Origin: a virus
Lineage: Duplodnaviria; Caudoviricetes
IMG/VR virus record: IMGVR_UViG_3300048999_000032
Span: 1-51,248 of that record
Strand: one strand, 5' to 3'
DNA length: 51,248 nt
A program made the translations under genes and the position numbers. This document shows positions 1-51,248 of the stretch, one piece after another (within the stretch, counting starts at the first letter, position 1; each line of letters starts with the position of its first letter). The notes under the pieces were generated by a model, which did not search any database, was not told the origin of the DNA, and worked only from the letters and a program-made list of their open reading frames with translations.

Positions 1-29
1 GTCATGACCATCGTGTTAGTTAAAAACTG

Positions 30-326
30 TCAGAGTTGCCAGCGTCGTAACTGAGTTACGCGACGCTTGTAGGTGGCGCGGTTGCCACCCTGTGGGCACT
101 CACGGCCACGATGCTCAGGGCCACGGGTGATGGTGCGGTCATGGTCGTCATGGCCTAGGTCCCACGGCATGGAGGGGTTGACCCACCCTCCGCAGCGCCA
201 GCACATGAACTGTTCGCCGGCTGCCATGCGTGCCACGTACTGAGCACGTAGTGCTTGATGCTTGGATCCCCATCCACCTGAAGTGGTGCTACCTGGTGGC
301 TTGGATCGTCGCCTTTGTGATGGCAT
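30..326 (-). CDS. Packaging-associated HNH endonuclease (HK97 gp74-like)
   Basis: CWRCG...WDLGHDDHDR...GPEH...C...N motif; directly upstream of small terminase on circularisation. Confidence 0.75.
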   Translation of the reverse strand: MPSQRRRSKPPGSTTSGGWGSKHQALRAQYVARMAAGEQFMCWRCGGWVNPSMPWDLGHDDHDRTITRGPEHRGRECPQGGNRATYKRRVTQLRRWQL

Positions 327-354
327 GCGTCATCACCTACCTATGACGCAGTAG

Positions 355-483
355 CTACTGGGTTGGTGCCTCGTGGTCGTGGCATACGAGCTCTACCACT
401 GGGTCACCGTGGTCAGTGGGTACGGGACGCTCAGTGTCGGCAGGCTGGGGGCAACCGGGTTCGATGCACACTGGTTCGCTCAT
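355..483 (-). CDS. Small Cys/His protein (42 aa)
   Basis: MSEPVCIEPGC...VELVCHDH; start overlaps upstream stop. Confidence 0.55.
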   Translation of the reverse strand: MSEPVCIEPGCPQPADTERPVPTDHGDPVVELVCHDHEAPTQ

Positions 484-692
484 GAGTCCCTCCCGTGCTG
501 CGGGCAGTAGTCGTCCACATCGGAGATGTGCGGACAGGTGCACGGCTCGCACATGTGGGTCTTGGCGGTCATCGTGTACCCATCAGCGATGGGCCCGATC
601 CGCACATGGACCGGTGGCGTCCACCCGTCCTGAAGCTGGGCCAGGAGTTCAGTGCTGACCTCGACGGTCACGAACTTCTCGCCTTCGCTCAT
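480..692 (-). CDS. Hypothetical protein with C-terminal CxC...CPQHG
   Basis: MSEGEKFVTVEV start with GGGGA RBS; coupled to next gene. Confidence 0.6.
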   Translation of the reverse strand: MSEGEKFVTVEVSTELLAQLQDGWTPPVHVRIGPIADGYTMTAKTHMCEPCTCPHISDVDDYCPQHGRDS

Positions 693-810
693 GGGTTCAT
701 CCCCTACTCGTGACGAAGCCCTGACCACACGAGGTAGGCCAGGGCTTCTGGTGTCCGGGACCCGACCGCCGGATGTCCGCGATAACGCGGCGGGGCTTTC
801 ACAACGGATC

Positions 811-1254
811 TTACTGCACCCGGCCTTGGCAGGTGGCGATGGTGTACCCACCGGTCGAGGTGTTCTCACTGACCACCACGCCATCGACGGTGATGCGACA
901 GGTGACCGATCCTGCGGGCTGTTGGTTCTGCACCGACAGGTAGAGGAAGTCACCCGTGCGGAACGACGTCAGGGTGTCGCTGAATGGCAGTGCGCCGGTT
1001 CCCTGACTGGTTCCACTCTCGGTCTGTGCCGTGACCATGCCGGTCCTGCCGCCACCCGTGTAGGCGTCTGCAGTGGCCTCGTACACCACCGTGTGCGTGG
1101 CCGTGGTGGAAGGTCCTACTCCCACCCCTACCGCTACAGCGACGGCCGCGAGGATCAGGGCCAGTGCGATCCAGAGCGGCGTGTAGCTGCGCTTCGGAGC
1201 CGGCTGTCCCGGGTCTGGCAGGCGCGTCTGCGGCCTCTGCTGTTGCTGCGTCAT
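811..1254 (-). CDS. MmpS-like membrane-anchored protein
   Basis: One TM helix, then a beta domain with SVTCRITVDG...ATC, typical of the MmpS family. Confidence 0.7.
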   Translation of the reverse strand: MTQQQQRPQTRLPDPGQPAPKRSYTPLWIALALILAAVAVAVGVGVGPSTTATHTVVYEATADAYTGGGRTGMVTAQTESGTSQGTGALPFSDTLTSFRTGDFLYLSVQNQQPAGSVTCRITVDGVVVSENTSTGGYTIATCQGRVQ

Positions 1255-1340
1255 GACTTCCCCCTGTTGGTGATGGGGGCTTAGACGCGTGCCCTGACCG
1301 GCCGGTTCCCTGGCTCCCCCTTCGGAGTGTGACACTGGGA

Positions 1341-1383
1341 AGTGTCTAACACAATAGGTCGCGGGGAGGTAGTGTCTAACACA
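1341..1383. promoter_or_regulatory. Two copies of the quasi-palindrome AGTGTCTAACACA (putative RHH operators)
   Basis: Exact 13-mer at 1341-1353 and 1371-1383, between divergent genes. Confidence 0.6.
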
Positions 1384-1541
1384 TGCCACGCACCGGACCG
1401 CGCCGCGTCATCGTTGGGGTACGCCTCAAGGCTGAGGCCATCGCCCTCATTGACCAGATGGCTGAGGCTGAGAAGGTCAACCGCAGCGAGATGGTGCGCA
1501 TCCTGCTTGCTGAGGCTGTAGCTGCCAGGCGTAAGGGTTAG
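1383..1541 (+). CDS. Ribbon-helix-helix (CopG-like) DNA-binding protein, 52 aa (absent from ORF track)
   Basis: MPRTGPRRVIVGVRLKAEAIALIDQMAEAEKVNRSEMVRILLAEAVAARRKG; GGGGAGG RBS upstream. Confidence 0.8.
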   Translation: MPRTGPRRVIVGVRLKAEAIALIDQMAEAEKVNRSEMVRILLAEAVAARRKG

Positions 1542-1735
1542 AGCTTCCGCTTGTCGCCAGGTCCGCACTTCTTATTGCCGTCCACGTGGCAGTCCCAGCA
1601 GGGATCGCCTTCGTGGCACTTGACGGTCGGCTTCGGGTCCGGCTGAGCGGGACAGCTGGTTGCGCCTGCCAACAGGGCGAGCGACAGGACCACGGAGGTC
1701 AGGAGCCTAGCCACGCCACCATCTCCGCTGCTCAC
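1538..1735 (-). CDS. Small secreted/lipoprotein with CHEGDPCWDCHVDGNKKCG motif
   Basis: Signal-like hydrophobic N-terminus ending in Cys; Cys-rich motif of a type seen in actinophage proteins. Confidence 0.6.
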   Translation of the reverse strand: MSSGDGGVARLLTSVVLSLALLAGATSCPAQPDPKPTVKCHEGDPCWDCHVDGNKKCGPGDKRKL

Positions 1736-1839
1736 GAGCGCCAGTCCTGCTGGTTTCCCACGTCTCGACCAGTGGCCAGATGGCCGGCTCAGTCTTGGTG
1801 GGGCGGTGTCTGCCTCGGGTCAGCCTTGGCCAGCGCATG

Positions 1840-1977
1840 TCAGCTGAGGCCGTCGATGATGTGCAGGCCTTCGTCATCCTGGTTTGGATTCCACGGGTCA
1901 CGGCAGACGCCGTCGATCCCGATCAGTCCGAGTTGCGTGAGTGTGACCGGTTCGCCGCAGGTGATGCACTCAGCCAT
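1840..1977 (-). CDS. Small CxxC protein
   Basis: MAECITCGEP...; GGTGA RBS. Confidence 0.45.
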   Translation of the reverse strand: MAECITCGEPVTLTQLGLIGIDGVCRDPWNPNQDDEGLHIIDGLS

Positions 1978-2077
1978 CGCGCGATCACCACCCGGATCCT
2001 TGTCGGCAGGTTGGGTCGTGGTCGCACATGGCGGCCTTGCACTTGCCACACCCCCAGTGTGGTTGCAGATGGTGACG

Positions 2078-2293
2078 TCAGGTGCCGAGTTGCGCAGAGA
2101 GCGCGCGTTGGTACGTCTCGGATGTCTCACCTTCGGCGCAGACGGCAGCAACGACAGAGGCCCACTCGTTGGCGGGGAGCGTGAGCGTCTCGGTGCTACG
2201 GCCGACAGCGGCGCTTAGCTTCACTGAGCCGTCTTCCTGGCGCTCGAAGTACCAGCCGTCGCGGGCGTGGAATCCGTCGTGGGTGATCGACAT
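2078..2293 (-). CDS. Hypothetical protein
   Basis: AGGAG RBS, GC3-rich codons. Confidence 0.65.
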   Translation of the reverse strand: MSITHDGFHARDGWYFERQEDGSVKLSAAVGRSTETLTLPANEWASVVAAVCAEGETSETYQRALSAQLGT

Positions 2294-2829
2294 GAATCAA
2301 ACTCCTGTCACAGCGGTCCGTACACGGCCTTGGTTCATGCCACCCCCAGTGGCGGATGGTGCGACGTACTGGTCACGCTCAGCTGGTGGTGTTTCCGCAG
2401 GTCAGGACCGTCGTACCGCTTCAGTCGGTCAGGGTGTAGTCATCCTGAGTGTTACTGAGCGTGTCGATGATGAACTCGAACAGGTCGCGGCATGCGGCGT
2501 TGATCGCTGTGTCGGGATCCACCTGCTCACCTCCAGTTGCATACCGAAGGCCCGGCTACTCAGGTGGGGTAGCCGGGCCCTCGGGTGAGGTAGCCGGGCC
2601 TTCGGGTGATGTTCCGGTGGGCGTGGGTTCCACACCAGCATCTCCATCAGTCTTTCGGACGGCTGCAGGCACGTCCTACTCCAACTGAGGCGCACTCGTT
2701 GTGCTACCACCGGGTCTAACGCTCACCAATCCCGGAGGATGGTGAGCAGCTAAGCAACCGGCCCTACCAACAACTGCGGCCAGTTAAGCAGGAGAGTACA
2801 CGACGGAGTTGCGAGATGCGGTTCGCGCG

Positions 2830-3288
2830 TTACTCGGCGTGTCCAGCTGTCAGAGCGAGCGACTCCTCGCGCTCCCTGTACGCCGCGTACAGCGTCTTCC
2901 GTTCCGGCCCCGGCTCAACGATCAGGTACGGCAGCATCACCTCGTCAAGCGTGGCCATCTGCGCCTCGATGATCGCCAACTGAGCAGCAAGCCAGTCCTT
3001 CGCTACGCGCCATGCGGTGCGCTCTGCCTGACCGGGTTCGGCGTAACGCTTCTGGATCCGCCGGGCGCGGACCTGCTTCTCAAGCAGTCGTTGCACTGCG
3101 GTGACGTCGATCGGCAGCGAGAACTCCCGTGGCCCGTGCGGGGTTGCGAGAGTGAACTCAAGCCCGACATGCTGCCCCGCCTCGAACATCACCGTCACGC
3201 GGGCAGCTCCGTGCTTCGAGAGCATCAAACTCATCTCGCCAGCCGTCTTCGACGACGCGACGGTACTGGAGTAGTTCAGGGTGCCCAT
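2830..3288 (-). CDS. Conserved phage hypothetical protein
   Basis: NYSSTV..SKT..E...HGA and QAERTAWRVAKDWLAAQLA...EVMLPY motifs recognised from a widespread phage family. Confidence 0.75.
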   Translation of the reverse strand: MGTLNYSSTVASSKTAGEMSLMLSKHGAARVTVMFEAGQHVGLEFTLATPHGPREFSLPIDVTAVQRLLEKQVRARRIQKRYAEPGQAERTAWRVAKDWLAAQLAIIEAQMATLDEVMLPYLIVEPGPERKTLYAAYREREESLALTAGHAE

Positions 3289-3581
3289 CAGGCCTTGCCC
3301 TCGGGTCCGAAGTAGTACTCAAGGGTGGCCGCGCGGGTCGCGTCACGCTTGGCTGCAAGCTCAGCGATCAGCTCGTCAGTCAGGTGAGGGTTGCTCTTGG
3401 CGGTGCAGTCGTTGCCCGCCAGATGACTCCATCGGTCCCACAGTTCGTGAGCAGCCTTCTCCCGATCGGTCACAGTCCGCGACGGGGACCACGCGTATAT
3501 CACGCAGACGTCCTCGGCAACGGCGAGCCGCGTCTCCAGTTCAGTGCGGGAGAGCGCTCCGTACTTGGTAGCGTTTGCCAT
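3288..3581 (-). CDS. Hypothetical protein
   Basis: AAGGAG RBS; coupled to next gene. Confidence 0.7.
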   Translation of the reverse strand: MANATKYGALSRTELETRLAVAEDVCVIYAWSPSRTVTDREKAAHELWDRWSHLAGNDCTAKSNPHLTDELIAELAAKRDATRAATLEYYFGPEGKA

Positions 3582-3651
3582 ATCGACTCCTTGTTAGTCG
3601 GTCACGCTCCGGGGCCGTTCGCGCGGTCGCCGGAGCCTCCCTTTGATTGTC

Positions 3652-4422
3652 TCACGATGCACGCTCCGCAGGTGCGTTCGCAGCGGCCAGCGTCACGAGG
3701 TCATCGAACAGGTACAGCCGCTTCCCCACGGGGTCATGCCCATGCTCGCTCAGCCGCTTCCGCTCGAACCACTTGTCGATCGTCTTCTGCTGCACCGGTA
3801 ACCCGAAGCGGGACAGCAGCACTACGCCTTCCTTGGCCGTGACCAGCCGCCCGTACACCTGACCTCGCATCCAGGTCAGCATCTCCGCCACGTCGTAGTT
3901 CAGCCCACAGGGGCGGCAGTCCACAGAGGCCGCGTCAGGCTTGGCGTACATGTCACCGCCGCAGTCCTTGCAGGGACCCGCGTAGATCCGGTCCGCTGGC
4001 CTGTCCACGGCCTTGCGGATCGCGCGGACGGCTGACGTGATCTCCTCCACCGCCTCGTGACCGGCGCGATGGTGCCTTAGCCAGACGACATGCGCCAACA
4101 ACCAGCCAGCGACAGCAGGCGGGGTGTCGGTGTCGGGTAGTGCCTTGCCGCGTTCCTCCGAGATCAGACGGCACCACGTGCTCAGCGTGTTGCGCAGCAC
4201 GTAGCCGAGCTCAGACGCGACCGGGTTGAACGGGAGCGCCTGCTCACCACGGCGGAACTCAGCAGCGGCATAGCGGGCCTGCTTGGTGAGGACCGTGTCC
4301 AGCTCCTCCCAGAGCGCGGCAACGTCTCCTAGGGCTCGCTCCAGGTGGTCCTGGCAGTGCTGGCACACGTACCCGTCGCCTACCGGACGGTCGCACCAGT
4401 CGACCAAGCAAGGTTCGTTCAC
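3652..4422 (-). CDS. Zn-finger/HTH protein, putative late-gene regulator
   Basis: Several CxxC pairs and a C-terminal HTH-like segment (QKTIDKWFERKRL...KRLYLFDDL); near the end of the early operon. Confidence 0.6.
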   Translation of the reverse strand: MNEPCLVDWCDRPVGDGYVCQHCQDHLERALGDVAALWEELDTVLTKQARYAAAEFRRGEQALPFNPVASELGYVLRNTLSTWCRLISEERGKALPDTDTPPAVAGWLLAHVVWLRHHRAGHEAVEEITSAVRAIRKAVDRPADRIYAGPCKDCGGDMYAKPDAASVDCRPCGLNYDVAEMLTWMRGQVYGRLVTAKEGVVLLSRFGLPVQQKTIDKWFERKRLSEHGHDPVGKRLYLFDDLVTLAAANAPAERAS

Positions 4423-4517
4423 AGGTGCCTCCAAGCCAGCCATGCGACAGTGCCCCAGAATGCGAGTACGCCGAGGATCGCGACGATCCGGATCAGCCAC
4501 CTTGTGCGTTCGGTCAT
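4419..4517 (-). CDS. Small membrane protein (32 aa)
   Basis: MTERTRWLIRIVAILGVLAFWGTVAWLAWRHL; overlaps both neighbours by 4 nt. Confidence 0.55.
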   Translation of the reverse strand: MTERTRWLIRIVAILGVLAFWGTVAWLAWRHL

Positions 4518-4672
4518 CCGGTCTCCTCCAGTCCGCAGCGGGCACACACCAACTCGACACTCACGACTTCTTCGCCGTCGATCAGGTCACCCGCGGGGAA
4601 CATGCCCAGCGGTCGTTCGGTCTCGGCCAGCCGGCCACAGCCGTCAGCGCAGTACACGGGATCTAGGGTCAC
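4514..4672 (-). CDS. Small Zn-finger protein
   Basis: CADGC...ETERP...VELVCARC. Confidence 0.55.
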   Translation of the reverse strand: MTLDPVYCADGCGRLAETERPLGMFPAGDLIDGEEVVSVELVCARCGLEETG

Positions 4673-5118
4673 GACGCCTCCCAGAGAGTGCGGGGGATGC
4701 CGCCAGTGCCCTTGTCCTCGCGCGGCCGGGATGGTGTGGTCCAAGGGCCGCGTGCCGGACGCTCAGCGACGACGCGCCAGCCAGCGGCGCGGAGGCTTGC
4801 ACCGGTCTCGCCTTGCTGCGTGTAAGTGACGAGCCGGTAGTAGCCGAGCGCCTTGGATGCGCGCCACGCGGCTCCGTAGAGCATGCTGTTGGCGTTCGGT
4901 GTTCCGTCTGTGGCGGTCCGGTTGACCTCCAGTGTTAGACCGTCCTGGTAGGCGCGAGCGACCGGCCAGCCGACCATCGCTACTCCGCGCAGCACGCCGT
5001 CGTCGTCAGCGACACCGACGCTGAATTTGTGACCCACCTTCGGCTGGTGATGCCGGTGCCACATCTCCACGAAGCCGCAGGCGTCCGCGAAGGAGATCGG
5101 CACTAGGTGCAGGCTCAT
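4669..5118 (-). CDS. XF1762-family (Mom-like, GNAT-related) protein
   Basis: HRHH..VGHKFSVGV, GVAMVG.PVAR, LEVNR..TDGTPNANSMLYGAAWRA, TYT...ETGASLRAAGW. Confidence 0.8.
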   Translation of the reverse strand: MSLHLVPISFADACGFVEMWHRHHQPKVGHKFSVGVADDDGVLRGVAMVGWPVARAYQDGLTLEVNRTATDGTPNANSMLYGAAWRASKALGYYRLVTYTQQGETGASLRAAGWRVVAERPARGPWTTPSRPREDKGTGGIPRTLWEAS

Positions 5119-5456
5119 GCAGCACCGTCCCTGGGCTCCTGTGGGCTTCTGACGGCCTCGGACACCTCCGGGTGCCCCGGAACCCCTGAAGTCGCATCAG
5201 AGGTGGTACCAGAGGCTTCCCGGGGGATGCGGGCGCGGAGCATGGTGCCGCGTTTGGCGGTCCAGCGGTCCCAGAGCGCCTCGTCCTCCAACTCAGAGAC
5301 CCAGACGGTCACCTCGCGGATTACATCCCGCGTGGCCTCGGCTCTGCCAATCTTCAAAGCGGCCTCACCCGCTGTCTCGGTGAGTACCTTCACCTCAGCG
5401 GCGGTGTACGTGTGACCCCTGCCGCGACCTTCTCCGGTGCATCCGTCGTCGGTCAT
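5115..5456 (-). CDS. Hypothetical protein
   Basis: Coupled ORF in operon. Confidence 0.5.
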   Translation of the reverse strand: MTDDGCTGEGRGRGHTYTAAEVKVLTETAGEAALKIGRAEATRDVIREVTVWVSELEDEALWDRWTAKRGTMLRARIPREASGTTSDATSGVPGHPEVSEAVRSPQEPRDGAA

Positions 5457-5602
5457 GCACACTCCTCACAAGCGCCGAACTTGCATTCGCGGCAGACGGT
5501 CACCACGGCCAGCTCGTGGTCACCTTTACGCCACAGCAGGCCGCGGATGCGGCCGCAGCAGAAGCACCCCAAGCCGGTCTTGCGTCCGAACCAGCGGATC
5601 AT
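5453..5602 (-). CDS. Small Cys-rich protein (49 aa)
   Basis: MIRWFGRKTGLGCFCCG...CRECKFGACEECA; 4-nt overlaps at both ends. Confidence 0.5.
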   Translation of the reverse strand: MIRWFGRKTGLGCFCCGRIRGLLWRKGDHELAVVTVCRECKFGACEECA

Positions 5603-5826
5603 GCGGGGTCCCTGCTTCCGATCTCACGGGACAACTTCGCGAACTGGTGGACCAGGAAACAGCGGGCGCACTTCACGTCCTCGTCGTGGACGTCCGGGAA
5701 GTGGTTCTCGATCGCCTGCGCGATCTCTTCACCGATCTCGCGGCGGACTGCTCGTGCCTCTCGGGTCTCATGCCGAGCCTTCAGGCCGTGCTCGCGCGCC
5801 TCGCGGAAGGCGTCTCGGTCACTCAT
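5599..5826 (-). CDS. Hypothetical protein
   Basis: Coupled ORF. Confidence 0.6.
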   Translation of the reverse strand: MSDRDAFREAREHGLKARHETREARAVRREIGEEIAQAIENHFPDVHDEDVKCARCFLVHQFAKLSREIGSRDPA

Positions 5827-6092
5827 CGGTTCGGGATCCGCATCGTGCCGACAGGCTCGTACGTCTCGTGGTACGAGGCGAGCGCGATCGGATACGGGAA
5901 GCCGTTCTCGTTGACGGCGAGCATGCCTCGCCAGCCCTCAGGCAGGTCGTAGTCGCCCTCCTGGGTCTCCACGACGCACGGCCCGCTGATGGGACCGAAC
6001 ATCGGCGTCAGCGCGGTCTTGCGGTGCAGCGCCATCTCGCTGACGGGGATGGGGAGTTGGTCGGGGCTGTAGCGCTTCGTCTCGTCGCTCAC
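5823..6092 (-). CDS. Conserved phage protein (TxEG...YP...TYEP type)
   Basis: VVETQEG...GFPYPI....HETYEPV. Confidence 0.65.
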   Translation of the reverse strand: MSDETKRYSPDQLPIPVSEMALHRKTALTPMFGPISGPCVVETQEGDYDLPEGWRGMLAVNENGFPYPIALASYHETYEPVGTMRIPNR

Positions 6093-6382
6093 TTGGTTGT
6101 CTCCTGTTCGGTGTAGGGGGTGGCGGCGATCTCGCGTGCCTTGTCGATCGACACCCCGATCTCGCCTATCGCGTCGTCGATGGGTCGGCCGCCCATCACG
6201 TCAGTGACAGCGCCGTCGATGGTGGCGAGGTGCTGGCGGAGTTCACGCGCACGGTCGTCGGTCGTCTGGGCTTGCTCGGTGCCGTCTTCGGGACAGGCTG
6301 GGCAGGGAGCTTCGACAAGCTCGCCCTGCCTGTATTCGAACTGGCAGCAGCAGCGGGGTGGGTGGTTGTGCTCGGCGCTCAT
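6089..6382 (-). CDS. Hypothetical protein
   Basis: Coupled ORF; N-terminal Cys cluster. Confidence 0.6.
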   Translation of the reverse strand: MSAEHNHPPRCCCQFEYRQGELVEAPCPACPEDGTEQAQTTDDRARELRQHLATIDGAVTDVMGGRPIDDAIGEIGVSIDKAREIAATPYTEQETTK

Positions 6383-7164
6383 TCGGTCTCCTCGGTGTAG
6401 GGGCCTGCGAAGGTGGGGGCGAAGTCGAGAACGCCCTGCGAGAGGCGGCGGACGATCGCCGCGCAGTACGCCTCGTCCTTCTCGATCCCGACCGCCCGAC
6501 GACCGTTAGCGACGGCGGCAACGAGCGATGAGCCGCTGCCCGCGAACGGGTCGAGCACCGTGCTGCCAATTGGCGACCCGTAGCGGATCAGAGGCTCGAG
6601 GATTCCGGTCGGCTTCTCGGTCGGATGGATCGCCTTGCCGTGCATCGAGCGCACGTCAATGACCGAGGTAGCGAGACGGGGACCACCGTCTTCGCTGACA
6701 TAAGTGTTGTCGCCACGCTCGCCCTGGTGATGAGGCGGGCGATTCTTGCGCCGAACGGTCTTCTTCACCGCGTCGCTGGTGTACTCAGGTGCCTTGTAGA
6801 TGTCGCTCCAGCGGCCCTGGTACCAGAACAGCGCGTTGTCGTGGACGCGGCGGAACCGGTCGTTGTGGAACCCGGAGCCGTTGTGCTTCTTCCAGACGAT
6901 GTCCTGGCTGTAGGTCCAGTCGGCGGTCAACTCAGGCCAGTGGTCGCCGAACATGCGGACCGACCCGAAGCACCACATCGACTGGACGTAGCGGGCGACG
7001 ACCGCGGGCCAACCATCAGGCCACACATCCCACTTCAGCGATGTGTCCCCGTATGGCGGGTCTGCGATGCACAGAGCGAACGACTGATCAAGCGCGGGGA
7101 GGATCTTTCGGCAATCTCCGAGGTACAGCGTCACGCTCTCGTCGGCGTAGTAAGGCTCCATCAA
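6379..7164 (-). CDS. DNA N6-adenine/N4-cytosine methyltransferase (beta class)
   Basis: DPPY catalytic motif precedes HPTEKP and the LDPFAGSGS SAM-binding motif. Confidence 0.93.
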   Translation of the reverse strand: MMEPYYADESVTLYLGDCRKILPALDQSFALCIADPPYGDTSLKWDVWPDGWPAVVARYVQSMWCFGSVRMFGDHWPELTADWTYSQDIVWKKHNGSGFHNDRFRRVHDNALFWYQGRWSDIYKAPEYTSDAVKKTVRRKNRPPHHQGERGDNTYVSEDGGPRLATSVIDVRSMHGKAIHPTEKPTGILEPLIRYGSPIGSTVLDPFAGSGSSLVAAVANGRRAVGIEKDEAYCAAIVRRLSQGVLDFAPTFAGPYTEETE

Positions 7165-7604
7165 GCGTCCTCGGGGTCGGTGTAGGGGCCTGCGTAGTCA
7201 GCGGCCAGATCGGGTTCCTTGCCGAGCGCTTCGTTCAGAGCCGCTCGAGCAGCAGCAGCACCGCGGCCATGGGAACGCTCAGCCGGCGGCGAGCACGGCG
7301 ACAGCGCGGTGTGCACCAGACCGCAGTCCGAGCAGTGCGACGCCTTGTCCGCGGTACCTGGCCGGCCGTTCGGCGCATGCACCGTCTCCTGCCAGTGCGG
7401 GCCGTCCAGCGGGATAACACCCGGCGTGCGGTTCGTCAGGACGCACGCTTTGATCGCGGCGATGCAGACCTCCATCGACGAACCCTTGTCGCGCGCCTTC
7501 CAGATCGCGTCTGCGATCCCGGGCCGCTGCCAGTCAGGACGCAGCGACTCGATCAGCGGAGTGAGGTGTTTGGCGTGTTCTGGGGTGAATCTCTGCTCAT
7601 TCAT
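7161..7604 (-). CDS. Hypothetical protein of the replication module
   Basis: LRPDWQRPGIADAI...RTPGVI...GPHW...CSDCG; follows the Rep-like gene. Confidence 0.65.
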   Translation of the reverse strand: MNEQRFTPEHAKHLTPLIESLRPDWQRPGIADAIWKARDKGSSMEVCIAAIKACVLTNRTPGVIPLDGPHWQETVHAPNGRPGTADKASHCSDCGLVHTALSPCSPPAERSHGRGAAAARAALNEALGKEPDLAADYAGPYTDPEDA

Positions 7605-7742
7605 CCGAGCCTCGCGCACGTACCTAGTGTCAGTTTTGATGAATGACTTGAGCCGCCCGATAACAGACCCGACCCACAGGGGTGTGGAGTAAGGGTGTGG
7701 TGTGGAGTAAGGAGCCGCGCCCGCGAGGGGCAATCCCTTCCG

Positions 7743-8264
7743 TCAGTCATCGTCGCCACCCTTTCCGGAACCCTTTGCCGAGTAGTTCGCAGGACTCTTG
7801 CCGGTGACCTTCCGGAAGAGGTCTGGAAAGGATTCCGCCATGCCCTTCCAGCCGGGAGTTGCCGGTTCTTCCTTCCAGGCCCGGCGCAACTCTTGGTCGA
7901 TGGATTCGCGCAGGTGGTCGGAGATGACGCCAGCACGGTCCTTGCACATTGCGCGTGTGATGTTCGGCGACTTCAGGAGGCCGTCATGCCTCACGAACGT
8001 GCGGCACAGGATCTCGTGGGACTCCTCATCGATCACCACGAACCGGTACTTGTCGAGCCGCCAGATAGCGTTTAGGACGCTCTCCTCGGTGTCATCGGCC
8101 GACAGCTTCGCGAGCCTGCTGGGGAAGTAGTCGAGGGTCCCGCAGTACGTCAGGCGCGGTTGAGACAGTAGGACCAGGTACATCCGCTGGTCGGCGCTGT
8201 CGAGCGCGCGGAACTCGGGATCGTTCCAGATCCCCACTTGAATGCGTGCGTGGTCGCGGGCCAT
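7743..8264 (-). CDS. RepA-like replication initiator (N-terminal domain)
   Basis: MARDHARIQVGIWNDPEFRAL...QRMYLVLLSQPRLTYCG N-terminus, typical of actinophage initiators. Confidence 0.7.
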   Translation of the reverse strand: MARDHARIQVGIWNDPEFRALDSADQRMYLVLLSQPRLTYCGTLDYFPSRLAKLSADDTEESVLNAIWRLDKYRFVVIDEESHEILCRTFVRHDGLLKSPNITRAMCKDRAGVISDHLRESIDQELRRAWKEEPATPGWKGMAESFPDLFRKVTGKSPANYSAKGSGKGGDDD

Positions 8265-8995
8265 CAGGCAACCCACCTGAAGCTGTCGTCAAGGAACACC
8301 TTCCGGCCGTCTATGTGGCCGGCCAATAGTTCGTGAGCCAGGTCGCTGTAGCGCAGCTTCTTCCAGGCCCACCGTGCGCCCGCGTGGTACTCCGGAGAAT
8401 CCCAGCGGGGCTCGGTCTCCTTGGGTTGCTCCTCGACCTCCACCAACGCCTGTGCGGCCTCTTGGAGTTCGGTTAGCACCGACCATCCGATACCGCACAT
8501 GTACCTGAACTTCTCGTATCGATCGACCCGCGGGCGATCCATCGCGATCGCCAGTGCGCGCGTGAGTTCGTCCAGCGGCAGGCCCGCCTTATAGAACCTC
8601 TCGATGCTGTCTGCGCCACCCTCGGGCCACACTGGATCTCTGTAGCTGCCGAAGCAGTACTCATTCCACTTGGCTTCGAAGGCGACGCAGTAGTCGATCA
8701 TCGGCTGTCGTTCGGCGGCGCGGTTCGCGACAGCCTGCTCCATGGCTGCCGACCACCGCAACGCCTTCTCCTGCACGTCCGCGACCAGTGGCGCATCTGG
8801 TGAGCTAGACGTCTTTCCGGCGTTGCAGTCCTTGCAGGCGGCTACGAGGTTCGTCGGATCGTCTGTACCACCGAGGGCCACGGGGACCACATGATCGATG
8901 GTGAGGGCGACCTCTGGCGCGTGAGCTCCGCAGTAGCGGCAGGTGTTGTTGTCGCGGCGCAGGATCTCATAGCGCAGGCGCTTCGGTACCGCCAT
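8264..8995 (-). CDS. HNH endonuclease-domain protein
   Basis: RLRYEILRRDNNTCRYCG...IDHVVPVALGGTDDPTNLVAACKDCNAGK. Confidence 0.88.
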   Translation of the reverse strand: MAVPKRLRYEILRRDNNTCRYCGAHAPEVALTIDHVVPVALGGTDDPTNLVAACKDCNAGKTSSSPDAPLVADVQEKALRWSAAMEQAVANRAAERQPMIDYCVAFEAKWNEYCFGSYRDPVWPEGGADSIERFYKAGLPLDELTRALAIAMDRPRVDRYEKFRYMCGIGWSVLTELQEAAQALVEVEEQPKETEPRWDSPEYHAGARWAWKKLRYSDLAHELLAGHIDGRKVFLDDSFRWVA

Positions 8996-9191
8996 CAGCG
9001 TCCTCCTCAATCTCGTCTTCGTCGTCTGCTGCTTCGTAGAGCTCTAGCTGTCTGAGTGCCTGCATCTGCGGGTCGAGGACTTCCGCGGGGACGCTCCGGA
9101 ACCAGATCGGGTCGCTGAAGCGTTCACTCGTGAGCGCTTCCAGCACCAGCCGCCGGCCGGGGTTGGCCATGGGTGAGGAAGGGTCGGTCAT
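8967..9191 (-). CDS. Hypothetical protein
   Basis: Fills the gap between MTase and HNH; start overlaps the MTase stop. Confidence 0.45.
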   Translation of the reverse strand: MTDPSSPMANPGRRLVLEALTSERFSDPIWFRSVPAEVLDPQMQALRQLELYEAADDEDEIEEDADGGTEAPAL

Positions 9192-10648
9192 GCGACCTCC
9201 AGGGATGCAGCGACAGCGGCCACGAGGTCACGTGCGGCGGGTGGCGTGACGGCGTTCCCGGCCATGCGGACCCGTTCGCGGCGGTTGCCTTCCCAGATGT
9301 AGTCAGCGGGGAACGCCATGCCCGCGGCTACTTCGCTGGGCTCAAGCATCCGGAACAGGCAGTCCTGGATGTCAGGGACGGTGCCGGTGGTGATGGACTG
9401 GTGGCCCTTCGTGGTGAGCGTCCGGAACGGTTCCCCTGCGGGCGTGGTCATCTCGGCGCCGTCTCCCTTGCTGGAGTTGTGGCGGGTGACGAGCGCGAAC
9501 CGGTCGACCGTGGTCAGAGTTCCGAGTGCCTCACTGTCAGGCTTGGCGTACTCGCTCGCTCCGTAGTAGGGAACGACGAGTCCGTGGTGATTGCCGGATG
9601 CGGTGACCGTCGAGAGTGGCTGGGATGTCGGCCGTGCCGTGGACCCGCCGCCGCGGAGCTCGGTGATGAACGGAGAGAACGCTATCCCGGTCTCGTTGCG
9701 GGTCGTCTGCGTACGCATGGGAAGAGTCGCTGGTAGCGGCTGCTTACCGTCGCGTCCCTCGACAGGGGTCATGATCGGCGGGTGACCCTGCTGCCAGTAC
9801 CGCGCGATCCCTGCCGCGATGCGCGCCATGGTCTTATCAGCGAGCGGCTTGACCCGGTCACCGATCCGCTGGCCACTCAAGGACCAGTCGATAGCGGCAG
9901 CGGCAGGCAGCCACGCGGGCTCGACGATGCTGTTCCTGCAGGCGATCTTCGGGCACCTGTACACGTACTGCGAGCGGTACCGTCCATGCTGCTTGTCGGG
10001 GTTCTTCCACGCCTGCATCGCCTCGACAACCTCGTCACAGGTTGGGCAGTACGCCTTGGGCCGCTGCATCGAATGCAGGTCGGGCGCCTTGTTCCCCTTG
10101 CGCCAGAACACCACGTACATGCGGTCCCGTGACTGGGGCGCGGGGAGCCCGCCGGCCTGTGCGTGCATGCTGTTCAGGAACACAAGCTTGTGGTCGTAGC
10201 CGTAGGAGTCCATCGACAGCAGCCATGCCTGGAACGGCGGCCAGTGGCGTGCGTCGACGACGTTCTCGACGATGACCGCCTGGTACCTGTGCGCCTCGGT
10301 GAACCGCGGCACGTCCCACATGGTTGCCCGGCTGCGCTCGGCGGCCTCGGATGGCAGGGTCTCTTCGAACAGGTCAGGCTGTGCGTCCTGACGCCGGATC
10401 CCCTTCGCGACCGAATGGTTGGTGCACTCAGGTGAAGCCCACAGGATGTCCGTGGCGGGGAAGTAGCGCGGGTCGGTCTGGGAGATGTCCGCACAGGTGT
10501 GGTCGGCGTCCGGGTGATTGGCGTTGTGGACGTCGACAGCCTTCTGCCAGTGGTTCATGGCGTGCCGGATCTCGATGCCAGGAACCTGGATAGCTCCAGC
10601 CGCGTCCCCGCCGGCGCCACAGAACAGGGTTCGAAGTGTCAGGCTCAT
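9188..10648 (-). CDS. DNA (cytosine-5)-methyltransferase
   Basis: LFCGAGG (motif I), WASPECT (variant IV), ENV (VI), QSRDR (VIII), GNAV (X). Confidence 0.93.
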   Translation of the reverse strand: MSLTLRTLFCGAGGDAAGAIQVPGIEIRHAMNHWQKAVDVHNANHPDADHTCADISQTDPRYFPATDILWASPECTNHSVAKGIRRQDAQPDLFEETLPSEAAERSRATMWDVPRFTEAHRYQAVIVENVVDARHWPPFQAWLLSMDSYGYDHKLVFLNSMHAQAGGLPAPQSRDRMYVVFWRKGNKAPDLHSMQRPKAYCPTCDEVVEAMQAWKNPDKQHGRYRSQYVYRCPKIACRNSIVEPAWLPAAAAIDWSLSGQRIGDRVKPLADKTMARIAAGIARYWQQGHPPIMTPVEGRDGKQPLPATLPMRTQTTRNETGIAFSPFITELRGGGSTARPTSQPLSTVTASGNHHGLVVPYYGASEYAKPDSEALGTLTTVDRFALVTRHNSSKGDGAEMTTPAGEPFRTLTTKGHQSITTGTVPDIQDCLFRMLEPSEVAAGMAFPADYIWEGNRRERVRMAGNAVTPPAARDLVAAVAASLEVA

Positions 10649-11013
10649 CCGGTCTCCCCGAGGTAGGGGATCCGGGAGCCGTCGTCAGACAAGGTGTGCC
10701 AGCCGTCGAAGCACAGCAGCGGCGTGGTCTCGGGGTCGTCGAGGAACCCGAGCAGCCAGCCGCGGACCGTGGCCAGGGTGCGCTGCGACTCGACGAAGCC
10801 GTGGCATCCCGTGGTCCCGGTGCCGCAGAGCCTGACGAGGTTGGATGCGCGCTCGAGCAGGGCGCTGCCTCCCATGCCCCGCCTACGGCGATGGTGAACG
10901 CTGCTGGGCTGGTCCACGATCGACGCGCCGCACATCTGGCAGCGATGCCCGTCCCTCTCGCGGACGATGCGTCTGGCGGCATCCTGGACTGCTCTCGTGG
11001 CCTTGGGGCTCAT
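10645..11013 (-). CDS. HNH endonuclease
   Basis: RDGHRCQMCG...HHRRRRGMGG...NLVRLCG...GCHGFVE. Confidence 0.85.
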   Translation of the reverse strand: MSPKATRAVQDAARRIVRERDGHRCQMCGASIVDQPSSVHHRRRRGMGGSALLERASNLVRLCGTGTTGCHGFVESQRTLATVRGWLLGFLDDPETTPLLCFDGWHTLSDDGSRIPYLGETG

Positions 11014-11411
11014 GAGACCCCCGACATGTTGTACGCGGTCGTGACGGACCTCAGGAGCGCCATTGCGATCATGGCCTGGTCGCGGACCGTGCGGTGGTGG
11101 TCGAGCGCACCTTCGCGGGCAGCTACCTTCAGGTCGTAGATGCGCTGCTGGTTGGCGCACTGGTCGTCGATCCACTGCTTGCGCTCATCGACCGTGGCCG
11201 CACCGCGTGCTACCCGGGGGCATTCCTTGTCGAACCCTGCGCGTCTGCGTGCCGCTTCGTAGTCGTGTTTGGCGGACACCTCGTCGTCGCGTGCACGGCG
11301 TAATGCGAGTTCGGCTCTGGTCATCTCCGAGTCGAGCCAGACCAGCCGCCGTTCCGCCGACGCAGGGGTGAGCGGGTGGCTGGGGGTGCTCTCGTAGCCG
11401 GGGTCGGTCAT
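11010..11411 (-). CDS. Hypothetical helical protein
   Basis: Coupled ORF, coiled-coil character. Confidence 0.7.
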   Translation of the reverse strand: MTDPGYESTPSHPLTPASAERRLVWLDSEMTRAELALRRARDDEVSAKHDYEAARRRAGFDKECPRVARGAATVDERKQWIDDQCANQQRIYDLKVAAREGALDHHRTVRDQAMIAMALLRSVTTAYNMSGVS

Positions 11412-11752
11412 AGGTCGCTCACCGCGTCTTCCATGTGCGTCGTGTACGGCTCCAGATCGGCGTACACGCGGGCTCGGAACGCGCGCGGGGTCAGCGCCTC
11501 ACGCCAATACTGCTTGGCCCGTGCAATGCTCTTCTGGCGCCAGCCACGGGCGAACGGACGTTCCATCCGCTCACCGTCACCCCACCCGTCACCGCAGTGG
11601 CAGCAGTACAGCGAGGACGCATACCAGGCGCCGCCGTAGACCTCGACGACTCGCCGCTTGGTCTGGCAGTTCCAGCAGCGCATGATGTGTCGGCGCACGA
11701 CGTTCCGGGGACCGCTGCAGATGACGCCGCCCGCGAACTCCTGGCACCCCAT
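11408..11752 (-). CDS. Zn-finger hypothetical protein
   Basis: CWNC and CCHCG. Confidence 0.65.
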   Translation of the reverse strand: MGCQEFAGGVICSGPRNVVRRHIMRCWNCQTKRRVVEVYGGAWYASSLYCCHCGDGWGDGERMERPFARGWRQKSIARAKQYWREALTPRAFRARVYADLEPYTTHMEDAVSDL

Positions 11753-11985
11753 CAGTCCTCCAACTCGTCGGGTCCGAGTACCTGGTGGATGCGGGCCTCT
11801 TGAAGGTCGGGGTCGTACGTCCCACCACTGGTTTCGGGTACGACAAAACGCCAGCTGGGGACGAAGCGACCGAACGAGGTCTGCGCCTTGGTCGGCTTCG
11901 GGGCGTCCGGTTCCTTACCGCACTCGTGGATTTCACCGAAGACAGTGGCGTCACCTTCTCGGTAGCAGCCGCAGCGCTTAGCCAT
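11752..11985 (-). CDS. Hypothetical protein
   Basis: Coupled ORF. Confidence 0.55.
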   Translation of the reverse strand: MAKRCGCYREGDATVFGEIHECGKEPDAPKPTKAQTSFGRFVPSWRFVVPETSGGTYDPDLQEARIHQVLGPDELED

Positions 11986-12181
11986 GGGGATGCCCTCCGC
12001 AGTCGCGACCGTTGCACTCGACTACAGGTGCGGGGTCGTCGGCAGGCCGTTGCTCAACATCACTGTCGCGAGGTTCATGCTCGCCGCCATGGCCATCGGG
12101 AAAGCGGCATTCCGGGTCGAGACCGCACGGACCGTACAGCAGGACGCTGTAGTCGTTCATCGTCCGCGGGGCGTCAGCCAT
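11978..12181 (-). CDS. Hypothetical protein (C...C...GHGGEH)
   Basis: GAGGTG RBS; Cys/His motif. Confidence 0.55.
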   Translation of the reverse strand: MADAPRTMNDYSVLLYGPCGLDPECRFPDGHGGEHEPRDSDVEQRPADDPAPVVECNGRDCGGHPHG

Positions 12182-12488
12182 GGCGGTTCACCTCTGCCTG
12201 CTCTTCGCCGGCCAGCACGTTGCGCTGAATGCGCCGCAGCACCTGTACGGCTTCCCGCTGTGTCCAGCCCCGTGACCCGCCTGGTTCGGCGATGGACCGC
12301 ATGATCGCGAACAGCGCCCAGAAGCCTTCGGGGTAGCGGCCGTGGTCGTGCCATGCCTCGTTCTTCACGGCTTCGGCGATACGGTCGGCTTCGCCTTCCT
12401 CAAGAGGCTGGAGTGGTGGCTCTGGCCACAACTCGCCGCCGTCCATCCAGGCATCCGATGGCGGGTCCCATGGGTCACGGTCGCTCAT
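12174..12488 (-). CDS. Hypothetical protein
   Basis: MSDRDPWDPP start overlapping upstream stop. Confidence 0.6.
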   Translation of the reverse strand: MSDRDPWDPPSDAWMDGGELWPEPPLQPLEEGEADRIAEAVKNEAWHDHGRYPEGFWALFAIMRSIAEPGGSRGWTQREAVQVLRRIQRNVLAGEEQAEVNRHG

Positions 12489-12703
12489 TCGAACCACCCC
12501 TCGTACACGGAAGTGACCTTGTTGCGTTTGCCGACGAACGCGAGTTTGTGTCCGAGCTCGAACTGCACGTCGATCAGGTTGAGTAGGCTGACCGCTCGAC
12601 GCGTGGCCTCGGTGACGGTGCAGCCGTGCGCCCTGCTGTATGCCTTTAGCGCGTCGGCCACATCCTCGGAGACGTTCACACTGAGGCGCTGAATGCTGCT
12701 CAC
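12485..12703 (-). CDS. Ribbon-helix-helix DNA-binding protein
   Basis: QRLSVNVSEDVADALKAYSRAHGCTVTEATRRAV. Confidence 0.75.
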   Translation of the reverse strand: MSSIQRLSVNVSEDVADALKAYSRAHGCTVTEATRRAVSLLNLIDVQFELGHKLAFVGKRNKVTSVYEGWFE

Positions 12704-12873
12704 GACTCATCCCCGCTCTTTCGCTTGAGCCACCTACGGCGGCCCTGGCGTCGCAGCATCGACGCGCGCACTGCCGCCTGAGCCTCCAGGCGCACGCTCT
12801 CGAAGTACGCCTCCGGGTCGCGTAGAAGCTCATCGGCACGCTCGCCGCAACTCTTGACCTTGATGGACTTCAT
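12700..12873 (-). CDS. Small hypothetical protein (57 aa)
   Basis: MKSIKVKSCGERADELLRDPEAYFESVR...; 4-nt overlaps at both ends. Confidence 0.55.
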   Translation of the reverse strand: MKSIKVKSCGERADELLRDPEAYFESVRLEAQAAVRASMLRRQGRRRWLKRKSGDES

Positions 12874-13775
12874 TCGGCACCTGCCTTGTCTGCCAGCGCG
12901 TCACGGCGCTGCACGTCCTCGTACCGGGCTTTGATCAGGTCGATCAGCGCCAGCGGCTGGCCCGCGTTGTCGGGTACGGCGGCGTGGTCGATGCCGAGCT
13001 TGCGTGAAGTGGCGGCGAGCTCGATCAGTTCCGCTGCCTGGATCTCGTCGGACATGACCCGCTCCCGGATCTCTCGCGCGTCAGGAACGGACTCGCCGTC
13101 TTCCAGCCAGCTGCGGATCGTCTTGCCGAGGTCAGCATCAGGCTCCCGGATCACCGCGCGGGTGAGGTTCGGGATGCGGGACTTCGTCACCGTCAGGGTG
13201 TTCTCATGGTCCAGATCTCCGACCAGGTCGAACTCGTATTCCACGCCTTCGCGCTGCTCGGGCTTCAGGCCGATCTTGCGGGGAACCTTCTTGCCGCGGT
13301 CGTTCTCCTCGATCACGTACTCCGTCTTCACCCTGAGGGTGGCGATGACGTGGCCGGGGTAGGAGATCAGCGCGTCGATCATGCGCCGCTCGTCGGGCCG
13401 GACCTCTTTCCACCCGGAGAAGTTGTTGCCGTTGCGGGCGCGCTTGTCGACCTGCTCGAGCATGCCGTCGACACCCATCCAGTAGTGCGACCACGAGTCC
13501 AGGACTAGGACGTCGAACCCTTCCTGCCCGGCCTCCGACAACAGTCCGGTGAGGGCCTCGGGTGAGAACTTGCCAGGCGCAACGGTGCCGAACTTCCACC
13601 CGTTGACCCCGGCATACTTGGACGCGGAGCCACGCTCGGTGTCGATCACCGCGATGCGCTCTCCCAGGGCGTGAGCGAGCGTCAGGGCGGTCCAGGTCTT
13701 GCCGCTACCGGACGGGCCACACAAGGCGATACGCGCCTTCGTGGAGGTCCTAGTGGCGGGGGTGAAGCTGCTCAT
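12870..13775 (-). CDS. AAA_24 / Sak4-like recombination ATPase
   Basis: Walker A GPSGSGKT, VIDTERGS, Walker B VLVLDS, EYEFD. Confidence 0.88.
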   Translation of the reverse strand: MSSFTPATRTSTKARIALCGPSGSGKTWTALTLAHALGERIAVIDTERGSASKYAGVNGWKFGTVAPGKFSPEALTGLLSEAGQEGFDVLVLDSWSHYWMGVDGMLEQVDKRARNGNNFSGWKEVRPDERRMIDALISYPGHVIATLRVKTEYVIEENDRGKKVPRKIGLKPEQREGVEYEFDLVGDLDHENTLTVTKSRIPNLTRAVIREPDADLGKTIRSWLEDGESVPDAREIRERVMSDEIQAAELIELAATSRKLGIDHAAVPDNAGQPLALIDLIKARYEDVQRRDALADKAGAE

Positions 13776-14110
13776 ATCTCTCTCGTTCCTGCTGCTAGTA
13801 AGGTCTCGTCGGTGCACTCGGGTTCGTAGTAGTCCGCGTGGAACTCGGGCTTCGGCTGTGTCCGCTCGGCATGGGGGTCGTCTACCGACACGGCGCGCAG
13901 GACCCCGTACTTGTCTTTGCGCCACAGGATCTTTGGCGGGTTCGCTTCCAGCGCCTTCGCCATCTCACGTTCGTAGTTGTTGAACCCCGAAGGTGCGGCG
14001 TAGGAGCGTTCCCGGTTCGCTGCGGTGCAGGGATCACAAGGCTTCTCGTTGTTGCGCAGATGCCTCGCATAGGCGGCGTAGGTGCCGCACGGCTTCAGCT
14101 TCCTTGCCAT
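13772..14110 (-). CDS. Hypothetical protein with PCGTYAAYARH...PCDPC motif
   Basis: Zn-binding motif often found next to or fused with phage WhiB. Confidence 0.65.
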   Translation of the reverse strand: MARKLKPCGTYAAYARHLRNNEKPCDPCTAANRERSYAAPSGFNNYEREMAKALEANPPKILWRKDKYGVLRAVSVDDPHAERTQPKPEFHADYYEPECTDETLLAAGTREI

Positions 14111-14388
14111 CAGGCCGCCCCCTCGATCTGCTCAGCCAGCCACTGAGGCTCGTACCTCGTACGGGCGAGCGGACCCAATCCGCCGAAGATGCCAGCACGG
14201 AAGTGGTGGTCCTGACCCATCTCCATGCGCATCGCGTAGTCCAGGCACTGCAACCTGACCCGGCAGACGGTTGCGCACACAACCTTGGCCGCGTTCCAGT
14301 CCTCGCCCTTGGAGGGGAAGAACACGGACGTGCCGATGGACAGGCACTCCGCGGCGGCGACCCACGGCTCTTCGCGGTACAGGTTCAT
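14110..14388 (-). CDS. whiB: WhiB-family transcription factor
   Basis: W...A.C...FFP...AKVVC...CRVRLQCL...GIFGG. Confidence 0.92.
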   Translation of the reverse strand: MNLYREEPWVAAAECLSIGTSVFFPSKGEDWNAAKVVCATVCRVRLQCLDYAMRMEMGQDHHFRAGIFGGLGPLARTRYEPQWLAEQIEGAA

Positions 14389-14774
14389 GCGGGCACCTCC
14401 GAGAATGTGAGCTTGATGAAGCAGGCGATGCCGGGCAGGGTGCAGGCTTCATCGGAAGCGGTGAAGGTGACGGCCTTCAGGTACTGGTCGTCGTCACCGG
14501 GCAGTAGGCCGTAGTCCCCGACCACGCCATCGATCGCAGCCTTCGCCGCAGGCTGTAAGTTGTGCGCGTCGCGGGTCCGCTTCAGCGGAGGCCACGAGAC
14601 CTCGACGCTTAGGGTCGCCGCTTGCATCTTCGCCGGGTGCAGATAGCGTGCCCACACGAGCGCCATGTCCCGGATCGTGCGGGTGCGGCGTGCTTTGTCG
14701 AAGTGGTTGAGGCGCTGGTTGCTCGTGAGCAGGTTGTCCCTGCTGAGCGCGATCCCGATGGCTACTTGCTCCAC
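14385..14774 (-). CDS. rusA: RusA-like Holliday junction resolvase
   Basis: RDAHNLQPAAKAAIDG....LLPGDDD catalytic motif. Confidence 0.8.
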   Translation of the reverse strand: MEQVAIGIALSRDNLLTSNQRLNHFDKARRTRTIRDMALVWARYLHPAKMQAATLSVEVSWPPLKRTRDAHNLQPAAKAAIDGVVGDYGLLPGDDDQYLKAVTFTASDEACTLPGIACFIKLTFSEVPA

Positions 14775-15013
14775 TTCGCCACCCGCTTTCCTGCGTCAGT
14801 GAGGGACCATGTCTGATCCCAGGTCACGAACCCATGGCGGTGCAGGGCGTGCATCGTGTTCGGGTGGGCCGTCAGTTCGCCACCGCTTGCCAGCTGCTCA
14901 ACAGCAGCACGGGCGGGCTTGGACAGGCGGCTCCAGATGCGCTGAGCGACCAGGACCTCAGCGAGAAGCGGCACACCTTCTCGCGGTTGCATCTCGATCT
15001 TCCAGTCGCTCAT
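14762..15013 (-). CDS. Hypothetical winged-helix-like protein
   Basis: HPNTMHALHRHGFV...LTDAGKRV; GGGGAGG RBS. Confidence 0.6.
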   Translation of the reverse strand: MSDWKIEMQPREGVPLLAEVLVAQRIWSRLSKPARAAVEQLASGGELTAHPNTMHALHRHGFVTWDQTWSLTDAGKRVAKWSK

Positions 15014-15266
15014 CGGGTTCCTCCCCTGTCGGTTGATGGCCCTGCCCCCAGCAGGGCGGGCGACTTTTAGTTACTGACTGACTCCGAAGAGCCTCACCAC
15101 TCCCATCCGCGACGCATCGTCCTCACCTCCGATCAGGTCGATTGGCCCGGATGTATGCGGTCCGGGCAGCTGTGGCGTCCGCTGTCGACTGCGGGGTCCA
15201 GGTCGTCGAACGGAGCCGGCCAGATCACCTCGCGGACAGCGTCGAGCAGGCAGTGCAGGAGCTCCC

Positions 15267-15656
15267 TCATAACGCCTCCTGGAGAAGCCGCAGACGACTA
15301 ACAGGCGGCTTGCCGGACCGCCCCAGGTAGACCGGGATGAGGTCACGCCAGTAGCCGCACACCACCTCATTGAGGCCGTACTGATCGCCGGTGAGGTCGA
15401 TGATGATGTCGTCCACCTGCAGCCAGCAGTGCTCGTCAGTGACGCGTTTCGAGTCCAGCCAGACCGTGCCTTCGAAGTAGTCCGTGTCGACGCCGTGGTC
15501 GGTCTTCAACTGTTGCTGCAGCCACGCCGAAGTGACTCCGCACTGACCTACCGGCGACCCGGCTTCACCGTCGCCGTGTGCCGTGTCCGGGGTCCATGCC
15601 TGCCGGACCGTGGCGCGGTAGGCGGCGAGTAGAGGCCGTAGTTCCTGCGGGGTCAT
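15267..15656 (-). CDS. YunG-like / transglutaminase-fold protein
   Basis: AWTPDT...GQCGVTS...HCWL...IIDLTGDQY (Cys-His-Asp). Confidence 0.6.
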   Translation of the reverse strand: MTPQELRPLLAAYRATVRQAWTPDTAHGDGEAGSPVGQCGVTSAWLQQQLKTDHGVDTDYFEGTVWLDSKRVTDEHCWLQVDDIIIDLTGDQYGLNEVVCGYWRDLIPVYLGRSGKPPVSRLRLLQEAL

Positions 15657-15829
15657 CAGGCTCCGTCCCAGATGTGGTCGTTGGTGGTGTCGGCCTTGCA
15701 GCGCTCTAGGGCCGCCTCGGTGGCATCCCGCTCTACGTGCTCGCGGTGGTACCAGTGCTTGAAGAGCACAGCGAGGACGAAGAGCCAGGCGATGCCGAAC
15801 CAGAACCAGATCGCTGCCTGCGGGATCAT
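15656..15829 (-). CDS. Small membrane protein
   Basis: N-terminal TM segment IWFWFGIAWLFVLAVLF. Confidence 0.6.
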   Translation of the reverse strand: MIPQAAIWFWFGIAWLFVLAVLFKHWYHREHVERDATEAALERCKADTTNDHIWDGA

Positions 15830-16059
15830 GTCCGCCTCGCTCGTACGGGATAGGCGCTGCACAGGCTGAGGAAGCGATCGGCGAACGAGTCCGTGACGTA
15901 CTTCCGGAAGGCCGCAGAGTCCGGCGCGGGGTCGCTGGCTGCTGCTGGTTGCAGGATCGCCAGCAGGCGGTCGGCGTGGACGTTGGGCGGGTCGTAGGGC
16001 TCACCCTTGCGTACCGCTTTGAAGCGGTCTCTGCTGAGTTTGATCGGCGCCGAAGTCAT
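15826..16059 (-). CDS. Hypothetical protein
   Basis: Coupled ORF. Confidence 0.5.
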   Translation of the reverse strand: MTSAPIKLSRDRFKAVRKGEPYDPPNVHADRLLAILQPAAASDPAPDSAAFRKYVTDSFADRFLSLCSAYPVRARRT

Positions 16060-16637
16060 CGCTGCACCGACTTCGGCTCGTCGTCTCCCTTGAGCGTCAC
16101 CTTGAACATCTGGTTCGCGGCGACGTGGTAAACGACGATGCCTTCGGGGTCCATGAATCCAGGCATCGCCGCCGAGCCGTTGGCGCGCAGGCCTTCGAGG
16201 CAGTAGTCGATGAACTTCTGGTTGTACGGTCCGGAGTACAGGACCGGTACGACGTCGAGTCCTTCGTTGATCAGGTCAACGACCGCCTCGTTGTCTTCGT
16301 CTTCGAAGACGTCCTGCCAGCGTTTGACGTTGAACAGGCTGAACCGCTTGGCGGTCTTCTCCAGTCCGTACTTGCGCTGGATGCCGCCACCCCACCACTC
16401 GCCGAAGTGATAGCCCTCACCAAGCACCTCGCGCAGCTGGTCGGCATTCTTCTGCACCCACGCCGCAAACCCGAAGTTGTCTTCCTCTGGGGTGATCACG
16501 CGAGAGCGGGACTGCGCGCCTACCTCGCCGGTCTCGGTGACGATGATCGCGGCGTTGGTGCCGTCGATCTTCTCGGTCACGTAGATCTCGCGGTTGAGGC
16601 GTGCGATCTTCGGCCACGCCTTGAACTCGATGGTCAT
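16056..16637 (-). CDS. RNA ligase family protein (Rnl2-like adenylation domain)
   Basis: TEKIDGTNA (motif I), FGEWWG, FSLFN, PEGIVV. Confidence 0.85.
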   Translation of the reverse strand: MTIEFKAWPKIARLNREIYVTEKIDGTNAAIIVTETGEVGAQSRSRVITPEEDNFGFAAWVQKNADQLREVLGEGYHFGEWWGGGIQRKYGLEKTAKRFSLFNVKRWQDVFEDEDNEAVVDLINEGLDVVPVLYSGPYNQKFIDYCLEGLRANGSAAMPGFMDPEGIVVYHVAANQMFKVTLKGDDEPKSVQR

Positions 16638-17185
16638 CTGTCTTCCTCGTGGAATCTCGTGAGTGGGTCTTCGTCGTAGGTCTGGCCGGCGAGCAGGTCC
16701 TCGAACGTGCCGTCGACCGAATAGGTGAGCCAGAGGTTGCCTTCGGGGTTCACCCAGGTCGTCACGATCTGGCCGTGCACGGACTTGTGGGTGGCTGCGT
16801 ACGCACTGCCGTCGAGTAACGCGATCCAGAAAAGCCAAGCGCGTTCATCGGCGAGCTTCACGAGCAACCGATCCGGCCAGTCCGGGTGTGGACCTACCGA
16901 CAGCGGCAGACGCTCCGGGGTCATCTGGCGGGTCAGGTAGAACACGACCTGCGCGTACGCCTGCACCAACCTCGCCGGCTCCTGCACCTCGAGCACGGAT
17001 GCGCCTGAGTGGCCGTGTAGCGCTTCGATGTGGCGAATGTCGGTGTACACGGCAACTGATGGGGTGGGACTGTCCCAGTGCATAGCGACGAGACCTGACG
17101 AGAATTCGCAGATCGTCGCCACGGCGCCGGTTCCGCTGACTGTGCTGATGTCGCGGTGTCGGTGGAGTGTGTAGAGCGTCGTCAT
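16634..17185 (-). CDS. Conserved phage hypothetical protein
   Basis: LHRHRDISTVSGTGAVA...F..G.VAMHW motif. Confidence 0.7.
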   Translation of the reverse strand: MTTLYTLHRHRDISTVSGTGAVATICEFSSGLVAMHWDSPTPSVAVYTDIRHIEALHGHSGASVLEVQEPARLVQAYAQVVFYLTRQMTPERLPLSVGPHPDWPDRLLVKLADERAWLFWIALLDGSAYAATHKSVHGQIVTTWVNPEGNLWLTYSVDGTFEDLLAGQTYDEDPLTRFHEEDR

Positions 17186-17261
17186 CGCCAGCTCCCCGTA
17201 CGCCATAGCATCCACAAACCCGCAACAGCGGCGACGGAGACGGCTGTCAGGAACACGCCGG

Positions 17262-17723
17262 TCATGACGGGCCACCGATCAGCGCAATGACGGCATCCGC
17301 TGCGGCCAGGGATTCGTGCCAGGTGATCTCGCCAGGGAGTGCCTTGTAGATCGCGTCCTGAATCTCATCCCGGTCGATTGTTGGTGTGGCTCCCTCGTGG
17401 GCTTTGAACAGTTCCTCAACGGCTCGGCGAGCCATCCCGAGCGCAAGGTTGTGGATGTGGGATCGCGGGAGCCGTTCGCCTTCGATGGCTGCCACGATCT
17501 CTTCCAGGTGGGGCGATGACGGGGCGGCAGCGAGACCGCCCTCGCCGTCCCTTCGTACGGGCAGAGCCGCCCCGTCATCGGTCAGGTGAGGCAGTGCGGC
17601 TTCCAGAGCGGTGCGGACGGTGGCGTCGAGGCCGGACCGGGGGTCGTAGCACTTGATCCCGTTGTGGCCGTGGTCGAACAGCACGTCCAGTGCTGCCTCT
17701 ACGGCTTCGTCGGTGAGCTTCAC
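17262..17723 (-). CDS. Hypothetical protein
   Basis: GTG start with GGAGG RBS; coupled. Confidence 0.6.
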   Translation of the reverse strand: MKLTDEAVEAALDVLFDHGHNGIKCYDPRSGLDATVRTALEAALPHLTDDGAALPVRRDGEGGLAAAPSSPHLEEIVAAIEGERLPRSHIHNLALGMARRAVEELFKAHEGATPTIDRDEIQDAIYKALPGEITWHESLAAADAVIALIGGPS

Positions 17724-17908
17724 GGCTTCCCTCCATCCAGCACGTGGAACGCGGGCTTGCCGAACGTCACCCTCGAAACCCAGGCACGGGCCTCGGCGAC
17801 ACATGCAGGCAGGGCACACACCGGGGCTGAGGCGTAGTAGTCCTCTATGCCGACGAGGGGATGAGACGTGACGAGACCAGCGGACGTGGCGCCACAGATG
17901 CAGTTCAC
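17720..17908 (-). CDS. Small Zn-finger protein
   Basis: CICG...CALPAC. Confidence 0.55.
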   Translation of the reverse strand: MNCICGATSAGLVTSHPLVGIEDYYASAPVCALPACVAEARAWVSRVTFGKPAFHVLDGGKP

Positions 17909-18216
17909 GGCTTGCCTCCGATGCGCAGTTGGCGCTCAAGCTCAGCGATCTCCTGCTCACGCTTGGCCAGCTCTTCCTGCAGGCGCTTCGGGTCCAGCTG
18001 GTCGGCGGCATTGAAGAGCCAGACGAACGGCCACCGGAACGGCCAGAACAGGAACGTCATCGCAGCACCCATCTGCACGGCGCTGCGCTGCGTGTTGTCG
18101 TACGACCACGACTTGCGCGCCCGGACCCACAGATTCGGCATGTCCTTGAGCGCCAGGACATAGCCGATCGCGAAGTACGCGGCAACCGACCCGAGAGTGA
18201 TCAACAGTGCGAGCAT
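17905..18216 (-). CDS. Membrane protein with C-terminal coiled coil
   Basis: Two hydrophobic segments; FWPF motif. Confidence 0.7.
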   Translation of the reverse strand: MLALLITLGSVAAYFAIGYVLALKDMPNLWVRARKSWSYDNTQRSAVQMGAAMTFLFWPFRWPFVWLFNAADQLDPKRLQEELAKREQEIAELERQLRIGGKP

Positions 18217-18494
18217 CACGCACCCCGCTTCGGATCGTTGACGACCCTGACGTGAACGCGGATCCCCAGTACTTCCTTGGACCAGACGCCGTTGACGACC
18301 TGCGACCGCATGATCCGGCCACCCACAGCGGCACGCCACGCCAGCACCTCGAAGTCAGTGCCTTCGACCAGCACCCACAGGCGCCCGTTCTCAGTGGCGT
18401 ACTCCCACTTGCCCTGCCAGAGCTGTGGGTGGAGGGCAACCACGTCCTCGATCCACGCCATTGTCGCGGAGTGGCGCTCTTCGGTGGCCATCAC
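18216..18494 (-). CDS. Hypothetical protein
   Basis: Coupled ORF. Confidence 0.6.
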   Translation of the reverse strand: MMATEERHSATMAWIEDVVALHPQLWQGKWEYATENGRLWVLVEGTDFEVLAWRAAVGGRIMRSQVVNGVWSKEVLGIRVHVRVVNDPKRGA

Positions 18495-18706
18495 CGGATC
18501 TCACCGCCAACCGGCACCAGCTGCGCGTACCACGACTTCAGGTGGAGCAGACCCTCATTGCCGGTCGCGCTGAACGCGTACCGCCAGTTCACCGCGCCGC
18601 CCGCAGGCTTCAGTTCCGCCACAACGAACGCGGCACCGTCCGGCTCGAGGATGATCGTCATGCCGACCTCGACATCGGCGCCGGCTACCGCGAACGGCGC
18701 GGTCAC
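18491..18706 (-). CDS. Hypothetical protein
   Basis: Coupled ORF. Confidence 0.6.
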   Translation of the reverse strand: MTAPFAVAGADVEVGMTIILEPDGAAFVVAELKPAGGAVNWRYAFSATGNEGLLHLKSWYAQLVPVGGEIR

Positions 18707-18858
18707 TTCTTGCCTTGCTTCTTCGCACGCTGCCGTGCGACCTCGTCCTTCTTGGCCTTCTGCTCACGCTCGATGTCGACCAGGAACCGGCCCGCCTTCG
18801 TCGCGTGGATCTTGCCCGCGTTCGGCTTCGACTTACCGAAGATCCCCACTGCTAACAT
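18703..18858 (-). CDS. Small basic protein (51 aa)
   Basis: MLAVGIFGKSKPNAGKIHATKAGRFLVDIERE...; AAGGGGAG RBS. Confidence 0.5.
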   Translation of the reverse strand: MLAVGIFGKSKPNAGKIHATKAGRFLVDIEREQKAKKDEVARQRAKKQGKK

Positions 18859-18923
18859 CTCCCTTGTTCGTCGCCCCAGGTCCTGACTCGACGGTTGTGG
18901 CCTGGGGCGTCGGCATGTTCTGA

Positions 18924-19340
18924 CTAGGCGCCCTTCGCGAGCGCGTTGATTGCAGCTGCGAATTCCTTGAGGTGGCTGTACTTCCGTTTGAGCGCGGCAA
19001 TGTCGCGCTCCATGGCCTGCAGCACCAGCGCCCGCGTGAACTCGTCAGCGACGGCATCCACGGTGGGCATGTAGGTGGGCTGAGGGTCGGTGCCGCGGGA
19101 CACCGAGACGAACTCGCGAATGTGCCGCGGTCGCTTCGGGTTGCGGTTGTCCGTGATCTTCACGGACCGGATGAGCCGGCGGGCCTGTTCGCGGCGGTGG
19201 ACTTCGCCTGCGATGGCGTCGTTCCATTCGAACCGGTCATGCAGCGGGTGGTCTTCAGGGCGGGCCAGGTCTACGACCAGCGCAGGCGTTAGTTCCCCGC
19301 GCTGGTCGTAGATGGCCTGAAGGCTGTCACGCAGGCTCAT
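18924..19340 (-). CDS. Array-associated accessory protein (138 aa)
   Basis: GELTPALVVDLARPEDHPLHDRFEWND...QARRLI motif; ATG directly abuts the last GGYNN repeats. Confidence 0.8.
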   Translation of the reverse strand: MSLRDSLQAIYDQRGELTPALVVDLARPEDHPLHDRFEWNDAIAGEVHRREQARRLIRSVKITDNRNPKRPRHIREFVSVSRGTDPQPTYMPTVDAVADEFTRALVLQAMERDIAALKRKYSHLKEFAAAINALAKGA

Positions 19341-19946
19341 GCCACACCTGCCACGAGATGCCGCGCCCAACCGAGCGATGCCGGGCCCAACCCTGCAGTG
19401 CCCTGCCCAACCTGCCGTGCCGAGCCATACCTGGCCCCGACAAGCCCTAACCGGCCCCACCCAGCCACATCGAGCCGTACCATGCCTGCCAGACCGTGCC
19501 GGGACTTACCCCGACATGCCCCGCCTGCCCCGACATACCGCACCGAGCCCCGCCAAGCCTTGACCTGCCTGCCAAGCCGCGCCATACCTGGCGCTGCCAT
19601 GCTCTGCCGATCCCCGCCTGCCGTGCCCTGACTAGCCGGACCGCGCACTGACGAACCGAGCCACACCCCGCCTGCCACGCCGTAACGGACCATGACGAAC
19701 CGAGCCAAGCCAGGCCGCGCGAAGTCGAACCATGCCTGCCTCGCCATGCCATACCGGGGCTTGACATGCCCAGCCCAGCCAAACCAAGCCTGCCTTGCCG
19801 GAACATGCCGTGACCCGACACGCCTATCCCTGCCTGCCGCGCCGCACCTGACCCCACCGCACCCAACCAAGCCCTGCCGATCCGAGCCTGCCGAGCCCCA
19901 CCACGCCTTGCCGAGACAAGCCGTGCCACGACCTTCCACGCCTGCC
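19341..19946 (-). ncRNA. GGY-NN pentamer array: 11 putative guide-RNA units separated by GGCA
   Basis: GGCAGG boundaries spaced 54,54,44,54,64,54,49,44,39,74,64 nt (all 5n+4); 110 pentamers, of which 80 start GGY, 16 GTY, 4 GGA; last two bases variable. The repeat structure is directly visible; the RNA role is inferred. Confidence 0.85.
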
Positions 19947-19950
19947 GTGC

Positions 19951-20574
19951 TCACGACATCACCGTCACGTCGCGGGACGGGTCGATCTTGAAGGTGCCGA
20001 AGTCACCCTTCTTCTCCGGTCGCCACTCCCCGATGCCGCAGCCGAGACCGCCGGCGTCGATCAGGGACAGCACCGACTCACGGGTCAGCGACGACTTCAC
20101 GAACGTGACCTCGAGCTCGGTCGACCACTCCGGGAACTCCGGGCGGTAGCGCAGGTCCGAGCTCCCCATGCCGATGCGGACCACGTCCTCCCGCATGCGC
20201 GGCTCTCCGGTCAGTACGGCGAGCGGCTGCGGGTCAGCGTCGGACAGGACGCCCTTGAAGAACAGGAACTGCCGCAGGTCGGTCATGCGGACGTCCTTGC
20301 CGTAGAACCGGGCCGCCCCGACCGTCGCCGACTTGAAAGCGATCATCGGGAAGCCGTAGCCGTCCTTCGTCCGGTAGAACGCGGCGAGGTACTCGGCTTC
20401 CGGATCACGCGCCACCTTCGGAGACTTCCGGCCCTGCTGCGCGTCGAGCATCTGCTTCTTCGCCTTCTCGCTGAAGCGGTGAACGATGAGCGGCGCAGTG
20501 CCGACGATCGGGACGATGAGCGTCTCGGCGTCGATGCGGGAGATGTTGACCTGTGCGGATGCCGCGGTGACCAT
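19951..20574 (-). CDS. Stand-alone Cas7/RAMP-like protein (207 aa), putative RNA-guided effector
   Basis: RAMP-like motifs: IVPIVGTAPLIVH (beta1), YGFPMIAFKSA (cf. IPGSSLKG), RYRPEF..W, C-terminal Gly loop GGLGCGIGEWRPEKKGDFGTF; AAGGAG RBS. Confidence 0.8.
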   Translation of the reverse strand: MVTAASAQVNISRIDAETLIVPIVGTAPLIVHRFSEKAKKQMLDAQQGRKSPKVARDPEAEYLAAFYRTKDGYGFPMIAFKSATVGAARFYGKDVRMTDLRQFLFFKGVLSDADPQPLAVLTGEPRMREDVVRIGMGSSDLRYRPEFPEWSTELEVTFVKSSLTRESVLSLIDAGGLGCGIGEWRPEKKGDFGTFKIDPSRDVTVMS

Positions 20575-20717
20575 GCGATACTCCTTGTGTGTTGTAAGGG
20601 CTGGTGTCTCTTTCCGGGGATCCAGCCCTTCGGCTTTTCTCTTGTGAAGTGGAGCTCCTGATGGCCGCCGCCAGACCGGACCGGGGGGCAGTCCGCGGCC
20701 GATGGCCATCAGGAGGA

Positions 20718-20912
20718 CTAGGCGACCGTCCGTGTGTTCCGGTCGATGTACTGCTGCAGGTCTGCTTCCGCGACGCGGGACTTCCCGCGGACCTCGACAA
20801 CCGGCAGGTCGCCGTCAGAGATCAGGCGGTACACGGTGTTGCGGCTGACCTTCAGCCGGTCGGCCACCTGCGGGATGGTGAGCACCTCGGCGGGAATTCG
20901 CTCGTCGCTCAC
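20718..20912 (-). CDS. xis: Excisionase / HTH_17 DNA-binding protein
   Basis: LTIPQVADRLKVSRNTVYRLISDGDLPVVEVRGKSRV; start position uncertain. Confidence 0.85.
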   Translation of the reverse strand: MSDERIPAEVLTIPQVADRLKVSRNTVYRLISDGDLPVVEVRGKSRVAEADLQQYIDRNTRTVA

Positions 20913-21061
20913 GCGATCACCAACCAAATCAGTAGGAGCGCGACGACGGCCACGCGGACCATAAGGAGCGGGCAGCCTTTCGGCTTCGGAGACTCCTTCA
21001 TTAACCACATCTGAGCCTCCGTGCATCACGCTGAATCTGAGTGTGTCTTGCTGTGTCAGCG

Positions 21062-21091
21062 ACGGTAGCACCGGGGATTAAGAGTCCGCAA
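21062..21091 (-). promoter_or_regulatory. Putative leftward early promoter
   Basis: TTGCGG-18 nt-TACCGT on the minus strand, upstream of xis. Confidence 0.4.
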
Positions 21092-21220
21092 GGGTTTGGG
21101 TGGGTCAAGCTGTGTCAGAGTGTTCCGAGATGAATCTGGACGTGTCGGCCTGCGCCATGTACCGTGAAGCAGGATGGGACACGGTGCAACACGGTGAGAC
21201 AAGGGGAGGTGAAACAGAGC

Positions 21221-21562
21221 ATGCTTCTCTTCATGATCGATGCGCGCGGGCGGACCCTGATCGGAGAAACCGTCAAGGCGGTCATGGCGTGGGAGGGCTA
21301 CACCGGTGTCGGGATCGACAGCACCGGCAGAGTCAGTCGCGCCACCATCAACCGGGCCAAACGCGGCGACGTCATCTCGGACACCATGCTCCGCGCCCTG
21401 GGGGACGCGCTAGGTCTACCGCGGGACTACCTGCTGTATGTGGGAGCCGGCGACGTCCGCAAGATCCAGGCATCTGGCGCAGACCCCGACCTCATCCGCT
21501 GGACTACGGACCTCATCCAGACCAGTCACCCGCAGGATGACAAAGCTACGCATATCCAATGA
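21221..21562 (+). CDS. Xre-like HTH regulator (candidate repressor)
   Basis: GRVSRATINRAKRG...TMLRALGDALG; divergent from xis; GGAGGT RBS. Confidence 0.7.
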   Translation: MLLFMIDARGRTLIGETVKAVMAWEGYTGVGIDSTGRVSRATINRAKRGDVISDTMLRALGDALGLPRDYLLYVGAGDVRKIQASGADPDLIRWTTDLIQTSHPQDDKATHIQ

Positions 21563-21716
21563 CCGACACGCAGTGTTACCGAATCGAGATTGAACTGTGC
21601 GTAACCTTTTGATCGATCGAACGGATGGAGCTTTAGGGGCACGCCTGCGACGGGGGCGGACGAGTCGCTATCAGCTACAGCGACGATTCGGAAGAGGGGT
21701 AAGTGTGAAACGGAGA

Positions 21717-22052
21717 ATGACGACCAAGGGATGGCTGGCAAGGACTGGGGGACTGGCGCTCATCGTGGTCGGGTGTGGAGCATTCGTGCTCGGGTTCCTC
21801 ACCAACATCCAGCTCGCGGGGGGGCAACCGGTGGCGCTGATGCTGGCCGGCGGCCAGGCGATGATCCTGGGGACCGGGCTGTACTGCTACCAGCAGCTGC
21901 TGATCCGGTCCATGCAGAATGAGGAGTCTCTCAAGTTCCAGTACGACATCGGCTACGAGGCCGGGTACAGGGACAGCGACAACCAGACTAGGCCGGTTGT
22001 GGTGGACTTCCCGGCTCGTAGGTCTGCCGGAAAGGTGGTCGATCGTGTCTGA
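21717..22052 (+). CDS. Two-TM membrane protein
   Basis: Two hydrophobic helices and a GYEAGY motif. Confidence 0.65.
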   Translation: MTTKGWLARTGGLALIVVGCGAFVLGFLTNIQLAGGQPVALMLAGGQAMILGTGLYCYQQLLIRSMQNEESLKFQYDIGYEAGYRDSDNQTRPVVVDFPARRSAGKVVDRV

Positions 22053-22126
22053 AATAGTGTCCGCGTTGCATCAAGTTTGGATGAAGACCCGGACGGTTGC
22101 CGCGAGCAACACACAGACTCACCGGT

Positions 22127-22471
22127 GTGAGCTCGGACTGGAAGCGGCTGGGGGCCGTGGTAACCGCCGAGCGCATCCGGCGAGGGCATCACACGCTGGC
22201 AGCGTTCGCGCGGGCCATTGGGCTCAGCCGGTCTACGCTGGACAGCATCGAGAATGCGCGCAAGTACGGGTACAGCCCGACCACGATCGCGACTCTCGAG
22301 CATGCTCTTGGCTGGCAGGTGGGGTCCGTGGATCGCGTCCTGCGTGGGCTGGGGCCACTTCTGGACGAGGACGCGGACCTCACCGCGTTGATCGATGCCT
22401 GGCCGCGGCTGTCACCAGGGTCACGCAGGATGCTGCGCATGCTGGCCGTTGAGGCCGCGCGCGCCGAGTAA
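22127..22471 (+). CDS. Xre-family HTH regulator
   Basis: LAAFARAIGLSRSTLDSIENA...TIATLEHALGWQVGS. Confidence 0.85.
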   Translation: MSSDWKRLGAVVTAERIRRGHHTLAAFARAIGLSRSTLDSIENARKYGYSPTTIATLEHALGWQVGSVDRVLRGLGPLLDEDADLTALIDAWPRLSPGSRRMLRMLAVEAARAE

Positions 22472-22479
22472 CACCACTC

Positions 22480-22515
22480 ATCCTCGCCCCGGACCCCGGC
22501 GAGGATTTTCTATTT
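22480..22515 (+). terminator. Intrinsic terminator upstream of the integrase
   Basis: ATCCTCGCC-loop-GGCGAGGAT followed by TTTCTATTT. Confidence 0.55.
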
Positions 22516-22527
22516 CAGGGGGCAGTT

Positions 22528-23613
22528 GTGGCACACATCCGTAAGTTGGCGTCCGGGAAGTGGCAGGCGACGGTCCGTCACCCGTCGGGTCAGCGCTGGT
22601 CGAAGTCGGACCCGCTGAAACGAGTGGTGAAGGACTGGGCCGACGAAGCAGAAGCGAGGATGCGGCGCGGCGACTTCCTCGATCCGGCCGGCGGGAAGAT
22701 GGTCCTGTCGGACTGGTGGATGAAGTGGTCCACCACGCGCCGGGTCGAGGTGGCGACGAGACGGAAGAACACCTCCCACTGGGGCGTCCATGTGGGACCC
22801 GCCTTCGGTACGTGGCCGCTGGCAACCATCAAGTCCTGGGATGTCGAGCGCTGGGTGTCCGACATGGTGGCCGCGGAAGTTGGGCCCACCACGGTCGCCG
22901 CGTCGCTGAGTCTGTTGACCCACCTTCTGAACGCGGCAGTGAAGCATCAGCTGATCGGGGTCAACCCCGCCGCACTCGTGAAGGCTCCCTCAGTGCCTAA
23001 GCACAAGGACCGCTTCCTCACCCACGAGGAGGCCGACCGGGTGCTCGCGCAACTGGACGGCGTACACCGGCTGTTCGCTCAGGTGCTGCTGGGGACCGGA
23101 CTGCGGTGGGGTGAGGCCGCGGCGCTCGACGGGCGGCATGTGAACTTCCTGCGCAAGACCATCACCGTCGAGCAGGCGTTGGGGCGGGACGGGAAGATCA
23201 AGCCACCGAAGACGGGCGCCGGCTACAGGGATGTTCCGCTGACCGATGAGCTCACCGAGGATCTGTCGCGGCATGTGGTGAACCTTGATAAGCCGGTGTT
23301 CCAGCAGGCGAACGGGGAACGGTTCGACTACTCCAACTGGCGTGCCCGCATCTGGGTCCCGGCAGTGAAGCGGGCAGGCCTCGATGACCCGCAGCCGACG
23401 CCGCATGATTGCCGCCACTCGTACGGCAGTTGGCTGGGCGACGACAGTGTTCCGCCGCAGGACATGGCGGCGCTGCTGGGGCACTCGGACTGGCGGATGG
23501 TGCAGCGGTACGTCCACGCCTCGGCGGCACGGTTCGCGAGAGCAAGGGCTGCGCTAGAAGGCGTACGCTCACACGAAAGCGCCCGACGCAGTGATGAGAC
23601 TGCGCCGGGCTGA
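22528..23613 (+). CDS. int: Tyrosine integrase
   Basis: N-terminal arm-binding domain; GLRWGE, KT, HDCRH, LLGH, RY catalytic residues. Confidence 0.96.
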   Translation: MAHIRKLASGKWQATVRHPSGQRWSKSDPLKRVVKDWADEAEARMRRGDFLDPAGGKMVLSDWWMKWSTTRRVEVATRRKNTSHWGVHVGPAFGTWPLATIKSWDVERWVSDMVAAEVGPTTVAASLSLLTHLLNAAVKHQLIGVNPAALVKAPSVPKHKDRFLTHEEADRVLAQLDGVHRLFAQVLLGTGLRWGEAAALDGRHVNFLRKTITVEQALGRDGKIKPPKTGAGYRDVPLTDELTEDLSRHVVNLDKPVFQQANGERFDYSNWRARIWVPAVKRAGLDDPQPTPHDCRHSYGSWLGDDSVPPQDMAALLGHSDWRMVQRYVHASAARFARARAALEGVRSHESARRSDETAPG

Positions 23614-23634
23614 GCCGACTGATAAGGAGTCGAC

Positions 23635-23883
23635 ATGGCAGAGACTAACCCGCCACCAATCCTGTACGCCGCAACGCTGACCGTTGACCAGGTGAAAGAG
23701 TACGTCGCATACATTGGCACGCTGGTCGACAAGCCAGATGATGCACACGGCGCCGAGGACGGCCTTTACCAAGATGTGCTGACCGCAATCGCGATCGGTC
23801 GCCTCAAGGGCGTGGATGCCCAACTGGCCGCGTTGGTGGCGCTGCGCACCGAGGCGTTCGAGTTCGATCGGTGGACGGGATGA
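23635..23883 (+). CDS. Hypothetical protein between int and attP
   Basis: AAGGAG RBS; 82 aa. Confidence 0.7.
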   Translation: MAETNPPPILYAATLTVDQVKEYVAYIGTLVDKPDDAHGAEDGLYQDVLTAIAIGRLKGVDAQLAALVALRTEAFEFDRWTG

Positions 23884-24025
23884 GGATCCTCCACGCCAGA
23901 CCGGAGCGGCAGGAGCGGCAGGAGAGCGGCAGGACCGGTGATCTCGGTGGGACCCCTTGACACACTCTGACACAGCTGTAAGACTCGGGGCACATCGAGA
24001 GTTGGTCTGACCAGCGGAAACAGCA

Positions 24026-24072
24026 TCCATGGCATGGAAGAGGTCAGGGGTTCGAATCCCCTAAGCTCCACC
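24026..24072 (+). other. attP core = 3' half of tRNA-Ala(GGC)
   Basis: TCCATGGCATGGAAGAGGTCAGGGGTTCGAATCCCCTAAGCTCCACC: anticodon arm with GGC, T arm and acceptor 3' strand; no 5' half. Confidence 0.9.
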
Positions 24073-24088
24073 GCCGGTTTCACGCTCA

Positions 24089-24126
24089 GATCCCTCTCGA
24101 ACCACAAGTTCGGGAGGGATCTTTCT
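24089..24126 (+). terminator. Terminator supplied to the reconstituted tRNA after integration
   Basis: GATCCCTCTCGAAC-CACAA-GTTCGGGAGGGATC followed by TTTCT. Confidence 0.75.
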
Positions 24127-24184
24127 CATGTCGGAGCGGCAGGAGAGCGGCAGGACCTCCCACCAGACAGGGGGAGACCCAACC

Positions 24185-24772
24185 ATGAGTGACTACGGCC
24201 AGCCAGACCCGCAGCAGTTCCAACCGCAGCACGCGAGCTCGCAGCACCAGGCACCCAAGCCGCCGAAGAAGCACACGGTCCGCAACGCGATCCTGATCGG
24301 CGTCGGCTGCCTCGTCGTCGCGACGGTCGCGCTCACTGCGCTGTCGCCTGCGCCGGCCGAGGCTCCGTCCGCGGTCACGAGCCAGGCGGGTACGCCGACG
24401 ACCAAGCCGTCTGCCGTGAAGTCCACCGTGCAGCTTTCCCCGAAGGCAACGCACAAACCGGCGCCGAAGCTGACCGTGTCCCAGGTGCAGGCGATCGGCT
24501 CAGCCGAGTCGTACCTGTCGTTCACGGCGTTCAGCCGCAAGGGCCTGATCCGGCAGTTGTCGTCGGATGCGGGTGAGGGGTTCTCGGTGGCGGATGCAAC
24601 GTTCGCCGTGGACCACGTGAAGGTGGACTGGGACGAGCAGGCGGCGAAGAAGGCGCGGGAGTACCTGTCGCTGCAGCATTTCTCGAGGAAGGGTCTGATC
24701 CACCAGTTGGAGTCTGGTGAGCAGTTTACCCACGCTCAGGCTGTGTACGGCGTGACGAAGGCGGGTCTGTGA
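24185..24772 (+). CDS. Ltp-family surface protein (superinfection-exclusion type)
   Basis: TM anchor, Pro/Thr linker, two repeats A..YL....FSRKGLI.QL....E.F....A. Confidence 0.85.
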   Translation: MSDYGQPDPQQFQPQHASSQHQAPKPPKKHTVRNAILIGVGCLVVATVALTALSPAPAEAPSAVTSQAGTPTTKPSAVKSTVQLSPKATHKPAPKLTVSQVQAIGSAESYLSFTAFSRKGLIRQLSSDAGEGFSVADATFAVDHVKVDWDEQAAKKAREYLSLQHFSRKGLIHQLESGEQFTHAQAVYGVTKAGL

Positions 24773-25170
24773 TGAGCGACCATTCTCCTTGGCCAGACGA
24801 GCATGTCGTCTACGACTTCTGCGAGGCGATCGATGGAGCCAATCCGGTGACCGCCGCGATGGTGGGCGCGCCTACGGTCGACCGGATCACCTCGGACCAG
24901 GTCGCCGAGGTCGCCGAGTGGTACATCACTTACCACGACGGAGCCCCGTATGTTGCTGGCAGCGGCGACACGGGCAGTGAGCTTGACCTCGTGGCGATCC
25001 TGCGGCTGAAGGACGGCCGCTGGGCTTCGGTGCAGGGATGGAACGACTACACGGGCTGGGGATGCCAGGACGGCTCGCAGATGTCCATCGGTGCCACGAA
25101 GGAGCAGGTCGTCAGGTTCGGTCTGGATGACGAAGGCCGCAGCAAGCTCGGACTGGTGAACCCGTCGTGA
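24769..25170 (+). CDS. Hypothetical protein
   Basis: LRLKDGRWASVQGWNDYTGWGCQ; coupled. Confidence 0.7.
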   Translation: MMSDHSPWPDEHVVYDFCEAIDGANPVTAAMVGAPTVDRITSDQVAEVAEWYITYHDGAPYVAGSGDTGSELDLVAILRLKDGRWASVQGWNDYTGWGCQDGSQMSIGATKEQVVRFGLDDEGRSKLGLVNPS

Positions 25171-25484
25171 CCCGGTCTGTGGAGATCCCGGACGCCGTGG
25201 TTTCGCGCGCTGCTGACGCCTTCCGAGACAACCTGGAGTACGACGCTTTCGGGGAGGTCGGGGATGATCAGCGTTTCGATGCCATGCGCTTCGCTCTCTT
25301 GGCGGCTAGGCCGTACCTGATGCCGACGCGGGATGCGCTGGTGGACCTCATGAACGCGCACCCGATCGAGGCGTTCAATGGTTCGCAGAGCGTCTGCGGA
25401 TGCAACCTGACTTGGCGGACGAACGTCGAGTACCGCGCTCACCTCGCTGACATGGTCCTGGCTCTGCTGAACGGCGAGTCGTGA
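25167..25484 (+). CDS. Hypothetical protein
   Basis: Coupled ORF; CGC...YRAHLAD. Confidence 0.65.
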   Translation: MTRSVEIPDAVVSRAADAFRDNLEYDAFGEVGDDQRFDAMRFALLAARPYLMPTRDALVDLMNAHPIEAFNGSQSVCGCNLTWRTNVEYRAHLADMVLALLNGES

Positions 25485-25903
25485 CCTACCGGCTGACCCT
25501 CTGCCTACTCGCCGTCCTCACACTGGCGGGCTGCGGACCAACCCCGGCGTTGATCGGCCGGCTGAACCCGGATGTCGCACAGGCCACGATCGGTGCCACG
25601 ATCTGCAAGGCGGGGTGGGCCAAGTCTGTGCGTCCGCCTGCGTCGTACACGTCGAAGCTGAAGCGTCAGCAGTTGCCTGCGGGCGCGAAGGCGAAGGACT
25701 TCCAGGAGGACCACCTAATGCCGATCGAGCTCGGAGGCGCACCGCGTGACCCGGAGAACCTGCGGCCTGTCCCGATGCACCAGGCGGAGGGGGACGACGT
25801 TTGGGAGAACAAGCTGCACCGCGAGGTGTGTGCCGGGTCTATGACGTTGGAGGCTGCGAGGGTGAAGATGAGCGAGATCAAGAAGGGTGAGGATGGATCG
25901 TGA
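25481..25903 (+). CDS. Lipoprotein with HNH-like fold
   Basis: Lipobox LAGC; TIC..GW...VRPP; EDHLMPIELGGAPRDPENL. Confidence 0.75.
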   Translation: MTYRLTLCLLAVLTLAGCGPTPALIGRLNPDVAQATIGATICKAGWAKSVRPPASYTSKLKRQQLPAGAKAKDFQEDHLMPIELGGAPRDPENLRPVPMHQAEGDDVWENKLHREVCAGSMTLEAARVKMSEIKKGEDGS

Positions 25904-26232
25904 CCAGCCTGCGGCAGAGCAAGTGTGGGTGTTGGCAGTCATCGCCTCCGGTGTGGTGGCCGTGGTACTACAAGCCGGGTGACTGGCAGTCCTGGAAGCC
26001 GTTCTCCCGAGGCGGGGACCAATGGTGCCGCTGGACCCTGGTCGTCGGCTTCGGCTACGTCACAGGCGTGCTGGTGATCCCCCTGTGGGAGTGTCGCGGA
26101 TGCGAGGACTGCGGCCCGATGACGCTGGATGGCGTCGGCTACCCTCATCCGCTAACTCCAACGGAAGCCGCCGTTGCGTTGGAGCGTGAGCGGCAATCCC
26201 AACTCGCGTGGGACCTCGCACACCCCGAGTAG
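25900..26232 (+). CDS. Trp/Cys-rich hypothetical protein
   Basis: Coupled ORF; GGDQWCRWT, CRGCEDC. Confidence 0.6.
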   Translation: MTSLRQSKCGCWQSSPPVWWPWYYKPGDWQSWKPFSRGGDQWCRWTLVVGFGYVTGVLVIPLWECRGCEDCGPMTLDGVGYPHPLTPTEAAVALERERQSQLAWDLAHPE

Positions 26233-26315
26233 CGGTACCCTGAGAACGCAAAAGTGCGCTGCACCCCGCCAGAACGGGATGCAGCGCGAGAGTCAGACTG
26301 ATTGGAGTCCGACGA

Positions 26316-26603
26316 ATGAACGATAGCAAGCAGGCGATGAGCAGCCCGCACTACCTGAAGTCCCAGCTGCACACCTACGTGATCCCGGTCTCGCCGAAGT
26401 CTCTGAAGGAGACGATGTGCGTCACGGAGCACGCCCTCAATGAACTGGAGCGGCTGCACCCTGGCTACAACGCTGGGGGGACGATCGCTACCCATCTCGC
26501 CGTGGTCCGCGAGCTGATCGCCGAGTGCGACCGGAAGCGGCCTACCGGATCAGACGGCAAGCACGGCGATCTACACACACCTGAGTGTGGGTGCCAGCCG
26601 TGA
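26316..26603 (+). CDS. Hypothetical protein
   Basis: KRPTGSDGKHGDLHTPECGC; GGAG RBS. Confidence 0.65.
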   Translation: MNDSKQAMSSPHYLKSQLHTYVIPVSPKSLKETMCVTEHALNELERLHPGYNAGGTIATHLAVVRELIAECDRKRPTGSDGKHGDLHTPECGCQP

Positions 26604-26851
26604 CCGATAGCAAGACAGTGGTGGAGGATCTGGCAGCGGAGGTCGGGACGTGCGATCTGTGCGACCAGGAGATGATCCGTACTGCCGATGATTGCTGGCA
26701 CCCGTGGACCGTGACGAGGGCTTGCCCGCCTGAGCCTGGCTCGTACGACGGGCCGCAGGCGTGGGCTGAGTGGCGTGCCGCTGGCAACGACAACCACCGC
26801 CCTGGCAGGCAGCACTTCCGCCCGGTTGAGCGACAGGGGGTAGAGGCGTGA
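26600..26851 (+). CDS. Hypothetical protein
   Basis: CDLC...CWHP; coupled. Confidence 0.6.
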   Translation: MTDSKTVVEDLAAEVGTCDLCDQEMIRTADDCWHPWTVTRACPPEPGSYDGPQAWAEWRAAGNDNHRPGRQHFRPVERQGVEA

Positions 26852-27132
26852 GGACCAAGGAACTCCAGACGTGCATCTACGACCACCGTCCGCACGAGTG
26901 TCGCCACCGGCGCGAGGATGCGGAGTATCACGCTCGGAAGAAGGAAGGCCCCTGCATGACTGAGACCCCCCCGAGTGTGACAGCCGACGACGGCAGCCAT
27001 TGGCGTCTGATCAACAACGAATGGGTTGGCTGGTCCGATGGCGAGTCGTGGACCGAGTCCGAGGCTGCGATGGAGCAGTACTTCCCTGAGGTTGTGCAAC
27101 GGTGGAACGACCTGACGAAGGAGCAGCCGTGA
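26848..27132 (+). CDS. Hypothetical protein (alternative start 26956)
   Basis: Coupled ORF. Confidence 0.55.
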   Translation: MRTKELQTCIYDHRPHECRHRREDAEYHARKKEGPCMTETPPSVTADDGSHWRLINNEWVGWSDGESWTESEAAMEQYFPEVVQRWNDLTKEQP

Positions 27133-27299
27133 GCGACCTCAACGACCTGGAGTTCATGCTTCTGCTCGACGCCAAGCCGGACCGATGCGAGGACTGCGCC
27201 GATGGCACCGCTCACCAGCACGCGAATGGCGATCTGGTCGCCTGCCGCACCCGCTGCCCCGGGTGTATCTACTGTCCGCGAGCGGACGAGGAGTGGTGA
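27129..27299 (+). CDS. Small Cys-rich protein
   Basis: CEDC...CPGCIYC; coupled. Confidence 0.55.
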   Translation: MSDLNDLEFMLLLDAKPDRCEDCADGTAHQHANGDLVACRTRCPGCIYCPRADEEW

Positions 27300-27493
27300 T
27301 GACCGAGCGCCGTGAGGTTGTCGTAGGCAGCGTCCTCCAAGCCCACCAGCTGCAGCAGTACCTGAACAGCGCCGGGGTCGACTGGCGCAGCTGGCCTCTC
27401 ACCATGACCCAGACCCGCGTCGAGATCACTGCCGAGTCCGAGCAGTGGACGGGTATCAACCAGTGGCTTCAACGGATCGGAGTGCAGTCATGA
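27299..27493 (+). CDS. Hypothetical protein
   Basis: GAGGAG RBS; coupled. Confidence 0.55.
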   Translation: MTERREVVVGSVLQAHQLQQYLNSAGVDWRSWPLTMTQTRVEITAESEQWTGINQWLQRIGVQS

Positions 27494-27669
27494 GCGAACC
27501 GAACGAAGAGCTCTGCACCCACGATTGGGAGCCGTTCTGGGACGGCTCGCTCGGCTACGCCGCCACTGACTGCTGCCGAGTCTGCGGGGACTACCGCGAC
27601 ACTCCGCCGGCTGCGACGTTGGTGGATACCGGGTCGTTCTTCGTGCCGGTACCGAAGGAGGAATCGTGA
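27490..27669 (+). CDS. Small Zn-finger protein
   Basis: CTHDW...CRVCG. Confidence 0.55.
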   Translation: MSEPNEELCTHDWEPFWDGSLGYAATDCCRVCGDYRDTPPAATLVDTGSFFVPVPKEES

Positions 27670-27776
27670 GCCAGGAGTTCTGGGTGGGCTTCCTCGCTGG
27701 GGGCGTGTTCGCCTCGGTCATCACCATGGCGACAGGGGTCACCCGTGCATGGTGGGCCAACCGGAGACGGCCGTGA
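27666..27776 (+). CDS. Small membrane protein (36 aa)
   Basis: MSQEFWVGFLAGGVFASVITMATG...; 4-nt overlaps. Confidence 0.5.
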   Translation: MSQEFWVGFLAGGVFASVITMATGVTRAWWANRRRP

Positions 27777-28000
27777 GGTTCCAGCCTCGTATGGACGAGT
27801 ACGGCAGGTGGGCTGTCCTGGACACCGGGCAGCCGTTCTACCACCTCATGACCAGCCGGTACGTGGACGAGGACTCGGCGCAGGCGATGGCTGACATCCT
27901 CAACGCTTCGGGTTGTTCCAGTGCCGAGAAGGACAAGCTGTGGGCGATACATGACCGGGTTGTCCGGTACGCGCCGATGCTAGAGCGGAGCAAGGGATGA
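27773..28000 (+). CDS. Hypothetical protein
   Basis: Coupled ORF. Confidence 0.55.
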   Translation: MRFQPRMDEYGRWAVLDTGQPFYHLMTSRYVDEDSAQAMADILNASGCSSAEKDKLWAIHDRVVRYAPMLERSKG

Positions 28001-28416
28001 GCAGCATCGTGCAATTAGCGCTCTTCGTTCTCAGCATCGTCGCGTTTTGGTGGTGCATCGGCTACATCACAGGCCAGCGCCCGTTGTTGAAGTGGTCAAG
28101 GCGGGAGCGAATCAAGAAGGAGAACCCGTTCGCGGTAGAGATCCTGCGGGTCCGTGATGAGGTCAACCGTGAGATCAACCGTCAAGCGCCGCGCGTCGGA
28201 GCCTCCCGATCCAGCATCGTCCTCAGTCCCGGCGAGCGGGTCATTCCCCTCCCTCAGGTGGGTGGAGTCCGCAAGCCTCAGGTGCCTGCTCGCGGGACGT
28301 GCAGCCACTGGCCACGGGATGAGGTCAGGCTCAGTGATGGGTCCCTCGTCGCCTACATCTGCCGCCGCTGCGGTCGCGACTGGGCGAACGAAGAGTGGGT
28401 CACCTCCACCACCTAG
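27997..28416 (+). CDS. Membrane-anchored protein with C-terminal Zn finger
   Basis: N-terminal TM; CSH...CRRCG. Confidence 0.65.
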   Translation: MSSIVQLALFVLSIVAFWWCIGYITGQRPLLKWSRRERIKKENPFAVEILRVRDEVNREINRQAPRVGASRSSIVLSPGERVIPLPQVGGVRKPQVPARGTCSHWPRDEVRLSDGSLVAYICRRCGRDWANEEWVTSTT

Positions 28417-28476
28417 GTTTCGCCTCCCCGGATACCCACTCATACGGCATATGAGCTGGCCCGGGGAACGCGGAAA

Positions 28477-28513
28477 GATGGCCCGTCTCCCCTGCGAAGG
28501 GAGACGGGCCATC
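28477..28513. terminator. Hairpin between convergent transcription units
   Basis: GATGGCCCGTCTCCC-7 nt-GGGAGACGGGCCATC perfect 15-bp stem. Confidence 0.7.
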
Positions 28514-28524
28514 GTGTGTTTGAG

Positions 28525-28594
28525 GGCAGCGACCGAGGACTTGAACCTCGGAACCTCCCCAACCATGAGTGCTCTGCCTTTGAGCTACCGCTAC
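28525..28594 (-). tRNA. Degenerate tRNA-like element (truncated anticodon arm)
   Basis: GTAGCGG-TA-GCTCAAAGGCAGAGC (D arm)...CCGAGGTTCAAGTCCTCGG (T arm)-TCGCTGC; only 19 nt between the D and T arms. Confidence 0.55.
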
Positions 28595-28606
28595 CCAGTG
28601 AGCAGG

Positions 28607-28759
28607 CTACAGGCCGTGGAGCACCAGTACGAACAGGTACCCCGCTACACAGGTGACAGCCGCAGCAAGCCACCGTACGTCCCGTGCGATGGCCGCTACC
28701 ACGCCGAGGATGACCGCTGCCAGAGTCAGGACCAGCAGCAGCAACTGGAACCCGGTCAC
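28607..28759 (-). CDS. Small two-TM membrane protein
   Basis: MTGFQLLLLVLTLAAVILGVVAAIARDVRWLAAAVTCVAGYLFVLVLHGL; last gene of the lysis cassette. Confidence 0.65.
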   Translation of the reverse strand: MTGFQLLLLVLTLAAVILGVVAAIARDVRWLAAAVTCVAGYLFVLVLHGL

Positions 28760-28926
28760 GGCTGAGCCGGCGGCTGGTTCGGGATCTGGAACGTCGCGAT
28801 TGCTGTGACGATCACCAGAGCGAACGCCACGTACGTCTTCGCGCCATCCGGGACGATACCGGTGGTCGCCGACAGCGCGGTCAGGATGGAGCCGATCAGG
28901 GCCGCGTAGGCCTTCGCGTACCTCAT
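28756..28926 (-). CDS. Holin (56 aa, absent from ORF track)
   Basis: MRYAKAYAALIGSILTALS...VAFALVIVTAIATFQIPN; two TMs directly after the endolysin. Confidence 0.75.
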   Translation of the reverse strand: MRYAKAYAALIGSILTALSATTGIVPDGAKTYVAFALVIVTAIATFQIPNQPPAQP

Positions 28927-29702
28927 GGCTTCGGGTGCAGCGCGTCAGCGAGCGCCTGCAGCGCCGCGGTCTGTGCCTGGAGCGCGGCGAGGTGGGCCGC
29001 ACGGTAGGCGACCTCCTGCGCGTGCCAGATGCCGAGGGTTCCCGTGGGGCCGTACAGGCGCCCGTTGTAGGTCTCGTACTCGTCGACAGTCATCTCATCC
29101 TCCGGGGTTACTGGTGGCTTGACGGGCGGCTTCACTGGTGGCTTGGGCGGCGGGTCGACACTGCCGGGCGTGAACTTTCCAGCGCTGATCAGCGACTCGG
29201 CGATATCACCGGGGCAGTCCGTGGTCTGCTGACCCTGGCTGTTACGGGGCCGGACGTCACGGTGCCCGTACGGCTTCAGGCGCGCGCCTGGGAACCGTTT
29301 GCGGAAGTCTGCGATGACACCCTTGGTCGTGGCGATCATCGCCGCAGAAGGCTGCTCACCGGGCGCGAGGATCAGCAGGAACGCGCCGAACCTGCGGTTC
29401 ACGTCGGCGTCGCCGTTCGCGCCCGACCGGATGTTCAGGCCCCGCAGGGTCCACGCACGCCCGGCCTGGTCGATCGCGATCTGGTAGGCGATGTCGGACC
29501 ATCCACGGCTGTCCATGTGGTAGTTCTGCCAGCCGCGCAGAGCCGACGCCACGCGCGCCTGACCAGCTGCTCCGGTGGCGTTGATGGGCTTGGCCATGCC
29601 GGGCCAGTGCAGCGCCTCGCCGTCGATGTTCGAGGCTACGAGAGCCGTCGCGCCGCGAGAGGTGCGGGCATTCCACGCGGTCCGAGGAAGATAGATGACC
29701 AT
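28923..29702 (-). CDS. Endolysin, N-acetylmuramoyl-L-alanine amidase (Amidase_2/PGRP)
   Basis: R..W.AR, LHW, HMDSRGWSDIAY, GHRDV, TDCPG. Confidence 0.92.
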   Translation of the reverse strand: MVIYLPRTAWNARTSRGATALVASNIDGEALHWPGMAKPINATGAAGQARVASALRGWQNYHMDSRGWSDIAYQIAIDQAGRAWTLRGLNIRSGANGDADVNRRFGAFLLILAPGEQPSAAMIATTKGVIADFRKRFPGARLKPYGHRDVRPRNSQGQQTTDCPGDIAESLISAGKFTPGSVDPPPKPPVKPPVKPPVTPEDEMTVDEYETYNGRLYGPTGTLGIWHAQEVAYRAAHLAALQAQTAALQALADALHPKP

Positions 29703-29845
29703 CAGTCGTCCACCTCGATCTCGAGCATCCGGACGAGCCCCTCATGGAAGCTCGTATGACGATCGAAGTCGGTCGTCAGGCAACCGCAGATGGAGCATTG
29801 CGCGGCGTCACCCAGATTGGCATCGGTGTACTTCGGAGCCTTCAT
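29702..29845 (-). CDS. 47-aa C2H2-like protein
   Basis: MKAPKYTDANLGDAAQCSICGCLTTDFDRHTSFHEGLVRMLEIEVDD; coupled on both sides. Confidence 0.55.
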   Translation of the reverse strand: MKAPKYTDANLGDAAQCSICGCLTTDFDRHTSFHEGLVRMLEIEVDD

Positions 29846-29994
29846 GAAGGGTCACCGTCCTCGAAGACGCTGTCAGGGAGTTCAGCCAGGCCAACCCCGG
29901 CGTCGCCCTCCTCGGCGGGCATATCGGTCTCGGTTGGCAACTGGGTGCCATCCGGTGTCTCGTCATCGGTGGGCTCAAGGTTCGGTTCGGTCAC
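29842..29994 (-). CDS. 50-aa acidic peptide
   Basis: MTEPNLEPTDDETPDG...; AAGGGGAG RBS. Confidence 0.5.
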   Translation of the reverse strand: MTEPNLEPTDDETPDGTQLPTETDMPAEEGDAGVGLAELPDSVFEDGDPS

Positions 29995-30104
29995 GACAGC
30001 TCCCCTTCTTCACTCGGTGGGTTTCAGGTCAATGCCTCAATGAGGCGATCAGCAGCAGCACACAGAAGACCACCCACACAGTGACCCGCAGCCAATACAG
30101 GACC

Positions 30105-30533
30105 TCAGTCGCAGACCTGCTTCGGGGGGTCCGGGATCGGGTGGTCTCGGCGTGCGTCATCGGCTGTCGCCCTCTCCTTGGTCTGATTCGTCAGAGCCGT
30201 CTGGTAGGCACGGAACAGCCGCAGCAGCTCGGTCTGCTCAGCCGCCGTCCGTTGCCCAGCAGGCTTGTTCAGGATCGGCGACAGGAACAGGGCAGCCTGC
30301 GCGTCGTCGGCGCTACGTTCCGCGTCGCGTTCCTCGTTCGCCGCCGCGGTCAGCGCCACACTGCGGTCGTTGTTGGCGTTGTTGTACGCAGCGACACACT
30401 TGGTCAGCTCGTGGTTCTGGTAGAACGCGACCCCACCCACCACCAGCGACAGCACCACGACGACGCGGATGATCGCATCCACCAGCGCCGACGCCATGAA
30501 GCGCCGGATGCTATGCCGGACCATCTTTGCCAC
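30105..30533 (-). CDS. Membrane protein of the lysis region
   Basis: One TM plus coiled coil flanked by two Cys. Confidence 0.7.
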   Translation of the reverse strand: MAKMVRHSIRRFMASALVDAIIRVVVVLSLVVGGVAFYQNHELTKCVAAYNNANNDRSVALTAAANEERDAERSADDAQAALFLSPILNKPAGQRTAAEQTELLRLFRAYQTALTNQTKERATADDARRDHPIPDPPKQVCD

Positions 30534-30690
30534 CCCGCTTCAGCGAAGGGTTGAGCGAGAAGTAGATCGCAGCAGGGAAGCCCCACACGATCGCGTCGAT
30601 GTCGCCGCCGCGGATCAGCGTGACCGCGACGTACACGACCCACACGGCCAGCGCGGTCAGCATCACGGTGTTGCGGACCCAGTCATCCAC
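30511..30690 (-). CDS. Small membrane protein (holin-like)
   Basis: VDDWVRNTVMLTALAVWVVYVAVTL...IVWGFPAAIYF. Confidence 0.6.
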   Translation of the reverse strand: MDDWVRNTVMLTALAVWVVYVAVTLIRGGDIDAIVWGFPAAIYFSLNPSLKRGGKDGPA

Positions 30691-30802
30691 TGCGCCCCCA
30701 GGTACTAGATTCAGACACTCAGCCGTTTCCATTGGTTCCCCTTACCAGGATGGTCTGCTGGTATCGGCGGGGTCTGGGCCGATGGGTTTTCAGGTAGAGC
30801 TC

Positions 30803-31690
30803 TCACGGCTGCACGGGATAGATGCGACCCGCGACAGGCGGATGCCAGAGGTCCGAGACGCTGGCCGCTGGGCCGAAGTTGGCCGCAAACTGGCTCGCCA
30901 CACTGTGCTGCCCAACGGCCCACGCGCCAGGCGGCGACCATTGAGCGTAGCTCGGAGCAACGACCGTGCGGAGATGGTCGACGATCGTGTTGTAGATCGA
31001 GTTGTTCGGGCCAAGACCCGTATCGGACGGGAACCAGGTACAGGTTTCCCCTCGCACATCAGCCGGCCGCGGACTGGAGGCGGTCCCCCAGTAGAGGCGG
31101 CTGACGAAGAACATCAGATCGCCCATGAGCGTGTGCCACGCCGGGTCCGACCACATTTCGTAGGCGGCGATCCCGGCAGCCGCATGGTCCGGGTGGTCGT
31201 CGGTGGGCGACATGGTGCGGATGTGCGTGTTCGGAGGCAGGCTGCTCACCCACGGTTCCAGTACGGCCCGTGCTGCATCCACTGCCTGCCGGGTCACCGG
31301 GGCAGTGGAGGACCCGCAGCCGTTGCAGCCGTAGTTGGTGCCGAGTCCACCCTCGTAGAAGAAGGTGCTCCCGGTCACCCCTGCTGTGGCCGGGGTGATG
31401 CGGGTCATCGCGTAGATGGCCGCCTTGAACTCAGCCCAGCGCGCTGCCCCGATCTCATCCTCAGTGGGTAGTTCGTAGCCCTCTTGCTGCGGCTCGTGGG
31501 TGTAGGGGTGGAACCTGCAGGGCTGGCTTCCGTCAAACCTGAGGCTCGCTGCGGTGACCGGTCCTCGGGACATGAGGAGAGCGTGGACGTTGAATCCCGC
31601 GCGGGCGTACCAGGCGAGGCCGTAGCCCGCCGAGAGCGTTTCGTCATCGGCGTGCGGCGATGCGAACGCGACGTTCCCTGCCGCTGTCAT
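30803..31690 (-). CDS. PIG-L/LmbE-family deacetylase
   Basis: SPHADDE and HPDH metal-binding motifs; R..EF..A. Confidence 0.85.
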   Translation of the reverse strand: MTAAGNVAFASPHADDETLSAGYGLAWYARAGFNVHALLMSRGPVTAASLRFDGSQPCRFHPYTHEPQQEGYELPTEDEIGAARWAEFKAAIYAMTRITPATAGVTGSTFFYEGGLGTNYGCNGCGSSTAPVTRQAVDAARAVLEPWVSSLPPNTHIRTMSPTDDHPDHAAAGIAAYEMWSDPAWHTLMGDLMFFVSRLYWGTASSPRPADVRGETCTWFPSDTGLGPNNSIYNTIVDHLRTVVAPSYAQWSPPGAWAVGQHSVASQFAANFGPAASVSDLWHPPVAGRIYPVQP

Positions 31691-31848
31691 GTCGCGTCGC
31701 GGAGTAAGGCGTCTTGGGCCCGCTCGTAGTCGTTGATCACGGCAACGTCAGCGAGCACCTCATCGGTCGGTTCACGGGACGAGAACCCTGCCGGGTCCGC
31801 CAGTTGCCGGGATTTCGCCGCGTCGTACTCATCCTTCGTGGGTTCCAT
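31687..31848 (-). CDS. Small hypothetical protein (53 aa)
   Basis: MEPTKDEYDAAKSRQLADP...; coupled on both sides. Confidence 0.55.
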   Translation of the reverse strand: MEPTKDEYDAAKSRQLADPAGFSSREPTDEVLADVAVINDYERAQDALLRDAT

Positions 31849-32090
31849 CAGGTTGGGGTGATCGCTTGCGAGCTCGGCGTCACCTTGACCGCAGAGGTGA
31901 CAACGAAGTTCTCCGCGGCGGAGACGACATCAACGAAGGCTTGCATGCAAGCATCGGTGTCCTCCTCCTCCGCGATATTGCCGAAGCTCAGAGTCGCGAC
32001 CACATCGCCAGAGCCGGTGATCGTCGCGTGATTCATGGTGACCGCGTAAGTCCGGTTGGATGGGTCAAGGGCGGGTGATCCGTATGACAT
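31848..32090 (-). CDS. Small tail-region protein
   Basis: MSYGSPALDPS...; AGGGAG RBS. Confidence 0.6.
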   Translation of the reverse strand: MSYGSPALDPSNRTYAVTMNHATITGSGDVVATLSFGNIAEEEDTDACMQAFVDVVSAAENFVVTSAVKVTPSSQAITPT

Positions 32091-32106
32091 TGCATGCACT
32101 CCCTGA

Positions 32107-32607
32107 TTAGGCGGCTTCGTAGGTTCCAGCAATGTTGATCTCATCGCCGGTTGCCGGGGTGACGATGGGGTAGTTGTGCGACATGAACGAGTTGGCCGAC
32201 GACTCCAGCATCCGGATCGTCGTCGACGAGTTCCCGATCCCGATCAAGCAGTACGGCTTGGTGATGTTCAGGTCGTACATGAACCCTGTCGTGCCCGGGT
32301 TGCCCGGGTTGCCGGTGTCCTTCGGTGTGAACGGCGGGTAGGTGAAGCTGTACGCACCCGACCCCCAAGTGGTGGTGGTGCCCCCGACAATGGCGATCCT
32401 GTAGAAGATCAGCTTCCCCGCCGCGGCATAGGCGCCGTCGATGGTGCCGTTGCCGATCACCGGGTTCGTCGTGGCCGCAGTCCACACCGGCGTGTACGCG
32501 GTCCACGATCCACCGATCGCGTTGAAGTTGTCCCGGATGTGTGTGTTGAGTGTGGCTGCGGCCGGTTTCTCCCCTGACAACCATGTTCGCGGTGACGTCC
32601 AAGCCAT
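32107..32607 (-). CDS. Minor tail protein
   Basis: MAWTSPRTW..GE...AATLNTHIRDN, WTAYTP, GTYEAA motifs. Confidence 0.8.
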   Translation of the reverse strand: MAWTSPRTWLSGEKPAAATLNTHIRDNFNAIGGSWTAYTPVWTAATTNPVIGNGTIDGAYAAAGKLIFYRIAIVGGTTTTWGSGAYSFTYPPFTPKDTGNPGNPGTTGFMYDLNITKPYCLIGIGNSSTTIRMLESSANSFMSHNYPIVTPATGDEINIAGTYEAA

Positions 32608-32616
32608 TGTTTCCTC

Positions 32617-34740
32617 CTACAGAGCCCACACGGCTTGTCGTTTGAGCCGGACCACTTCTCCGGACGAATGGGTCTTCACGACACCGTTGACCGACCGCGT
32701 AACCGTGAAGGTCTGCGCACTGCCGGGCGTCGTCCCCGAGATCGCGGTCACGGTCATCTCTTCACCAGCGACCATGATCGAGATCGGCATGTCCCCACCC
32801 GCAGTCGTCCACAGGGTCGTGGCGTCAGCAGACAGGACCGACATGCTTGTGGCCGTGGTGGTCATGGTCGCGTTCACCAGCGCCGTCTCGCCTGCGCCGA
32901 GGCGTGAACCGGTCGACTCGACCACGAACACTTCGTACGGTTCAGCGGGCATGCAGTTGGCCGTCCAGAGATGAACGAACGGGTCGATCGTCTCCGAGTA
33001 GCCGACGATGATCAGCGAGACCGTGTCGTAGATGAACGCCTTCTGCATCCCGGTGATCGTGAACATACTCCCGACGTCGGCGGCCTTGATCGCCGCCCTT
33101 AGGGTCGAGTTCATGCCCGGTGCCTGCAGATTGACGGTCACCGAAGGCCACCGCGCCTGATTCAGGGTTCCGATACCCGCGACCCACGAGGCCACCGACA
33201 GCAGCTGATTGTCGGCCTGCACGTTGACCGTCACCTCGGTCGCATACCGCCCCACACCGACCGGAGGATCCACCGTCGACATGGCACCCGTATCAACCGT
33301 GTACCGGTCCGAGCCGCCCTCACGGCGGGTCGCGGTCACGTCGTTGCGGGTGTACTGGTCGTCGTCGATCGGCTCCAGCGGAGCCACGACCTGCTGACCG
33401 TCGTAAGCCAGATTGAACGCAGCCGTCTGGTTGTACAGCGACGCGTTCGACAGGTACAGCAGTCCAGGGGCATTGCGTTGCTCGAGCAGGATCCCCATGT
33501 CGGTCGTTTCGCAGTCACGGATCTGCTCGAGCCTCGCCTCGGTGAACTGCGGCCCCATCACCGCCGACTCCGACGCTGTACCCACGGTCGCGACTGGGAT
33601 ACCCCCGTTGGCAGCGATCCGGGCGATCCGGGCGATCGCCGTCTCGCCCGTGTAGGCGAACGCGGCGTTGTAGTAGTCGCCGACGAGTGGAAGGTTCGCC
33701 TCGGTGTTGTCGGCCCACAACGCCATGTGCGCGATGTTCGTCACGGTCTGACCCGTGAACCGCGAATAGAACAGCCGGAACAGCGGGACACCGGCAAGGG
33801 TCTGATTGATTCCGTTGGTGCCGAAGTCGACGATATTGCCGTCGATGTACACCCGGTACTGGATCGGGACAGCCCCGCCGCCATCCCGAAGGATGAATCG
33901 GCAGGTATGCAGTTGGCCGTCCTGCAGTTCAGGGATGACCCCGGTTGCCGGGTTGGTGACGAGCGTGGCGTTGCCGTCGTAGTAGGACACCTGCGTCGTG
34001 CCCGCATTGCCGGAGGTGTTGAACCGCAGTTGGTACCAGCTGTCCCAGGTCGGCCACAGTTGCACGTCCAGAACCCCGAGGGCCGGCGACTGGAACACGA
34101 AGTCAAGCGCTGCGAACGCACCCGATGGTGCGCCGGCTCCCTGCATCCAGGCCGTCGCCCCGGTCGAGTTCAACTCCATTCCGGTACCAAGCCACGCCGC
34201 ACCCATGTCCTTGCCGAACGTGTACAGCGGACGGTGGACACCGCCGAACGTGCCGGACATCGACGGAGCGATGTTTTGACTGACCGTGGTGTCCGAGCCG
34301 TCTGACAGCGGGTAGTACGCCGCCAGGGTCGACTGCGCCAGTACCCAGTCCCGTAGCCCGTTCGACACCACCGGCTGACCCTGACCGAGACGCCGCATGA
34401 TCCCGTACGCCTCGACCGGGATCCAGTTGTCCGAATGGCTCTCGTCCCACTTCGGTTCGAGGCTGGACAGTTCACCGTAGAACCGGGTCGACACCCCGCT
34501 GTCGATGGTGCACCGGATCGGGGTGTTGCGCCCGATCTTCCCGTACAGCGGCGACAGCGGATTGCGCGGTGAGTACATGCCGTCGCGGTTGTCGAGCGTG
34601 AACGTCAACCGCTGCGGCGAAGCCTGGGACTGCTCGTTGTCCCTGCCGCGGGAGATGGTCAACGGGTCCCGCTGATAGCCCTTGACCGCGGTCCAGACGC
34701 CAGGCGCGGTCTGGATCTCGATCGTGTACTGGTTCGTCAT
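32617..34740 (-). CDS. Minor tail / baseplate hub protein with LamG-like domain
   Basis: Follows tape measure; ITISRGR-like and LDNRDG.YSPRNP.SPLYG motifs, AYYPL.D, TFTVTRSVNG. Confidence 0.85.
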   Translation of the reverse strand: MTNQYTIEIQTAPGVWTAVKGYQRDPLTISRGRDNEQSQASPQRLTFTLDNRDGMYSPRNPLSPLYGKIGRNTPIRCTIDSGVSTRFYGELSSLEPKWDESHSDNWIPVEAYGIMRRLGQGQPVVSNGLRDWVLAQSTLAAYYPLSDGSDTTVSQNIAPSMSGTFGGVHRPLYTFGKDMGAAWLGTGMELNSTGATAWMQGAGAPSGAFAALDFVFQSPALGVLDVQLWPTWDSWYQLRFNTSGNAGTTQVSYYDGNATLVTNPATGVIPELQDGQLHTCRFILRDGGGAVPIQYRVYIDGNIVDFGTNGINQTLAGVPLFRLFYSRFTGQTVTNIAHMALWADNTEANLPLVGDYYNAAFAYTGETAIARIARIAANGGIPVATVGTASESAVMGPQFTEARLEQIRDCETTDMGILLEQRNAPGLLYLSNASLYNQTAAFNLAYDGQQVVAPLEPIDDDQYTRNDVTATRREGGSDRYTVDTGAMSTVDPPVGVGRYATEVTVNVQADNQLLSVASWVAGIGTLNQARWPSVTVNLQAPGMNSTLRAAIKAADVGSMFTITGMQKAFIYDTVSLIIVGYSETIDPFVHLWTANCMPAEPYEVFVVESTGSRLGAGETALVNATMTTTATSMSVLSADATTLWTTAGGDMPISIMVAGEEMTVTAISGTTPGSAQTFTVTRSVNGVVKTHSSGEVVRLKRQAVWAL

Positions 34741-37700
34741 CCGAACGCCTGCTGCACGTTGCCGCCCTTGATCTTCACGTACTTGCGGAGTTCGCGCACC
34801 AGGAAGTCCGTGTAGGGACTGGAGTCACCCGCGGCGATCTCAATGCGCATGACACCTCCACCCTGAGCAGGGACCGCGGAACGGCGTGACCCCGAACCAG
34901 GAATGGCCGCAGCACCCAGACCGACCCCGGCCTTCTTTACCCGGCCATACTCGCCTTCGATGCCGCGTGAGAACCCGATGGCCGCCATGGAGCCGTGCCA
35001 CTCGAGAACCTTCGACGGAGACCGGATACCCAGCGTCTTCTTGATCTGGGCAACGATCGCGGCAGCCAGCTTCTTCGACGCCGCATCCAATGCCTTCGTC
35101 TTCGCCAGCAGCCCGTTCACCAGACCCTGCGCAGCATCAACACCGGCCTGGTACATGTTCTTCGCTGCGGTGTTTCCCAGCCCAGCTGATGCGGTGGCGA
35201 TCTGCGCCTGGAGACTGTTCGCCTGAGCAACAGCACCCTTACCACCCATCAACAAAGCGGCAGCCGTAGCGCCGCCCGCCTCGACACCGGCGTCAGCGAT
35301 CTGCTTGTACAGGTCACTTCGCAGCCCCTGAGCCTTTAGGGAGGCGAGGTTCGCTGCGAAGTTCTTGGTCGCACCCAGGGTCTGCTGCATGCGGGCGATG
35401 ATGTCGCCGGCCACCAGCTGGCCGCCCTGGTCCGGCTGCAGATTGGTGATCGCGTTGAACGACAGCGCCGCGTCAACGACCGCCTTCTTGAAGTCGTCCC
35501 GGACCTGAATCGCGGAAGCGAGCTTCGCCTGCGCCGCCTTCAACCTCCCGGCGATGACAGCGCGCTGGTTGGCGAGCTTCTGCATAGCGACGTTCTCACG
35601 CTGGATCATCGCCAGGACAGCGTTGCGCTTCGGTGAAGTACCCAACCGGGAAGCGATCGCCTGCACGTTCGACAGGTCAACCTTCGCCTGGTTGAGCCTG
35701 GCCTGAGCAGCCCTCTTCCCCGCACGTGACGTCGCCGCAGCCACTTGCGCCGTGTAGGTGGCGACCTGCTTCTGCGCTGCCTTCTTCGTGTCAGCGGCGT
35801 TGTAGGCGATGTTCAGGACCTTGGACATGAGCGAAGCCATGACCGACTGGACCTGCTTCGCCGACCCCAGGAGCCCGATCTTGAAGCCCTGGTTGATGTA
35901 CAGGCCCAGCTGCGCGAACGCCTTCGACGGACTCGCGATACCCAGTACGTCCTTGGCTTTCGCGATCATCTGCGCAGCGACCTGGCCGGCCGCAGCAACC
36001 GCCGACCCGCCGCCGCCGAGCATGCCCTGCGCCATCCCGGACGCGACACTCTGACCCACCGCCATCGACGGCACCTTCGGGAGGATCGTGCCGCTCTCCT
36101 TCGGCACGAACAACTCCGGTCGATGCTCACCCACGACGTACGGGACACCCTTGGCGACCGGGCCGCCAGAGGCTCTGCGGCCGACGCTCGACGGGGCCTG
36201 TAGGTTCACCCCCGTCGACGAGTACTTCGTGATCACGCTGTTCGTGACCGTCTTGCCGTGCAGGGAGTTGATCTTCGCCTGCGCCGCAGCGACAGCAGCA
36301 GTCAACTGCGCGTAGGTGGCCTCAAGCTTGGCCCTCTTCGTCGCGGACAGCTTCGGGTCTGCGAGTTGCTTCTTCGCCGCCGCGAGCTTCGCATCGAGGT
36401 TGGCCTTGTCCGCCAGCAGTCTCGCGGTCTTGCTCAGCGGCAAAGAAGCGAGCAGGCCCTTGGATGACGCGATCCCGGCCTTCAGGTTCGAGATCTCGGC
36501 CTTGAGCGTGGCCTTCTTCGTGGCCGTCAGATGCGGACTCTTCAACGCCGCCTGAGCTGTAGCGAGTTTGCCCTGCAGGTCCTTGATGTTCGCCGTCACA
36601 TCCACGCGCTTGACAGGCGGCAGCGCGATCAGCTGCGCCGCCATCGCCTTCGCGACCGGGATGGAGAACCCCATCTGCTGAGCGAGCTTCTCGTAAGCTG
36701 CGCGGGAAGACAGTGCCGACTTCGCCGCCGACGTGTTCCCGTCGTTGGCCTTCAGCATCGCGTCGCGCTGAGCAATCGCAGACGCCGCCACCTGGTCCAG
36801 TGCGGTCTTGTTGTCGCGACCCTTCTGGGTGTTGATGTCGTGCGTCTTGCCGTTGTCCTTGATCGCCTGGGTCGCGTCGTCCACGGCCTGCTGGTAGCCG
36901 ATCTGCGCACCAGACAAGGTCAGCAGCAGCGAAGACAACTTGTTGAGGCTGCCGATCAGCTTGTCCGTCGCCGCGACCTGCCGGTCATACGTCCCGGCGA
37001 GCAGAGCAGCAGCAGCATTCGCCTCATGGGTCGCGTGAGCACTGTGGGCCACTGCGTTCGCATGCGCCAGATGGGCGGCAGCGGCCTTGGCCAACGACGA
37101 CGCCTCGGCAGTCGCGGCATCCGCCGCGGCCTTGGCCTGACCGGGGAACTGCCTGTCAATGGCCCACTTGGTGGCGTCAGCGACAGCGGTGAACCCTTTC
37201 GCCAGCAGATCGATCGGGCCGGTTACCGTCGCGACCGCGCCACGCAACGTGTACATCAGCGCCGTCACAGCACTGATGCCGGTGAGCCGCTTGAACGCCG
37301 CGTCAGCGTCATTCAGGCGAGCGACAAACCCGATCAGGTCACTGGCCAAACCCCCGACGCCGCGGGTGAAGTCCGCGAGCGCGGTCGGGTTCTTCGAGAT
37401 CGACTCGCTGAGCTTGGTCAGGCTCGCCGACAGTTTCGCGAACAGGTCGTTCATCGCCGGACCCAACGCCCCCAGCACCTTCGAGAAGGCACCGGCCAGC
37501 GGCTGCAAAGCGGGACCCAGCTTCTGAAGGGACCGGCCAAGCTGGTCACCGAATCCCGACACCGCCGGGGCCAAGGTCTTGAACGCTGCGGCGAGTTGCG
37601 GCTTCAGTCCGGCGAAGGTGCGCCGTGCCACGACACTCATCGCCACGAGCGTGGACTCGAACGGCTTCGAAATGGTGCGCATCTGAGCGCCCAGATCGGC

Positions 37701-38378
37701 CGCCGTCTTGGACCAGATCGACTTGACCGCCTCGGACTCAGCCGCGAACTTGAGTCCGATCGCGGAGAGTCCCGCACCGGCACCGGTGACGATCGCCCCG
37801 GCGACCACAGCACCCAACGGGACCGCTGCGGCTGCCACGGCGACGACCAGACCGCCGATGATCGCCGGCCCGACGACAGGGGTCTTCAAAGCGCCCATGA
37901 TGCCGGAGTTGAACCCGTCGCCGGCGGTCTTGCCCGCCTTCTCGAAGTCCTTGCCTGCACCGGTGAACCAGTGCAGCACGGACTTGGCTGCGCCCTTACC
38001 GGCACTCTTGCCCTCATTGTCGAGGATCTTGCCCAGATCCTTCGCCGCCTTCTGCGCTGTGTCACCGGCGACAGCGGCGTCACGCCGCGCCTTCGCCAAC
38101 ATCTTCTCCGCAGCAACAACCTGACCGGTCTTCGCCTTCGAGTTGTTGCGTACGTCAGACAGACGCGCCTCAGCGACCTGAACCTTGTCCAGGGCATCGG
38201 ACTCGGCGTTGTGGGCCTTCGTCAGGTTCGCTGAGGCCTTCGCCGCGTCCGCACTGATCGCAGTGTTCTTCTTGGCCGCGTTCCCGGTCTTGTCGAGAGC
38301 ACGCTCCACCTTGGCCAGAACGGCAGTGGCACCGTCATCCCTTGCCATGATGTCGAAAGCGAGCCGGGAGTCGACCAT
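34737..38378 (-). CDS. Tape measure protein (~1213 aa)
   Basis: Longest ORF, Ala-rich helical; RASGGPV...VVGE..PELFVP, LGIASPSK, LGIRSPSK. Confidence 0.95.
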   Translation of the reverse strand: MVDSRLAFDIMARDDGATAVLAKVERALDKTGNAAKKNTAISADAAKASANLTKAHNAESDALDKVQVAEARLSDVRNNSKAKTGQVVAAEKMLAKARRDAAVAGDTAQKAAKDLGKILDNEGKSAGKGAAKSVLHWFTGAGKDFEKAGKTAGDGFNSGIMGALKTPVVGPAIIGGLVVAVAAAAVPLGAVVAGAIVTGAGAGLSAIGLKFAAESEAVKSIWSKTAADLGAQMRTISKPFESTLVAMSVVARRTFAGLKPQLAAAFKTLAPAVSGFGDQLGRSLQKLGPALQPLAGAFSKVLGALGPAMNDLFAKLSASLTKLSESISKNPTALADFTRGVGGLASDLIGFVARLNDADAAFKRLTGISAVTALMYTLRGAVATVTGPIDLLAKGFTAVADATKWAIDRQFPGQAKAAADAATAEASSLAKAAAAHLAHANAVAHSAHATHEANAAAALLAGTYDRQVAATDKLIGSLNKLSSLLLTLSGAQIGYQQAVDDATQAIKDNGKTHDINTQKGRDNKTALDQVAASAIAQRDAMLKANDGNTSAAKSALSSRAAYEKLAQQMGFSIPVAKAMAAQLIALPPVKRVDVTANIKDLQGKLATAQAALKSPHLTATKKATLKAEISNLKAGIASSKGLLASLPLSKTARLLADKANLDAKLAAAKKQLADPKLSATKRAKLEATYAQLTAAVAAAQAKINSLHGKTVTNSVITKYSSTGVNLQAPSSVGRRASGGPVAKGVPYVVGEHRPELFVPKESGTILPKVPSMAVGQSVASGMAQGMLGGGGSAVAAAGQVAAQMIAKAKDVLGIASPSKAFAQLGLYINQGFKIGLLGSAKQVQSVMASLMSKVLNIAYNAADTKKAAQKQVATYTAQVAAATSRAGKRAAQARLNQAKVDLSNVQAIASRLGTSPKRNAVLAMIQRENVAMQKLANQRAVIAGRLKAAQAKLASAIQVRDDFKKAVVDAALSFNAITNLQPDQGGQLVAGDIIARMQQTLGATKNFAANLASLKAQGLRSDLYKQIADAGVEAGGATAAALLMGGKGAVAQANSLQAQIATASAGLGNTAAKNMYQAGVDAAQGLVNGLLAKTKALDAASKKLAAAIVAQIKKTLGIRSPSKVLEWHGSMAAIGFSRGIEGEYGRVKKAGVGLGAAAIPGSGSRRSAVPAQGGGVMRIEIAAGDSSPYTDFLVRELRKYVKIKGGNVQQAFG

Positions 38379-38380
38379 TG

Positions 38381-38599
38381 TCAGCCTCCGTGCTTCTGTG
38401 CCTGCTGGATGAGCCACTGCGCGCCGTCGACAACCGGCTCTTTGTTCGGGTCGAGCTCGTCGAGGAGGTCCTCGTACGTGTAGAGCGTTTCCCAGCTCTC
38501 GTCAGCCAGGACCTGCCACGGGATGCTTACGTGGGCGATCAGTCCGATGCGGAGGCTGAGTCGGATGAGGTATCGCCGGACGGATCCGGCTGGGTAGGG
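38381..38599 (-). CDS. Tail assembly chaperone, -1 frameshift extension
   Basis: Start-less frame PYPAGSVRRYLIRL...QKHGG, entered at CAC CCT AC and ending just before the TMP ATG. Confidence 0.7.
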   Translation of the reverse strand, partial: PYPAGSVRRYLIRLSLRIGLIAHVSIPWQVLADESWETLYTYEDLLDELDPNKEPVVDGAQWLIQQAQKHGG

Positions 38600-38865
38600 T
38601 GCGGCTCGTTCGCGGCCTTCTCGGCGTCATCGATCCACGTGACGTCCTCGACGTCCTCGATCTTGTTGAGCCACGTCTCGTAGTCCAACGTCTCCTTGCC
38701 GGAGATGTTGAGCGCCGCCCACCCGAAGTAGTAGGTGACCGAGATCGCGTTCTCGTTCTTCACCCCGCCGAAGTGCTCTTCCGCCATGACCTGCGCGCGC
38801 GGGTAGACCTTCACGGTCTCTTCGCGGCCGTCCTGGTAGAGGACCTTGACTGTCCTGGCTGCCAT
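38539..38865 (-). CDS. Tail assembly chaperone
   Basis: Position before TMP; HPT slippery site near the 3' end. Confidence 0.8.
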   Translation of the reverse strand: MAARTVKVLYQDGREETVKVYPRAQVMAEEHFGGVKNENAISVTYYFGWAALNISGKETLDYETWLNKIEDVEDVTWIDDAEKAANEPHPTQPDPSGDTSSDSASASD

Positions 38866-38866
38866 C

Positions 38867-39172
38867 TCAGATCTCCTGACCTGAAGCTTGCTCGGTGGGG
38901 AAGCCCGGGTTCAGAGGAGGGGTCCAGCCGAACCGCTTCAGCAGGTCGACCGTCTCCTCGGCGACGTGGACCTTGGTCATCGCCACATCGAGATCGACCT
39001 CGATCGGCTCGATGGAGAACTCGTAGACAGCGGGCTGGATAACGAGTTCGGGTGCTTCGCCAGCGAACGCCTTGAGACTCAGCGAACGAACAGCTGACGA
39101 GATGTCGTCACCATCGAGCGTGACTACCTGGTCACCACGGCTGACGCCTTGATGGAAGGTGAGCTTCGGCAT
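38867..39172 (-). CDS. Hypothetical protein in tail module
   Basis: AGGAG RBS; VTLDGDDISSAVRSL. Confidence 0.65.
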   Translation of the reverse strand: MPKLTFHQGVSRGDQVVTLDGDDISSAVRSLSLKAFAGEAPELVIQPAVYEFSIEPIEVDLDVAMTKVHVAEETVDLLKRFGWTPPLNPGFPTEQASGQEI

Positions 39173-39253
39173 TTCTTCTCCTGACCTTCCTGACCGTGGA
39201 TATGGCAGCGGCCCCCGCCCGGTCAGGGGAAACGAGAGCCGCTGGACTAGCTA

Positions 39254-39691
39254 CTACGCGATTTCGCGGGCGATCTTGTCGAGCGCCTTCTTCAACTCCG
39301 CACGCACCTTCGGCGCACCGTTGTGGATCGGACGGTCGAACCAGTCCAGCGCCTTCGGGATCGCCTGGCCCACCCAAGTGCCCGGCTTGCCGTAGACGGG
39401 GTGGCGGACCTTACCCTCGTTCGTCAGCTTCAGCTGAGTGATGCCGCGGGCAATGATCCGGATTCCGCCGGCCCGCCGCTGATGCGACATGCCAGAGGAC
39501 GCCACGATCGCCGCGAGCCCACCACGATGCGGCAGGTTCGCCGCAGCCGACGCCGTCGCGGCACGCTCCAACGGGGGAGCCGCGCGTTCGAGGGCGTTGA
39601 TGATCTCGTGCGGCAGTTCGCCGTTCGCCCTGCGCATCCGGGCGGCGGCCTCCTTGAACTGGTCGCCGCCACGGATCTGGATGCTGGCCAC
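39254..39691 (-). CDS. Tail completion protein (HK97 gp10-like)
   Basis: IQIRG..QF; G.VRHPVYG...WV.Q; basic 145 aa. Confidence 0.7.
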   Translation of the reverse strand: MASIQIRGGDQFKEAAARMRRANGELPHEIINALERAAPPLERAATASAAANLPHRGGLAAIVASSGMSHQRRAGGIRIIARGITQLKLTNEGKVRHPVYGKPGTWVGQAIPKALDWFDRPIHNGAPKVRAELKKALDKIAREIA

Positions 39692-40113
39692 TAGGCGATG
39701 GGGTACGTCATGCCAGCATTCGAGTTGTTCTTGAAGGTCGCGGTGGTCGCGGGAACATCGCCGACCGAAGCGTCCAGCATCTTGTAGTTGAACATCAGCG
39801 CCGAGGCCAGCAGAGCGGCAGGGTTCGTCGCCGACCGGGCAGCGGACGAGAACCGCACCTCAACCGCGAACGGCGTGGTCGACCCGATCAGCGGCTGCAG
39901 GGTCTGGTGCGTCTTGCCGGTCGCGAAGTCCTGGAACAGGACGATGTCCATGCTCGCGTCGCCGAGGCCCTTGGCGTACGCCTTCGCGGTAGCGCCGAAG
40001 GCGGTGATCTCCTTCTCGTCGCGGTCGTCGGTGATGGTCACCTGGTTGCCGTGATCCGAGAGGGTGACGCCGTTGATGATGATCGTCGCATCGGTGAATG
40101 TCTGAATCGCCAT
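39691..40113 (-). CDS. Major tail tube protein
   Basis: INGVTLSDH, EITAFG...GL.D, QDF, SATNP, VGD motifs. Confidence 0.8.
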   Translation of the reverse strand: MAIQTFTDATIIINGVTLSDHGNQVTITDDRDEKEITAFGATAKAYAKGLGDASMDIVLFQDFATGKTHQTLQPLIGSTTPFAVEVRFSSAARSATNPAALLASALMFNYKMLDASVGDVPATTATFKNNSNAGMTYPIA

Positions 40114-40235
40114 GGGTGTAGCTCCTGGAGTCTCAGGGGTGGGAACGGAAACCCCAGGCAGTGCGGAAGGCCCGGCGCGCCTGGGTGTGCCGGGCCTTCC
40201 TTCCCTCGGGGATCAACCGAGGGTGTCTACGTGTG

Positions 40236-40565
40236 CTACTTCTTCTTGGCCGGTGCGTCCTCGACGGCTTCCTTCACGGACACGTCGGCAGGGCCGACCT
40301 TGACGGGCGGGGCTTCGATGCGCTCGATGTGGCCGCCCTGGATGAGGGCCGCCTCGAGCTCAACCCGCAGTGCGCCCAGCCACTCGCTGTCCTGTGGGCC
40401 GCCGGAGAAGTTGTCCGACAGGACCTTGTAGGGACGTGGAACGATCTCGAGGTGCCCGCCGTCGACGGCGTCCCTCTCGTCCATGACGGACAGGTCGAGA
40501 CTGACCACGGCATCGCCGTACTGCGACTTCGCCGCTTCCGAGAGCGGCCGGTACGTGTTCGTCAT
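40236..40565 (-). CDS. Hypothetical virion-module protein
   Basis: Internal duplication GGHLEIV / GGHIERI. Confidence 0.65.
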   Translation of the reverse strand: MTNTYRPLSEAAKSQYGDAVVSLDLSVMDERDAVDGGHLEIVPRPYKVLSDNFSGGPQDSEWLGALRVELEAALIQGGHIERIEAPPVKVGPADVSVKEAVEDAPAKKK

Positions 40566-40906
40566 CAGACCCCGTTCGGGTAGAGCTTGCACGTCACCGA
40601 CGCCGTGAACGAGTGAGTGATCGTGACCAGACCCGTCGCCGGATTCACCTGGGTCGGGCTGATGTAGAAGATCTGGGACGTACCGGCGGTCACGCTGTCG
40701 GTCGGCGTCGTAGCTGCACTTCCGGCAGGCGACGTTCCGGCGTCCGAGATGGTGATGGTGTCCGGCGATGCGCCACCATTGATGACGTCGAGGTAGGCAC
40801 CCTTGGGACCTAGCTGCGCCTGCGCGATTGTGTCGGTCGACGCCACGTTGACCGGGGCATTTACCGTCCCCAGGAGTGTGGGGACGATGGCTGTAAGTGC
40901 GGCCAT
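40565..40906 (-). CDS. Hypothetical structural protein
   Basis: Thr/Ala-rich beta protein; AAGGAG RBS. Confidence 0.7.
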   Translation of the reverse strand: MAALTAIVPTLLGTVNAPVNVASTDTIAQAQLGPKGAYLDVINGGASPDTITISDAGTSPAGSAATTPTDSVTAGTSQIFYISPTQVNPATGLVTITHSFTASVTCKLYPNGV

Positions 40907-40920
40907 GTGCGGTTCTCCTT

Positions 40921-41370
40921 CTAGATTTGGCCCTTGTAGGTGACCGTGAACACGATCCGGACTTTCGCGGCCTGCTTGGTTTGGACCGGCGAGTACCGGT
41001 GGTCCGAGACGAACGAATCCATCACCAGACCGCCTAGTTGCGGGTCTGCACGGAGTGCGTCCTCAGCGGCAGAGACGAACCCGTAGGCACGTGCGCGCAG
41101 CGTAGGAACATCGGTGTCACCGGCGCGTGATACGACCGCGCACGTGACCTGACCGTCCTCCTGCTTCACCCGCGCGAACGCCATCCAGGACTGCTGAGCG
41201 GTCGCGCCCTCGTTGAACTCGTCCGGGCTGCCACCGTTGAACCCGACGTACACCCAGTCATTCGACGGGTCGGCGTTCACCTGCGGTCCGTCGACCACGT
41301 TGATGGTCGGCAGCGCGGCCTTCCACATCGCGGTGAGATACACGATCACCGCATCCGTCCTGGCGCTCAC
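40921..41370 (-). CDS. Tail terminator-like protein
   Basis: VVDGP, LRADPQLGGLV; follows the adaptor. Confidence 0.7.
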   Translation of the reverse strand: MSARTDAVIVYLTAMWKAALPTINVVDGPQVNADPSNDWVYVGFNGGSPDEFNEGATAQQSWMAFARVKQEDGQVTCAVVSRAGDTDVPTLRARAYGFVSAAEDALRADPQLGGLVMDSFVSDHRYSPVQTKQAAKVRIVFTVTYKGQI

Positions 41371-42176
41371 GCAAAGCCTGCCGCTGCCTGGTCGGGCTGT
41401 AGCAAGGTGATTGCACGGAACGGCACCAGGTACCCCGTACCGAGCCGCGGATCCACCGGGTCGTCACCCTGGGCGCTGGGCAGGTTCCCCAGCCGCGACT
41501 CCCACAGGTGCTGGATGATGATCTGCGCCGCGAGAATCCAAGCCGCCTTCACCGACGTACGGCCCACCGTGTAGGTGACGTCCATGTCCCCGTACAGCAC
41601 CATGAACGACGACTTGAAACCGAAGATCCCAGACGGGGTGTCCAGGAGGATCTGAGTCAGGTCGACCGTGCCCGTTCCCGGCAGAACCACCACGATGTTG
41701 TCGATCGACAGCACCTGCGTGTGCGGCAACGGGATCTGCGGACGGTACCCGTGCACCCTGCGCGTGTACTGCCGCCGCACCACCGGACCCACGTAGGACT
41801 CGACGATCGAAGTCGTGGCCTCGAGGAAGCCGCGCAGTTGCTCGTCGGACTTCGTGGAGGTGATGTTCAGTTGGTCCTTCGCGTCGGCCAGCGAGATCAG
41901 CGACGGTGACGCGGCTTCGCGGACGTCGATCGTGTCGCCATAGGCCGCGTTGGGTCCCGTCATCAGCGCACGCCACGTGTACCGTCCCTCGACGGCGGGG
42001 ACGTATGTGACCTGGTAGTGCCCTGTCGAAGCGGGTGGGTTCGTCACCGCGGGAGTGACGGTTGTCCCATCGGGGAGCGTGATCGTCAGCGTCGCCGTGG
42101 CGGCGTTCGCCAGAGTTCCCGTGGAGTCCTTCACGTCCCAGGCGATCGGGACGGAGTCACCGATGTCGTAGGGCAT
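41367..42176 (-). CDS. Head-tail adaptor with N-terminal Ig-like domain
   Basis: LISLADAKDQLNI...DEQLRGFLEA (gp6/gp15-like) preceded by an ~85-aa beta domain (TITLPDGT, GHYQVTY, GRYTWR). Confidence 0.8.
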   Translation of the reverse strand: MPYDIGDSVPIAWDVKDSTGTLANAATATLTITLPDGTTVTPAVTNPPASTGHYQVTYVPAVEGRYTWRALMTGPNAAYGDTIDVREAASPSLISLADAKDQLNITSTKSDEQLRGFLEATTSIVESYVGPVVRRQYTRRVHGYRPQIPLPHTQVLSIDNIVVVLPGTGTVDLTQILLDTPSGIFGFKSSFMVLYGDMDVTYTVGRTSVKAAWILAAQIIIQHLWESRLGNLPSAQGDDPVDPRLGTGYLVPFRAITLLQPDQAAAGFA

Positions 42177-43196
42177 CTATCCTCCAGTCGCAGTAGGGAC
42201 GGGCATGGAGCCGGCGGAAGCGGAAGTAGTCAGGCCAGTTGCTGCCGATGCTGTCGGCGCAGGCCCAGTGGCAGCACTTGCGGAGCCGGAGGTGGGCGGC
42301 GCAGGCGGGACGTATACCCACGTCGGCCCGAAGATGTGTCCACGGCGTACCGCAGGCACACCGCAGCGGCGCGAGGGCATCCGCACTGGGCAGGTTGCGC
42401 GCGGCAACGGCGTAGCAAGGAACTCGCCGCGGCGTACCGGGCCGACCTGCGGGCGTCGGGTCCGAGCGATCTGCGGTACCCAGGACGAGACAGTGATGGT
42501 CTGCTGCGGGACCGGGGTCCAGAATCGTCCACGGCGCGCGAACAGCACCTTGACCCGGCTGCGGATCGTCTGCGGCAGCGCCACAGACGGGGCCGGGGCC
42601 GCGCCGACAAGCGGGACCGTGAAGAACTCGATGCGCCTAGGAGCCACCAGACGACGTGTAGACGGACGCAGGAAACTTGGCGGCAACGGACCGGGGCCAG
42701 CCAGTACAGCAAGCGGCGGGACCATGTAGAACCGGCCCCTACGAGGTGCCGCTGCGCGGCGGGTGGTTGGGTGCTGGATGTTCGGTAGAAGCGGTCCCGG
42801 TCCGGCGAGCACAGCCGCGGGGATGACGGTCAGGAACTCGCCACGCCTAGCCGGGCGGACCGGGGCCCGGCGCGTGTTCAGGAACGGCGGGACCCAGACC
42901 GCTACAGCCGCGACGGACGCCGGTGGAACGGCGTAGAACCTGCCCCTGCGGCTGCCGCGGGGACGAGAGTTGCGCCCCGCCGGCTCGCTGAACATGGGGA
43001 CGTACTGCGACGTCTGCACAACCGCGGCGGGGACAACCCCGAAGAACTGTCCACGGCGTGTGGTACGCGGCCGGGAGTTGCGGGCTGACGGCTCCTGGAA
43101 GACCGGGGCATAGGGCGATGCGGCGACGACCTGGGCTGTGATGGTCTTGTAGAACGCGCCCCTGCGAGATCTGGGGTAACGCCAACGACGAGACAC
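42177..43196 (-). CDS. Arg/Pro-rich repeat protein (9 RRGxF-type repeats)
   Basis: AAGGGG RBS; fills the gap exactly; periodic motif. Confidence 0.7.
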   Translation of the reverse strand: MSRRWRYPRSRRGAFYKTITAQVVAASPYAPVFQEPSARNSRPRTTRRGQFFGVVPAAVVQTSQYVPMFSEPAGRNSRPRGSRRGRFYAVPPASVAAVAVWVPPFLNTRRAPVRPARRGEFLTVIPAAVLAGPGPLLPNIQHPTTRRAAAPRRGRFYMVPPLAVLAGPGPLPPSFLRPSTRRLVAPRRIEFFTVPLVGAAPAPSVALPQTIRSRVKVLFARRGRFWTPVPQQTITVSSWVPQIARTRRPQVGPVRRGEFLATPLPRATCPVRMPSRRCGVPAVRRGHIFGPTWVYVPPAPPTSGSASAATGPAPTASAATGLTTSASAGSMPVPTATGG

Positions 43197-43233
43197 GCGC
43201 TACCCCTTCCTCGTCAGAGAAACAGGTGCGGGC

Positions 43234-43701
43234 TTATTCCTCCCACTCCATCGAAACCACGTACTTGTGCGAAGCCGGCAGCGCGTTGTCGCGGTTGATG
43301 AACGCGACACCATCGGTCGTACCGGCTGCGATCACGAACTCCTCAAGCAGCTCCCACGGCAGATCCACGCCCGACTGCGAGTTGAACGCGATCCGGTAGG
43401 CGTCCGCGGTCGCCACGGTCGGCGGGGTCGCGTACGACGGGATCAGGGAGCATGACGCGGTGGGTGAGTTCGGGTCGAGCTTGTTGGTGGCGATCGCCGC
43501 ACCAGGGGTGGTTCCGGCGCTCGTGGTGCGCACCAGACCGACAACGACCTGCTGTGAGGTCGGGGTGCTGGCACCGGCGACGACGCCGAGGGTGACACGG
43601 CGGAGCTTGGCTCCCGCACCGGCGACCGGCCGCAGCCAGGCGAAACCGGTGTCGAGAGCGAGTGCAGCAGACGACTCCAGCTGCGAGGTGTAGCGGGCCA
43701 T
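43234..43701 (-). CDS. Putative head/neck accessory structural protein
   Basis: Beta-rich, ends MEWEE; in the head operon. Confidence 0.7.
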   Translation of the reverse strand: MARYTSQLESSAALALDTGFAWLRPVAGAGAKLRRVTLGVVAGASTPTSQQVVVGLVRTTSAGTTPGAAIATNKLDPNSPTASCSLIPSYATPPTVATADAYRIAFNSQSGVDLPWELLEEFVIAAGTTDGVAFINRDNALPASHKYVVSMEWEE

Positions 43702-43715
43702 GAGGTGCTCACTTC

Positions 43716-44396
43716 CTAGTAGAAACCTGCGTACTGACTGATGGGTTGTGGAGCCTTGATGGCCGCTGCAGCGGCGGCCTTTACCTCGACGGCGACCAGG
43801 CCGATCCAGTCGCTCGCGCAGTTGAGGGTCAGACCAACCGACCCACCGGCGGCAGCGTCACCACCGGCGGCATTGTTCGCAGCATTGGTCGAACCGGCAT
43901 TGATCAACCAGCGTTGACCTGTGAACGAAGAGATAGCCGACCCTGCCGAACCAAGCCCCGCGACCTGGTTGCCGGTGGTGGTCCCGGTGACCGTCACCGT
44001 GTCGGAGGTCTGGTTACCCGCGCTTGCGTGAGTCACTGGGGTGCCGAACGCGGCAGCGAACGTTGCTGCGGCCCCCGTGAAGGAGGTCGACCCACCCTCC
44101 AGGTCGGTATTGCCGGATGCCGTCCAGACGATCGTCTTTGCGCCGCTGCCAACGGCGGCAATGCCGAAAGCCTCGGTAAAGCCGGCCGTGCCACCGCCGT
44201 TGTGGATCTTCCCCAGCGAGGTCGCCGAGACCCCTCCGACCGTCATGGTCGTGGTCACGGAGTCGAAGGTGCTGCCGCCTCCGGCGACGATCGCGAGCGA
44301 TGACCCGACTCCGGTGTGGGTCCACGTCAGGGACGTGACTCCGGTGCCCGATGCACCTGCCGATGATGGGCCTACCGCGTCGAAGGCTACGGCCAT
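43716..44396 (-). CDS. Gly/Thr/Ala-rich structural protein (fibre/decoration-like)
   Basis: MAVAFDAVG...SLTWTHT...; AGGAGG RBS. Confidence 0.75.
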   Translation of the reverse strand: MAVAFDAVGPSSAGASGTGVTSLTWTHTGVGSSLAIVAGGGSTFDSVTTTMTVGGVSATSLGKIHNGGGTAGFTEAFGIAAVGSGAKTIVWTASGNTDLEGGSTSFTGAAATFAAAFGTPVTHASAGNQTSDTVTVTGTTTGNQVAGLGSAGSAISSFTGQRWLINAGSTNAANNAAGGDAAAGGSVGLTLNCASDWIGLVAVEVKAAAAAAIKAPQPISQYAGFY

Positions 44397-44406
44397 GACA
44401 GCCCTC

Positions 44407-44796
44407 CTAAGCGGTCGTCAGCGTCCCGGCGACCGCCACGGAGGCTCCCGATACGGTGAGGGTGGCCTTGATTCGCCGCCCGGTACCGGGGAACTGGTCA
44501 AGGCCCACCCGCAGCACGTTCGTGGTGTAGAACCCGCCCGGCCCCCTCGGGGGCGGCGGCATGGCAAGTTGCCCGCCCTCGATACCCGCACCTGCGGCCA
44601 GCGTCCAGGTGGCCCCACCGTCGAGCGACACCATCGCCTCGATCGACAGATGCGTGGCAGGGGTCGCATCCAGCCCGTTCGCCACGGTCCGGTCGATCGT
44701 CAAGGTGATCGAGGTGTCCGTATCCGCGATGCTCACTGGCCCGAAGTCCCGCGCCCCGATCTGCAAGGTGGTCGTCGGGATCGTCACGGTGGGCAT
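44407..44796 (-). CDS. Putative structural protein
   Basis: Beta-rich; SLDGGATW. Confidence 0.7.
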   Translation of the reverse strand: MPTVTIPTTTLQIGARDFGPVSIADTDTSITLTIDRTVANGLDATPATHLSIEAMVSLDGGATWTLAAGAGIEGGQLAMPPPPRGPGGFYTTNVLRVGLDQFPGTGRRIKATLTVSGASVAVAGTLTTA

Positions 44797-44987
44797 CAGG
44801 TCCGCCTGCGCTTCTCACCCTCGGGGGCAATGGCCTTCTCGGTCTTGTCCTCGACCACCGGTTCCCCGATACCCGAGGCGCACATGTCAGCACCGACGTT
44901 GTCCTCGACCTCGAGCACCTCACCGACCTCAGGCCAGTCCCGGCCGTTCAGCAGGCCCGTGGGGCGGTTGACGATACGAACCTTCAT
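44796..44987 (-). CDS. Small capsid-associated protein (63 aa)
   Basis: MKVRI...NGRDWPEVGEVLEV...A..MCASG. Confidence 0.7.
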   Translation of the reverse strand: MKVRIVNRPTGLLNGRDWPEVGEVLEVEDNVGADMCASGIGEPVVEDKTEKAIAPEGEKRRRT

Positions 44988-44989
44988 GA

Positions 44990-45340
44990 TCAGCTCCAGA
45001 TAGCGATAGTGGCCGTGAATGAGGGCGTCGTCCCGCCCGGAAGCGGCCACGACACACGAACGAAAGTTCCCCGCGACTGCGCCACACGCCACACGGTGAC
45101 CCCGGTCGTCGTGATGACAGGGATCGTCTCGTCAGCGTTCGCCGTCAGCCATGTGGTGCCGTCGTTGGAGAACTGCACCACGGGCGCCCATGTCGGACTG
45201 GTGCCCGATACGACATCGACGCCGATGTGCACAGATACAGGGCCGCCGACGTTCCCAACCGGCTGAACCGTGGCGGTGGCCGTATTCCCGGCAGCCGTGA
45301 TGACAGCGGATGACGCGTGCTGCGTCGTGATCCTCGGCAT
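44990..45340 (-). CDS. Putative capsid decoration protein
   Basis: VSGTSPT...QFSNDGTTW...FVRVSW..GGTTPSFT. Confidence 0.7.
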   Translation of the reverse strand: MPRITTQHASSAVITAAGNTATATVQPVGNVGGPVSVHIGVDVVSGTSPTWAPVVQFSNDGTTWLTANADETIPVITTTGVTVWRVAQSRGTFVRVSWPLPGGTTPSFTATIAIWS

Positions 45341-45396
45341 GATTGCTCCAAGCTCTCTGAGGCAAGGCAGGAGCCCCCAGCAATCGGCCTTGGTAT

Positions 45397-45846
45397 CTAA
45401 CTGCGGTCGAGGAGATCGACGACTTCAGTGCGGTAGTTGTCGACCACCCATGCCAGCAGGTCCGAAACGCGCTGACCCTGCGGCTGCGGCTTCGCCCACA
45501 ACTCCAGGTTCTCCGGGCGGTTGTCTCCCCGGATGCCGTTGATGTGGTGCACGTTCTCGAACGGCGCGAGGGGTCGACCGAGGATCTGCTCCATGACGAC
45601 GCGGTGCTCAAGTTTCTTAACCCGGTTTTCGTCAACCACGACCACGTAGCCAACCCCTGTGACATACCGGCCGCCCGTGCCGCGCTTCGTGAGCGTGCGG
45701 CCAGCCAGCGGATCGCCATACCGGAGGAACTTGTAGTTGTGCTTGTTGCAATACCCGGAGGCGAGCGTCGCCACATGGGTTTCACAGTCGTCTACCGAGC
45801 ACCTCGTGCGGCCTCGGTCGAAGTAAGCGGAACGCGTTTCGGTCAT
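45397..45846 (-). CDS. Free-standing HNH homing endonuclease
   Basis: CSVDDC..YCNKH Zn finger; EHRVVMEQILGRPL...VHHINGIRGDNRPENLELW; AT-richer codons. Confidence 0.9.
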   Translation of the reverse strand: MTETRSAYFDRGRTRCSVDDCETHVATLASGYCNKHNYKFLRYGDPLAGRTLTKRGTGGRYVTGVGYVVVVDENRVKKLEHRVVMEQILGRPLAPFENVHHINGIRGDNRPENLELWAKPQPQGQRVSDLLAWVVDNYRTEVVDLLDRS

Positions 45847-45875
45847 TGAACACCTCTGCAATAGGTGGGTACTGC

Positions 45876-45924
45876 CTCTATTCTGGTCCATTTATGATTG
45901 CAGCACAAATGGACCAGAATAGAG
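45876..45924. repeat. Perfect 18-bp inverted repeat
   Basis: CTCTATTCTGGTCCATTT-13 nt-AAATGGACCAGAATAGAG. Confidence 0.9.
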
Positions 45925-45935
45925 AGACTGTTGTA

Positions 45936-47195
45936 TTAAGTTGCGCTGTTGGCGAGGTACTTGCAGGCGTTCGGGTCGACCGTGACGGCCCCGGTACGGA
46001 CCAAAGTGCGGAAAGCAACCTGGTCATTGCCAAAGGCATATTCGTTGCTTCGCTCGAACCGTAGCCCGCCCGCGATGCGGATCTTCAGCGCCGCCATTTC
46101 ACCGAAGTAGATCGACTTCGCGTTCGCCGCCATCACCGGCAGCTGCGGCACGACGTAGGCGGGCTTGCCGAGAATCGTGTCCGGGTCGCCCGCAGTGAGC
46201 GCCGGCTGCCAGATCGAGGACCCGTTCGGTGCGCCCTTCAGGTTCCGGATCGCCGCGAAGGACGAGTCGGCCATGACCCACGCAGCGTTCGTCCGGTACT
46301 CCGGGAGCACCGAGTGGAACAGGTTCACCAGCAGATCGGACCCCATGCCGGCGGTGGCCTGTGAGCCGAGGCTGACCGTGGTGCCCACCGGGCCGGTGAC
46401 ACCGACAGTGGTGAAGCCGGCGATCAGGGCGGTGGTGCCGATGAAGCTCAGGGTGCGGGCGAGTTCACGGCCGGCCGCCATTGAGATGTATCCCTCGAGG
46501 TCGAAGTTGGTGTCGGACACCAACTCAGACGGCACCAGGGTCAGGTAGCCGTACTTGGAGACCGACAGGTTGACCGTGGTGAGCGTCGCGTCGTTCGCGG
46601 TGATAGCACCGTTCGCCGAGATCGCCGCCGGGGTTGCGGCGTTCGCCGTACCGGTGGTGGCGTGCACCGTCGCGACCGGCAGCGGCAGGGTGTTGCCGTC
46701 AGTGGTGTTGAGGATGTCGACACCGGACTGCAGCAGCTGCGACCCCGCCACGGCGTACTGCCACAGCTGGCCGTACACGCCGTCCTGCGCCACACCGCCA
46801 GTGGCGGACATGGCACGCGTTTCCTGGCCACGGGTCGCCATCGCGCGCCGCTCCGCACCCGGAACAGCCGGGATGTCGAACACGTCACCGACACGGGCCT
46901 CACGGGCCCACTTGCCGAACGCGGCGTCGGCATCGGACTGGCGCTGCTGCTCGTTCGGCTGCTTACCTGTGACCTTGCGGAACGACTCCTCGAGCTCGCG
47001 CCCGCGGTCCTCGCCGTCCTTGATGGCCTTGGCCCGCCCCAGGAGCGTGCCCGCCTCGGCGAACATGCCATCGAAGGCCGACTGCTCCTCGACAGACAAC
47101 TCACGGCCCTCGGTCACGCCCCGCTGGGCGATCTCCTGGGCCTCGTTGATGAGCGCTGCGCGGCGCTCCATCAGGGTGTCAGCAATGCTGGACAT
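45936..47195 (-). CDS. Major capsid protein (HK97 fold with delta domain)
   Basis: Coiled-coil N-terminus; SELVSD..FDLEGYI, YRTNAAWVM, LGKP; follows the protease. Confidence 0.95.
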   Translation of the reverse strand: MSSIADTLMERRAALINEAQEIAQRGVTEGRELSVEEQSAFDGMFAEAGTLLGRAKAIKDGEDRGRELEESFRKVTGKQPNEQQRQSDADAAFGKWAREARVGDVFDIPAVPGAERRAMATRGQETRAMSATGGVAQDGVYGQLWQYAVAGSQLLQSGVDILNTTDGNTLPLPVATVHATTGTANAATPAAISANGAITANDATLTTVNLSVSKYGYLTLVPSELVSDTNFDLEGYISMAAGRELARTLSFIGTTALIAGFTTVGVTGPVGTTVSLGSQATAGMGSDLLVNLFHSVLPEYRTNAAWVMADSSFAAIRNLKGAPNGSSIWQPALTAGDPDTILGKPAYVVPQLPVMAANAKSIYFGEMAALKIRIAGGLRFERSNEYAFGNDQVAFRTLVRTGAVTVDPNACKYLANSAT

Positions 47196-47325
47196 GTGTG
47201 GGTCCCCTTTCACGGGACTCGGATGGGGTCATGCATGAGTCCCGGTGGGGGCTGCCCTGCCGGATTACTGCGCTTGATGCGCCACGGTCAGCGGGTGGTT
47301 GTGCCTGCCCGCCGTGAGTGGTGGT

Positions 47326-48072
47326 CTAGAGGGTCGCGTCAGGGTCCAGTAACGCGATCGCCGCGAGAGCAGCCTGCGCCGAACGGTGCTGCTTCACTGG
47401 GGCGGCATTGTCAGTGCGCTTGAAGAACTTGATCAGCTCATCGCGCTCAGCCAGAGCGCGCACTTCAGCGACATCAACGCCGAACTTGCGCGCCAGCGAC
47501 TCGTACGCCGAGCCAGGGCCAATGAGCGCGCCACCGACCCGCTGCTCCACATGGGCCAGCGAGCGGACGTCGACCGTGCTACCGGACCGCAAACCCACCG
47601 AAGTATCCAGGTAGGCGGGGGTGTTCACTGGAGCCACATCGATCAGCCGGACCGACTGCAGGGTCCGCATGGGGTAGCCGGTCACATCATCGGTGGCCCA
47701 GTCGTCATCGAAGGCGATGAATGCGAAGCTCGACTGCCGCACATCTCCCCGCTGCACCAGCTCGTGCACATCCGCGCGGCTCGTCGGTAGATCCACCTGG
47801 TAGGTGAGACCCACCTCGTCGAGTCCGAGGCGCAGCGTGCGGGCACCGGTCGTGCCCAACAAGAGGTTGTCCTCGTGGTTGTAGCGGGCCAGCACGTCCG
47901 GCCAGCCGTCGCCGTGCGACTTGTTGAAGGCGCGCGAGTCGATCTGCTCGACGAAACCGCCGAGATTCTGGGACATCCGCCCGAACTTCGCGGCATACCC
48001 GCCGATGGTCATCTTGTCCCCGGCGCGGATCTCCACCGGGACCGACGTGAAGCGCCGCTCAGCGTCGCTCAT
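47326..48072 (-). CDS. HK97-family prohead protease
   Basis: GYAAKF, GGFVEQI, YNH, SSFAF, DVAPVNTPAY. Confidence 0.95.
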   Translation of the reverse strand: MSDAERRFTSVPVEIRAGDKMTIGGYAAKFGRMSQNLGGFVEQIDSRAFNKSHGDGWPDVLARYNHEDNLLLGTTGARTLRLGLDEVGLTYQVDLPTSRADVHELVQRGDVRQSSFAFIAFDDDWATDDVTGYPMRTLQSVRLIDVAPVNTPAYLDTSVGLRSGSTVDVRSLAHVEQRVGGALIGPGSAYESLARKFGVDVAEVRALAERDELIKFFKRTDNAAPVKQHRSAQAALAAIALLDPDATL

Positions 48073-49196
48073 GGTAGTTCTCCTCTTGTCAGCGGATCTA
48101 CAGATGGTGCGGGTGCGTTATGGAAGTCGCCGCCCGGAACAGGCGGCCGGTCCTCGAGCGCCCTGGCTTCGTTGAGCGACAGACGCCCATCCTTCAGCTG
48201 TTCGCCGATGATGTCGGTGCGGGTCTTCGCGTCCGTCCTGAACGTCGCATCCACGTTCAGCTTGACGCACTGCTGCGCGGGGAGCAGACGGTTGAACGCG
48301 TCCTCGAGCCGCACCATGTACGGACGCATGTCGTTCGCCCGGTTCAGCGGTCGGGACTCGTCCGTGATGTAGGTCAGCGACCCTGCCGCTTCACCGCCGA
48401 TCTCGCGAGGATCGATGCCGTAGATGGCAGCGATCTCGGTAGCGGTCAGCTTCAGGGTCTCGATGAACTGTGTGTGTGACGGCGGGATCACCGTCATGGA
48501 CAGGTCCCAGTCGTTGCCCGTGACAAACGGCTTCCCGGATGTGAACGCAGCAACAGCACGGTCCCGGATCACCGTGGCCGCGTCAGGCTGGATCGTCTGC
48601 TGCGTGTTCCGCAGCACCGCAGGCGGTAGACCGCCGCCACGTCGAACGTCCGCGTAGTCCTGAGCCGACAGGCCTGCACGGACAAGCGCCGCGTAATGCT
48701 CGATCGGCGACAGGCCCAGCGTGTGACCGGTAGGGACGATCCACGGGATGTGCACCAGTTGACTCGATGGGACCGGTTGGCCGGCGACATACCACTGCTT
48801 CTTCAGTTCGTCGAACGACCACCAGTCACGGCGCAGCCAGTTCACCACCGTGGGGTAGCCGAAACCGTCCGTCTCCGAGATCCACCCCACCGCGTTGCCT
48901 GTGGTCACCAGCCCGTACCCGGCCTGGCCGATCCACGACCCGATCCCTGGACGACCGGGCTCGTTCTGGTTGCGGAACAGCAGCGGAAGCGTGATCTCCT
49001 GCCGGGTATCGCCGTTCATCCGGTACGCGTCCAGCGGCAGCGTCGAGAGGAAGTCCACGATGCACCGGATCGCCGAAAACACCGGCGCCAGATGCGTAGC
49101 CCGCTCCGTCGAGAGAGTCCGCAGGTCATAGTCCGGGAACGTGTTGAACCACTGGTCAGCGGTGCGCTGCTCAGCCTTACGGAAGAACAGGCTCAC
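48069..49196 (-). CDS. Portal protein (HK97 family)
   Basis: GNA, GLSPI, QFIET, IAAIYGI.P, NEARALEDRPP. Confidence 0.95.
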   Translation of the reverse strand: MSLFFRKAEQRTADQWFNTFPDYDLRTLSTERATHLAPVFSAIRCIVDFLSTLPLDAYRMNGDTRQEITLPLLFRNQNEPGRPGIGSWIGQAGYGLVTTGNAVGWISETDGFGYPTVVNWLRRDWWSFDELKKQWYVAGQPVPSSQLVHIPWIVPTGHTLGLSPIEHYAALVRAGLSAQDYADVRRGGGLPPAVLRNTQQTIQPDAATVIRDRAVAAFTSGKPFVTGNDWDLSMTVIPPSHTQFIETLKLTATEIAAIYGIDPREIGGEAAGSLTYITDESRPLNRANDMRPYMVRLEDAFNRLLPAQQCVKLNVDATFRTDAKTRTDIIGEQLKDGRLSLNEARALEDRPPVPGGDFHNAPAPSVDPLTRGELP

Positions 49197-49363
49197 CGGA
49201 CCTCACCCTTCCTGGATGAAGCCAGCGCCGAACCCGCGAGGACGATCACGCCGGCAACCGCCAGGGACCACAGTCCGATCCACCTGTAAAGGCCGCCGCC
49301 GACACCGGCAGCGATCAGCAGCAGCCCCAGCGCGTCGAGAAGGGTCGTCAGTATTGCGCGCAT
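49193..49363 (-). CDS. Small membrane protein between terminase and portal
   Basis: Two TMs; GAGGAGG RBS. Confidence 0.7.
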   Translation of the reverse strand: MRAILTTLLDALGLLLIAAGVGGGLYRWIGLWSLAVAGVIVLAGSALASSRKGEVR

Positions 49364-49373
49364 CAGCCCCTCC

Positions 49374-50807
49374 TCAGAACACGGATAACAACGGGTCGTA
49401 CGAGAAGCCGAGCAGATAGTCCGCGATGACAGCACCCTCCAACGGCGACACGTCCGAGGTGGAGTTCCTGCGCCCCACCGCCCACCGGTCACTCACCGGT
49501 CGCCGCTGAGCGCCGCGCACCGCGTCCTCGAGCTCGGGGTGAGTCATGTGCGCGATGGTCTGGGTCTGCACCTTGTCGAAGAACGCGGCGCACGCATCCA
49601 GCACGTCGGTGGTCGTCAGTAGCCGTAGGTTCACACCGGCAGCCTTCAGGGGGTCGATCAGGTCAGCGGCAGGGCCACGGGAGTCGATCCCGATCCGGCA
49701 CTTCAGTGTTTCCTGCAGTCGCTTCGCCTCGTCGACAATCCAGTCAGTTCCACGGCGGCGATCCAGTAGTCCGACCAGTTCGCGGCCAGGCAGCGGAGTG
49801 GCACCGGAGATCGAGGACCAAGCGCGGTCGACCGACACCGCGATGCCCAGCGTGATTCCCTCGGTCGGCGGAGTGTCCTGAGATGGGACAGCGCAGCGCG
49901 CCCACTTCTCTGCGCCGAAGATGTGCTCGAGATGACCGGGGTCGTCCCACCAGCCCAGACGTTCACGTCCGAACTCTTCCGGGGGGAGCGCGAGCCGCTC
50001 ATTGCGGATCGTCTCCGTACGGATCCGGCGACCCATCTGCGGGTTCGCCTGCTGCCAGTACGACTCGTCATCCAAGATGCAGCCCATAGACCCGACTGCG
50101 TGACTGCAGTCCGAGGTGGCGCAGCCTTGCCGCGGCGCGCACCACTCGACGTACACCATTGACCCGGAGCCCAGCCGGCCGCGGTCCCGGATGCCACGAA
50201 GCACCTCGGAGTCCGCCAAGCCCGCAGAAGACCCGTACCAGACCTGCGGCTCATCCTGCGCCGACAGCATCGGCAGCAATGCGCCCATGTGCACCGGTTG
50301 CAGCGCGAACGCCTCATCCAGCACCACGCGCTTACCCGACAGCCCCCGGCCGCCGGACTTCGTGCGGGCCTTGAACTTGATCCGGCAACCGTTCAGAAGC
50401 TCGATCGCCTCATCGCCGTTACCGCGGTGGATGTGCTTGATCTCGCGGTCCAGGTCAGGCGAGGACTCGATCAGTTCCGACAAGTCCCGGAAAGCTTCCT
50501 GAGCTGTCGGGAACTCGTGAGCGCTCCACACCAGCAGCGGCACCTCAGCTATGAACGCCTCACCGAGCGCAGCGATCTTGAACAAGCCAGTTTTGATGTT
50601 CTGACGGGCCCCGATCACCGCAACCTCGAACGCGACCCGCCGACCTGCACGATCCAGGCCGAACATCGGCTCGAGCACCAGCAGCTGCTCCGGATCGGCG
50701 GGGAAGCCGACCATCTCCGCGAGATCAGCGACCTCAGGGGCCAGCGAGTCAGCGAAGTCAGGAGCCGTGAAATGCGCCGGCTTAACCAGCGTGACGTTTG
50801 AGTTCAC
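49374..50807 (-). CDS. terL: Terminase large subunit
   Basis: ARQNIKT (Walker A), GRG, VVLDEA (Walker B), ANP, RERLG, C-terminal nuclease domain. Confidence 0.93.
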   Translation of the reverse strand: MNSNVTLVKPAHFTAPDFADSLAPEVADLAEMVGFPADPEQLLVLEPMFGLDRAGRRVAFEVAVIGARQNIKTGLFKIAALGEAFIAEVPLLVWSAHEFPTAQEAFRDLSELIESSPDLDREIKHIHRGNGDEAIELLNGCRIKFKARTKSGGRGLSGKRVVLDEAFALQPVHMGALLPMLSAQDEPQVWYGSSAGLADSEVLRGIRDRGRLGSGSMVYVEWCAPRQGCATSDCSHAVGSMGCILDDESYWQQANPQMGRRIRTETIRNERLALPPEEFGRERLGWWDDPGHLEHIFGAEKWARCAVPSQDTPPTEGITLGIAVSVDRAWSSISGATPLPGRELVGLLDRRRGTDWIVDEAKRLQETLKCRIGIDSRGPAADLIDPLKAAGVNLRLLTTTDVLDACAAFFDKVQTQTIAHMTHPELEDAVRGAQRRPVSDRWAVGRRNSTSDVSPLEGAVIADYLLGFSYDPLLSVF

Positions 50808-51180
50808 GCCTGGCCCTCAGTTCATCCAGCTTCGAAGCCCTCGGAGCGTCCTTCATGGCCTCAGCCATCACCGATCGCAGTTCCTTGCTGATCGGCGCGA
50901 CACTCAGGCCCATAGCACGCGGGTCCGACATTCTCCGTGCGAGCTCGATCGCCTGCTGGCCCAGCGCCGTATCCGCCACACCGGCCGCCTCGAGCTCACG
51001 CCGAGTCGTCGCGAGCAGCGGTGCGACCGCATCAGGGTCGGCAGGAGGCCGGATCGGCTCCACAGACGCCTTCACGCCCGCTCGGGAGCCACGTTTACGG
51101 CATGCGCCGCTGCAGTAGGCCGCACGGGGCGACTTCGCCTCGAAGGATGACCCGCAGGCCGTGCACTCGACTGTCCTCAC
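50782..51180 (-). CDS. terS: Terminase small subunit with N-terminal Zn finger
   Basis: AIELARRMS...SKELRSVM...LDELRARR; directly upstream of terL. Confidence 0.75.
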   Translation of the reverse strand: MRTVECTACGSSFEAKSPRAAYCSGACRKRGSRAGVKASVEPIRPPADPDAVAPLLATTRRELEAAGVADTALGQQAIELARRMSDPRAMGLSVAPISKELRSVMAEAMKDAPRASKLDELRARRELKRHAG

Positions 51181-51248
51181 CGGGGATCACCTCCGGATCT
51201 GGGCTGTCACTGCGACCATGTGTGACCAGGGAGGGATCGCAGATTGGG

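What the first reader, a model, noticed from the sequence alone, without database searches (positions are those of the whole stretch)
19341..19946. Exact grammar of the array: 11 units of GGCA + (GGY-NN)n
On the minus strand, GGCAGG junctions fall every 54,54,44,54,64,54,49,44,39,74,64 nt. That is one 4-nt GGCA plus 10,10,8,10,12,10,9,8,7,14,12 pentamers, with no indel in 594 nt. Example, unit 1: GGCA GGCGT GGAAG GTCGT GGCAC GGCTT GTCTC GGCAA GGCGT GGTGG GGCTC. Of 110 pentamers, 80 begin GGY, 16 GTY, 4 GGA and 10 other; all four GGA are the second pentamer of a unit. No two units share an NN string. A conserved scaffold with free positions is not what slippage-generated satellites look like. 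The phase-breaking GGCA is a candidate processing or filament-termination signal.
Basis: seen in the sequence. Interest (0 to 1): 0.9.

Follow-up and report, generated by a model that had tools for sequence, protein, structure and literature searches.

The report
Staggered VIPR guide-RNA array in phage
The five-base rhythm is the guide-RNA array of a phage VIPR system, a CRISPR-like DNA-silencing system first described in 2026, so it is a new example of a known kind; one of its eleven guides spells the active-site codons of a bacterial defence-linked regulator gene.

Summary
On the minus strand, 19946-19353 parses without indel into 11 units of GGCA plus 10,10,8,10,12,10,9,8,7,14,12 pentamers.

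It is not a new kind. The gene upstream (19951-20574) is a Vipr protein. A family profile hits the solved 'SUSP1 Vipr protein' at E 8.6e-14, and the model has a Cas7/RAMP fold. Three 2026 preprints describe VIPR: Vipr filaments on GGY/NN guide RNAs whose NN letters read double-stranded DNA while skipping every third base. They include 'staggered' arrays with 1-nt overlaps, which is what the GGCA step is.

94 of 98 loci encoding a relative carry such an array, always on the gene's strand. This scan has reported VIPR arrays before on other DNA, in at least 667 genomes.

New here: unit 11 belongs to the most widely shared guide family in this clade. Under the published skip rule it reads the HExxH codons of HTH-Peptidase_M78 genes, with a best match of 22 of 24 letters. 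Shuffled guides never exceed 17.

Untested: transcription, and cutting at GGCA. No target was found for the other ten guides.

The parts
19951..20574 (-). vipr gene: 207-aa Vipr protein, a minimal Cas7-like RAMP
   Evidence: PHROG phrog_4652, E 4e-41. A profile of 96 relatives hits PDB 36pp_D 'SUSP1 Vipr protein' at E 8.6e-14. The AlphaFold model has pLDDT 95.7. Its top Foldseek hits are type III and type VII Cas7/Csm3 chains, E 3e-6, probability 1.0. Residues aligned to the published RNA contacts are H32, R144, E183, W184 and R185, kept in 86, 96, 75 (+20 D), 82 and 96 of 96 relatives.
19353..19946 (-). staggered vrRNA array: 11 complete units of GGCA + (GGY-NN)n, 594 nt
   Evidence: It starts 4 nt after the vipr stop codon.
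19893..19946 (-). unit 1, 10 pentamers
   Evidence: No target found.
19839..19892 (-). unit 2, 10 pentamers
   Evidence: There is a 16/20 near-match in the window's own early intergenic region at 21085-21113, at chance level.
19795..19838 (-). unit 3, 8 pentamers
19741..19794 (-). unit 4, 10 pentamers
19677..19740 (-). unit 5, 12 pentamers
   Evidence: The stretch 19670-19740 is also laid by contigs of three other soil runs from three studies (table 8).
19623..19676 (-). unit 6, 10 pentamers
19574..19622 (-). unit 7, 9 pentamers
19530..19573 (-). unit 8, 8 pentamers
19491..19529 (-). unit 9, 7 pentamers
19417..19490 (-). unit 10, 14 pentamers
19353..19416 (-). unit 11, 12 pentamers: a guide that reads the HExxH codons of HTH-Peptidase_M78 genes
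19339..19352 (-). truncated twelfth unit (GGCA + 2 pentamers) that runs into the ATG of the next gene
   Evidence: The same array end followed by a start codon is seen in L020.
18924..19340 (-). vap-like accessory gene, 138 aa, possibly a winged-helix DNA binder
   Evidence: phrog_15946, E 5e-37. A homologue lies on the same strand in 142 of 178 vipr loci. The model has pLDDT 93.6. Its best fold matches are forkhead and MarR-type winged-helix domains, but only weakly: E 0.15, probability 0.93.

Best explanation
The array is the guide-RNA (vrRNA) array of a phage-borne VIPR system in its 'staggered' architecture. It lies between the vipr gene and a vap-like accessory gene in the early leftward operon of a temperate actinobacterial-type phage.

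Shown here: the Vipr homology and fold, the GGY-NN grammar, its strand-specific linkage to vipr across many phages, and a skip-rule match of one guide.

Inferred from the three VIPR preprints: the operon transcript is cut or bounded at each GGCA step into 11 guides of 7-14 repeats. One Vipr protomer binds each repeat and hides G, G and Y. The exposed NN pairs with double-stranded DNA that carries NNxNNx, where the skipped base is usually the codon wobble base. The bound filament represses transcription of genes in rival mobile elements or in the host.

The GGCA step is two scaffold pentamers that overlap by one G. It resets the register, and in this architecture it stands where type II guides have a 3' pseudoknot tail.

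Unit 11 is aimed at the zinc-binding HExxH codons of HTH-Peptidase_M78 (ImmA/IrrE-like) regulator genes.
For: Protein: profile hit to the SUSP1 Vipr structure, E 8.6e-14 over 177 positions. Cas7/Csm3 fold. The published GGY-contact residues are conserved.

Linkage:
- 94 of 98 loci encoding a relative have a 5-nt periodic array within 3 kb, against one such stretch in the whole 51-kb window.
- With the metagenome loci added, 158 of 179 loci have an array.
- All 120 of 120 arrays are G-rich on the vipr strand, and GGCAG occurs almost only on that strand.
- The array may lie upstream (Donkeykong), directly downstream (the window, UmaThurman) or after vap.

Unit size: 775 bounded units have 7-16 pentamers, with the mode at 9-10. 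The published range is 9-16.

Not coding: only 41 of 120 arrays have any open frame, and the low-GC array of L080 has 10-14 stops in every frame.

Literature: main-text sections read; the fig. S18 legend.

Guide test:
- Unit 11 under the 1-nt skip rule puts its best hit on the HExxH motif in 35 of 56 Peptidase_M78 loci and reaches 18 or more of 24 letters in 25.
- Its best is 22/24.
- 20 shuffles of its NN order never exceed 17 in 1120 locus scans, and skips of 0, 2 or 3 never exceed 17.
- Between loci the scaffold triplets of this guide differ while its NN letters stay. The NN differences are I/M, L or F exchanges only when read on the opposite strand.

The phage record, 100% complete by CheckV, has no Peptidase_M78 gene of its own.
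Against: - There is no RNA evidence for this locus or for any staggered array. Transcription, cutting at GGCA and loading onto Vipr are inferred.
- Three of the 11 units (7, 8 and 8 repeats) are shorter than the published 9-16.
- 10 of 110 pentamers break the scaffold.
- Ten of 11 guides have no match above shuffled controls in the 1.68 Mb I could scan.
- Only 7 of 56 M78 loci reach the preprint's 80% line for unit 11 (20 or more of 24). None of these genomes is known to be the phage's host.
- One frame is open across the whole array, with GTGA and ATGA overlaps to its neighbours. This looks like a coupled gene.
- The vap-like gene could not be matched to the published vap1-6 classes.
Confidence: 0.93

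Rival explanations
1. The stretch is a protein-coding gene (ORF 19337-19954, 205 aa, rich in Gly, Arg, Ala and Trp), translationally coupled to its neighbours.
For: The frame is open over all 618 nt. Its GTG overlaps the upstream stop (GTGA) and its stop overlaps the downstream ATG (ATGA). Curated phage records annotate the equivalent stretch as a hypothetical protein: Donkeykong gene 48 and UmaThurman gene 40.
Against: - The periodicity is 5, not 3: lag 3 gives 0.22 against 0.32 in the flanking gene.
- The ORF did not pass my GC3/GC2 coding filter.
- It has no Pfam or PHROG match.
- Only 41 of 120 related arrays keep any open frame, and long or low-GC arrays have many stops in all three frames.
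- Ecliptus leaves the stretch unannotated.
- A G-rich GGYNN repeat has few stop codons by composition.
Confidence: 0.02
2. It is a genuine VIPR array, but the GGCA steps are not cut. Vipr coats one long transcript, and each 4-nt step only resets the register. The units would then act as linked filament segments rather than as separate guides.
For: Nothing beyond GGCA+G is conserved at 869 junctions, so there is no hairpin or tail that a nuclease or a cap would recognise. No nuclease gene is in the operon. The preprint did not confirm staggered arrays by small-RNA sequencing.
Against: The fig. S18 legend speaks of 'individual processed vrRNAs'. Unit sizes cluster at 7-14 repeats like single guides. 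Units turn over as blocks: in a related contig, units 1-3 are replaced by 105 other letters while units 5-6 stay (table 5).
Confidence: 0.12
3. It is a DNA-level element: a protein-binding iteron array, a replication origin, or an R-loop or G-quadruplex-forming tract made by the G-rich non-template strand.
For: The G-rich strand is always the non-template strand of the operon. The array folds more stably than shuffles, z -3.9 with 20 shuffles.
Against: - The GTC-NN arrays of L016 have single G's and cannot form G-quartets, yet they keep the same grammar.
- The partner protein is an RNA-binding RAMP homologous to a protein solved with such RNA.
- The NN letters of unit 11 track a protein-coding target. 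A binding-site or R-loop model does not predict this.
Confidence: 0.02
4. It is a slippage-generated pentanucleotide satellite with no function.
For: It is a tandem short-period repeat. TRF reports only weak 19-20-nt periods inside unit 11.
Against: The copies are not alike at NN, and only the scaffold is kept. The same grammar recurs next to the same gene in phages of Actinomycetota, Chloroflexota-type, Pseudomonadota-type and low-GC hosts, with different scaffold letters. One unit is conserved at NN across nine loci while its scaffold drifts.
Confidence: 0.01

Closest known systems
VIPR systems with staggered vrRNA arrays (bioRxiv 10.64898/2026.04.26.720920; main text and the legend of fig. 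S18 read, figure and supplementary tables not seen)
   Same: A lone Vipr RAMP, an accessory gene, GGY/NN pentamer repeats, adjacent guides that overlap by one nucleotide, and a viral genome.
   Different: Nothing categorical. The preprint's text names no actinobacterial phage ('Mycobacteri' and 'Actino' occur 0 times). I could not tell which of its seven types this clade is. Its main text does not report small-RNA data for staggered arrays.
Type II VIPR of Escherichia phage SUSP1 and the Pseudomonas fulva prophage (same preprint; structures in bioRxiv 10.64898/2026.04.26.720927; biology in 10.64898/2026.10.15.759431)
   Same: Homologous Vipr (E 8.6e-14 to PDB 36pp_D), conserved GGY-contact residues, 7-14 against 9-16 repeats per guide, and the 1-nt skip rule holds for unit 11.
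   Different: SUSP1 guides are separate genes of about 100 nt, each ending in an invariant 3' tail with a pseudoknot that caps the filament. Here 11 guides abut with only a 4-nt GGCA step and no tail. The vap-like gene has no detectable sequence match to any solved chain.
Class 1 CRISPR Cas7 backbone on crRNA
   Same: Same RAMP fold. One protomer binds per repeat of the guide, and thumb-driven base flipping sets the periodicity (the paper's words).
   Different: Period 5 with 2 pairing letters instead of period 6 with 5. There is no repeat-spacer array, no cas1, cas2 or cas6, and no other cas gene in the operon.
Tweety gp54-type tetrapeptide (12-bp) repeats of cluster F mycobacteriophages (PMC2884959, passages read)
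   Same: A G+C-rich repeat tract in the early region of cluster F phages.
   Different: The period is 12 bp, in frame and coding (Ala-Ala-x-x). It is a different element. Rejected as an explanation.

Membership tests
VIPR system | A Vipr protein: a minimal RAMP with RRM core, G-loop and thumb, homologous to SUSP1 Vipr | tested here: met
   Profile against the PDB: 36pp_D 'SUSP1 Vipr protein', E 8.6e-14. The model's top fold hits are Cas7/Csm3 chains.
VIPR system | Residues that hold G1, G2 and Y3 of each repeat (SUSP1 H17, R138, D177, W178, R179) | tested here: met
   The aligned window residues are H32, R144, E183, W184 and R185. R144 and R185 are invariant in 96 relatives. D to E at 183 is the majority state in this clade.
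VIPR system | Tandem GGY-NN (YNNGG) repeats next to vipr, at least four units, with a conserved scaffold and variable NN | tested here: met
   110 pentamers, 96 of them GGY or GTY. The NN letters are near-uniform at junction-flanking positions in 869 junctions.
VIPR system | 9-16 repeats per vrRNA | tested here: inconclusive
   Eight of 11 units have 9-14 repeats and three have 7 or 8. In the clade, 166 of 775 bounded units have 7 or 8.
VIPR system | A vipr-accessory (vap) gene in the operon | tested here: inconclusive
   A conserved partner gene is present in 142 of 178 loci, with a weak winged-helix-like fold. Identity with vap1-6 could not be tested because no vap sequence is available and the supplements are closed.
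VIPR system | Guides match natural DNA targets under the 1-nt skip rule and not under other skips | tested here: met
   Met for unit 11 only. The other ten units are at the level of shuffled controls in 1.68 Mb of local sequence.
VIPR system | vrRNAs are expressed and bound by Vipr | not testable with these tools
   No run on record as RNA holds the stretch.
Staggered vrRNA array architecture | Adjacent guides overlap by 1 nt, so that the end of one marks the start of the next, with no tail or ribozyme between them | tested here: met
   GGCA followed by GGY equals two pentamers that share one G. The phase drops by one at each of the steps. No Rfam family reaches its gathering score: the two weak microRNA-model hits lie in the vap-like gene at 19261-19319, not in the array.
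Type II VIPR (SUSP1 clade) | An invariant 3' tail with a pseudoknot after each repeat tract | tested here: not met
   Units abut directly, and nothing beyond GGCA+G is conserved at junctions.
CRISPR-Cas | A repeat-spacer array with adaptation and other cas genes | tested here: not met
   There are no CRISPR-like direct repeats in the TRF output. The neighbours are HTH, vap-like and small phage genes.

The most novel reading that the evidence does not exclude
Unit 11 and its relatives in eight other loci are an anti-defence guide. The phage uses VIPR to silence host HTH-Peptidase_M78 regulators by sitting on their unmutable HExxH codons. PADLOC names this family RmrA, and it also resembles CapH/CapP. 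In one genome the gene is embedded in a type I restriction-modification locus. VIPR would then serve phage-against-host counter-defence, or blocking of rival prophage induction, and not only phage-against-phage conflict. A second open point is that the bare GGCA step, with no tail, is enough to bound a Vipr filament.
Probability: 0.25. Interest if true: 0.55.

Novelty: new member of a known kind. Interest (0 to 1): 0.3.

Why it matters
For the finding as given, the answer is that it is explained. It is a clean, fully parsed example of a staggered VIPR array in a complete 51-kb soil phage genome.

It has practical value for annotation. Gene callers and curated actinophage records label these arrays as hypothetical proteins, as in Donkeykong gene 48 and UmaThurman gene 40. 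The 618-nt open frame here would be called the same way.

It has modest scientific value in three respects:
- The staggered architecture has no published RNA data, and this locus (11 guides, no tail, operon-embedded) is a compact test case for how guides are bounded.
- One guide family is shared by nine otherwise diverged loci. It reads the catalytic HExxH codons of HTH-Peptidase_M78 genes. Neither 'peptidase' nor 'metallo' occurs in the main text of the two VIPR biology preprints; their supplementary target tables could not be seen.

Tried and rejected
- Rfam, E-value mode over 18500-21000: only two chance-level microRNA models, both inside the vap-like gene.
- Tweety gp54 tetrapeptide repeats: a different, 12-bp coding repeat.
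- 'pentanucleotide' + 'mycobacteriophage' literature search: only microsatellite surveys.
- Promoter and terminator scan of 18000-21700: no promoter-like site and no minus-strand terminator in the operon. This says little for a high-GC host.
- RNA fold of the array: z -3.9 on 20 shuffles, with no per-unit hairpin evident. I draw nothing from it.
- Target search with the 11 guides (1-nt skip; controls were skips 0, 2 and 3 and shuffled NN order):
  - In the window plus 98 loci.
  - With 388 guides of all loci in 0.66 Mb.
  - In 1.19 Mb after adding sibling-phage loci.
  - In 1.68 Mb.
  - Nothing rose above the controls except unit 11.
  - Unit 2 gives 9 hits of 16/20 against a mean of 2.9 in shuffles. 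At least three of them are one site repeated in near-identical loci, and I did not pursue it.
- No RNA holder is listed for the stretch.
I use only the contig that bridges 19752 to 19936 with 105 other letters, and the pieces listed in table 8.
- The vap-like protein has no Pfam, PADLOC or PDB sequence match.
- I did not determine the host or the VIPR type.
- The tally '143 of 201 genomes with a Peptidase_M78 match' includes one unpublished genome, G073. No locus was taken from it and no other claim rests on it.

Full report
THE OBSERVATION. On the minus strand, 19337-19954 is 46% G. Its base autocorrelation is 0.48 at lag 5 and 0.49 at lag 10, against 0.21-0.25 off phase. The flanking gene instead shows the lag-3 signal of coding DNA. 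In a sliding scan of the whole 51,248-base window this is the only stretch that passes the periodicity threshold.

Tracking the phase of GG[CT] shows a drop of one at each 4-nt GGCA. A truncated twelfth unit runs into the ATG at 19340.

Two details need correction. There are 16 GGCAGG hexamers, not 12, because GGCAG also occurs in phase inside units. The GGA position is a local coincidence, seen in 19 of 775 units elsewhere.

WHAT IT IS. The array begins 4 nt after the stop of a 207-aa gene (19951-20574) and ends on the start codon of a 138-aa gene (18924-19340). Both belong to PHROG families of unknown function and have no Pfam match. They sit in the early leftward operon of a temperate phage, next to an excisionase-like HTH gene, two repressor-like HTH genes and a tyrosine-integrase-sized gene. 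The record is a virus record rated 100% complete.

The 207-aa protein has thousands of relatives: 3378 in one library and 3657 cluster representatives in another. A profile of 96 of them hits one solved chain, 36pp_D, 'SUSP1 Vipr protein', at E 8.6e-14. Its AlphaFold model (pLDDT 95.7) matches Cas7/Csm3 subunits of type III and type VII CRISPR complexes.

Full-text search then found three 2026 preprints. VIPR systems consist of a Vipr RAMP and vrRNAs made of GGY/NN repeats. The NN letters pair with double-stranded DNA while every third target base is skipped, and the result is transcriptional silencing of rival phages and satellites (sections read). Cryo-EM shows one Vipr protomer per repeat. 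It hides G, G and Y and presents NN. The residues named there align to H32, R144, E183, W184 and R185 of the window's protein, and they are conserved in the clade.

The first preprint lists 'staggered arrays with overlapping vrRNAs'. The legend of its fig. S18 says the guides derive from 1-nt overlapping positions and that the end of one marks the start of the next. GGCA followed by GGY is exactly two pentamers that share one G.

INDEPENDENT SUPPORT FROM RELATIVES.
- Of 98 loci that encode a relative, 94 carry a 5-nt periodic array within 3 kb. These were 3 named phages, 15 genome contigs and 80 viral contigs.
- With 80 metagenome loci added, many of them short, the figure is 158 of 179.
- All 120 arrays first found are G-rich on the vipr strand, and GGCAG is almost confined to that strand. 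Only 41 have any open frame.
- The scaffold changes with the host's composition: GGC in high-GC phages, GGT in a 47%-GC phage, and GTC in a Dehalococcoidia-labelled contig. The GGCA step stays.
- Array position varies: upstream of vipr in Mycobacterium phage Donkeykong, directly downstream in Gordonia phage UmaThurman and here, and after the accessory gene in many others.
- Bounded units number 775 with 7-16 pentamers, with the mode at 9-10.
- A homologue of the 138-aa gene lies on the same strand in 142 of 178 loci. Its model (pLDDT 93.6) resembles winged-helix domains only weakly. That would fit the preprint's statement that some vap genes encode DNA-binding proteins, but membership in vap1-6 is untested.

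TURNOVER. A relative whose Vipr is 96% identical keeps the 54-nt length and the scaffold of unit 1 but only 12 of 20 NN letters. In another soil run, one contig joins the vipr 3' end to units 5-6 with 105 other letters in place of the window's 183. That is a replacement of units 1-3 and part of unit 4. The stretch 19670-19740 (unit 5) is laid by contigs from three studies.

WHAT THE GUIDES READ. I scanned the guides under the published rule, with controls of other skip lengths and shuffled NN order. Ten units gave nothing above the controls.

Unit 11 stood out first because its NN string recurs in other loci whose Vipr proteins, where compared (L028, L011, L020, L027), are 63-74% identical to the window's. 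It matched 19-21 of 22-24 letters in L028, L011 and L020, and it forms the largest cross-locus guide family, in nine loci. In these copies the scaffold triplets differ while the NN letters stay. The NN differences are I/M, L or F exchanges only if read on the opposite strand with the skip at the wobble base. The reading is T-[IM]-A-[HQ]-[DE]-[IM]-G-[HQ]-L-V-L-[HQ].

From memory I took this for the HExxH motif of ImmA/IrrE-type peptidases. I tested it on genes fetched by Pfam family alone (PF06114).
- In the first 17 loci, unit 11 gave nine hits of at least 70%, all nine on the motif. There were none under skips 0, 2 or 3, and 200 shuffles gave a mean of 0.51 hits, 0.04 of them on the motif.
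- In 56 loci the best hit lies on the motif in 35 and reaches 18 or more of 24 in 25. The best scores are 22/24 (L171) and 21/24 (L190, L181, L174).
- Shuffles never exceed 17 in 1120 scans.

The best targets are fusions of about 350-420 aa of an XRE-type HTH and Peptidase_M78. PADLOC names them RmrA (E 1e-54 to 1e-63) and also finds CapP/CapH likeness. In L279 the gene lies inside a type I restriction-modification locus; in L280 it does not. The phage itself has no such gene.

This shows that the skip rule applies to a staggered-array guide and points to a target class. It does not show which genome is hit in nature. Only 7 of 56 loci pass the preprint's 80% line, and the host is unknown.

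VERDICT. Processing is not demonstrated. The thing is a new member of a kind published in April 2026 and already met many times in this scan.

Noticed in passing
window 21085-21113 (+): Unit 2 matches 16 of 20 NN letters under the skip rule in the phage's own divergent early intergenic region, between the excisionase-like HTH gene and the repressor-like gene. This is about what chance gives over 11 guides, but the place is the lysis-lysogeny switch.
   Followed up: partly
L029 unit at 3607 -> L028 3481-3509: A guide of one viral contig matches 19 of 20 NN letters inside the vipr gene of a related contig. This looks like VIPR-against-VIPR targeting, which the preprints report for other clades.
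   Followed up: no
L003 (Gordonia phage Ecliptus) 2819-4730: The whole module (HTH gene, vipr, an unannotated array of about 220 nt, a vap-like gene and one more gene) is inserted between the tail assembly chaperone and tape measure genes. The module is therefore mobile.
   Followed up: no
L001 2522-2908 (Donkeykong gene 48); L002 3766-4089 (UmaThurman gene 40); window 19337-19954: Curated phage records annotate the vrRNA array as a hypothetical protein. The window's array is also an open 205-codon frame with GTGA and ATGA overlaps, and would be called a gene.
   Followed up: yes
L026 4541-6590, L091 4591-6590, L008 1841-2940: Some relatives carry arrays of 1 to more than 2 kb (56 GGCAG steps in 2 kb) that run to the end of the fetched locus.
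   Followed up: no
L016 2351-2670; L080 3561-3970: Scaffold variants with the same GGCA punctuation: GTC-NN in a Dehalococcoidia-labelled contig and GGT-NN in a 47%-GC viral contig.
   Followed up: partly
L171 2289-2915 and L190 2289-2915 (-): A 208-aa protein with no Pfam or PADLOC match sits directly upstream of, and overlaps, the HTH-Peptidase_M78 (RmrA-type) gene in two unrelated genomes. It is probably the gene's partner.
   Followed up: no
window 19353-19416: Unit 11 has an internal 20-nt periodicity (TRF rows at 19359-19433) and the most degenerate scaffold of the array (TGC, CGC and CTC triplets), yet it is the guide best conserved across loci.
   Followed up: partly
47 guide pairs across loci, e.g. 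L011/L038/L222/L231 and L040/L041/L233/L252: Other guide families are shared by contigs that are not near-identical; their targets were not sought.
   Followed up: no

Follow-up and report, generated by a model that had tools for sequence, protein, structure and literature searches.

VIPR (Viral Interference Programmable Repeat) systems were first described in 2026 (10.64898/2026.04.26.720920, PMC13142463), and their structures are given in a second preprint (10.64898/2026.04.26.720927); what is said of them here refers to the accessible portions of these texts. Vipr is a minimal RAMP protein made up of an RRM core, a G-loop and a thumb; VIPR types I-VII and accessory genes vap1-6 are distinguished. 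VIPR reads its target by a 1-nt skip rule, mostly in codon register, requires no PAM, acts on either strand and leads to silencing (10.64898/2026.04.26.720920, 10.64898/2026.04.26.720927). In those portions the skip rule is experimentally shown only in type II systems (SUSP1, P. fulva), which form a clade other than that of the locus described below. Natural targets are prophage regulators of the lysis-lysogeny decision (P. fulva clade) and the excision recombinase of a satellite (SUSP1 vrRNA4) (10.64898/2026.10.15.759431), and, as far as the accessible text reports, they have so far been mapped mainly in phages of E. coli and Pseudomonas. Filaments of Class 1 CRISPR systems (Cas7, Csm3 or Cmr4 on crRNA) have the RAMP fold in common with VIPR. 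In both, according to the accessible part of the structural preprint, one protomer occupies each guide repeat and a thumb interrupts the guide-target duplex periodically (10.64898/2026.04.26.720927), whereas 5 nt of guide correspond to 3 nt of target in VIPR and 6 nt to 6 nt in Class 1 CRISPR. The guide idea itself, as used in this work, is not new and agrees with the preprints of April to October 2026.

The window, i.e. the whole stretch of 51,248 nucleotides of viral DNA that was analysed (IMG/VR record IMGVR_UViG_3300048999_000032), carries on its minus strand a locus that we assign, by sequence comparison and structure modelling, to VIPR. Its features are as follows.

18924-20574, minus strand: predicted VIPR locus; vipr, then an array of 11 guide units, then vap
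19951..20574, minus strand: vipr, 207-aa stand-alone RAMP/Cas7-like protein (by profile, fold and homology)
19339..19946, minus strand: vrRNA array of the 'staggered' type; 11 units (GGCA plus 7-14 GGY-NN pentamers) and a 14-nt stub
19353..19416, minus strand: unit 11; GGCA plus 12 pentamers, the NN complementary to codons of a Peptidase_M78 motif
18924..19340, minus strand: vap, 138-aa putative accessory protein; its ATG overlaps the array end
19337..19954, minus strand: open frame of 205 codons over the array, judged not to be a gene

This arrangement resembles the type II VIPR of SUSP1 in that a small stand-alone RAMP homologue, guides of GGY-NN pentamers and a small putative accessory gene are borne by a phage, and in that the target is read two bases in three in codon register (here in silico). 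Units of the window hold 7-14 pentamers, compared with 9-16 in the accessible text of the first description (10.64898/2026.04.26.720920). Unlike those of SUSP1, guides of the window are contiguous, lack a 3' pseudoknot tail and are located between vipr and vap, and the product of vap is unrelated in sequence to Vap1 of the SUSP systems (no similarity to SUSP2 vap1). SUSP1 is an Escherichia phage, whereas the host of the phage studied here is presumably a high-G+C actinobacterium.

The vipr-array-vap locus and its proteins

The source virus is probably a temperate soil actinophage, and its 51-kb record is complete. The locus is part of an early operon, directly downstream of a gene for an Xis-like HTH protein, and the repressor and integrase genes are divergent from it. 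Gordonia phages, cyanophage Cy-LDV1 and 27 records of Mycobacterium phages share this trio of vipr, array and vap, and vap and vipr co-occur in 33 phage records; the nearest named relatives of both proteins are found in a Kribbellaceae MAG and in Naumannella halotolerans. Neither a CRISPR repeat-spacer array nor any cas gene (cas1 and cas2 included) is present in the window, and an Rfam scan of 18000-21500 returned no hammerhead. Two matches to microRNA families of Rfam inside vap (19261-19319; E 0.022 and 0.35) are far below the gathering score and are regarded as chance.

The profile of the putative Vipr protein aligns over residues 20-197 with PDB entry 36pp_D, 'SUSP1 Vipr protein' (E=8.6e-14). 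With the single sequence E is 3.5e-9, and GIGEWRPE pairs with GVGDWRPR (G-loop) and RYRPEF with SYRPIF; single-sequence alignment to the Vipr proteins of SUSP1 and SUSP2 covers only the 80-90 C-terminal residues. Comparison with SUSP2 Vipr by hhalign gives a probability of 98%. The residues that hold GGY appear to be kept: D177-W178-R179 of SUSP1 corresponds to E-W-R in the window (a D-to-E exchange), and on the thumb side R138 lies in the pair SYRPIF/RYRPEF, a correspondence taken from the HMMER alignment and not from structure, with SUSP1 residue numbers as given in the accessible part of the structural preprint (10.64898/2026.04.26.720927). R144 and R185 of the window protein are invariant among 51 relatives. 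The AlphaFold model (pLDDT 94.5) has as its top Foldseek matches chains of type III Csm/Cmr and of type VII effector complexes (E from 6e-6, TM 0.39-0.54). The protein matches phrog_4652 and no Pfam family, and 3657 representatives were found as homologues at E<=1e-3. A longer open frame of vipr, reaching up to 20709, is probably not used, since relatives are 203-209 aa long.

Vap matches phrog_15946 and has no Pfam match. Its model (pLDDT 93.6) yields weak Foldseek matches to winged-helix domains of forkhead, MarR and MecI proteins (E 0.13-1.6, probability up to 0.94), and the modelled fold is a probable winged-helix DNA-binding fold.

Self-identity of the 606-nt array (19341-19946) is 0.48 at a lag of 5 and 0.49 at a lag of 10, as compared with 0.21-0.28 at lags of 1-3, and this lag-identity analysis revealed no 3-nt periodicity. 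GGY accounts for 82 of the 112 pentamers and GTY for 16. Unit lengths are, in order, 54, 54, 44, 54, 64, 54, 49, 44, 39, 74 and 64 nt, and the 14-nt stub behind them continues into the start codon of vap. Staggered vrRNA arrays have been described as spacer-free, the end of each unit being the start of the next with an overlap of 1 nt (legend of fig. S18, 10.64898/2026.04.26.720920). The junction of GGCA with the following GG (GGCAG, the last G common to the next GGY) fits this overlap. Within the accessible text of the same preprint, sRNA-seq confirmed the other two array architectures and not the staggered one. Phages Donkeykong, Quico, UmaThurman, Pipp and Ecliptus and cyanophage Cy-LDV1 have an identical array grammar, and among 80 related viral loci the array is on the vipr strand in 76 and on the opposite strand in none. 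Earlier candidate readings of the array, namely a TRAP-like ring-binding RNA (11 GGY in 54 nt), two-tetrad G-quadruplex arrays, a rut/Rho site, an iteron array of an origin or centromere and an array of primase sites, were all discarded because the flanking protein proved to be Vipr.

Unit 11 and the Peptidase_M78 motif

Unit 11 is read on the minus strand from 19416 to 19353. The first-pass annotation had proposed that its dinucleotides, given one free base each, spell the active site of an ImmA/IrrE metallopeptidase. The plus-strand dinucleotides that it listed (AC AT GC CA GA AT GG CA CT GT CT CA) are exactly those at pentamer positions 4-5 after reverse complementation, and one free base per dinucleotide leads to T[IM]A[HQ][DE][IM]G[HQ]LVL[HQ], as had been claimed. 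A search of 596 Gb of genomes for this gapped pattern gave 16 exact matches, scattered over many phyla, against a chance expectation of about 0.004 (2 x 5.96e11 positions / 4^24). The string is a real M78 active site: all 16 exact matches are in frame on RFTIAHEIGHLVL[HQ], and the 11 of the 16 open frames that were taken into the Pfam test all exceed the gathering score of PF06114. With the protein of one M78 locus (L011) as query, tblastn recovers 23 of the 24 M78 loci.

The suggested pattern search of Actinomycetota genomes also gave a positive result: at up to 3 mismatches, 9 of 401 genomes contain a site, compared with none for the reversed pattern, and all nine sites are in-frame variants of the motif. 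An M78 gene is present in 180 of the same 401 genomes (about 301 matches in total). Since matches in 9 genomes stand against M78 genes in 180, unit 11 would be a guide to a subfamily of M78 and not to the whole family.

In viral sequences (IMG/VR) the full pattern of unit 11 has no exact match, and neither do units 2, 5 and 6. Three viral contigs match unit 11 at 21 of 24 bases; two of the open frames concerned are fusions of HTH_3 and M78, and the third is cut by the end of its locus. The target had been expected to be non-self, and this is borne out for the 51-kb window, which has neither a PF06114 match nor a site that reaches an NN match of 79%. Among the guides of the window, none reaches an NN match of at least 88% in the window itself or in 86 VIPR loci.

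Recurrence was studied in the 80 related viral loci, 76 of which yielded 652 units. The arrays of three of them (L034, L041, L042) hold guides of different sequence and register that are directed to the site of unit 11 and match real M78 genes at 21/24, 23/26 and 24/26 bases; non-GGY pentamers are present in these guides too. A guide of a fourth locus (L052) matches a second conserved M78 motif, NAFAASLLMP, at 18/20. None of the reversed or shuffled guides matched more than one place. If our reading is true, guides directed to M78 recur, four related soil phages aiming different guides at one site and a fifth aiming at a second motif, which would be expected of selection and not of chance. The provirus L034 has an M78-like gene of its own; this gene reads HAxxH at the site and agrees with the L034 guide at just 17 of 24 bases. 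Two further candidates, AHELGH-like in L039 and AHELRH-like in L051, had no match of at least 75% in the 24 M78 loci and were not counted as M78 guides, and no HExxH-type string could be decoded from the Donkeykong, Quico, UmaThurman, Pipp, Ecliptus or Cy-LDV1 array.

The claim that a guide pairs with codon positions 1 and 2 and skips position 3 corresponds to the published 1-nt skip rule, and guides of the clade agree with it. In a test of 456 guides on 27 M78 loci, 15 matches were obtained at a gap of 1, as compared with 1, 0 and 0 at gaps of 0, 2 and 3; these loci had been picked with unit 11 at gap 1, and unit 11 was left out of the test for this reason. Skipping of the wobble positions would close the way to synonymous escape.

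Other readings of the array and of its target

The array may be read in other ways. The open frame at 19954..19337 could be a true coding sequence for a repeat protein rich in Gly, Ala and Arg, the pentamer periodicity being a by-product. This frame is uninterrupted throughout and overlaps both neighbours by 4 nt (GTGA, ATGA), and such frames are annotated in GenBank as genes in Donkeykong (gp48), UmaThurman (gp40) and Pipp (gp43). However, it lacks codon periodicity as well as any Pfam or PHROG match, and GGY-NN repeats almost bar stop codons in all frames, TAG being the only one possible. No gene has been called over the arrays of Quico, Ecliptus and Cy-LDV1, the last of these arrays lacks a start codon at its head, and the letters conserved across the array are those of the RNA motif and not those of codons, so that we consider a protein-coding origin extremely improbable. 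Little more can be said for the view that unit 11 is a decayed or never-used array end whose match to M78 is a coincidence aided by an internal repeat. Unit 11 is indeed the last full unit, and 3 of its 12 pentamers are not GGY (TGC, CGC, CTC). TRF describes it as an imperfect triple repeat (3.5 copies of a 20-nt period, 77% matches), a period that alone yields the H-x3-H-x3-H spacing; the three His positions are therefore in part dependent on one another. Against this stand the 16 exact matches, all in frame, for an expectation of about 0.004, the lack of any match of the reversed pattern in the 401 Actinomycetota genomes, and the three other arrays whose guides to this site differ in sequence and register and likewise contain non-GGY pentamers. 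In another soil study (run X2), moreover, 19327-19448 is found at a contig depth above 110 (111-121), and the units upstream are not covered (0-6 over 19449-19570). Coincidence appears improbable to us on these grounds, though less so than a coding array.

A further reading leaves locus and code as they are and differs in the target, which would be a capP-like M78 regulator of the host or the defence operon that it heads, so that VIPR would serve as counter-defence: the defence system would be kept repressed, or polarity would block transcription of downstream nuclease genes. Some genomic surroundings fit. Proteins of three exact-match loci (L011, L013, L008) have capP as their best PADLOC score (E 2e-36, 3e-31 and 7e-22), which discriminates poorly because capP and RmrA are almost the only M78 models of PADLOC. 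The M78 gene of L011 is situated in a defence island, with genes of the E1-E2/ThiF, PDC-S15 FRG and NsnA/GmrSD-like kinds around it. At 5 of the 24 loci (L008, L010, L016, L020, L029) the M78 gene comes first, ahead of a Metallophos (SbcD-like) gene, and in four of them an SMC/LmuB-like gene comes next. Around the exact matches examined in Actinomycetota there is no evident prophage immunity module, and none of the 24 M78 loci has an integrase like that of the window; surroundings were annotated for a minority of matches. On the other hand, the near matches on viral contigs are HTH_3-M78 fusions, as expected of phage regulators, the natural targets in the accessible text of the first VIPR preprint are mobile elements (10.64898/2026.04.26.720920), and none of the genomes matched by unit 11 is known as a host of this phage. 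A host-directed guide seems possible but rather unlikely.

Proposed mode of action and implications

We consider it likely that this is a VIPR locus whose unit 11 guide, directed to the zinc-binding motif, would silence the M78 regulator of another element or of the host. Unit 11 spells HExxH two letters in three, so that, by analogy with the described systems, the phage probably silences the gene of such a regulator in a rival element or in its host; the target could be the HTH-M78 regulator of a rival phage or a capP-like defence regulator of the host. Since the phage has no M78 gene of its own, the guide would act on that of another element or of the host.

By analogy with the SUSP1 system, transcripts of the array would be cleaved, presumably at the junctions between GGCA and GG, to give guides about 40-75 nt long. 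Protomers of Vipr would polymerise along a guide, one per pentamer, each GGY being buried, and the exposed NN dinucleotides may engage double-stranded DNA, base-pairing at two of every three positions. In the case of unit 11, the 12 dinucleotides are predicted to pair with codon positions 1 and 2 of T-I-A-H-E-I-G-H-L-V-L-H in a subfamily of ImmA/IrrE/CapP-type (Peptidase_M78) genes. The DNA-bound filament would block transcription, and silencing of the M78 gene would halt the removal of a repressor by its protease, and with it the induction of a rival prophage or the switching-on of a defence operon. What the analysis itself shows is what the locus is, how its array is built, that exact matches lie in frame, that guides to M78 recur in relatives and that a self target is lacking; expression, processing between GGCA and GG, binding, silencing and the identity of the natural target element are inferred.

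The repressor-protease switches ImmR/ImmA and CapH/CapP, which we take to belong to PF06114 and to carry the HExxH string of the predicted target, are possible targets of the locus and not its relatives. Like the published targets, the site of unit 11 consists of near-invariant codon positions in a gene without which a rival element could not leave its repressed or integrated state. It differs from them in lying on the catalytic HExxH of a metalloprotease (Peptidase_M78). Targets of the M78/ImmA type are not named in the main texts of two of the preprints, whose supplementary tables may list them (10.64898/2026.04.26.720920, 10.64898/2026.10.15.759431).

If true, these results would add to the targets of VIPR a class formed by the active site of M78 proteases that flip repressor switches. 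They would also raise the question of whether phage VIPR is directed against mobile elements only or against regulators of host defence too. Well-studied actinobacteriophages bear such loci, among them the cluster F mycobacteriophages Donkeykong and Quico and the Gordonia phages UmaThurman, Pipp and Ecliptus, in which the arrays are either unannotated or called as hypothetical proteins, and the laboratory hosts of these phages would render VIPR testable in Actinobacteria.

More tentatively, and with some doubt on our part, we hypothesize that arrays of the actinophage clade repeatedly target catalytic motifs of M78 and jam the derepression of rival prophages or host defence islands, and that the guide unit moves between arrays as a cassette. 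The cassette part of this proposal is based on another soil study, in which unit 11 has different neighbours. Contig cover is missing for parts of the array in runs X2, X3, X5 and X6, and in run X2 loose ends that resemble array sequence begin before 19360 and behind 19416.

The VIPR locus and its array

Systems named VIPR, for Viral Interference Programmable Repeat, are described in three 2026 preprints (10.64898/2026.04.26.720920, 10.64898/2026.04.26.720927, 10.64898/2026.10.15.759431). According to these texts, Vipr is a lone RAMP protein that polymerises on RNAs of 9-16 YNNGG repeats, with GGY buried and NN exposed; the NN pair with double-stranded DNA, every third target base (usually the codon wobble base) being skipped, and rival mobile elements are thereby silenced transcriptionally. 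As far as they describe it, bench proof of this skip rule concerns type II systems only. The system, the code and the logic of aiming at invariant codon positions are already in print (April-October 2026). An M78 (Peptidase_M78) protease target and actinobacteriophage examples are not named in the word-searched main texts of two of them (10.64898/2026.04.26.720920, 10.64898/2026.10.15.759431), whose supplements may hold them.

The source record is a complete 51-kb IMG/VR virus, and the phage is temperate. The relevant features are:

22528-23613, plus strand: tyrosine integrase
21164-21562, plus strand: HTH repressor candidate
21071-20718, minus strand, divergent: Xis-like HTH gene
20574-19951, minus strand: vipr, 207-aa protein (phrog_4652)
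19341-19946, minus strand: guide RNA (vrRNA) array with pentamer periodicity, unit 11 being its eleventh unit
19416..19353, minus strand (that of the surrounding genes): unit 11, GGCA and then twelve pentamers
19340-18924, minus strand: vap (accessory gene), 138-aa protein (phrog_15946)

Downstream of the Xis-like HTH gene, the minus strand thus reads 207-aa gene, array, 138-aa gene. The profile of the 207-aa protein has one solved-structure match, 36pp ('SUSP1 Vipr protein', E=8.6e-14), the SUSP2 homologue aligns to it with a probability of 98%, and its model (pLDDT 94.5) comes structurally closest to chains from CRISPR effector complexes of types III and VII. In the alignment with SUSP1 Vipr, whose G-loop D-W-R and thumb R are reported to hold GGY, the window protein has E-W-R and R at these positions. 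The ORF finder called vipr 45 codons longer, from an ATG at 20709; this upstream extension (20575-20709) is probably not translated, because in relatives the start corresponds to 20574. Winged-helix-like DNA-binding proteins are among the reported vap products (10.64898/2026.04.26.720920). The 138-aa protein is modelled at a pLDDT of 93.6, yet its winged-helix matches are weak, and no sequence relation to SUSP vap1 was found.

The array is the sole region of its kind in the window. It lacks codon periodicity, and its self-identity reaches 0.48 (lag 5) and 0.49 (lag 10), versus 0.21-0.28 at lags 1-3. Pentamer heads are GGY in 82 of 112 cases and GTY in 16 of 112, with G at position 1 in 94%, G at position 2 in 82% and C/T at position 3 in 97%. 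Units 1-11 measure 54, 54, 44, 54, 64, 54, 49, 44, 39, 74 and 64 nt; in unit 11, three of the pentamers are not GGY, and a 20-nt repeat lies inside the unit. In published 'staggered arrays' the end of one vrRNA is the start of the next, with a 1-nt overlap (10.64898/2026.04.26.720920), which the GGCA/GG junctions of the window array fit. We therefore identify the locus as a VIPR system whose array is staggered, and we infer that its guides are expressed and processed.

The unit 11 guide and its matches on M78 genes

The dinucleotides listed for unit 11 in the first-pass annotation (AC AT GC CA GA AT GG CA CT GT CT CA) are indeed pentamer positions 4-5, reverse-complemented. With one free base after each dinucleotide we obtained the same decoding, T[IM]A[HQ][DE][IM]G[HQ]LVL[HQ], and the 'wobble-skipping code' proposed there is the published 1-nt skip rule of VIPR (10.64898/2026.04.26.720920).

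The claim that this string belongs to the M78 active site was borne out in genomes. Searching 596 Gb of species-representative genomes with the gapped pattern yields 16 exact matches, where about 0.004 are expected (computed). All 16, dispersed across many phyla, are in frame and translate to RFTIAHEIGHLVLH in 15 cases and with Q at the end in one; the 11 of their ORFs that were sent to Pfam are all Peptidase_M78 above the curated cut-off. The suggested pattern search of Actinomycetota likewise found the site with at most three mismatches in 9 of 401 genomes (one genome of the sample having been picked for its exact match), each time as an in-frame variant of the motif, and the reversed pattern in none. 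An M78 gene is present in 180 of these 401 genomes, with about 301 matches in total, but sites with three mismatches or fewer number just 9; the unit 11 guide is narrow.

No IMG/VR sequence matches the full pattern exactly. The pattern's last ten dinucleotides are found in three viral contigs, on RFDLAHEIGHLVLH, the whole guide reaching 21/24 in each; two of these ORFs encode proteins that fuse HTH_3 to M78, and the remaining ORF is truncated by the locus end. A non-self target, as had been proposed, agrees with the window, which holds no M78 gene and no site with an NN match as high as 79%. For the remaining ten units no targets were found (units 2, 5 and 6 searched exactly against IMG/VR; window guides against 86 VIPR loci).

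Among 652 guide units parsed from 76 Vipr-encoding viral loci, 8 have an HExxH-compatible decoding, 6 of these in the unit 11 orientation and 4 of those 6 with A-H-E-L-G-H. Three of these guides match real M78 genes at the unit 11 site, in registers and sequences that differ from unit 11:

L034 guide: 21/24 bases
L041 guide: 23/26 bases
L042 guide: 24/26 bases

A guide of a further related provirus (L052, at 3648) matches a second conserved M78 motif, NAFAASLLMP, at 18/20 bases in four M78 loci (for example L025 near 1629, minus strand). When 520 real guides were compared with 24 M78 loci, 12 guides gave 51 matches and five matched at least three places, unit 11 being among the five by construction; reversed guides gave 14 and shuffled guides 8 single matches. 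With unit 11 excluded, 456 guides compared with 27 M78 loci gave 15 matches at gap 1; gap 0 gave a single match, and gaps 2 and 3 gave none. The L034 provirus bears its own M78-like gene (L117, about 1558-1592), with HAxxH at the site, Ala replacing the catalytic Glu, and this gene matches the provirus's own guide at 17/24 bases only. Judged by sequence comparison, related arrays provide independent support for the target reading of unit 11; its decoding is correct, and the M78 target is supported in silico.

In 11 further VIPR loci (e.g. L042 2981-3009; UmaThurman, L002 3270-3298), Pipp and Ecliptus among them, the conserved motif VLSLIDAGG of Vipr is matched in frame, at 18-19/20 bases, by one guide of locus L043 (at 3112). 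This guide looks like one directed at rival VIPR systems.

The element that would carry the target

The main alternative concerns which element is hit: the M78 target may be a host defence regulator and not the ImmA of a rival prophage. This may be so because of the annotated surroundings of the M78 loci and the best PADLOC model for the M78 proteins of L011, L013 and L008, which is capP, and because no prophage immunity modules were found around the loci whose surroundings were annotated. The M78 gene is followed by an SbcD-like gene in 5 of the 24 loci, 4 of which also have an SMC/LmuB-like gene, and at L011 it is flanked by an E1-E2/ThiF gene, a PDC-S15 FRG gene and an NsnA/GmrSD-like gene, surroundings of a defence type.

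The trio of M78 peptidase, Metallophos (SbcD-like) gene and SMC/LmuB-like ATPase recurs (L008 3433-7870, also L010, L016, L020 and L029), in Solirubrobacterales MAGs and in the genome of one further actinobacterium. This set may be a regulated defence system.

Distribution and variation of VIPR loci

Vipr and the 138-aa protein occur together in 33 phage records, namely 27 of Mycobacterium phages (RefSeq and GenBank copies counted separately), 5 of Gordonia phages and cyanophage Cy-LDV1. All seven arrays read (window, Donkeykong, Quico, UmaThurman, Pipp, Ecliptus, Cy-LDV1) share one grammar. The gene order is array-vipr-vap in cluster F mycobacteriophages and vipr-array-vap in the window and Gordonia phages; arrays lie on the vipr strand in 76 of 80 Vipr-encoding IMG/VR loci and on the opposite strand in none of the 80. 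Cy-LDV1, which has a low-G+C host, carries the vipr-array-vap trio as well; its pentamers are GGC-NN and its junctions GGCA (L004 2540-3972). High G+C content therefore does not account for the grammar.

Two other studies provided four soil runs (X2, X3, X5, X6) whose contigs were aligned on 18900-20700 at a likeness of at least 85%. These contigs cover vap and vipr and barely 19449-19936, and the gap between vap and vipr is about 755 letters in one X3 contig versus 578 in the window; relatives in other soil samples thus appear to keep both genes but to differ in the array. As a hint from contigs, unit 11 seems to be present in X2 with other neighbours, because contig depth over 19327-19448 is 111-121 and array-like loose ends start before 19360 and behind 19416.

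In the Gordonia phage Ecliptus (L006 776-3213), two HTH genes, vipr, array, vap and one further gene form a cassette between the tail assembly chaperone and tape measure genes, and this unusual place suggests a mobile module.

In GenBank records of well-studied actinobacteriophages, VIPR arrays are labelled as hypothetical proteins or left blank:

Donkeykong, L001 2961-3347: array annotated as gp48; neighbours gp49 and gp50 are the Vipr and vap homologues
UmaThurman, L002 2840-3163: array annotated as gp40; neighbours gp39 and gp41 are the Vipr and vap homologues
Pipp, L005 2707-2976: array annotated as gp43; neighbours gp42 and gp44 are the Vipr and vap homologues
Quico, L003 about 3005-3250: array unannotated

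These four are VIPR-bearing phages with laboratory hosts.
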